40,000 bases of DNA from Sphingomonadales bacterium (GCA_050185585.1 JBFWZH010000001.1:261003-301002), one strand, 5' to 3'. Numbered from the stretch's first letter, positions 1 to 40,000 are shown. Program-made: numbers and translations. The notes: generated by a model not told the origin, from the sequence alone.

Positions 1-339
1 GCGAAGGCCGGCGTGTCCCTAAACCCCTCGACGCCGGTCGAGGCGGTCGACTTCGTGCTGGGCGACATCGACCTGATCCTCGTGATGAGCGTCAATCCGG
101 GCTTCGGCGGCCAATCGTTCATCGACAGCCAGCTTGCCAAGATCGAGCGGCTGCGTACCATGATCGACCGCAGCGGCCGTGAGATCGACCTGGAGGTGGA
201 CGGCGGCGTGACCGCCGACAATGCCGCCGGGGTCATCGCGGCGGGCGCGGACGTTCTCGTTGCCGGAACGGCGGCGTTCAAGGGAGGACCGGTGCAGTAC
301 CCGGACAATATCCGCCGGCTCCGCGGCCCGTCAGCCTGA
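1..339 (+). CDS. rpe: Ribulose-phosphate 3-epimerase, C-terminal fragment (5' end lies outside the window)
   Basis: Frame 1 is open from base 1 to the TGA at 337-339. The translation contains MSVNPGFGGQSF, DLEVDGGV and AGADVLVAGTAAF, typical Rpe barrel and phosphate-binding motifs. Confidence 0.85.
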   Translation, partial: AKAGVSLNPSTPVEAVDFVLGDIDLILVMSVNPGFGGQSFIDSQLAKIERLRTMIDRSGREIDLEVDGGVTADNAAGVIAAGADVLVAGTAAFKGGPVQYPDNIRRLRGPSA

Positions 340-353
340 CCCGCCGGAGCGCC

Positions 354-2024
354 ATGGCCAAAAAGGCGAAAACCAGGTTCATCGATCCGACCCGCGGCAT
401 GGCGAGCGGATTGCGGGATCGCCTGCGCACCTTCTATTACGACACGTTCCTGTATCGCCGGGTGCTGAAGGGCGCCCATCCGGTGCAGATCAAGTTCAAC
501 CCCAAGAACCACTGGGGCGGCGACGTGGCCGTGGCCGATGCCCTGTTCCGCGGCCAGTACAGCTTCGCCGGCCACACGGTCAGCGCCCCCAACGAGAACC
601 CTTGGCGTCTGACCGCGCCCAGCCAGGCCTGGCAGGACGAGCTGCATTCCTTCAACTGGCTGCGGCATTTCCGCGCCCAGGGCGGCGACGCGGCCAAGCG
701 GCACGTGGAATCGCTGATCAAGAAATGGCTGCAGGATTTCCAGGAGTGGGATCCGGTCGCCTGGCAGCCGGAAGTGATCGCCCAGCGGCTGATCGCCTGG
801 ATGAGCAACGCATCCATGGCGGTGAGCACCCAGGATCTGGTGCACCACAGCGCGGTAATGAATTCCATGGCGCGCCAGGCCCGGCACCTGGCGCGCACCG
901 CGCCCATCGCCCGCGACGGGCTGCCGCGGCTCATCGCCATCATCGGCCTCGTCTATAGCGGCTTCTGCCTGCCGGAAGGCGCGCGGCGGCTGTCGAAGGG
1001 CCTGCAGCTGCTCGAGCGCGAGCTGGACCGGCTGGTGCTGGCCGATGGCTGCATCGTCACCCGAAATCCCAGCGACCAGTTCGAGGCGCTCAAGGCGCTC
1101 GTCGCGCTGAAGGCCGATCTTCGCGGCGCCAACCAGGACATGCCCAACTACATCCAGCGGGCCATCGACCGTATGGCGCCCATGCTGCGATTCTTCCGGC
1201 TGGGCGACGGCAGGCTGGCGCTGTTCAATGGCAGCTTCGAGGAATCCGCCGAGGCGATCGACCAGGTGCTCGAGGCCGCCAAGGCCGCGGGCAAGCCCCT
1301 GGGCGGCGCCATCTATTCCGGCTTCCAGCGGGTCCAGGCCGGCCAAGCGATCATCCTCGTCGATGCCGGGTCGCCGCCGCTGGGCGACCTCAGCGTCGGC
1401 GCCCATGCCAGCCCCAACGCCTTCGAGATGTCGGTGGGCGCCGAGCGGCTGATCGTCAATTGCGGCTCCAGCGACGAGATCATGGTTGACGGCCTGCAGA
1501 AGGTCAGCCGTACCACCGCGGCCCACTCGACGCTGATCATCGACAACCGCAACTCGTTCCCGATTCTCCAGAACCAGCGCATCGGCAAGCGCCCGAAGAA
1601 GGTGCTGGCGGTGCGCGACGAGATGGACGACACAGTCAGCCTCGACATCACCCATTACGGATACTTCACGGCCTTCGGCTACGAGCATGAGCGCATCCTG
1701 AAGGTGGCGCGCAGCGGCAAGGTGGTCGAGGGCATCGACGCGCTGCGCTCGGTGAGCCGGAAGAAGCGGCCGAAGGCGCCGGTCGACATTCGCTTTCACC
1801 TGCACTCGGACGTGGATGCCAGGCGCACGGTCGACGGCGGCGCCGTGGAACTGAAGCTTCCATCGGGCGCCATGTGGCGCTTCGAGTCCACCCACGGCGT
1901 CAACGTGGAAGAGAGCCTCTATCTGGGCGAGCGGGGCCAGGTGCGGTCGACGCGGCAGCTGGTGGTGAGCAGCACCACGGGCGCCTCGCGGCTGCAGATC
2001 AACTGGCGCCTGCTCAAAGTCTAA
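354..2024 (+). CDS. Heparinase II/III-like family protein (conserved alphaproteobacterial protein between rpe and purH)
   Basis: 556-aa ORF with ATG at 354 and GGAG 4 nt upstream. The family is recognised from overall sequence character (NWLRHF, IAQRLIAWM) and from the conserved position next to purH. No catalytic claim is made. Confidence 0.6.
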   Translation: MAKKAKTRFIDPTRGMASGLRDRLRTFYYDTFLYRRVLKGAHPVQIKFNPKNHWGGDVAVADALFRGQYSFAGHTVSAPNENPWRLTAPSQAWQDELHSFNWLRHFRAQGGDAAKRHVESLIKKWLQDFQEWDPVAWQPEVIAQRLIAWMSNASMAVSTQDLVHHSAVMNSMARQARHLARTAPIARDGLPRLIAIIGLVYSGFCLPEGARRLSKGLQLLERELDRLVLADGCIVTRNPSDQFEALKALVALKADLRGANQDMPNYIQRAIDRMAPMLRFFRLGDGRLALFNGSFEESAEAIDQVLEAAKAAGKPLGGAIYSGFQRVQAGQAIILVDAGSPPLGDLSVGAHASPNAFEMSVGAERLIVNCGSSDEIMVDGLQKVSRTTAAHSTLIIDNRNSFPILQNQRIGKRPKKVLAVRDEMDDTVSLDITHYGYFTAFGYEHERILKVARSGKVVEGIDALRSVSRKKRPKAPVDIRFHLHSDVDARRTVDGGAVELKLPSGAMWRFESTHGVNVEESLYLGERGQVRSTRQLVVSSTTGASRLQINWRLLKV

Positions 2025-2045
2025 GACCAACAAGAAAGAACACCG

Positions 2046-3626
2046 ATGACCGACCAACCCATCCGCCGGGCGCTGCTCTCCGTTTCCGACAAGTCCGGCC
2101 TCGTCGACCTTGGCCGCTTCCTTGCTGGCCACGGCGTCGAGATCCTGTCCACCGGCGGCTCGGCCAAGCTGCTGGCCGACAACGGCATTCCCGTGCGCGA
2201 GGTGGCGGATTACACCGGCTTCCCCGAGATGATGGACGGCAGGGTGAAGACGCTCCATCCCAAGGTCCATGGCGGCCTGCTGGGCCTGCGCGACAGGCAC
2301 GCGGACGCCATGACGCAGCACCAGATCGGCGCCATCGACCTGCTGGTGGTCAATCTCTACCCGTTCGAGGAGACCGTGGCGAAGGGCGCCGGGTTCGACG
2401 AGTGCATCGAGAACATCGACATCGGCGGCCCGGCCATGATCCGTTCGGCGGCCAAAAACCACAAATTCGTCACCGTGGTCGTCGAGGCCGGCGACTACAA
2501 GGCGGTGATCGACGACATGACCGCCCATGGCGGCGCGACCACCCAGGCGACGCGGCGCAAGCTGGCCGCCAAGGCCTATGCGCGCACGGCGTCCTATGAT
2601 TCGGCCATCTCCGGCTGGTTCGCCGGCCAGCTCGGCGAGACCTTCCCCGAGCGGCTGACCATCGCCGGAAGGCTGCAGCAGACTTTGCGCTACGGCGAGA
2701 ACCCGCACCAGCAGGCCGCCTTCTATGTCTCCGGCGACACGCGTCCGGGCGTCGCCGCCGCGCGCCAGCTCCAGGGCAAGGAGCTTTCCTACAACAACCT
2801 CAACGACACCGACGCCGCCTACGAGGCCGTCGCCGAGTTCGCGCCGGCCGAATCGCCGGCCGTCGTCATCGTGAAGCACGCCAATCCCTGCGGCGTCGCC
2901 ATCGCGCCGTCCATGGCCGAGGCCTATCGCCGGGCGCTCGCCTGCGACCCGGTCAGCGCGTTCGGGGGCATCATCGCGCTCAACGACACGCTCGATGCCG
3001 AGACTGCTGCCGAGATATCGAAGATTTTCACCGAGGTGATCATCGCTCCGGATGCCACCGACGAGGCGCGCGAGATCATCGCCGCCAAGAAGAATTTACG
3101 CCTGCTGCTGGCCGGCGGCCTGCCCGATCCGGCGGCGCCCGGCATGGCGGTGAAGTCGGTCGCGGGCGGCTACCTGCTGCAGAACCGCGACAATGGCCGG
3201 GTGTTCCGCGACGGCCTGAAGGTGGTGACGAAGCGCGCGCCGACCGAGCAGGAGCTGACCGACCTGCTGTTCGCGTTCCGCGTCTGCAAGCACGTCAAGT
3301 CGAACACCATCGTCTATGTGAAGGACGGCGCCACGGTCGGCGTCGGCGCCGGCCAGATGAGCCGGGTCGATTCAGCCCGCATCGCGGCGCGCAAGGCGCA
3401 GGACGTGGCCGAGGCCGAGGGGCTCGCCGAGCCGCGCACGAAAGGCTCGGTGGTCGCCTCGGACGCCTTCTTCCCCTTCGCCGACGGGCTGCTCGCCGCC
3501 GCCGAGGCCGGCGCGACCGCCGTCATCCAGCCCGGCGGCTCCATGCGCGACCAGGAAGTCATCGACGCGGCGGATGAAGCGGGATTGGCTATGGTGCTGA
3601 CGGGAATGCGGCACTTCCGGCATTGA
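2046..3626 (+). CDS. purH: Bifunctional AICAR formyltransferase / IMP cyclohydrolase
   Basis: 526 aa. N-terminal [12 protein letters not shown] and [10 protein letters not shown] match the IMPCH/MGS-like domain. YGENPHQ, KHANPCG and QPGGSMRD match the AICARFT domain. Confidence 0.95.
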
Positions 3627-3754
3627 ATGCAGCCGAGACGGCCGAGAAGGTCCAAAGGGCGGTCGCTAAGCCCGGGTCCGGCAGGTAACGGTGCGCGGCA
3701 TCCCGTCCTTCGCGACGCGCTGCGCACTCCTCACGGCTCTCGGCGAAGAAGACC

Positions 3755-6700
3755 TCAGATCGACGCGAACACACCCCTGATCTGCCGCGCCACGTAGCCC
3801 AGCTTGCCGACGGTGACGCTGCCGCTGGACTGCATCTCGGCGATCAGCTCCTGGGCGCGCTCGAGCGCCTTGGCGTGGTGCTCGGCCCAGGCATCGAGGC
3901 TACCTTCGGCCAGCGCCATGCCGGTCAGCTCGCGCTGCTGGTCGTACAGGTCGTCGACGATGCTGCCCAGCGCCAGACGGTCCCAGTGATCGCCGGTGAC
4001 GACCATGTCGGTGGCGCCGCGCAGCCAGTCCAGGCCGGTGCGTTCGCCGACGGCGAAATAGGCGCGGGCGATGTCGTCGAGCGATCCGTCGACGCGCTCC
4101 TTGAGCAGCACGATGTCAGGGGCCGAGAGCATGGGCTCGAGGCAGGCGATGCGGTGCGCGAGTTCCGCCGGCACGCCCTTGGCCACCAGCAGGCTGATGC
4201 GTTCGGCGACGGCGTCGCCGCTGCTGACCTCCATGAGGGCGTCCGATGCCTGGAGCGCCTGCACGCCGGGCTGGAACCGCTCCACCACCGTGCGGATGTC
4301 GAGCGGCAGGCCCAGATGGGTCAGGAACCAGCTCGAGAAGCGGTGGAGCTGCTCCTTCGCTTCCAGGATCATGTCGGTCTGCACCCGCGCCGGGACCATG
4401 TTGTCCAGCCGGTCGATGTCGTCCCAGACCTTCTGGAGGCCCATTACCTCGCGGGCGACGATATAGGCGGTGGCGATCTGGTCGACGGGCGCGCCGCTTT
4501 CCTCGGCGACGCGGGTAACGAAGGTAATGCCCGCCCGGTTGACGATCTCGTTGGCGACCGTCATGGCGATGATGTTTCGCCGCAGCTGGTGATCCTTGAT
4601 CCGTGCGGCGAAGCGCTCACGCATGGCTGGCGGGAAGTAACCGATCAGGTCGTTGCAGATCCACGGGTCGTCGGGCAGATCACTCCGGGCCAGGCGCCGC
4701 TTCAGCTGGTTCTTGGCATAGGCGAGCAGCACCGACAGCTCGGGGCGGGTAAGCCCTTCTCCCGCCGCGTGCCGCCGGGCGATTTCCTCGTCGTCGGGCA
4801 GGAACTCCACCGGTCTGTCCAGCGTGCCCTCGTGCTCGAGCCGGTGCATGAAGCGCGCCTGGGCATCCAGCAGTTCGGCGGCACGGGCCTCGGTGGTCGA
4901 GATGGTCTCGGTCTGGCGGTAATTGGTGGCGAGGACCAAGGCCGCGACGTCGTCTGTCATCTCCACCAGCAGGGCGTTGCGCTGCTTCTCGGTCATGTCG
5001 CCGTCGGCGACCACGGCGTTGAGCAGAATCTTGATGTTGACCTCGTAGTCCGAGCAGTTGACGCCTGCCGAATTGTCGACCGCGTCGGTATTGAGCCGGC
5101 CGCCGCGCTGCGCGTATTCGATGCGGCCGCGCTGGGTGAAGCCCAGATTGCCACCCTCGCCGACGACCTTGAAGCGGAGATCCTTGCCGTCGACGCGCAG
5201 CACGTCGTTGGCACGGTCGCCCACCTCGCCATGGCTTTCGCCGCTCGCCTTCACATAGGTGCCGATGCCGCCCACCCAGAGCAGGTCCGCCTCCGCCTTG
5301 AGCAGGGCATGGATCAGTTCGGCCGGGGTCGTCGTGTCGGCGTCGAGCCCCGCCAGCGCCTTGATCTGCGGCGTCAGGGTGATCGCCTTGACGTTGCGCG
5401 CGAAGACGCCGCCGCCATCCGAGATCAGCTCCGGGTTGTAGTCAACCCAGCTGGAGCGTGGCAGCTCGAACAGCCGCTTGCGCTCCGCGAAGCTGGCTTC
5501 GGGATCGGGTTCGGGGTCGATGAATACGTGGCGGTGGTCGAAGGCCGCCACCAGCTTGATCGCCGGAGACAGCAGCATGCCGTTGCCGAACACGTCGCCC
5601 GACATGTCGCCGATGCCGACGACGGTCACGGGTTGGGTCTGCACGTCGATGCCCAGTTCGCGGAAGTGGCGTTGCACGCTGATCCAGGCGCCGCGGGCGG
5701 TGATGCCCATCTTCTTGTGGTCGTAGCCGTTGCTGCCGCCCGAGGCGAACGCGTCACCCAGCCAGAAGCCGTAGTGCAGCGAGATCTCGTTGGCGATGTC
5801 CGAGAAGCTGGCCGTGCCCTTGTCGGCGGCGACCACCAGATAGGGGTCGTCCTCGTCGTAGCGGACCACGTTGGGCGGCGGGGCGACCTGGCCGCCGACG
5901 ATGTTGTCGGTGACGTCGAGCAGGCCGGCCATCAGCGTCCGGTAGCAGCGGATGCCCTCGGCCTGGATTTCCTCGCGCGTGCCCTGTTCCGGCAGGCGCT
6001 TGGGCACGAAACCGCCCTTGGCGCCGTCGGGCACGATCACCGAGTTCTTCACCATCTGCGCCTTGATCAAGCCCAGGATTTCGGTACGGAAATCCTCCGG
6101 CCGGTCAGACCAGCGGATGCCGCCGCGCGCGACCCTGCCGCCGCGCAGATGGATGCCCTCCATCCACGGCGAGTAGACGAAGATTTCGACCAGCGGCCGC
6201 GGCTTGGGCAGCCCCTGTACCGAATGGCTGTCCAGCTTCAGCGACAGATAGGCCTTGTGCCTGCCATCGGGGCCTGGCTGATAGTAGTTGGTGCGCAGGG
6301 TCGACTGGATCAGGTTCATGAACCGCCGGATGATGCGGTCCTCGTCCAGGCTCTGGACCGACTCCAGCTGGACCTCGATCGTCCGGGTGATCTGGTCGGC
6401 GGCAGCCGGGTCTGCGGCGGCGGGGTTGAACCGGACGGCGAACAGCTTGACCAGGTTGCCCACGATGTCAGGATTGTTGGTCAGCGACTTGCGCATGTAG
6501 GACTGCGAGAAGGTCGTGCCCGCCTGGCGCATGTATTTCAGATAAGCGCGCAGGATGACGATCTCGCGCCAGCCCATGGACGTGTGCAGCATGAGCTGGT
6601 TCAGGCTGTCGTCCTCGACCGAGCCGTCCCACATCTCGGACAGCGCGTCCTCGAGCGGCGCCTTGACGTCGCGCAGCCTGTGCTCGTCGCCGGTGGCGTC

Positions 6701-8542
6701 GAGCAGCAGGATGTCGTGGATCCACGCTTCGTGCTCGTGTCCCTTGGGCTGGATGGAGTAGGCCTGTTCCTCCATCACCTTGAGACCCAGGTTCTCCAGC
6801 TTGGGCAGCACGTCGCTGAGCGCCACCAGATGGCTGGCGTGATAGATCTTCACCCGCAGCACGTTGCCCTGGTCGCCTACACGGCGATAGACGTTGAACG
6901 CGCTGGATTCAGGGCTTGCCAGCGCGTCCAGCTTCTCGATGTCCTGGACCGCCAGTTCCGGCTCGTAGGCGTCGCAGTAGGACAGGCTGATGCCGCCGGC
7001 ATAGCGGTTCCAGAGATGGTTGCCTCGCTCGTCGCCGAAATGCTCGCGCAGGCTGTCCTTCAACTGGTCGCGCCACGCTCGGATGATCTCGGTGACCTGA
7101 TCATCGAGCTCGTCGGAATCCACGTCCGGCAGCGGACCCGGCGGCAGGCTGAGCAGCAGGTGCATTCGGGCGAGCGGCGAATCGCCGATCTGGAGGTTCT
7201 CGGAGGCGATCTCGCCGCCCAGGGCGTCCGCGAACAGCGCCGAAATGCGCTGGCGGCGGTCGTCGGTGAAGGAGTCCTTGGGAATGAACACCTGCACCGA
7301 GGCGAAACCGCCATAGGGGTCCATGCGGATGAACGACTTGGCGTGCGGCCGCTCGAGCAGGCGCAGGATGCCGATCGCGGTCTCGTACAATTCGTCCGGC
7401 TCTATCTGGAACAGCTCGTCGCGTGGATAGGCCTGCAGGATGTTTGTGAAGATCTTGCCGTCGTGGCTGTAGCGGTTGAAGCCGGCCCGCTGGGTGACGA
7501 TGGCGGCCTTGCGCCGCAGCACCGGGATCGACTTCGGCGACATGGAATAGGCCAGCGAAGTGAACATGCCGATGAAGCGCCACTCGCCGACCAGCACGCC
7601 CTCGTCGTCGTAGCGCTTCACGCCGACGTAATCCAGCTGCACCGGCCGGTGCACGGTCGATCGCCTGTGCGCCTTGCCGACGATCAGCGGCGTGGGGTGA
7701 TCGAGGAACTCCCGCGCGCTGGGCGGCAGCAACGAGTCGGCGCCCTGCTCGCGCAGTACCGGGAACTCCGGATCGCGCATCAGGCCAAGGCCTTCGTCGA
7801 CATCCGTGATGGCGTGCCACGCGCCGTTCCGGTCGACGAAGTCGTATTCGCGGAATCCGAGGAAGGTGAAGTTGTCGTCGGCCAGCCAGTTCAGGAAGTC
7901 CACGGCCTCCTGCACTTCCTCGACCGGCGCCGGTCCCGGATGCGCCAGCAGCCAGTCGACCGCGCCGCGCAGCCGCGCGACCATGGGCTGCCAATCGTCG
8001 AAGGTGGTGCGCGCATCGGCCAGGACGGCGGCTACACCGGTTTCGATCGCCTCCAGCGACTCGGGCGAGGTCTGCTGGTCGATCTCGAGATACATGTAGG
8101 ACTCGACGTAGCCCAGGCCCTGGGGCGCGCGCTGGCCGGCAACGTCGCGTTCCACGGTCATAACCGGATGCACCAGCATGGTGATCTCGCGGCCCTGCCG
8201 CGCCAGTTCGGCGGTGACCGAATCGACCAGGAACGGCATGTCGTCGTTGACGATCTCGACCACGGTATGGCGGTCCTGCCAGCCAGTCTCCTCGAGCGAC
8301 GGATTGAACGCCTGCACCTTGGCCATGCCCGGTTCGCGGTTCGCGGCGAAGCGCCATAACGACAGGGCCAGCGCGAACAGGCTTTCGGGTCGGCGCTCCA
8401 GAAGGTCCTCGGGCGTCACGCCTGCGAAGAACCGCGTCATGAACTCCAGGAACGGGCCTGCCTCGGCGGCGCTAAGGCTTTCCTGAGCCAATTCGCCGAT
8501 ACGGTCCAGATGCTGCTGCTTCCGGTCCCAGCGGTTGTCCAT
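3755..8542 (-). CDS. gdhZ: Large NAD-specific glutamate dehydrogenase (about 180 kDa class)
   Basis: 1595-aa ORF with ATG at 8542 preceded by AAGGGGGA. Central GGIRWSDR ... KGGFV ... GDMSGDVFGNGML motifs are typical of the GdhB/GdhZ-type large GDH family. Confidence 0.9.
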   Translation of the reverse strand: MDNRWDRKQQHLDRIGELAQESLSAAEAGPFLEFMTRFFAGVTPEDLLERRPESLFALALSLWRFAANREPGMAKVQAFNPSLEETGWQDRHTVVEIVNDDMPFLVDSVTAELARQGREITMLVHPVMTVERDVAGQRAPQGLGYVESYMYLEIDQQTSPESLEAIETGVAAVLADARTTFDDWQPMVARLRGAVDWLLAHPGPAPVEEVQEAVDFLNWLADDNFTFLGFREYDFVDRNGAWHAITDVDEGLGLMRDPEFPVLREQGADSLLPPSAREFLDHPTPLIVGKAHRRSTVHRPVQLDYVGVKRYDDEGVLVGEWRFIGMFTSLAYSMSPKSIPVLRRKAAIVTQRAGFNRYSHDGKIFTNILQAYPRDELFQIEPDELYETAIGILRLLERPHAKSFIRMDPYGGFASVQVFIPKDSFTDDRRQRISALFADALGGEIASENLQIGDSPLARMHLLLSLPPGPLPDVDSDELDDQVTEIIRAWRDQLKDSLREHFGDERGNHLWNRYAGGISLSYCDAYEPELAVQDIEKLDALASPESSAFNVYRRVGDQGNVLRVKIYHASHLVALSDVLPKLENLGLKVMEEQAYSIQPKGHEHEAWIHDILLLDATGDEHRLRDVKAPLEDALSEMWDGSVEDDSLNQLMLHTSMGWREIVILRAYLKYMRQAGTTFSQSYMRKSLTNNPDIVGNLVKLFAVRFNPAAADPAAADQITRTIEVQLESVQSLDEDRIIRRFMNLIQSTLRTNYYQPGPDGRHKAYLSLKLDSHSVQGLPKPRPLVEIFVYSPWMEGIHLRGGRVARGGIRWSDRPEDFRTEILGLIKAQMVKNSVIVPDGAKGGFVPKRLPEQGTREEIQAEGIRCYRTLMAGLLDVTDNIVGGQVAPPPNVVRYDEDDPYLVVAADKGTASFSDIANEISLHYGFWLGDAFASGGSNGYDHKKMGITARGAWISVQRHFRELGIDVQTQPVTVVGIGDMSGDVFGNGMLLSPAIKLVAAFDHRHVFIDPEPDPEASFAERKRLFELPRSSWVDYNPELISDGGGVFARNVKAITLTPQIKALAGLDADTTTPAELIHALLKAEADLLWVGGIGTYVKASGESHGEVGDRANDVLRVDGKDLRFKVVGEGGNLGFTQRGRIEYAQRGGRLNTDAVDNSAGVNCSDYEVNIKILLNAVVADGDMTEKQRNALLVEMTDDVAALVLATNYRQTETISTTEARAAELLDAQARFMHRLEHEGTLDRPVEFLPDDEEIARRHAAGEGLTRPELSVLLAYAKNQLKRRLARSDLPDDPWICNDLIGYFPPAMRERFAARIKDHQLRRNIIAMTVANEIVNRAGITFVTRVAEESGAPVDQIATAYIVAREVMGLQKVWDDIDRLDNMVPARVQTDMILEAKEQLHRFSSWFLTHLGLPLDIRTVVERFQPGVQALQASDALMEVSSGDAVAERISLLVAKGVPAELAHRIACLEPMLSAPDIVLLKERVDGSLDDIARAYFAVGERTGLDWLRGATDMVVTGDHWDRLALGSIVDDLYDQQRELTGMALAEGSLDAWAEHHAKALERAQELIAEMQSSGSVTVGKLGYVARQIRGVFASI

Positions 8543-8654
8543 CGTTCCCCCTTTCGCCCGACAGTCCGTTAACGGGCGCTCGGTCTGCTACAATATAGGA
8601 ACTCTGTGGCGATTTGGCGAAACCCCGCCAAAACCGCGCCTCCCGAAAGGAACG

Positions 8655-10397
8655 ATGCCGATGCCGGAAATGGCCGTTGATCAGGAAACCGGCCTGCCGT
8701 TCCTGACCGAGCTGCTCACCTTCCTGCTGACCGCGATTGTGGTGGTGCCCGTCTCGCGCTTCCTGCGCGTCAGCCCGATCATCGGCTTCCTGGGAGTGGG
8801 CGTGCTCGTGGCGCCGACGGCGCTGGGCATCGCGCGCGATCCCGAGCGGATCGAATCGCTGGCCGAGCTTGGCGTCGTCTTTCTCATGTTCACCATAGGT
8901 CTCGAGCTATCGCTCGAGCGGTTGTGGAAGGCCCGCAGCTACGTCTTCGGCATGGGCGGGCTGCAGTTGCTGGCATGCGGCGGCGTGATCGCGATCATCG
9001 CCTGGCTCTGGGGCAATCCGGCCGAGGCAAGTGTGCTGCTCGGGCTGTCACTGGCGTTGTCGTCGACGGCCATGGTGATGCAACTCCTGGTCGAACGAGG
9101 CCAGATCTCCACCCGCGCCGGCCGCACCAGCTTCGCCATCCTGCTGTTCCAGGACCTGGCGGTGGTGCCGATCCTGTTCCTGACCGGACTGATGAGCGCC
9201 AAGGGCGCAGAGTCCGGAGCGCTTGGCTTCGCGCTCGCCCTGGGCAAGGCGGCGCTGGCGGTCGCCATCATCCTGGTGCTGGGGCGCCTGCTGCTCAGGC
9301 CGTTGTTCCGCCGGGCCGCGGCGCTGCGCAGTCCCGAGCTGTTCATGGCCATGACCCTGCTCGCCCTCCTCGGTACGGCCGTCGCCACCCATCATGCGGG
9401 GCTGTCGATGGCGCTTGGCGCGTTTCTCGCCGGGATGCTGCTGGGCGAGAGCGAATTCCGGCACCAGATCGACGCCAACATCCAGCCGTTCAAGGGGCTG
9501 CTGCTGGGCCTGTTCTTCATCTCCGTCGGCATGCGCATCGACCTGTCGCTGATCGTCGACGACTGGGGGCGCGTCGCGGCCGCGGTTGTCGGCCTCTATG
9601 CCATCAAGACGGCGGTCATCACGCTGCTGGCGCTGGTCTGGCGGCACAGTCTGCCGCAGGCGCTCCAGGTGGGCTTCAACCTGGGCCAGGGCGGCGAATT
9701 CGCCTTCATCGTCGTGGCGGCGGCGCTGTCGGGGTCCCTGATCGATCCGGGCACGGCCCAGTTCATGCTGGTCGTGACCGGTCTCAGCATCGCCGTGACA
9801 CCGTTCGCGGTGCTGCTGGGAGAATGGGTGTCCCGCAAGGCGGCGGAGCGTGTCCCCGAGGATCGGGTCGGCGGAACGCCCGACGAATTCGCGGATCTGG
9901 AGGACCATGTGGTGATCGCCGGGTTTGGCCGGGTTGGACGCACGGTCTCGCGGCTGCTCGCCGAGTATCGGATTCCCTATGTGGCGCTCGACATGAACGC
10001 CGAGAACGTGTCGCGCCTGCACCGCACCGGCATGCCCGTGTTCTTCGGCGATGCCAGGCGCCCCGAGGTGCTGGAGGCGGTACGTGTCCACCGCGCCTCC
10101 GCGCTGGTCATCACCCTGGACGATCGGGAAAGCGCGCGCCGGGCGCTCGAGACGGCGCATCACCACTGGCCGGGCCTGAAGGTGTTCGTCCGCGCCCGCG
10201 ACACCGACGACGCCCGCGAGCTGATGGAGATCGGCGCCCGCCAGGCGGTGCCGGAAATGGTCGAATCAAGCCTGCAGCTGGCGACCGAGGTCCTCACCGA
10301 CCGGGGAATCCCGGTCGATGCGGTGACACCGCTGGTCGAACAGGTTCGCGGCCAGGTCTACGACACGATCAGGCGGAAAGACGCCGGGGCAGGTTGA
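8655..10397 (+). CDS. kefB: CPA2-family monovalent cation:proton antiporter with C-terminal RCK/TrkA-N domain (KefB/KefC-like K+ efflux protein)
   Basis: Multi-helix hydrophobic N-terminal two thirds, followed by the Rossmann motif VVIAGFGRVGRTVSRLL. I chose the internal ATG at 8655 (AAAGGA upstream) over the track start at 8535, which overlaps the gdhZ start. Confidence 0.8.
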   Translation: MPMPEMAVDQETGLPFLTELLTFLLTAIVVVPVSRFLRVSPIIGFLGVGVLVAPTALGIARDPERIESLAELGVVFLMFTIGLELSLERLWKARSYVFGMGGLQLLACGGVIAIIAWLWGNPAEASVLLGLSLALSSTAMVMQLLVERGQISTRAGRTSFAILLFQDLAVVPILFLTGLMSAKGAESGALGFALALGKAALAVAIILVLGRLLLRPLFRRAAALRSPELFMAMTLLALLGTAVATHHAGLSMALGAFLAGMLLGESEFRHQIDANIQPFKGLLLGLFFISVGMRIDLSLIVDDWGRVAAAVVGLYAIKTAVITLLALVWRHSLPQALQVGFNLGQGGEFAFIVVAAALSGSLIDPGTAQFMLVVTGLSIAVTPFAVLLGEWVSRKAAERVPEDRVGGTPDEFADLEDHVVIAGFGRVGRTVSRLLAEYRIPYVALDMNAENVSRLHRTGMPVFFGDARRPEVLEAVRVHRASALVITLDDRESARRALETAHHHWPGLKVFVRARDTDDARELMEIGARQAVPEMVESSLQLATEVLTDRGIPVDAVTPLVEQVRGQVYDTIRRKDAGAG

Positions 10398-12294
10398 CGC
10401 GGGAACTGGCGTCGTCCGCCGCCGGTCGGTTGAAGATCATGCTCAGATGGAGTGCGCGCAGCAACAGCGCGGCCTCGTCGGTGCCGGTCTCGAACCTGCC
10501 CCAGAAGCGCCGCCTGAAGTCGTTGACAAGCATCGGCGGCACCAGATCCCGCTTGATCAGGGGGCGCGCGACGGCCCGCAGCGCCCGCGCCATGGGCGAC
10601 ATGGTGGACACCGGCCTGGCGTTGAGAGCTTCCAGGGCGCCGACCAGCTCATCCGGCGACATGACGCCTGGAATACCCCTGTCCAGCTGCCGGGTCACGT
10701 CGGCCAGGATTCCGGCCTGCCGCCGCATTTCCTCGCCGATCGCCGGCTGGCCCTGGCTGTGGAGCGCACCCTTCAGCCGGTAGAGATCGGGCAGGTATCG
10801 CCGGGCGGCGCTCTTGAAGTGATGCTTGCCCGTGCGCAGGCGCGGTGGCACGTGCCTGGCCATGTCCATGACCGACAGGTCGAGCAGCGGAAGCGCGATG
10901 GCCTGGTGCCGGCCGAGGATCTGTCGCCGCATTTCCACCATGTTGCCGCGCAGGTAGGAATCCAGGAACAGAACGTCCTTGGCATCGTCGAAATTGGCCA
11001 GGCGCGTCGGGACGAGCAGGGCTTCGTATTCCGCCCAGAGCGCGGCCTTCAACGCATCGGCGCGTTCCGGGGGCAGATGCGGCTCGATCCGAGACAGGGC
11101 GCTGGGTGACTTTATCGCCGCGGAGCCCAGAAGTTCGTGGTCGCCGCCGATCCGGAACGCGCCCTGGCCGAGCGCCTCGTCACCGAACAGGATCACGGAC
11201 CCGGTTCCACGGGCCGAAAGGTCTTCGAGCACCTGGTCGAACGCGAAGGCCTCGTAGCACGGCTTCCGCAGCACGAGACCTTTCTCCACATGCGAGCGCA
11301 GCATCCCGACGATGTCGAACTGCTGGTCGAAGCGGTAGGTCTTGTGCTCGACGCCGAGGAACGCGGCGCGCCGCTGCGCCGCATCCGCGTCCGAATCCGG
11401 TCGCGACTCGCCGAACACGAACGAGAACGTCCTGATCGGCCGGCCGGCTGCGTGCAGGATGCCCAGCAATGCCGCGGAATCATGGCCGCCCGACAGGGCG
11501 ATCATCGCTTCCCGGTCGTCGGTGGCAGCCAGCACCGCCGTCCGGAGCCGTCGCCACAGCTCGTCTTCGATGTCGCGGCGATCCGCCCAGGCGTCCGAGC
11601 CGGGACGTGGACGCCAATAGGACCTGGCGTCGACCCCCTCGGGCGCCAGGGCGACGATACTGGCGGGCGGCAGTCTGGAGACGCCGGCGAAAATGGTCCG
11701 TTCCCGCGTCGGGTAGCCGTTGACCAGGAAGCTGCCGACCCCGGCCAGGTCCGGCGCCGGCTCGTCGCCGGCAAGCAGCATGGGATCGTCGGACAGCAGG
11801 AGGCAGCCATCCGCGGCCGCGTGATAGATCCGGGAAAAGCCGAGATGGTCGGTCCAGCAGGTCAGCCGCCCGCCATCGTCGAGCCAGAGATAGGAGCGGT
11901 ACTGGCGCGCCGCCGCGACCAGGCCGGCGGGCGCGTTGTCAGCATCGATGAGGTGCCGGGGCAGGGGAATTTCGGGCGCACCGCCGGTACCGTCGAGAAC
12001 GGTGACGATGCCCCGCCCGTCAACCCTGTGACCGTCCCAGCGGCACAGCAGAAGGCCCCCGCCTTTGATAGGAAGGCGCGAGATGGACGTAGGCGCCCCA
12101 CGCTCGGCGATGGCTAGTGCAGCCGGCTCCCTCCCATCGGGATGCAACACGGCGAGAAAGTCGGTGGAATTCAAAGAGATCAGCCCCCTGAACCGGTCGT
12201 CCGGTCCACGTGGGATTGTAGATGGCATTCGAGAAGGATGGAACCGCCATCTGTGAGCGGGCGGGGCGCCGGCCGGGTCTCCCGCGAAGGGCAA
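10369..12294 (-). CDS. Asparagine-synthetase-like PP-loop ATP pyrophosphatase (AsnB family) with no recognisable N-terminal Cys nucleophile
   Basis: PP-loop motif ALSGGHDSAALLG. The N-terminal half keeps AsnB-like Ntn-fold remnants (FSRIYHAAADGCLLLSDDP) but the ORF does not begin MC. The track start is TTG at 12294, with an alternative ATG at 12228, so the start is uncertain. The 3' end overlaps the kefB 3' end convergently by 29 nt. Confidence 0.65.
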   Translation of the reverse strand: MPFAGDPAGAPPAHRWRFHPSRMPSTIPRGPDDRFRGLISLNSTDFLAVLHPDGREPAALAIAERGAPTSISRLPIKGGGLLLCRWDGHRVDGRGIVTVLDGTGGAPEIPLPRHLIDADNAPAGLVAAARQYRSYLWLDDGGRLTCWTDHLGFSRIYHAAADGCLLLSDDPMLLAGDEPAPDLAGVGSFLVNGYPTRERTIFAGVSRLPPASIVALAPEGVDARSYWRPRPGSDAWADRRDIEDELWRRLRTAVLAATDDREAMIALSGGHDSAALLGILHAAGRPIRTFSFVFGESRPDSDADAAQRRAAFLGVEHKTYRFDQQFDIVGMLRSHVEKGLVLRKPCYEAFAFDQVLEDLSARGTGSVILFGDEALGQGAFRIGGDHELLGSAAIKSPSALSRIEPHLPPERADALKAALWAEYEALLVPTRLANFDDAKDVLFLDSYLRGNMVEMRRQILGRHQAIALPLLDLSVMDMARHVPPRLRTGKHHFKSAARRYLPDLYRLKGALHSQGQPAIGEEMRRQAGILADVTRQLDRGIPGVMSPDELVGALEALNARPVSTMSPMARALRAVARPLIKRDLVPPMLVNDFRRRFWGRFETGTDEAALLLRALHLSMIFNRPAADDASSRVNLPRRLSA

Positions 12295-12307
12295 TGCGGC
12301 CCGGGGT

Positions 12308-13768
12308 TCATCTGGTCTCGATCCGCCTCACGAAATCCGCCAGGACGGTCTTGTAGAGCTCGTCCTTCAGAATGGCATCTTCCACACCCCGGTCGATGTT
12401 GGGGTTGTCGTTGATCTCGATGACGAAGACGCCGTCGTCGCGCTGCTTGAGGTCGACTCCGTACAGGCCGTCTCCGACCAGATTGGCGGCGCGCACGCCG
12501 GTCTCGACGACTTCGGGCGGCGCGTCCTCGATCGCCACCGACTTGAAGGCACCCTCGGCGAAGCCGCCGCCCGGCTTGTGATTGATGATCTGCCAGTGCC
12601 GGCGCGACATGAAATATTGCGAAACGAACAGCGGCTTCCGGTTGAGCACGCCGACGCGCCAGTCATACTCCGTGAACATGAACTCCTGGGCCAGGATCAC
12701 CGCCGAGTGTCGGAACAGGCGCTTGCCGTGTTCCAGCAGGTCGGACCGGTTCTCCACCTTCACGACGCCGCGTGAGAAGGAGCCGTCCGGAATCTTCAGC
12801 ACCAGCGGATAGGAGAGGGCGGCCTCGGCGTTGAGGATGTTCTGGCGGTCGACGATCACCGTCTTGGGCGCGGGCACCTTGTGGGTTTGCAGCAGCTCGG
12901 CCAGGTAGACCTTGTTGGTGCAGCGCAGGATCGACACCGGATCGTCGATCACCGGCAGGCCCTCGAACACCGCCTTCTGGGCGAAACGGAAAGTGTGGTT
13001 CTCCAGCGTGGTGGTCTCGCGGATGAACAGGGCGTCGTACTCCGCCAGGCGCAGATAGTCCTTGCGCTCGAGGGTCTCCACGTCGATGCCCATCTGGGCG
13101 CCGATGGCGACGAATTTCCGGATGGTCTCGGGCGACGAGGGCGGCAGCTTGGCGGAGTCGTCATACAGCACGCCCAGCGCATACCGCGCCGTGGGCCGCG
13201 CCTTGGGCGCGCGCCAGTCGGCGCGGGTGTAGTGCTCCAGCCGCGCCAGGAAGAAGTCGAACTCCTCCGGGCTGAGCGCCCGCGGCGCGATCGCCTGCAG
13301 CGACTTCACGCTCCAGCGCTCGTCGAACTCCACCTCGACCCGCAGCAGCGGGCAGCGGAAGCGGTCGAAGATCTGCCGCGCGAAGGTTCGGAACCGGTTG
13401 CCGGCGGTCTGGCCGAAATAGACGGTGAGCGTGAACGCCGCCTGCGGCGGGTTGGACAGCTTCCTGATCTCGTCGCGCAGGGTGTAGTTCAGGTCGGGCA
13501 GTTCCACGCTGTAGAGTTGCTTGCGCGACAGGTTGAGGATCGTCTCCACCGTCGGCACCACCTTCTGGCCGCGTGCCTCGGCCAGCAGCGAGCAGTAGTA
13601 GCCCAGGTCCAGGTATTCCAGGTCGCCGCTCAGGTTGATGACGCGGGCGCTCTTGCTGGACAGGCCCTCGGGCGTCTCGACATATTGCTGCAGCGTGACG
13701 GCCTTGCCCGCCTTCCTGGCCCACTCGCAGTCCGCGGGAGAGTCGACGATGATGATGTGGCGTGCCAT
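12308..13768 (-). CDS. RimK-family ATP-grasp ligase with a RimK-like N-terminal (RLAN-type) domain
   Basis: 486 aa. The N-terminus HIIIVDSP...INLSGDLEYLDLGYYCSLLAEARGQKVVPTV resembles the RimK-like ATP-grasp N-terminal domain. The C-terminal half (LVLKIPDGSFSRGVVKV, VILAQEFM, DWRVGVL, YGVDLK, VFVIEINDNP) is an ATP-grasp core. Confidence 0.75.
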   Translation of the reverse strand: MARHIIIVDSPADCEWARKAGKAVTLQQYVETPEGLSSKSARVINLSGDLEYLDLGYYCSLLAEARGQKVVPTVETILNLSRKQLYSVELPDLNYTLRDEIRKLSNPPQAAFTLTVYFGQTAGNRFRTFARQIFDRFRCPLLRVEVEFDERWSVKSLQAIAPRALSPEEFDFFLARLEHYTRADWRAPKARPTARYALGVLYDDSAKLPPSSPETIRKFVAIGAQMGIDVETLERKDYLRLAEYDALFIRETTTLENHTFRFAQKAVFEGLPVIDDPVSILRCTNKVYLAELLQTHKVPAPKTVIVDRQNILNAEAALSYPLVLKIPDGSFSRGVVKVENRSDLLEHGKRLFRHSAVILAQEFMFTEYDWRVGVLNRKPLFVSQYFMSRRHWQIINHKPGGGFAEGAFKSVAIEDAPPEVVETGVRAANLVGDGLYGVDLKQRDDGVFVIEINDNPNIDRGVEDAILKDELYKTVLADFVRRIETR

Positions 13769-13911
13769 GGGGCCCTTGCTGCCTGGGTGGGTTCCGCTGC
13801 TGGAATCGTTGCGCCGGGCCGTCGCCTCGCCTCGCCGGAACCCTGTCTCATCGACCCTCCGGGCGGCATGATGCGCGCCGCCGCGGGTGCAGTAAAGATG
13901 GCGCTTGAAAC

Positions 13912-14373
13912 CTAGTCCGCCATGTCCCCCAACGGCTTCTTCATGACCATGGCGGTCGCGCCGTCGTCGTAGAAGCCGGGTTTGCGGCCAGCCTGCCGGT
14001 AGCCGGTGGCCAGGTAGCGCCGGATCGCCGGGTCGTTGTCCTCGCGCACCGTCAGGCGCATCTCCGCGCGGCCGGCCCGCGCCGCCAGCCGTTCGGCTTC
14101 AGTGAGCAGGGCGGTGCCGATGCCGGACCGGCGCAGCCCTGGCTCGACCGCGATGGAATAGAGCCGCGCCGAGGGGCTGTCGCAGCGCAGCAGCACCACC
14201 GCGTCGCCCGCCACGGCGCCGTCCAGTTCGGCGATCAGGCAGAGGGCTCGGGGTCCGACCACCAGCCGGCGCAGCGAGCGCGGCGACAGGCGGTTGCCGG
14301 GAAACGATATCTCTTCCAGCCGGACCATGGCAGGGATGTCGGAGAGTGTCGCGGTGCGGATCATGGCGGTCAT
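13912..14373 (-). CDS. GNAT-family N-acetyltransferase (RimI-like)
   Basis: 153 aa from the internal ATG at 14373. The acetyl-CoA motif is RRSGIGTALLTEAERLAARAG. The start overlaps the upstream GNAT stop as ATGA (14370-14373). The 299-aa upstream extension in the track is Arg/Gly-rich with no recognisable motifs. Confidence 0.8.
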   Translation of the reverse strand: MTAMIRTATLSDIPAMVRLEEISFPGNRLSPRSLRRLVVGPRALCLIAELDGAVAGDAVVLLRCDSPSARLYSIAVEPGLRRSGIGTALLTEAERLAARAGRAEMRLTVREDNDPAIRRYLATGYRQAGRKPGFYDDGATAMVMKKPLGDMAD

Positions 14374-14852
14374 AGCTTGCGGTACATCACGAGCGCGTCG
14401 ACCTCGCCCAGCGCGGGGTGCCGGAAGGCACCCGGCAGGCGGCCGACGACGGCGAAGCCCAACGACCGCCACAGCCCCACGGCGCGCTCGTTGCTGGCGA
14501 CCACGAAATTGAATTGCATGGCGCTGAACCCACGGGAGCGGGCATAGTCCATGGAATGCTCGCACATGCAACGGGCGACGCCGCGGCCGGTGCTGTCCCC
14601 GGCGGTCACGTAGCCGCAATTCGCCACGTGCGCGCCGCCTCCCTCCTGGTTGCGGCGGAGGTAGTAAGTCCCGACGACAGCGCCGTCCTCGATCGCCACG
14701 AATGTCTCGCGATCCTTTCCCATCCACCGGGCGATCGCGTCCGCTGCCGGAATTTCCGGGTCGATCGTATAGGTTTCGCCGGCCCTGATGACCGGGCCGA
14801 TAATCGCCCAAATGGCGTCGGCGTCGTCGTGCCTCGCCGTCCTGATCAGCAT
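14370..14852 (-). CDS. GNAT-family N-acetyltransferase
   Basis: 160 aa from the ATG at 14852 (AGAGGGGG upstream). It has a GNAT core (GTYYLR, GRGVARCMCEHSMDYARSRGFSAMQFNFV, NERAVGLWRSLGF). Confidence 0.8.
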   Translation of the reverse strand: MLIRTARHDDADAIWAIIGPVIRAGETYTIDPEIPAADAIARWMGKDRETFVAIEDGAVVGTYYLRRNQEGGGAHVANCGYVTAGDSTGRGVARCMCEHSMDYARSRGFSAMQFNFVVASNERAVGLWRSLGFAVVGRLPGAFRHPALGEVDALVMYRKL

Positions 14853-14952
14853 GGCCCCCTCTATCTTGCCCGCCACACCTCTAACCGACCTGTCGCGGCG
14901 CGTAAATCTCGGGATTCGGGTAAACTGCCTGATCTGGTAAACGGAGTGGCCC

Positions 14953-15216
14953 ATGCACAGGAAAGACATTCACGCGGTGAAGGCGCCCGCGGTCAAGCTC
15001 CCGGCGCTCGCGGTCGGCGCCAAGGCCGTCGGCACCGCCGCGCTCGGCGGCGTGGTGATCAGCGCCCTCGCGATCGGCGCGCTGGCGATCGGTGCGCTGG
15101 CGATCGGCCGCCTCGACATCAGGCGGGCCCGCATCGGCGCGCTCGAGGTCGGTGAGCTGACCGTCCGGCGGCTGCGGGTCATCGAGGATCCGGGCGAGCC
15201 CGGATCGTTGGTTTGA
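14953..15216 (+). CDS. Small hypothetical membrane-anchored protein with (A/G)LAIG repeats
   Basis: 87 aa with ATG at 14953 and GGAG 6 nt upstream. One hydrophobic stretch (GGVVISALAIGALAIGALAIG) is encoded by about 15-bp tandem DNA repeats, followed by the amphipathic RLDIRRARIGALEVGELTVRRLRV. It sits just upstream of the CoA-transferase gene. Confidence 0.45.
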   Translation: MHRKDIHAVKAPAVKLPALAVGAKAVGTAALGGVVISALAIGALAIGALAIGRLDIRRARIGALEVGELTVRRLRVIEDPGEPGSLV

Positions 15217-15260
15217 GCGGCACGCTGCCTCCATATCCGCCGTTGCTCCCGGGAGACGCC

Positions 15261-16472
15261 ATGACGGAATACCGGTCGAAGAACATGCCGCTCGCCGGCA
15301 TCACGGTGCTGGACCTGGGCCAGGTCTATCAGGGCCCCTACGCCACCATGCTGATGGCGCGGGCGGGCGCCGACGTGATCAAGATCGAGCCGGTCGACGG
15401 CGAGCCGGTGCGGCGGCGCTCGGCGGTGTCGAAGGGCGCCATGCTGCCGCTCGCCATGCTGAATTCCAACAAGCGCGGCATCACCCTCAACCTCAAGTCC
15501 GAGGAAGGCCGGAGCCTTCTTCTTAGGCTGGTCGAGCGGGCCGACGTGCTGCTCGAGAACTTCGCGCCCGGCGTGATGGACAATCTGGGTGTGGGCTGGG
15601 AGCTGCTGCACGCGGTCAATCCCCGGCTGGTCTACGCCTCGGGCAGCGGTTTCGGCCTGTCCGGGCCCGACCGGGACGCCCTCGCCATGGACCTCACCGT
15701 CCAGGCGGTGTCCGGCGCCATGAGCGTCACCGGCTTTCCGGGCGGCCCGCCGGTCAAGTCCGGCCCCGCCTTCGCCGACTTCCTCAGCGGCACCCATCTC
15801 TACGGCGCCGTAGTCACGGCGCTGTTCGAGCGTACGCGCACCGGCGAGGGGCGGCTGGTCGAGGTGGCGATGATGGAAACCATCTATCCGGCGCTGGCGT
15901 CGAACCTCAGCCTGCTCCACGGCAATGAGGGTGCGGTGACGACGCGCACCGGCAACCGGCACGGCGGCCTGTCGATCGCGCCATACAACGTCTATCCGGC
16001 CAGCGACGGCCACGTGGCGATCCTGTGCATCAAGGAGGCGCACTGGTCCAACCTGCTGCGCGCCATGGGCCGCGAGGACCTGGCGGACGACGCGCGCTTC
16101 GCCACCAACGCGCTCAGGGTCGCGAACCTGGAGGATACCGACGCGTTGGTCGAGGCCTGGACGTCGGCGCGGACGCGGGACGAGATCTTCGCCGCCATCA
16201 AGCGGTTCCGCATTCCCTGCGCGCCGGTCCGCGACCTGGAAGAGGTGATGGTGGACCCGCACATGCATGCGCGCGGGATGCTCGAGTGGATCGACCACCC
16301 GGAACTCGGCCGGGTTGTGCTGCCGGGCAGCCCGCTGCGCATCCACGGCGCCGACAGGCCGCCGACCGTGCCAAGTCCGACGCTGGGCCAGCACAACGAG
16401 GAGGTCTATGGCGGGATGCTCGGGTTGTCTATCGAGGACATCGCTGGCTTGCGCTCCAGGGGGGCAATTTAG
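15261..16472 (+). CDS. Class III CoA-transferase (CaiB/BaiF family)
   Basis: N-terminal PLAGITVLDLGQVYQGPYATMLMARAGADVIKIEP is the family hallmark. Start chosen at ATG 15261 (GGGAGA upstream) rather than the track start at 15213. Confidence 0.85.
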   Translation: MTEYRSKNMPLAGITVLDLGQVYQGPYATMLMARAGADVIKIEPVDGEPVRRRSAVSKGAMLPLAMLNSNKRGITLNLKSEEGRSLLLRLVERADVLLENFAPGVMDNLGVGWELLHAVNPRLVYASGSGFGLSGPDRDALAMDLTVQAVSGAMSVTGFPGGPPVKSGPAFADFLSGTHLYGAVVTALFERTRTGEGRLVEVAMMETIYPALASNLSLLHGNEGAVTTRTGNRHGGLSIAPYNVYPASDGHVAILCIKEAHWSNLLRAMGREDLADDARFATNALRVANLEDTDALVEAWTSARTRDEIFAAIKRFRIPCAPVRDLEEVMVDPHMHARGMLEWIDHPELGRVVLPGSPLRIHGADRPPTVPSPTLGQHNEEVYGGMLGLSIEDIAGLRSRGAI

Positions 16473-17182
16473 GCCAGAACTTCTTCGAGGAAGTTCACCA
16501 TCGCCTGCCAGGACCGCCTTTCCGCCTTCTCGTCGTGCTTGACGCCGCGCTCGGGCATGTTCAGGCCCGGATAGGTGAAGGCGTGCATGGCATGGCCATA
16601 GGCGTGCAGCGACCAGTCGGCGCCGGCCTCGGTCAACTCCTTCGCCAGCGCCAGCACGTCGGCGGGCGGCGTCATCGGATCCTCCCAGCCGTGCAGCACC
16701 AGCACGCTGGCGCGGATCGGACCCTGCGGGCCCAGGCCCGGCGGCGCATAGACGCCGTGCAGGCTGATCGCGCCCTTCACCTTGTCGGTGCCGCTGCGCG
16801 CCACGTCGAGCGCGCACAGGCCGCCGAAGCAGTAGCCGGCGAAGGCGATGCGGCCGGGATCGACCTCGGGCATGGCCGCCGCGGCGTCGATCGCCGCCAG
16901 CAGCCGGTCGCGCAGCAGGGCGCGGTCGGCCATGAAGGGCGCCATCAGCGCGCTGTTGTCCTCGCCCGGGGCGCCGCGCCTGCCCTTGCCGTAGACATCG
17001 ACGGCGATGCCGACATAGCCCAGCGCCGCCAGCCGGTCGGCGGCCTCGCGCTCGGGCGGGCCCTGGCCGGCCCAGTTGTGGGCAACCAGCACGGCGGGCC
17101 GCCGGCCAGCGCCTTCTGGCGCCGACACGTAGAGTTCGCAGGTCACGCCGTCATGGGCGTGCTCGTGGTAGCGGTTCGGCAT
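16469..17182 (-). CDS. Dienelactone hydrolase family protein (alpha/beta hydrolase)
   Basis: Nucleophile-elbow motif GYCFGG, plus LHGWEDPMTPP and HAFT near the C-terminus. Start chosen at ATG 17182 (GGGGAGGA upstream). The stop overlaps the CoA-transferase stop convergently. Confidence 0.8.
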   Translation of the reverse strand: MPNRYHEHAHDGVTCELYVSAPEGAGRRPAVLVAHNWAGQGPPEREAADRLAALGYVGIAVDVYGKGRRGAPGEDNSALMAPFMADRALLRDRLLAAIDAAAAMPEVDPGRIAFAGYCFGGLCALDVARSGTDKVKGAISLHGVYAPPGLGPQGPIRASVLVLHGWEDPMTPPADVLALAKELTEAGADWSLHAYGHAMHAFTYPGLNMPERGVKHDEKAERRSWQAMVNFLEEVLA

Positions 17183-17210
17183 GGCAATCCTCCCCTGGAT
17201 CATCCCGGTT

Positions 17211-17242
17211 CCAAAATTCCAGAGCAGCGAATGCCGCTCTGG
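17211..17242 (-). terminator. Candidate intrinsic terminator after the DUF3297 gene
   Basis: Stem CCAGAGCAGC / GCCGCTCTGG (17219-17228 and 17233-17242, one mismatch) with a GAAT loop. It is followed on the minus strand by AATTTTGG, a short U-tract. Confidence 0.5.
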
Positions 17243-17251
17243 GCTTCCGGA

Positions 17252-17518
17252 TCACTCAGTGGGCGTCTCCGCCTCCGGCTCGGGATCCCGGAGATACGGC
17301 TCGACCTCCCCCTTCAGCTTGACGAGCATGGGATTGCCGTGACGATCGAGCGAGTTCGCCACGCTCACCTTGATCCATCCCTCGCTGACGCAATATTCGT
17401 CGACATTGTTCTTCTCGACGCCCTTGAAGCGGATGCCGACGCCGCGCCGAAGCAACGCCTCGTCGTAGTGCGGGCTCTTCGGGTTGGTGGACAGTCGGTC
17501 GGGGAGGGTGTCGCTCAT
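17252..17518 (-). CDS. DUF3297-family small protein
   Basis: 88 aa from ATG 17518. PDRLSTNPKSPHYDE...GVGIRFKGVEKNNVDEYCVSEGWIKV...KLKGEVEPY matches my recollection of the DUF3297 family. Confidence 0.7.
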   Translation of the reverse strand: MSDTLPDRLSTNPKSPHYDEALLRRGVGIRFKGVEKNNVDEYCVSEGWIKVSVANSLDRHGNPMLVKLKGEVEPYLRDPEPEAETPTE

Positions 17519-17593
17519 GGCATCGGCTTTCGGCTGCGGTCTCAGGCGCGCACATTGCCGCAAGCGGTTAGCCGAGTCCAAGCCGTTTCGGCG

Positions 17594-18151
17594 CTAATCC
17601 CGCCGCGTCACCGTGAACCGCGCCAGCTCCTTCTTCGGGAGCTCCCATTCCGGGTTTATCGCCAGCGCCTGCTGGTAATCGTAATAGGCGGCCTTGGGAT
17701 CGCCCAGACCCTCATGGGCCACGGCCCGGTTGTAGTAGGCCTTCTCCGGCTCCTCGAGGCCCAGCTCGATGCCCTTGTTGGTGTCGGCGAGGCCCTCGGC
17801 GAAGCGCTTTGTGCCGATCATCAGCGCGCCCCGGTTGACCCAGCCTTCGCCCAGTTCCGGCTTGCGTCTGAGCGCGTCGTTGAAGTCGGCGTGGGCCAGG
17901 TCCCAGTTCTTGCGCCGCATGTGGATGATGCCGCGGTTGACGAAGGTGGCGGCCCGGCGGAGCTGGTCGAGGGGCTCCTCGTGCAGCGCCACGTCGCAGA
18001 TCAGCAGCGACTTCTCGTCGGCGCGGCCCCACAGCGCCGCCCGGGAACACTCGGCCGCCTTCGACTCGCCCAGAACGGTAATCCCCGCCCACGCCGGCGC
18101 CGCGGCCAGCGACAGCAGCATGGTGACAGCCAAGGTCGTTCGGACGTTCAT
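17594..18151 (-). CDS. Secreted tetratricopeptide-repeat (TPR) protein
   Basis: Start at ATG 18151 (GGGGAGA upstream). Signal-peptide-like N-terminus MNVRTTLAVTMLLSLAAAPAWA. TPR-like repeats (NRGIIHMRRKNWDLAHADFNDALRRKPE, YYNRAVAHEGLGDPKAAYYDYQQALAINPE). Confidence 0.7.
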   Translation of the reverse strand: MNVRTTLAVTMLLSLAAAPAWAGITVLGESKAAECSRAALWGRADEKSLLICDVALHEEPLDQLRRAATFVNRGIIHMRRKNWDLAHADFNDALRRKPELGEGWVNRGALMIGTKRFAEGLADTNKGIELGLEEPEKAYYNRAVAHEGLGDPKAAYYDYQQALAINPEWELPKKELARFTVTRRD

Positions 18152-18325
18152 CGCCGGTCTCCCCAACTGGCGAGCACACCGTCAGGTTCAGGCAGCTTAC
18201 GGCCGCGGCCAATGGATCGTGGGCGGCAACGGACGGCTGCCGTGAAACAACAGGTGTCTCAAATCGGACTCGGACTACGGCCTGATTATACGCCCGATGC
18301 ATGCCGCGCGCCAAACGGGCGCCGA

Positions 18326-19237
18326 TCAAGCCGCCACCCGGTCCTTGATCGTGACCGGCGAACCCGCATAGCGGGCGAGGAAGGGGAATTCCCGGCACAG
18401 GGCCTCGACCCTATCCACGTCCTCGCGCGACCAGGCCACGCTGTCGCGCGACAGTTTCGGCGATTCGAACACCACGGCCGCACAGGCTGCCAGATAGGCC
18501 GGATCGGCCTCGAGTCCGACGAAGTCGCAAAGCTGGCGCAGATGGCCTTCCACATCGAGGACGAAGTCCTCGTGCCACTGCTGAAGCAGCTCCTCCGGCG
18601 CCAGCCTCTCCATCACCGCCCGGCAGGACGACGCCAGAGCCCGATACCGGTCGATCGAGGCGGGCATCGACCGGTTTTCCCGGCGCGAGATGGTGGCCAG
18701 GTTGTCATAGGGATTGCGGACGCTGTGGACGAAGCGCAGCGGCATGTCCATGCGCCGTCTTATGGTGTCCAGCAGCGACGGATCCTCCAGCAGGTGCCAG
18801 CTGGTCCCGCCGCCCTTCTTGTCTCCGATCACCCTTATATCGTCGTGGTTGCCCTGGAATCCGCCGGGCACCGCATAGGCGTAGCCCTCGTTCATCCAGT
18901 CTCGTTCGCGAAAATCCTGATCCCGCCGCAGCAGCAGCGCCAGGATCTGCTGTCGGCGGAAGCCGAGCCGGAAGTAGCGGGTCGCGAACAGTTCGTGGGC
19001 GATCAGCGCCTGGGGATGGGCGTTCAGCAGCGCGCCCACCAGAGAGTGGCCGCTGCGTGGATAGCCGATGAAGGTTACGTAGGCGCCCAGGTTCCGGAAA
19101 AGCCGCCGGTGCACCGCGTAGTCGATCCACGACGCCGGCCAGATCACCGCGAGCGAATAGGCGGTGCGCAGCCCCTCGGACTTTGTCACCTGGCCCAGCC
19201 GCCGCTGAAACAGAAACGATGCCGCCGACAGCCCCAA
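18326..19237 (-). CDS. Putative sulfotransferase family protein
   Basis: FIGYPRSGHSLVGALLNAHP resembles the PAPS 5'-phosphosulfate-binding loop of sulfotransferases. The track start is TTG at 19237 and no early ATG exists, so the start is uncertain. Confidence 0.55.
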   Translation of the reverse strand: MGLSAASFLFQRRLGQVTKSEGLRTAYSLAVIWPASWIDYAVHRRLFRNLGAYVTFIGYPRSGHSLVGALLNAHPQALIAHELFATRYFRLGFRRQQILALLLRRDQDFRERDWMNEGYAYAVPGGFQGNHDDIRVIGDKKGGGTSWHLLEDPSLLDTIRRRMDMPLRFVHSVRNPYDNLATISRRENRSMPASIDRYRALASSCRAVMERLAPEELLQQWHEDFVLDVEGHLRQLCDFVGLEADPAYLAACAAVVFESPKLSRDSVAWSREDVDRVEALCREFPFLARYAGSPVTIKDRVAA

Positions 19238-19345
19238 GCCCTCCCGCTGAAAACTTTTCCGGCCATCATACAGCCGGAAACCGGGAATTGAATACGGCCA
19301 AGCAACGATCCGCCGCCGGTCGGTCGCGACAATGTTGTGAAAATC

Positions 19346-19420
19346 TGGAGCGGGCGATGAGATTCGAACTCACGACCCCAACCTTGGCAAGGTTGTGCTC
19401 TACCCCTGAGCTACGCCCGC
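19346..19420 (-). tRNA. tRNA-Gly (anticodon GCC)
   Basis: The reverse complement reads GCGGGCG-TA-GCTC-AGGGGTA-GAGC-A-CAACC-TTGCCAA-GGTTG-GGGTC-GTGAG-TTCGAAT-CTCAT-CGCCCGC-T-CCA. This is a full 75-nt cloverleaf with GCC in the anticodon loop, a TTCGAAT T-loop and an encoded CCA. Confidence 0.95.
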
Positions 19421-19667
19421 GCTCCGTCCGCATCCTGGGGCATCGCCCCGGTGCAGGCGGCGGATATTACGCATTGGCTTGGGCTTTGCAACACCAATCT
19501 TGCCGGAGAAATCATTGGCGCGTGCGGGGCTTCCCGAGGCGGCAAACCTTGACGGAACGCTTAATTTCACCACCTGATTGTGCTAGGTCACCGCCAGCGC
19601 GATCACCGGCCGGCGGTGCCCGATCTGGTCCTGACAATCCCGGCCCACAACGAACCGGAAGGCAAGC

Positions 19668-20561
19668 ATGAGCACGTTGCAGGCGCCGCAAGGCGAGCTG
19701 ATCAAGGATTCGGACACCGCCCATTTCATGGCCGACGTCATCGAGGCGTCGCGCGCGGTGCCGGTGATCGTCGACTTCTGGGCGCCGTGGTGCGGCCCAT
19801 GCAAGCAGCTCACGCCGATCATCGAGAAGGTGGTCACCGCCGCCAACGGCCGCGTCCGGCTGGTGAAGGTCAATGTCGACGAGAACCAGCAGCTGGCTGC
19901 CCAGCTGCGCGTGCAGTCGATTCCCGCCGTGTTCGCGTTCTTCAACGGCCAGCCGGTCGACGGCTTCATGGGCGCGCTGCCGGAGAGCCAGGTGAAGCAG
20001 TTCGTCGACCGCCTGTCGGGCATGGGCGGGCCCGGGCCCATCGAGGAGATGATCGCGGCCGGGGGCGAGGCGCTGGAAGCGGGCGATTTCCAGAGCGCCG
20101 AGGCGATCTTCACCGAGGTGCTGGCGGCCGAGCCGGAAAACCTGGCCGCCTTCTCGGGCATCATCCAGGGCCGGCTGAAGTCCGGCGACATCGACGCGGC
20201 CAGGCAGATGTTCGCCTCGCTCGACGACGAGACCCAGGCGAAGAAGGAATTCGCCGGCGTGCGCGCCACGCTGCAGCTGGCCGAGCAGACGGGCGATGCG
20301 GGCGACGTGGCCGAGCTCAGGGCGAAGGTCGAGGCGGATCCCGCCGACAGCCAGGCCCGCTTCGACCTGGCGCTGGCGCTGTCCGCCGCCGGACGCAACG
20401 AGGAGGCGGCGAAGGAGCTGCTGCATATCGTCCGGCACGACAGGGCATGGAACGACGACGGTGCGCGCAAGCAGCTCGTCACCCTGTTCGACGCGTGGGG
20501 GCCGACCAGCCCGCTCACGGTGCAGACCCGCAAGTCGCTGTCGTCGCTGCTGTTCTCATGA
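19668..20561 (+). CDS. Thioredoxin-domain / TPR co-chaperone (YbbN/CnoX-like)
   Basis: N-terminal thioredoxin fold with WAPWCGPCKQL, followed by a TPR-like helical C-terminal half. ATG at 19668 with GGAAGG upstream. Confidence 0.85.
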   Translation: MSTLQAPQGELIKDSDTAHFMADVIEASRAVPVIVDFWAPWCGPCKQLTPIIEKVVTAANGRVRLVKVNVDENQQLAAQLRVQSIPAVFAFFNGQPVDGFMGALPESQVKQFVDRLSGMGGPGPIEEMIAAGGEALEAGDFQSAEAIFTEVLAAEPENLAAFSGIIQGRLKSGDIDAARQMFASLDDETQAKKEFAGVRATLQLAEQTGDAGDVAELRAKVEADPADSQARFDLALALSAAGRNEEAAKELLHIVRHDRAWNDDGARKQLVTLFDAWGPTSPLTVQTRKSLSSLLFS

Positions 20562-21205
20562 TGCGCGACTGGACCAGGCTGCCCAGCACCCTGCCGGTGT
20601 TTCCGCTGACCGGGGCGCTGCTGCTGCCGCGGGGCGCCCTGCCGCTCAACATCTTCGAGCCGCGCTACCGCGCCATGGTCGAGGATGTCATCAGGGGAAA
20701 GCGGGTCATCGGCATGGTCCAGCCCAAGGTCCACGAATCCGAGACCGCCGAGCCGCCGGTCTACGACATCGGCTGCGCCGGGCGGCTCACCGCCTTCCAG
20801 GAACTGGAGGACGGCCGCTACATCATCACCCTCACCGGCATCCGGCGCTTCAGGATCGCCGAGGAGATGGCGCGCACCACGCCCTACCGGCAGTTCCGGG
20901 TCGACTATGCCGACTACATGCAGGACTTCGAGCCCGAGACCGCCGGCACCGCCGACCGGGACTATTTCCTCAGGCTCATCCGCCAGTACGTCGACATCCA
21001 GGGCTACAACGTGGACTGGGACGTGATCGAGAACACCGACACCGAGACCCTGATCCACGCGTCGTCGACCCTGGCGCCGTGGGAGCCTAGCGAGAAGCAG
21101 GCCCTGCTCGAGGCGCGCGACATCGACCACCGTTACCAGACGCTGATCGCGCTCTACGAAATGGCGATCGCCCAGGCGCACGGCGCCGGCGGTTCGCTGC
21201 AATAA
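20558..21205 (+). CDS. LON peptidase substrate-binding (N-terminal) domain protein
   Basis: Start at ATG 20558, overlapping the thioredoxin stop (ATGA). [30 protein letters not shown] is the Lon N-domain signature. Only the last third of the 541-aa track ORF is considered real. Confidence 0.8.
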
Positions 21206-21219
21206 CGGGAAATCCGGCC

Positions 21220-21408
21220 ATGCCTTCGTCCAACGACGTCGATCCCAAGCTGCTCGAGATCCTGGTGTGCCCGCTGACCAAGGGTCCGCTGGAATACGAC
21301 CGGCAGGCGCAGGAGCTGATCAGCCGCCAGGCCGGCCTGGCGTTCCCGATCCGCGATGGCATTCCGATCATGCTGGTCGACGAGGCGCGCAGCCTCGACG
21401 GCAAGTGA
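21220..21408 (+). CDS. Trm112-family small protein (UPF0434/YcaR-like)
   Basis: 62 aa. [16 protein letters not shown]...[18 protein letters not shown] matches the Trm112 family. Confidence 0.85.
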
Positions 21409-21421
21409 CCGGCAAGCCGGC

Positions 21422-21781
21422 ATGAGCACGGGGCCGTGGCCGGCCGATCTCCGCTTCAACCAGGCGGAGAGGCTGCTGGAAATCGACTTCGACGACGGCA
21501 GCCGGTTCCGCCTGTCCTATGAGCTGCTGCGGGTGGAAAGCCCGTCGGCAGAGGTGCAGGGTCACGGGCCCGACCAGAAGACCATCGTGCCGGGCAAGCG
21601 GAACGTGTCGGTCACTGGCGTCGTCCCCACCGGCAACTATGCCGTCCGCATCCAGTTCGACGACGGCCATGACACCGGCATCTACAGCTGGGATTACCTG
21701 TACGAGCTCGGCCGCAAGCAGGACGAGCTGTGGACGAAATATCTCCAGGCGCTGGACTGGAAGGGGCTGGGAAGGGACTGA
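21422..21781 (+). CDS. DUF971-family protein
   Basis: 119 aa from ATG 21422. LEIDFDDGSRFRLSYELLRVESPSAE...GNYAVRIQFDDGHDTGIYSWDYLYELG is typical DUF971. Confidence 0.75.
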   Translation: MSTGPWPADLRFNQAERLLEIDFDDGSRFRLSYELLRVESPSAEVQGHGPDQKTIVPGKRNVSVTGVVPTGNYAVRIQFDDGHDTGIYSWDYLYELGRKQDELWTKYLQALDWKGLGRD

Positions 21782-21806
21782 ACGGCGTCCCTTCCGCGCC
21801 CCGGTC

Positions 21807-22850
21807 TTACCGCTTCAGCAGCAGCTCGGCGATCTGCACCGCGTTGAGGGCGGCGCCCTTCAACAGCTGGTCGCCGGCGGCGAACAGGGCAAGGGTCCGG
21901 CCCGAAGGATCGGCGGTGTCGGCGCGGATGCGGCCCACCAGCACGTCGTCCTGGCCCGAAGCCTCGGACGGCATGGGGAAGTGGTTGGCGGCCCGGTCGT
22001 CCACCAGCTTCAGGCCCTGGCCGTCCCGAAGCAGGTCGCGGGCCTCCTCGGGCGTCACCTCGTCGTCGAACTCGACGCTGATCGACATGGCGTGGGCGCG
22101 CAGCACGGGCACCCGGATGCAGGTGATGCCGATCGGCAGATCATCCGCGCCCAGGATGCGGCGGGTCTCGGCGACCACCTTCAGCTCCTCGCCGTTGTAG
22201 CCGTTCTGCGGGTCCACGTCGGCGTTGTGGCTGAACAGGTTGAAGGCATAGGGATGCGGCAGCACCTTGGGCTCGAAGCTCTCGCCGCGCAAATAGGAGG
22301 CGGTCGACTCGCGCAGCTCCTCCATGGCGGCTGCGCCGGCGCCCGAGGCGGCCTGGTAGGTGGTCAGCCGCAGGCGGCGGATCGGATGCGCCTTGTGCAG
22401 CGGCGCCAGCGCCACGGTGGCGATGGCGGCGACGCAGTTGGGATTGGCGACGATGCCGTTGTGGCGGGCGATCATGTCGCCATTCACCTCGGGCACCACC
22501 AAAGGTACGTCCGGGTCCATGCGGAAGGCCGACGAGTTGTCGACCATGATGGCGCCGGCGCCCACGGCGTGCGGCGCATGGCGGCGCGAGATGGTGGCGC
22601 CGGCCGAGAACAGCGCGACGTCGACACCCTCGAAGCTGCGCTCGGTCAGTTCCTCGATGGTCACGTCCCTGCCCTGGAACGGCAGCACCTTGCCGGCCGA
22701 GCGGGCCGAAGCCAGGAGCTTCAGGCCGCCGACGGGGAAGCCGCGGCTTGCCAGGCAGTGGATGAGCTCGACGCCGACGGCGCCGGTCGCGCCGACGATT
22801 GCCACGACGGGCGCGTTGGAATTGATCTGACGGGGGGAGCTGGTCTGCAT
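21807..22850 (-). CDS. asd: Aspartate-semialdehyde dehydrogenase
   Basis: 347 aa from ATG 22850 (AAGGAAGAG upstream). NAD(P)-binding motif VAIVGATGAVG, active-site region ANPNCV, and C-terminal DQLLKGAALNAVQIAE. The N-terminal extension in the track is His/Arg-rich with no recognisable motifs. Confidence 0.9.
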   Translation of the reverse strand: MQTSSPRQINSNAPVVAIVGATGAVGVELIHCLASRGFPVGGLKLLASARSAGKVLPFQGRDVTIEELTERSFEGVDVALFSAGATISRRHAPHAVGAGAIMVDNSSAFRMDPDVPLVVPEVNGDMIARHNGIVANPNCVAAIATVALAPLHKAHPIRRLRLTTYQAASGAGAAAMEELRESTASYLRGESFEPKVLPHPYAFNLFSHNADVDPQNGYNGEELKVVAETRRILGADDLPIGITCIRVPVLRAHAMSISVEFDDEVTPEEARDLLRDGQGLKLVDDRAANHFPMPSEASGQDDVLVGRIRADTADPSGRTLALFAAGDQLLKGAALNAVQIAELLLKR

Positions 22851-23082
22851 GATCGTCTCTTCCTTTGTTGGGGGAGAGACAGGGTCGGCGTGAGCGTGTC
22901 CCCGTCTCCGGGGCTTCCGCTGAAATGCCGCTCTTAACCCGCGCGCACCAGCGAACGCCCCGCCGAAGCGGTCGTTTTCGTCGTGGTGGTGGTCGTGGTC
23001 ATGGACATGGGGCGCACGTCTAACATGGGCGCGCCGGCATGGCAACCTGCGCCTGCCGCATGGCTCCCGGCCGGTATCGGGC

Positions 23083-23116
23083 AAAAAATAGGGCCGCCCT
23101 CTTTCGAGGGCGGCCC
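23083..23116 (-). terminator. Rho-independent terminator of the hsp20 gene
   Basis: Perfect 11-bp stem GGGCCGCCCTC / GAGGGCGGCCC (23091-23101 and 23106-23116) with a 4-nt loop. It is followed on the minus strand by TATTTTTTG. Confidence 0.85.
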
Positions 23117-23138
23117 AGTCACAGGCAAAGAAACGTGA

Positions 23139-23615
23139 TCAGGCGGTCGCGTGGTCGATGACCTTCGCGCCCGTGCCGTTGATGGGGATCTGGCGCGGCT
23201 TGCGCTCCTCGGGAACCTCGCGGACGAGGCTGACATGCAGCAGGCCGTTCTCGAGCGAGGCGCCGGTGACCTTAATGGTGTCGGCGAGGTGGAAGCGGCG
23301 CTCGAAGGCGCGCTTGGCGATGCCGCGGTGCAGGTAGACCGGCTGGTTCGCCTCGGTCTCACCCTCGGCCGGCTCGGTCTTCTGGGCGCGGCCCGAGATC
23401 ACGAGCACATCGTCCTTCACCGTCACGTCGAGTTCCTCGTCGGTGAAGCCGGCGACAGCCATGGTCACGCGGTAGTCGTCGTTGCCGGTCTTCTCGATGT
23501 CGTAGGGAGGATAGCCGCCGTCGCCGTTGAAGCGGGTGGCGTTGTCGAGCATGCGGACCAGATTGTCGAAGCCCACGGCCGAACGCATCAGGGGGTTGGT
23601 GTCGAATACACGCAT
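23139..23615 (-). CDS. Small heat-shock protein, Hsp20/alpha-crystallin family (IbpA-like)
   Basis: 158 aa from ATG 23615 (GGAGAG upstream). GGYPPYDIEKTGNDDYRVTMAVAGF...LHRGIAKRAFERRFHLAD...GASLENGLLHVSL is a typical IbpA/HspA-like alpha-crystallin domain. Confidence 0.9.
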   Translation of the reverse strand: MRVFDTNPLMRSAVGFDNLVRMLDNATRFNGDGGYPPYDIEKTGNDDYRVTMAVAGFTDEELDVTVKDDVLVISGRAQKTEPAEGETEANQPVYLHRGIAKRAFERRFHLADTIKVTGASLENGLLHVSLVREVPEERKPRQIPINGTGAKVIDHATA

Positions 23616-23706
23616 CTTACTCTCCGTTGAGCAATAAGGGTTCTGGTGGCCCACCATCCGGTCGGGCCGGTTTTCGCGTCGCCGGGCCCGTCAGCGGCGC
23701 CCGACG
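23616..23706 (-). promoter_or_regulatory. Candidate ROSE-like RNA thermometer in the hsp20 5' leader
   Basis: The leader is about 90 nt, measured from the predicted sigma-32 promoter. Its last hairpin, CUUAUUGCUC-AAC-GGAGAGUAAG, pairs the SD and the bases before the AUG with a segment containing the UUGCU motif known from ROSE elements. The fold was judged by eye only. Confidence 0.4.
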
Positions 23707-23713
23707 TTTGGAC

Positions 23714-23741
23714 ATTTGGGGAAGGTTTCGGGGCGTTCAAG
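23714..23741 (-). promoter_or_regulatory. Sigma-32 (RpoH)-type heat-shock promoter for hsp20
   Basis: The minus strand reads CCTCTTGAA-N14-CCCCAAAT. The consensus is CTTGAA-N13-15-CCCCATNT. Confidence 0.55.
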
Positions 23742-23824
23742 AGGGGTGTCGGGAGATTTTCGGGCCGTGCGCGAGATTCCCAGGGCACCTTAGTGCGCTG
23801 TTATCATTCTCATATCCTCATTCC

Positions 23825-23947
23825 TTGCGAGGAGCCCTTCGACGCCGCCTGCGGCGGCGCTCTGGACAGGCTACGCGGCGCGGCAACCCAGGGCGTCGTG
23901 AAGCTGCGCCATCGCCTGGGTTGCATCGCGGCTTCGCCTCCTCGCAA
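23825..23947. repeat. Structured palindromic intergenic element (REP-like), copy 1
   Basis: Terminal inverted arms TTGCGAGGAG (23825-23834) and CTCCTCGCAA (23938-23947), with an inner stem CAACCCAGG...CCTGGGTTG. It contains a 36-bp core (23835-23870) that recurs at 25404-25439 with 3 mismatches. Confidence 0.6.
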
Positions 23948-23970
23948 TAACGGAGAAGTTGACGAGGGCT

Positions 23971-25323
23971 TCACTCCGCTTCGTCGAGCAGGTTCTTGAA
24001 CACCTTGCCCTCCTTCTCGAACTCGCGCTGGATGCCTTTCACCGCGTCGTCGATGCCGATGGCGAGTTCGCCCCTCGCGATCGCCTTGATCGCCGCGAAC
24101 TGCACCACGTTGACGATGTTGCCCCCCGACAGCTCGAATCGGGCAAGGGCGCAGGCGAGGTCCTCGCGGCCCTTGCGGTCGGGCAGGGCGCGGCGCCAGA
24201 TGTCGCGGCGCTCGTCCTCGGCGGGGAAGGGGAAGCGGATGATGGCGTTGAACCGGCGCAGGAACGCGTCATCCATGTTGGCGCGGAAATTGGTCGCCAG
24301 GATCACCAGCCCGTCGAAATCCTCCACCCGCTGCAGCAGGTAGCTGACCTCCTGGTTGGCATAGCGGTCATGGGCGTCCTTGACGCTGGTGCGCTTGCCG
24401 AACAGGGCGTCGGCCTCGTCGAAGAACAGGATCCAGTCGCGGTTGCGGGCCTGGTCGAACAGGGCCGCCAGGTTCTTCTCGGTCTCGCCGATATATTTCG
24501 AGACCACCGTCGACAGGTCGACCCGATAGACATCGCGCCCGGTTGTTTTGCCGAGGAGCGTGGCGGTCAGGGTCTTGCCGGTGCCGGGCGGACCGTGGAA
24601 CAGGGCGCGGTAGCCTGGACGCAGCCGGCCTTCCATGCCCCACTCCTGCATCAGCGTGCGGCCGTGCGCGACCCAGTTCTCCAGCTCGGCGATGCGCTCG
24701 CGTGTGTCGGCCTCGAGCACCAGGTCCTCCCAGCCCAGCGCGGTCGTGATGCGCCGGGCAGGAAAGGCGGCACTGAACGCCGGGGCCTGGGCGGTGCCAA
24801 GCGTGAAGCGCTCGATCCAGTCGCGGGCCATGACGATACGGCCAGACAGCAGCGGTGCTCCGCCTTGCGGCGCCTCCAGTCGCAGCACGCCATCGGTGGC
24901 GAACCAGTGGTCGGGCGAGAACAGACGCTGCACCTCGAAGCGGCCGTCCAGGTCGTCGCCGGCCAGCAGGAAGGCGGCGGTCTCGCCGGTGGGCAGGAAG
25001 GTGCGGCTGCCGTCGTCGCGGATGCCGCCGATCTCCGGGAAATCGCCCTCGCGCGCCAGCGCCGCGCGGATCTCGGTGTCGAGCAGGGTCGGCCGCACAT
25101 GGGGCGCCAGCGCCAGCAGCAGCATCACATATTCGTCGAACGGCGGCTGGCGCTCGCGGATGAAATCGCCCAGCCGCGAGCCGTCGTCGAAGAACGCCAG
25201 CCTGATCTCGCCGTTTTCGGCAAGCTCTCCACCGGTGATGCGCGCCCGGACCAGCCGCGCGAGCACGCCCAGCGCCGCGTCCAGATTGTCGGCATTGGAG
25301 GGAATGGGCAGTTCGCGGTTCAT
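23971..25323 (-). CDS. AAA+ ATPase, eCIS-associated type (Afp15/Pvc15-like position)
   Basis: Walker A GPPGTGKT, Walker B ILFFDEADALF, sensor ATN, and an N-terminal non-ATPase domain of about 250 aa. Start chosen at ATG 25323 (GAGAGG upstream), because the track start at 25383 lies inside a palindromic repeat. Confidence 0.8.
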   Translation of the reverse strand: MNRELPIPSNADNLDAALGVLARLVRARITGGELAENGEIRLAFFDDGSRLGDFIRERQPPFDEYVMLLLALAPHVRPTLLDTEIRAALAREGDFPEIGGIRDDGSRTFLPTGETAAFLLAGDDLDGRFEVQRLFSPDHWFATDGVLRLEAPQGGAPLLSGRIVMARDWIERFTLGTAQAPAFSAAFPARRITTALGWEDLVLEADTRERIAELENWVAHGRTLMQEWGMEGRLRPGYRALFHGPPGTGKTLTATLLGKTTGRDVYRVDLSTVVSKYIGETEKNLAALFDQARNRDWILFFDEADALFGKRTSVKDAHDRYANQEVSYLLQRVEDFDGLVILATNFRANMDDAFLRRFNAIIRFPFPAEDERRDIWRRALPDRKGREDLACALARFELSGGNIVNVVQFAAIKAIARGELAIGIDDAVKGIQREFEKEGKVFKNLLDEAE

Positions 25324-25359
25324 CGGTTGCCTCTCGATGCAGCGCAAAAGCTCCTCCGT

Positions 25360-25458
25360 GTCCCTGAGCCTGTCGAAGGGCATTGCAGCGCTCGTGCAAT
25401 GCCCCCTTCGACGCCGCCTGCGGCGTCGCTCAGGACGGGCTTCGACAGGCTCGGGGAC
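25360..25458. repeat. Structured palindromic intergenic element (REP-like), copy 2
   Basis: Outer inverted arms GTCCCTGAGCCTGTCGAAG (25360-25378) and CTTCGACAGGCTCGGGGAC (25440-25458), with one mismatch. Inner hairpins are GAAGGGCATTGC/GCAATGCCCCCTTC and GACGCCGC/GCGGCGTC. It shares the 36-bp core with copy 1. Confidence 0.65.
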
Positions 25459-25494
25459 ACGGTGACGATTGAGTCTGGCATTATCTTCCCCTCC

Positions 25495-32427: not shown

Positions 32428-35400
32428 CTAGGCCTCGATCACCAGCTTGACTGGCACGGTCTGGCCGGCCCGCAGGCTGATCTCGACCGGCTGCGACTTG
32501 ACCTGGCCCACGGTGGCCACGAACGAATACTTGCTCTGCTTCAGCGTCAGTATGGCGGTGGCGCCGATCCGCTGCTCCGAACTGGAATTGTCGCGCAGGT
32601 CGGTGACGGACAGGACCGAGCGCGGCAGCGGTGTCTCTTGGCCGCGAACCCGCTGGAACACGCTGATCTCGGCGATGCCCGTTTCCCCTCGCGTCGGCGT
32701 CGGTGTTGGGGTTGGTGTAGGTGTCGGCGTGGGCGTGGGTGTGGGCGTCGGCGTCGGCGTCGGAGTCGGCGTTGGCGTTGGAGTAGGCGCGGGAGTGGGC
32801 GTAGGCGTAGGCGTTGGTGTTGGTGTGGGGGCGGGCGTGGGCGTCGTATCGCGGATGATGCCGTCGCCGCGGATCAGCCGCTTCTCGATCACCAAGTCCG
32901 AGCAGTCATCGCAGCACAGATAGGGCAGGCAGAAGTCGCCCAGCACCACGAATTCGTCCAGCAAATCGTCGCTGCGGGGCTTGCTGGACGCGAGGAGCGC
33001 CTGCGCGGCGATCTGGGCGACCACGTCCGGCCCGCCCGTGCCGGTCATGTCCTTGAACGCGGCTTCCAGGGTGCGCTCCAGGGTGCCGAGCGCCGCCGGA
33101 ATGCCAGCCTGCAGGTCGCGGCGGGTGCCGTAGAGCAGCACATAGGTGCCGCCGACCGGCACGCCGCCCTTGTGCTCCAGCCCGGGATGCTTCTTTGCGT
33201 AGCCGGGAAGGATCATCTCCTCGAACATGGCCTTGAGGCGCTTGGCGAGCTCGGTCGACAAGGCCGAGCCGGAGAACTGGGCAGCCGACGCGGCGACCGT
33301 CTCACGCTTGGCGATGATGGCGGCGTTGGCGGCGGCGATCTCGCGCGTGGTCTTTGCCGGGTCGGTCTCCGCCTTCGCCGCGTAGGTCTCGTAGGCGTCG
33401 GCGAAGCCGCGCATGGCGGCGCTGAACCGGTCCTGGTCGAACTCGGCGATCGAGGACACGCTGGTCACCTTCATCACCTCCTCGGCGCGGGCCATCAGGG
33501 CCACGGCGGGATAGATGGCGGCGGCCACCTCGTCGCGCTTGGTCGGGTCGATGATGCCGGCCACGTCCCTGACCCGGTCGATCAGCTCGCCGCCGATGGT
33601 GCGGTCGCGGACCCGGTCGAAGATCAGGCCGACCGCATCCGCCTCGACGGGATTTGTGTCCGCTTCCACCACCAGTTTCCGAACCGTGTCGTCGGGAAGC
33701 CCGCCCTGGCCGCGCAGCATGGTCAGCACCCGGCTGCTGGTGTCCCGGACCTGCAGTTCCTCCTCGTGGTCGAGCACCAGCATGGCGCGCTGGAAGTCGC
33801 CTGTCGCGACCAGCGTCTCGCGCGGCTGCGCGGCTTCCACGATGGCGGAATGGGTCCCGGTGATGGTGAAGCCGGCTTTGCCCGTCTTGGTGGCGTTGAG
33901 ACGGCCCAGGGTCCGCACCAGCCAGACCATGAACGCGAACAGCGTCGACATGATCATCAGGAAGATCACGTCCAGATCGCGCATCTTGCACAGGAGGAGC
34001 TGTTGCACCGCCCTGAGCGCCAGCTGCTGCGACGTCTGGTCGGGCGTGATGCCGTAACCCAGCCAGACGGGTTCGACGGCGAACGATACGCCCAGCTGGC
34101 GCTTCATGGTGATGAGTTCGGCCATGGCGGTGCCCAGCGGCTGGCCCAGAGTTCCCTCGATGCGGATGAAATCGCCGTCCTGCCGGAAGGTCAGGGGATG
34201 GGTCTTTACCCGCGAGAACTGATAGGAATAGACCGTGCCCATCAGATTGGCGCGCGCCTTGCGCCACGACCAGTTCAGGAACAGGTCGCCGGTCCGCTGG
34301 AACCGGTAATAGAAGGGGATGGCCCGGTCGCCCAGCGGCGCCGCCCCGTCGCGCGAGGGCGTCAGCACGATCTCGGCGCCCAGCGCCGTGCGGGTGGAAT
34401 AGGTCTGGGCCAGCAGCACCATGCGCGAGAACAGGGCGTGCAGTTCGGAGCCCCGGTCGCCGCCGCCGCCGACCGCGGGCGAGGGCACGAAGTGGTGCCG
34501 CCGCGGGGCGGGCGCGCCTTCCGGCGCCGGGCCCTCCTTGATGTCCAGCGGGTCGTAGTTGGCGAACTCGGCCAGGGTCCTCGGCGCCTTGCGGAACGAC
34601 ACCGGCGCGGCGACGGCGTCGCCCGCCAGCACATGGCGCGGGAATCGCCCCACATCCGGACAGCACTCCGCCTCGAACAGCGCCGCCGCCTCGATGAACT
34701 CGTTGTGGGCACGGACGATGTCGTGGACGCCGGCATAGAGGTACTGCACCAGCATCGGCCTCGCGCCGAAGTCGGCCAGCATGTTGAGGAAGTGGTGCTT
34801 CGGGACCGGCCCTTCCGGGAACGCGCCTTCGGGGAACATGTCGAGCAGCAGCGGCTCGTAGGCGTCCCACGCCGCGCGCATGGCGGGCTGAAGCTGCGAC
34901 ATGCCCTTGGCGGCGATGCCGAACAGGCCGGCGTAAAGCTCGCCCAGCGTGTCGATGCCGTTGCCCGCCACGTTGATCTTGTCGAGCAGGATCGGCTCCA
35001 GGTCGCGTCGTGGATGGTTCGCCCGGTCGACCGGTATGCCGGCGATCTGCGCTTCCTGCTGCAGGATCTTGTCGGCGGTGGCGCGGGTGACCAGCAGGCG
35101 GCGCAGGGTCAGGTTCATCTCGGACCCCTTGTCCGAGCAGTCGTTGACGTCGCAGTTCTTCAGCGATTCCAGATTGGTCTCGAGGAACAGCATCACCGTC
35201 TTGTCGGCGACGAAATTGTCGTCGAGCCGGATCGGCGCGGTCTCGCCAGGCGCCGGGATGAAGTCGGTGGGCAGCAGTTCCCAGGCCTGGCGCTGGTTGT
35301 TGCCATCGAACAGGAACGGATAGCGGGCGGCGGCCTTCTGCTCGGCCGTCGCCTCGGGGTTGGACGGCACCGGCACCGCGTAGGCGCGCACCCGGTCGAG

Positions 35401-35640
35401 GGCGACCGCGTCCTCGGCGATCAGATAGCCCTCGGATGTGACCGCGCCGCCCTTCGACAGCGTCAGCGTGTCCGTCGCGGGGTTCCAGTCGGGCTTCAGG
35501 CCGCAGACGATGCCGATGCCCACCAGCCGCGACCGGGTCAGCCGCTCCTGCGGTTCCAGGTAGTCAATGATGTCGTTCAGGTTCTCCGAGGTGAGAACCT
35601 GGCCGTTCTCGAAAACCGGGTAGAAGGTCTGGACGTTCAT
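32428..35640 (-). CDS. Uncharacterised 1070-aa eCIS-associated protein, at the tail-fibre/baseplate-periphery position
   Basis: ATG at 35640, 12 nt after the upstream stop. No family name can be assigned. Cys clusters are [11 protein letters not shown] and [13 protein letters not shown]. It has one strongly hydrophobic helix ([18 protein letters not shown]), a 52-residue (TP)n linker and a beta-rich C-terminal domain of about 90 aa. Confidence 0.75.
32692..32847 (-). repeat. Coding hexanucleotide microsatellite (ACN-CCN)n encoding a 52-residue Thr-Pro linker
   Basis: The plus strand reads a (GGY GTN)n run, for example cgtcggcgtcggtgttggggttggtgtaggtgtcggc. The translation is [14 protein letters not shown]...TPTPT, lying inside the 1070-aa ORF. 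Confidence 0.9.
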
Positions 35641-35652
35641 GTCACACCTGCT

Positions 35653-38600
35653 TCAGAAGATGCCGAGGGCGGTGGAGCCCAGCCGGACGATGGTTTCGTT
35701 CTCGCCCTCGTCGCAGTCGTGCAGCGAGGCCGCCGGATAGACGGTGTTGAGCGCTTCGAGGATGTCGATCAGCCGCTTCGCGGTGTTGCGCACGGTGGTC
35801 GCGTTGATCTTCGGCGCGGCCCAGGCGGCGCGCCATGCGCGGTGGGCGGCGTCGAGTTCGGTCATCTGCGACTGGCTGATCCAGCAGATCTTCACCTGCA
35901 CATGGGCCGGCGCTTCCTCTCGCAAGGTGCGCTCGAGCAGCGCGCGGAAGTTCAGGTTGCGGAAGCGCTCGGGCCAGTAGGGCAGGACCACCGAGACGCG
36001 GAAGGAATACGGGTCCTCCTCGCTGCAGAAGCCGCAATCCTCGCCCAGGCAGACCGACATCAGCCTGTCTCCGGTGGCGCGCGGGCGCAGCAGGATGTGC
36101 TCGATCAGGTGCATCCCTTCCGAATTGCACAGGTCCGATGCGAGCAGCGCGTCGTAGCGGTCGATGACGGCGCGCGCCGCCTGAGTCGCCGCCATCTCGG
36201 TGTCGAAGGTCTTGTTGTGGGTCAGCGTGCCGCCGCCGGCGACGATCGCCATGGTGAAGGTGGTCGTTCCCTGGCTCTCGGCGATGCTGAAGGCGCCCTC
36301 GTCGCGCAGGTCCGCATAGGCCTTGGTTGCGGCGTCCGTCGCCGCCTGCTCGGTCGCGAACAGTTCCTGCGAGGCGAACAGCAGCTGGTTCCCCGCATCC
36401 CGGATGGTCACGCGGAACTGGTTGCCCTGCTTCTGGGTGCCGAAGAGGGCGGCGAAATGGCCGGCGCAGGCGAGGTCGCGCCGGGTCAGGTCGTCGATGC
36501 CGAGCAGGCGGCCGGCGCGGCGCTCGAGCCCGGAGACATTCTCCGTGTTCCAGACGTCGGCGGATTTCTCCGGGATCAGGTTGCTGGCCTGGCCGCGCTC
36601 GCGCGACAGCTTCGGGTAGTCGGCGAGGAAGTCGATCTTGTCGCCGATCAGCTGGGCCGACGTCCTGAGCCGGTCGCCGGACAGCCGGAACGACAGCAGC
36701 GCATAGTCGGCGAAGCGTTCGGCGAAGCGGGCGATCAGGTGATCGAGCGCCCGGTTGCGCCGGTCGAGGAACTCCTCCTCGGTCTCGGTCAGGCGGGTGC
36801 GCGTCGTCTCGTCGGCCAGCGCGGCCTTCTCGACGTAGAATTCGTCCGGGAAGGCGTCGAGCGAGCCGGCGGTCTCGGTCACGAACTGGCTGAACCAGGT
36901 TCGCGTCAGCGTCTTGTCCAGCGAATAGAGCCGGCGCAGATTGGCGAGCTGTCCCAGATAGTCGGCGAGGATCTGGTCGAAAAAGGTCAGGTAGCCCTTC
37001 AACTGGCGCGCCTTGGCGATCCGCTCGGGCGATTCCGTGTCCGAAATCCTCGCCGTGCCGATCTTGTAGGTGGCGGGGAAGTCGTGCTGCACCGAGTAGA
37101 ACGCGTCCGGATTGCGCCAGCGGCCGATCGGCACGGGCAGGATCTGGTCGGGCGGCACGTAGAGTTCGCGCCGGTCCAGTCCGCGCAGATAATCCAGTGT
37201 GCGCTCGAATTCCGTGACCTGCGCCCGGTACGGGATGCCGGCCTTGTGGAACAGGATCTTCGAGGCTTCCATGTAGAACACCGGCTGGTGTCCGGCCGGT
37301 ACCGCGAGCGTCCATTTGGCGGCCGGGCCGCCGGGCAGGCCGGCGGCATCATAGGCGCGCAGCTGCAGGTTGCTGATCGCCTCGACGCCGTCGATGTCGA
37401 CGACGATGTTGATGATGTCGGAGGCCTGCACCTTGCGCCGCAGCTCGCTGGCGGCCAGGTCCTCGTCGGTGATGAAGCCCGGCTTGGTGAACACCTGCTG
37501 GCCGCCCACGGTGAAGTCGAAGTCGATGAATGGCCCGTTGAAGATCTCGTCGGGCTGGCGGCCATCGGCCAGCATCTCCTCCAGCGTGTGATAACGCACC
37601 GGCGCCGACAGGTATTTCTCGATGGCGTGGAACACCTGGGCCTGGACCAACTCCATGTCGGCCTCGGGCTTCACTTCGATGTCGGCGCAGATGCCGACGC
37701 GGAACGGGGTCACCGTGGCGATCGACAGATAGTCCTCGCAAAGCCCGCGGTGCGCGTGGAGGACGCGCGAGACGGCGGCGAGCGCCTGGGCGCGGCGCTG
37801 CTGCTTCTGCCAGAACAGCGGCACCAGATCGTCGGCGACCGCGGCGAGCAGCACCGGCCGCACGGTTTGGGCGGTGATGTTGAGCGCCGGCTTGTCCGGG
37901 CGCGGCCGGTCCTCGATCACCCGCAGGATGCAGGGGTCGAAGGTCAGGCTCTGGCCGCCCGTCAGGGTCACGGCCAGCTTGACGCTGAAGCCCGCCTGGA
38001 CGGTCGTGACGGCGACGCTGTCGATGCTGGCGAGGTCTCGCGACAGGTCGATCGTGCCGAAGGCGGGATCGGTGATGTCGAAGCCCAACACGGCACCTTT
38101 CAGCGGGCCTCGGCGCACCTGATAGATCAGGCCTGCCTCGTTCATCGAGCCGAGCAGGTCGTCGATCTCCAGCTCCACCAGGACCTTGTAGAGGCCGGAG
38201 AGTTTCACCGAATGGTTCTGCTGGTTGGCCTTGTTCACCGTTTCGTAGCTCAGCGCGTCGGCCAGGCAGTCGGCGTGGATCGGTACCTCGGATAGCCGGT
38301 AGTTGCCGGGCTCGGCCGGGTTCTGCATGGGATCGAGCCAGGCGTTGCGCAGGCCTTCGATCCGCAGCAGCAGGCGGCGATAATCGGCGACGGTGCGCGG
38401 CGCCGTGGTCAGCACCTCGTGGGTCGGCGCCAGACCCGAGACGCTGGACGGGTCCATCTTGCCGTCCGGACGGGTCATCAAGTCCCTGGTGTCGAAGCCG
38501 GTGCGGTAGGCCAGGTCGGTCAGCGCATAGGCGAGGATCTCCAGCGTGGTGATGCCGGGGTCGTGCAGATTGTGGTCGGTCCACAGCAGTCCCGACAGCT

Positions 38601-38694
38601 TCTGGATGTGGCTCAGGCCTTCGGCGCGCAGGAACGCGTAGTCATAAGCCGGTTCCAGGTCGATCCTGCGGTCGATGCTGCGCGCCTCAAGCAT
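35653..38694 (-). CDS. eCIS baseplate component with a baseplate-J-related N-terminal motif (Afp11/Afp12-like)
   Basis: 1013 aa. ATG 38694 overlaps the upstream stop by 8 nt. The N-terminal WTDHNLHDPGITTLEILAYALTDLAYRTGF resembles the conserved N-terminal region of baseplate-J/gp6-like wedge proteins in tail-like clusters. Confidence 0.55.
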   Translation of the reverse strand: MLEARSIDRRIDLEPAYDYAFLRAEGLSHIQKLSGLLWTDHNLHDPGITTLEILAYALTDLAYRTGFDTRDLMTRPDGKMDPSSVSGLAPTHEVLTTAPRTVADYRRLLLRIEGLRNAWLDPMQNPAEPGNYRLSEVPIHADCLADALSYETVNKANQQNHSVKLSGLYKVLVELEIDDLLGSMNEAGLIYQVRRGPLKGAVLGFDITDPAFGTIDLSRDLASIDSVAVTTVQAGFSVKLAVTLTGGQSLTFDPCILRVIEDRPRPDKPALNITAQTVRPVLLAAVADDLVPLFWQKQQRRAQALAAVSRVLHAHRGLCEDYLSIATVTPFRVGICADIEVKPEADMELVQAQVFHAIEKYLSAPVRYHTLEEMLADGRQPDEIFNGPFIDFDFTVGGQQVFTKPGFITDEDLAASELRRKVQASDIINIVVDIDGVEAISNLQLRAYDAAGLPGGPAAKWTLAVPAGHQPVFYMEASKILFHKAGIPYRAQVTEFERTLDYLRGLDRRELYVPPDQILPVPIGRWRNPDAFYSVQHDFPATYKIGTARISDTESPERIAKARQLKGYLTFFDQILADYLGQLANLRRLYSLDKTLTRTWFSQFVTETAGSLDAFPDEFYVEKAALADETTRTRLTETEEEFLDRRNRALDHLIARFAERFADYALLSFRLSGDRLRTSAQLIGDKIDFLADYPKLSRERGQASNLIPEKSADVWNTENVSGLERRAGRLLGIDDLTRRDLACAGHFAALFGTQKQGNQFRVTIRDAGNQLLFASQELFATEQAATDAATKAYADLRDEGAFSIAESQGTTTFTMAIVAGGGTLTHNKTFDTEMAATQAARAVIDRYDALLASDLCNSEGMHLIEHILLRPRATGDRLMSVCLGEDCGFCSEEDPYSFRVSVVLPYWPERFRNLNFRALLERTLREEAPAHVQVKICWISQSQMTELDAAHRAWRAAWAAPKINATTVRNTAKRLIDILEALNTVYPAASLHDCDEGENETIVRLGSTALGIF

Positions 38695-40000
38695 TGCCTG
38701 GCACCTCCGCTATGCTGTGCCTTGCGGCCGAAACCAGGATCGAACGCGCCGTTGTCGCCTCGACCGTCTCCACATCCACCGGCGTCCAGCCGCCCGCCGG
38801 CGCGTCGATGTCGACCTTGTGAAACAGGCGGAAGTCGATGACGTAGTCCACCTCGGACCGCTCCTCGACGAAATCGATGATCGAGGATTTCCACAGCTTG
38901 CCGCCGAAGGCGATCTCGCCGCCGCCCGGCCGCGCCCAGGGCGTCAGGAAGTCGATCACCGCCTTGTTCAGCTCGTCCTTGTAGAAAGCGATGTCGCCGA
39001 TCTCGGGCCGGAAGCGGACCTTGAAGTCCACCTGGACCTCCTCGAATTTGGGATTCTGAACCTCGAGCCGCACGAAGGGCGAGACGCGCTTGCGCAGGAA
39101 GGCGTCGACCGCCGTCAGCGTGGCCTGGTCGGTGTAGGGCCGCAGCGGGTCTCGCGCGTTCTGGCCATGAGTCCAGGGAACGGTGACGACCGTGACCGCG
39201 CCGGGCATCATCTCGTTGTCGGCGATGATGACGTTGGCGGCGCTCCGCTTCAGTTCCGTCGTGCCCAGACACCTGACCCGGTAGAGGCGCGGGAACGCTT
39301 CCAGCACCAGCGCCTCGTAGTCGAACATGGTGACGGCTCGGTCCTTGTGCCTCAGCCGCTCGCTGACCCGGGTGGCGAAGGCATCGGGCCGCTCGACCGG
39401 GCGGCCGTCGAACGAGCTGTAGGGCTGGACGATCTTCTTGATGGCGAGATCGGGCGCCGCGAGCTTCGAGATGCTGCCCGCCGGCAGCGGCGTCTCGAGG
39501 AAGGCCGGGTCGTTGCCCGCGTCGGCGAATACCACCCGCGCGGCCTGCGCGTCCACTGACAGCAGGCGGTTGAGCGCGTCGGCGTCATGGGTCGCGGCAA
39601 TCCGGATCCAGCGCAGGCCGGCGGGCAGCAGATTGTGCGCAGTGTCGGCTTCCTCCGGCAGGTTGAGGCCGAGTACGCCGGAGCCGGTGAAGTCGTTGGT
39701 CTTGTCGTCCACATCCTGCGGGTCGAACGCGGTCCAGGCATCGCCGTCGAGGAACGAGAACTGCAGGTCGGGCGCCTTCTTCAGCGGATCGCCCGAGCCG
39801 TCGGCCACCTGGACCAGCAGGGTGAGACGGGCCGGGCTGTCGAAATCGGCGACGCCCACCAGCAGCGCGCCCTCGAAGGGGAATTCGGGGAACAGCCGGC
39901 CATCTGCACTACCGGCCGAGACGCCGAACGGATGCAGCAGCACGAAGCCCTCGACCGGGTCTCGGGTTGTCTCATAGGACGCCTCGATGCGCGTCACCAC
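38687..40000 (-). CDS. Baseplate-J-like protein, C-terminal part (5' end beyond the window)
   Basis: The ORF is open to the window edge. The C-terminal pattern VRLEVQNPKFEEVQVDFKVRF...LNKAVIDFLTPWA...GGEIAFGGKLWKSSIIDFVEERSEVDYVIDFRLF is typical of the Baseplate_J (gp47 / P2 gpJ / Afp11) C-terminal region. Confidence 0.65.
   Translation of the reverse strand: MVTRIEASYETTRDPVEGFVLLHPFGVSAGSADGRLFPEFPFEGALLVGVADFDSPARLTLLVQVADGSGDPLKKAPDLQFSFLDGDAWTAFDPQDVDDKTNDFTGSGVLGLNLPEEADTAHNLLPAGLRWIRIAATHDADALNRLLSVDAQAARVVFADAGNDPAFLETPLPAGSISKLAAPDLAIKKIVQPYSSFDGRPVERPDAFATRVSERLRHKDRAVTMFDYEALVLEAFPRLYRVRCLGTTELKRSAANVIIADNEMMPGAVTVVTVPWTHGQNARDPLRPYTDQATLTAVDAFLRKRVSPFVRLEVQNPKFEEVQVDFKVRFRPEIGDIAFYKDELNKAVIDFLTPWARPGGGEIAFGGKLWKSSIIDFVEERSEVDYVIDFRLFHKVDIDAPAGGWTPVDVETVEATTARSILVSAARHSIAEVPGNA

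Follow-up and report, generated by a model that had tools for sequence, protein, structure and literature searches.

Here, we propose that the 1070-aa protein encoded at 32428..35640 of the window (the whole 40,000-nucleotide stretch of DNA that was analysed) is very probably the tail fibre of a chromosomal eCIS of the AlgoCIS/tCIS lineage, with its C-terminal domain serving as the target binder. The protein is a member of the known Cis19/Alg19 family, for which the cryo-EM structures 7b5h and 9wt0 are available. As an instance of a known part it is unremarkable, though nicely compact, and it leaves the current understanding of eCIS unchanged. The practical outcome is one of annotation: a large "hypothetical protein" lacking any Pfam assignment can now be named as a Cis19/Alg19-type tail fibre of an AlgoCIS-like system.

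The gene and its locus

The original prediction had described a 1070-aa ORF at 32428-35640, tightly packed between a baseplate gene and a tape-measure gene. The ORF exists, it lies on the minus strand, and all the motifs that had been quoted are found in its minus-strand translation. Its third-position GC of 0.90 identifies it as the real frame. On the plus strand of 32428..35640 there is no open frame, the translation being full of stops. A 2148-aa plus-strand ORF (31849..38295) was rejected as an antisense artefact of 67-69% GC DNA, because it failed our codon-position GC filter (GC3 > 0.80 and GC2 < 0.60). The neighbours are as had been proposed, with 12 nt separating the Cis12 stop from the fibre start and 10 nt separating the fibre stop from the tape-measure start. 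The genes of the locus are as follows.

38687..40000, minus strand: Cis11 (Baseplate_J-like), C-terminal 437 aa, truncated where the window ends (PF04865, E 4.5e-05)
35653..38694, minus strand: Cis12 baseplate wedge protein, 1013 aa, upstream of the fibre gene and its expected docking partner (PDB All3315, E 5.3e-134; Alg12, E 6e-119)
32428..35640, minus strand: Cis19/Alg19-family, putatively eBAP4-class gene for the probable eCIS tail fibre, 1070 aa (ORF, GC3, PDB homologues, profile, Foldseek)
31044..32417, minus strand: CIS tape-measure protein, 457 aa, downstream (PF19268, E 5.4e-91)
25495..31041, minus strand: eCIS_core/DUF4157 protein, 1848 aa with a start at 31041 (PF13699, E 1.3e-29)
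23971..25383, minus strand: AAA+ ATPase (Cis15-like), closing the locus (PF00004, E 4.9e-28)

Two of these assignments draw on a related locus (L047), in which Cis11 is 1310 aa at full length and from whose gene call the start of the eCIS_core/DUF4157 gene was adopted. The product of the latter is a probable tube-lumen cargo, by analogy with the AlgoCIS DUF4157 proteins Cgo1 and Cgo2, which are cargo. Cis12 lacks most of the tCIS-specific extension (aa 610-1100; PMC8894136): its alignment skips All3315 residues ~659-1137, while its C-terminus aligns to the end of All3315. In this it is of the short, Alg12-like type.

We collected 43 related loci, each from a different GTDB species, with a 38-sequence alignment and checked their neighbours by tblastn. 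The same six-gene order (Cis11, Cis12, fibre, CIS_TMP, eCIS_core, AAA) was found in every one of these with sufficient flank, and also in loci of Pseudomonas, Roseibium and a MAG, in line with the co-occurrence with eCIS loci that the original prediction had suggested checking. The AAA gene ends the locus in the latter three (L001-L003). As in the target, the alg19 gene follows Cis12 and precedes the tape measure and a DUF4157 protein, an order consistent with the AlgoCIS locus tags ALPR1_12705 (Alg19), _12695 and _12690 (Cgo1/2), and the cis19 gene likewise comes directly after Cis12. Proteins of this kind occur in no fewer than 43 species-level genomes, most of them from Alpha- and Gammaproteobacteria. 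Within one pair of loci (the target and L009), the fibre is 60% identical, as against 92% for Cis11 and 87% for Cis12.

Membership of the Cis19/Alg19 family

The original prediction could not place the protein in any named family. This was correct for Pfam, NCBIfam and PHROGs, where the full protein returned nothing informative, but it does not hold overall, since phmmer, profile and Foldseek searches all reveal clear Cis19/Alg19 homology. In a phmmer search of the PDB, the fibre matched 9wt0_a (E 5.2e-42) and 7b5h_AA, which is All3314 or Cis19 (E 8.6e-42). Chain 9wt0_a is titled "PKD domain-containing protein", and we equated it with Alg19, the tail fibre of the Algoriphagus machipongonensis AlgoCIS (9wt0; PMC8894135; bioRxiv 10.1101/2025.10.08.681156; PROCIS 10.64898/2026.05.27.728243; together, the AlgoCIS literature), by its length and the co-deposited Alg12 chain. 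A profile built from 103 family sequences matched Alg19 at E 4.6e-145 and All3314 at E 1.1e-120, with profile positions 2-1019 of 1160 aligned. TonB, S-layer and phrog_15511 matches were low-complexity and confined to the TP linker, and were rejected as compositional; PDB matches to AaBgIC, internalin K, RAD23 and others (query residues ~925-1000) were likewise set aside as Pro/Thr-rich low complexity.

Structure prediction, which had been put forward as a check of the full protein, agrees with the sequence searches. The AF2 monomer model (pLDDT 88.5, pTM 0.77) matched 7b5h_AA in Foldseek over ~970 columns (E 1e-26, TMt 0.62). The three Cis19 chains 7b5h_AA/AB/AC, matching at E 1e-26 to 3e-24 with TMt 0.61-0.63, were the only PDB matches of the full fibre below E 1e-3, making Cis19 its sole significant structural match.

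Through its homology to All3314, the fibre would also belong to the eBAP4 class, which was catalogued in 2026 (Nachmias et al., PMC12923769) and whose defining region is the initial 200 aa of the tCIS crown gene. That class comprises 402 genes from Pseudomonadota, Bacteroidota and Cyanobacteriota, in loci carrying Afp11/12 homologues, and its members carry flexible chains of PKD, Ig, VWA or carboxypeptidase-regulatory domains beyond a bulky shaft that is alpha+beta or helical (PMC12923769). The target shows all of these traits.

Could the protein instead be a fibre of the Afp13/Pvc13 type (eBAP1, adenovirus-shaft-like), or a toxin or cargo misplaced at the fibre position? Its late position in an eCIS operon speaks for this and nothing else does, and the resemblance to Afp13/Pvc13 is limited to the general role as an eCIS fibre. 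The latter combine a short helical N-terminal anchor with an adenovirus-shaft-like repeat and bend back along the sheath, each fibre touching a single wedge (literature); sequence similarity to the target was not found. No Afp13/Pvc13 chain was among the PDB matches of the fibre at E <= 10, in a search set that includes Afp and PVC baseplate entries (Cis12 matched 6rao and 6j0n), and no toxin similarity appeared in the PDB (E <= 10), Pfam or NCBIfam. The homology to Cis19/Alg19 is instead full-length, and the cargo-type DUF4157 gene is a separate downstream ORF. PDB search, profile and Foldseek thus effectively refute such an identity, leaving it a negligible probability.

The conserved module and its Cys/His sets

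The Cis19/Alg19-type fibre consists of a conserved module of ~915 aa (shoulder, neck and middle), which ends at a CCxxC motif (908-914), followed by a variable distal part. The features of the module are listed below, with residue numbers of the protein.

35041..35640, minus strand: putative N-terminal baseplate-anchoring "shoulder" (eBAP4 domain), residues 1-200; best conserved part, corresponding to the eBAP4 definition and the Alg19 shoulder
35128..35160, minus strand: C162-x4-C167 motif, residues 161-171; C162, C167 and G171 invariant in 103 sequences
33907..33984, minus strand: helix of the "middle" domain, residues 553-578 with a core at 557-574 (AF2 helix, hydropathy, alignment to an Alg19 helix)
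33166..33192, minus strand: HPGLEHKGG motif late in the middle domain, residues 817-825; H822 and G825 invariant, P818 and G819 nearly so
32899..32937, minus strand: CCxxC motif closing the conserved module, residues 902-914; C908, C909 and C912 kept in at least 90%

The whole module is homologous to that of Alg19, despite only ~25% identity between the two proteins and hosts as different as a Bacteroidota member and a high-GC proteobacterium. The C-x4-C, HPGLEHxxGV and LPYxCCxDC motifs are common to both, with the HPGLEHKGG motif aligning with Alg19 and All3314 alike. The CCxxC motif of the fibre aligns with Alg19 residues 879-904, and the module boundary falls at about residue 913 in both proteins, with a flexible distal part beyond it; the AlgoCIS literature assigns residues 1-913 of Alg19 to the conserved module and 914-1444 to the flexible domain. 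Cis19 differs in having FCLPYRF in place of the CCxxC cluster. Relative to the 15 closest homologues, the shoulder has a mean identity of 75% against 56% for the whole protein, while the C-terminal domain and the linker fall to 39.5% and 30.5%. This gradient, high in the shoulder and low distally, is the pattern that would be expected of a fibre.

The original prediction had picked out two Cys motifs and a hydrophobic helix as notable. All are present, but they are family-wide elements of the module and are not special to the target, and the 11-residue Cys motif described as near the N-terminus is located in the shoulder region (residues 161-171). H335 and H822 are, like C162 and C167, invariant in the 103 sequences, and at least 90% of the 103 homologues retain C45, C325, C550, C908, C909 and C912, which argues that the Cys features are not due to chance. 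Loss of the CCxxC cysteines co-varies with loss of C550, with C550 co-varying with C909 and C912 some 350 residues downstream. The conserved Cys and His residues most likely cross-link the structure, as metal sites or disulfides holding together segments that lie far apart in the module. A search of the tCIS paper (PMC8894136) brought up no reference to cysteines, disulfides or metals, and the sole disulfide discussed in the AlgoCIS firing paper lies in Alg11.

A hydrophobic helix in the middle domain

The very hydrophobic 18-residue helix that had been noted in mid-protein corresponds to residues 557-574 and is the sole segment of its kind. Its Kyte-Doolittle mean over 19 residues (KD19) is 2.26, the next best window in the fibre reaching 1.22, and relatives reach up to 3.18. 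Such values are at the level of a transmembrane segment, a level seen only in this clade; they are unusual for a soluble protein, and simple burial does not explain them. The helix exceeds a KD19 of 1.6 in 60 of the 103 family members, none of which is of the PKD/Alg19 type. At the same position Alg19 has an amphipathic helix (~505-545) where that of the target is fully hydrophobic: a heptad-like stripe is common to both clades, and the other helix faces are hydrophobic in the proteobacterial clade only. The amphipathicity of the helices around 557-574 did not discriminate between hypotheses.

One option is that the helix of this clade is a latent membrane element, anchoring the particle to the producer's membrane in the manner of the Cis13 transmembrane helix of the Anabaena tCIS, or else inserting into the target membrane, in which case the free particle would keep it covered until the fibres tilt outward on firing. 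We consider this improbable. The hydropathy and its restriction to members other than the PKD/Alg19 type would fit such an element, as would the lack of any charge in the 18-residue core in 51 of the 75 clade members, a basic 13-residue C-terminal flank resembling a stop-transfer flank, and the precedent of a related CIS that is membrane-anchored through a fibre-like protein (PMC8894136). The absence of a Cis13 homologue between Cis11 and Cis12, both here and in three related loci, could be read in the same direction. Against this, the fibre itself has no homology to Cis13, and its Cis12 lacks most of the extension that contacts the membrane in the tCIS. A stable single span would part C550 from C909/C912 across the membrane; given a single hydrophobic segment and the co-variation of these cysteines, both ends of any excursion would meet on one side. 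The positive charges at the C-terminal end of the helix would moreover place a 555-aa baseplate-binding N-domain outside the cytoplasm. The same position is occupied by an amphipathic, heptad-patterned helix in Alg19, in a third of the clade the core accommodates D or E (one or two charged residues in 24 of 75 members), and ten-residue blocks over the helix average a pLDDT of 89-97 within a compact AF2 model.

A broader version of this idea is similarly improbable. It holds that, in the proteobacterial branch with CarboxypepD_reg tips, a coiled-coil-like helix has become a TM-grade latent insertion or anchoring segment accompanied by redox or metal Cys/His latches. Hidden within the collar before firing, the segment would come to the surface when the fibres swing out by ~60 degrees, and would fix the baseplate to the target membrane or tie particles to the membrane of the producer, with the C162/C167/H335/H822 and C550/CCxxC sets acting as redox- or metal-dependent latches. 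Neither a TM-grade clade helix nor the Cys/His sets came up in text searches of three papers (tCIS, AlgoCIS-firing and catalogue), with each term covered in some of the three; "transmembrane" is absent from the main text of the catalogue paper (PMC12923769). In our reading, residues 557-574 most likely form a helix buried in the core of the alpha-helical middle domain.

The linker and the C-terminal domain

Beyond the module, the distal part of the fibre has two elements.

32698..32847, minus strand: flexible (T/A)P linker, residues 932-981, 50 residues (sequence, low pLDDT)
32431..32691, minus strand: CarboxypepD_reg/transthyretin-like beta-sandwich, putative receptor-binding domain, residues 984-1070 (AF2, Foldseek, PF13620 relatives)

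The Thr-Pro spacer is thus present as had been described, at a length of 50 rather than 52 residues, and the pLDDT falls below 50 across residues 954-983. Its DNA is an imperfect 6-nt repeat (79% matches) with mixed synonymous codons, and for this reason we rejected the idea of a recent slippage or phase-variable repeat.

The C-terminal domain of about 90 aa, ending in VPVKLVIEA, proved to be 87 aa long, and its proposed Ig- or carboxypeptidase-regulatory-like fold is borne out by AF2, Foldseek and comparison with distant family members. The AF2 model of the domain (pLDDT 94.5) is all-beta with nine strands. In Foldseek, it resembles transthyretin-like, Cna-B and CarboxypepD domains (TM 0.5-0.7), with matches to carboxypeptidase D (5aq0, transthyretin-like domain), 2nsm, 3e8v and 6hif_Y at TM 0.49-0.67, and also phage tail fibres and tail-collar fibres (TM 0.7-0.77). 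PF13620 was matched by 28 of 44 aligned family C-terminal domains (best E 9.3e-13); the C-terminus of the target itself did not match it even at E <= 10 and reached no Pfam threshold. An HMM of the C-terminal domains of distant members scored the target at 48.6 bits (E 8e-15), compared with at most 12.7 bits for 200 shuffles. Homologues carry PF13620 or PKD domains distally, and all clade members have the distal domain at the end of the tether. The fold is a generic beta-sandwich and alone is uninformative about the ligand.

A proposed role in the particle

What, then, might the fibre do? In the Anabaena PCC 7120 thylakoid-anchored CIS, Cis19 forms a "crown" trimer (7b5h; Weiss et al. 2022, PMC8894136), with 18 chains per baseplate, or six trimers. 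By analogy with its homologues, the fibre would form homotrimers, six per particle. The shoulder of Alg19 binds the C-terminal loop of Alg12 as TssK binds TssG, and its fold resembles TssK and the shoulders of lactococcal phage RBPs (p2, 1358) (AlgoCIS literature). Foldseek matches of the fibre to TssK of the T6SS baseplate (6n38 chains E, F and A) reached only E 0.15-0.26 at a probability of 0.09-0.13 and were non-significant, and the likeness therefore rests on the literature. We propose that the putatively TssK-like N-terminal shoulder docks on the Cis12 C-terminal loop, bridging two neighbouring baseplate wedges, and that module residues 1 to ~915 surround the baseplate and spike cage with a bulky collar, which would stabilise the pre-firing state and tilt outward on firing. 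From the CCxxC (908-912), the linker of ~50 residues would hold out a single beta-sandwich, giving three per fibre and 18 per particle. As the putative target-binding element, this domain would therefore be the main specificity determinant.

A contrasting view would make the fibre mainly a structural crown or firing checkpoint, whose essential job is to bridge wedges and keep the iris closed, with the C-terminal domain as mere decoration, useful for stability or glycan stickiness, and specificity residing elsewhere, such as in the Cis11 cage. The tCIS homologue was indeed described as a crown, and its protrusions were only proposed to be target binders (PMC8894136). In the AlgoCIS, the delta-Alg19 mutant fires more readily on a low-pH trigger, and binding by the fibre alone brings about no firing, so that a secondary receptor, possibly engaging the cage, has been proposed (AlgoCIS literature). 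The distal part of the target, a single 87-aa domain, is also small. However, knockout of Alg19 nearly abolishes cell binding, with particles rarely seen on cells, and replacement of its C-terminal tip is enough to retarget the AlgoCIS to E. coli or HeLa cells (AlgoCIS literature). Among the ordered parts of the fibre, the distal domain and linker evolve fastest, and throughout the clade the domain is always found at the tip of a flexible tether. The two roles are in any case compatible, as Alg19 has both, and we judge the purely structural view highly improbable. The Alg19 homology, knockout and tip swaps support, by analogy, the original proposal of a target-recognition element on a flexible stalk that would act as specificity determinant.

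The distal architecture of this clade is about the most compact seen in the family. The distal part of Alg19 spans 531 residues and comprises four Ig-like folds plus a helical tip, and Cis19 has ~570 distal aa that could not be modelled, compared with one 87-aa beta-sandwich on a Thr-Pro tether in the target. A domain so much smaller than the distal region of Alg19 could need avidity or a co-receptor. Cis19 also belongs to a system anchored to thylakoids by Cis13 and the Cis12 extension; the target locus has no Cis13 between Cis11 and Cis12, and its Cis12 is without most of that extension. Since Alg19 tips have already been swapped for retargeting, a natural single-domain tip is an attractive minimal scaffold for engineering, and, sitting on a simple linker, it offers a tractable case for receptor identification.

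The fibre-position protein belongs to the Cis19/Alg19 tail-fibre family

Here, we annotate the 1070-aa protein at the fibre position as a Cis19/Alg19-type fibre. It is a member of the named, structurally solved and catalogued Cis19/Alg19 (eBAP4) tail-fibre family, being homologous to All3314 and Alg19, for which the literature provides the name, the structures and the catalogue. Within this family, it is a compact single-domain-tip variant typical of the proteobacterial clade, the branch with a CarboxypepD_reg-type tip. The original prediction, that the protein fits no named family, is thus out of date, though Pfam, NCBIfam and PHROGs gave no match beyond compositional ones to the TP linker.

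A sequence search of the PDB found two full-length relatives: 9wt0_a (E 5.2e-42), a 1443-aa “PKD domain-containing protein” co-deposited with Alg12 of AlgoCIS, and 7b5h_AA (E 8.6e-42), which is All3314 of Anabaena PCC 7120 and contributes 18 chains to the tCIS baseplate. A profile built from 103 members of the family matched them with E-values of 4.6e-145 and 1.1e-120, respectively, aligning profile positions 2-1019 of 1160. The AlphaFold2 model built from the 103-sequence alignment (pLDDT 88.5, pTM 0.77) is of low confidence only at residues 593-611 and in the linker. Structural comparison of the full protein, as the original prediction had proposed, pointed the same way: among PDB structures, Foldseek significantly matched only the three chains of Cis19 in 7b5h (E 1e-26, TMt 0.62 and about 970 columns aligned).

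What is known of these homologues? All3314 was named Cis19, and its six trimers form a “crown” surrounding the spike cage, with flexible, unmodelled distal parts proposed to bind the target (PMC8894136). The AlgoCIS tail fibre is Alg19 (ALPR1_12705), whose TssK-like shoulder attaches to the Alg12 C-terminal loop and links two wedges. Alg19 consists of a conserved module (1-913) and a flexible domain (914-1444), and a T7 fibre, a nanobody or an Ad5 knob in place of its tip directs the particle to other targets (bioRxiv 10.64898/2026.05.27.728243). A 2026 catalogue classes fibres with such an N-terminus as “eBAP4” (402 genes, from Pseudomonadota, Bacteroidota and Cyanobacteriota), in which a bulky shaft precedes flexible chains made up of PKD, Ig, VWA or carboxypeptidase-regulatory modules (PMC12923769). 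Homology to these experimentally characterised fibres supports the earlier reading of the protein as a target-recognition element and specificity determinant.

Gene, operon and synteny

The minus-strand genes are, in order of transcription:

Truncated at the window end, minus strand: Cis11, Baseplate_J-like
35653-38694, minus strand: Cis12, 1013 aa, directly upstream of the fibre gene; PDB matches All3315 (E 5e-134) and Alg12 (E 6e-119)
32428-35640, minus strand: the fibre, 1070 aa, between Cis12 and the tape measure
Directly downstream of the fibre gene, minus strand: CIS tape-measure protein (PF19268, E 5e-91)
25495-31041, minus strand: eCIS_core/DUF4157 protein, 1848 aa
After the eCIS_core/DUF4157 gene, minus strand: AAA+ ATPase

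Long spurious ORFs are plentiful because the window is 63-70% GC (per 2-kb window). The fibre ORF is real: its GC3 of 0.90 marks the minus-strand frame as genuine, and translation of the plus strand of 32428-35640 met many stops. An ORF of 2148 aa on the plus strand (31849-38295), which overlaps Cis12 and the fibre gene in antisense, did not pass the third-position GC test and was rejected as a high-GC artefact. The tight packing noted earlier between a baseplate gene and the tape-measure gene is borne out, with 12 nt from the upstream stop to the fibre start and 10 nt from the fibre stop to the next start.

Below about 23 kb, the window holds only housekeeping genes (a heparinase II/III-like protein, PurH, NAD-glutamate dehydrogenase, a Na+/H+ exchanger and others). 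Given this boundary and the Cis11-to-AAA gene content, the minus-strand cluster is the distal part of a chromosomal operon encoding a contractile injection system. Just past the AAA ATPase gene, on the same strand, are an HSP20 small heat-shock gene (23139-23657) and an aspartate-semialdehyde-dehydrogenase-like gene (21807-23084). Both are probably neighbours unrelated to the operon, since in the three related loci with gene calls (L001-L003) the AAA gene closes the operon and the genes beyond it vary.

The same order (tube, VgrG, PAAR, gp25, Cis11, Cis12, fibre, CIS_TMP, eCIS_core, AAA) surrounds three homologues, from a Pseudomonas sp., Roseibium album and a MAG. Scanning a single genome for each GTDB species identified 43 related loci, mainly in Alpha- and Gammaproteobacteria, with scattered hosts in Rhodothermales, Acidobacteriota, Chloroflexia, Phycisphaerales, Nitrospinaceae and Desulfobacteria. 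Pseudomonas schmalbachii, P. jinjuensis and Roseibium album are among the cultivable hosts. Synteny with contractile-tail genes, whose absence would have counted against the original prediction, is general: tblastn with the window proteins found Cis11, Cis12, fibre, tape measure, eCIS_core and AAA in order at every locus with a long enough contig. The AlgoCIS locus tags agree with this gene order (Alg19, ALPR1_12705; the DUF4157 cargo Cgo1/2, ALPR1_12695 and _12690).

Cis12 of the window aligns with All3315 at residues 10-129, 182-658 and 1138-1331, so that most of the ~490-aa All3315 extension is absent from the alignment. In tCIS, this extension (aa 610-1100) touches the thylakoid membrane (PMC8894136); in missing it, the window system is closer to the free AlgoCIS particle than to tCIS.

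Conserved module, linker and tip

All the motifs originally quoted, along with the TP run and the C-terminal domain, are present in the protein:

Residues 161-171: motif [11 protein letters not shown]
Residues 557-574: hydrophobic segment [18 protein letters not shown]
Residues 902-914: motif [13 protein letters not shown]
Residues 932-981: (T/A)P tether, 50 residues
Residues 984-1070: C-terminal beta-sandwich domain, 87 aa

Residues 1 to about 915 make up the conserved module, which closes with the CCxxC motif, a boundary that agrees with that of Alg19. Beyond it, Bacteroidota family members carry PKD/Ig arrays and the proteobacterial clade a CarboxypepD_reg-type domain, at times several; here, the tip is one beta-sandwich on the tether, a natural minimal architecture that may be of use for engineering. 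In the DNA of the tether, a 6-nt unit repeats imperfectly and the codons are mixed, which rules out recent slippage and argues for a tether kept at the protein level.

The prediction of a C-terminal beta-sandwich stands. A model of the domain by itself has nine strands (pLDDT 94.5). Its fold is like those of the carboxypeptidase D transthyretin-like domain and Cna-B pilin domains, among others (TM 0.5-0.7), and, in a viral library, like those of tail-collar fibres and tail fibres (TM 0.7-0.77). Pfam found no match to this copy, which is too diverged; PF13620 matches 28 of the 44 aligned family C-terminal domains. Against an HMM of distant members only, the domain scored 48.6 bits (E 8e-15), with 200 shuffles reaching at most 12.7 bits.

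Conservation falls from the shoulder (75%) to the distal domain (39.5%) and the linker (30.5%). An identical protein with the same neighbours occurs in the Logan assembly SRR27751816, and the nearest species-level relatives are in the alphaproteobacterial MAGs L015 (83% identity, residues 1-392) and L009. The whole fibre diverges far faster than the baseplate proteins, at 60% identity between L009 and the window compared with 92% for Cis11 and 87% for Cis12. This divergence, together with the gradient, is the pattern expected of a baseplate-anchored, target-facing protein. Across L009, L015 and a third related locus, L012, identity to the window is 78-92% for Cis11, Cis12, eCIS_core and AAA, and only 55-60% for the fibre and tape measure (the exception being 70% for the L009 tape measure, over the 169 aa available). 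Such values suggest that the fibre and tape-measure genes evolve faster or recombine.

No stretch of the module is less conserved than the loop that follows the hydrophobic helix, at residues 581-625 (19% identity among close homologues), where pLDDT falls below 50 at 593-611. This loop is a second hypervariable region, probably surface-exposed, beside the distal domain.

Cysteine/histidine sets and the hydrophobic helix

The Cys motifs are family-wide features, not special to this protein. Among the 103 sequences, C162, C167, H335 and H822 are invariant and C45, C325, C550, C908, C909 and C912 are at least 90% conserved; C909 and C912 are missing from all four sequences without C550, and C45 from all three without C325. 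Invariance and co-variation suggest three structural sites (C162/C167/H335/H822, C550 with CCxxC, and C45/C325), which could be metal sites or disulfides tying distant segments together. The text of the tCIS paper nowhere mentions zinc, metal, iron, disulfide or cysteine (PMC8894136), and the AlgoCIS firing paper discusses a disulfide in Alg11 only. The Cys/His sets and the hydrophobic helix are features of the conserved module not met in text searches of the tCIS, AlgoCIS-firing and catalogue papers, each term having been searched in some of these only.

Is helix 557-574 a membrane span? Its 19-residue Kyte-Doolittle mean (KD19) is 2.26, the second-best window of the protein reaching 1.22. 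KD19 at the helix exceeds 1.6 in 60 of the 103 family members, all of the proteobacterial-type clade. By alignment, its counterpart in Alg19 is an amphipathic helix at about residues 505-545; a heptad-like hydrophobic stripe (552/555/559/562/566/570/574/577) is common to both clades, and in the proteobacterial clade the remaining faces are hydrophobic as well. Five points argue against a constitutive transmembrane span: the helix is the sole hydrophobic segment, yet C550 before it co-varies with Cys about 350 positions after it; 10-residue blocks over it average pLDDT 89-97 in a compact model; a third of clade members have one or two charged core residues; its basic flank is on the C-terminal side; and Cis12 is without most of the tCIS membrane-contact extension. 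On these grounds, our reading is that the helix is buried in the core of the middle domain, and a latent function at a membrane is an alternative of low probability. The hydropathy of this helix, which rises to 3.18 in relatives, is the single oddity left in the protein.

The eCIS_core protein

By position and domain, the eCIS_core protein is the counterpart of the AlgoCIS cargo Cgo1 and Cgo2. It is very large. A toxin would typically vary, but this protein keeps its size and position in all related loci, often exceeding the fibre in conservation (79% as against 60% in L012). It has a weak “Senescence” domain match and two strongly hydrophobic stretches, at 1382-1400 (KD19 1.99) and 1439-1457 (KD19 2.35), numbered along the 1917-aa ORF.
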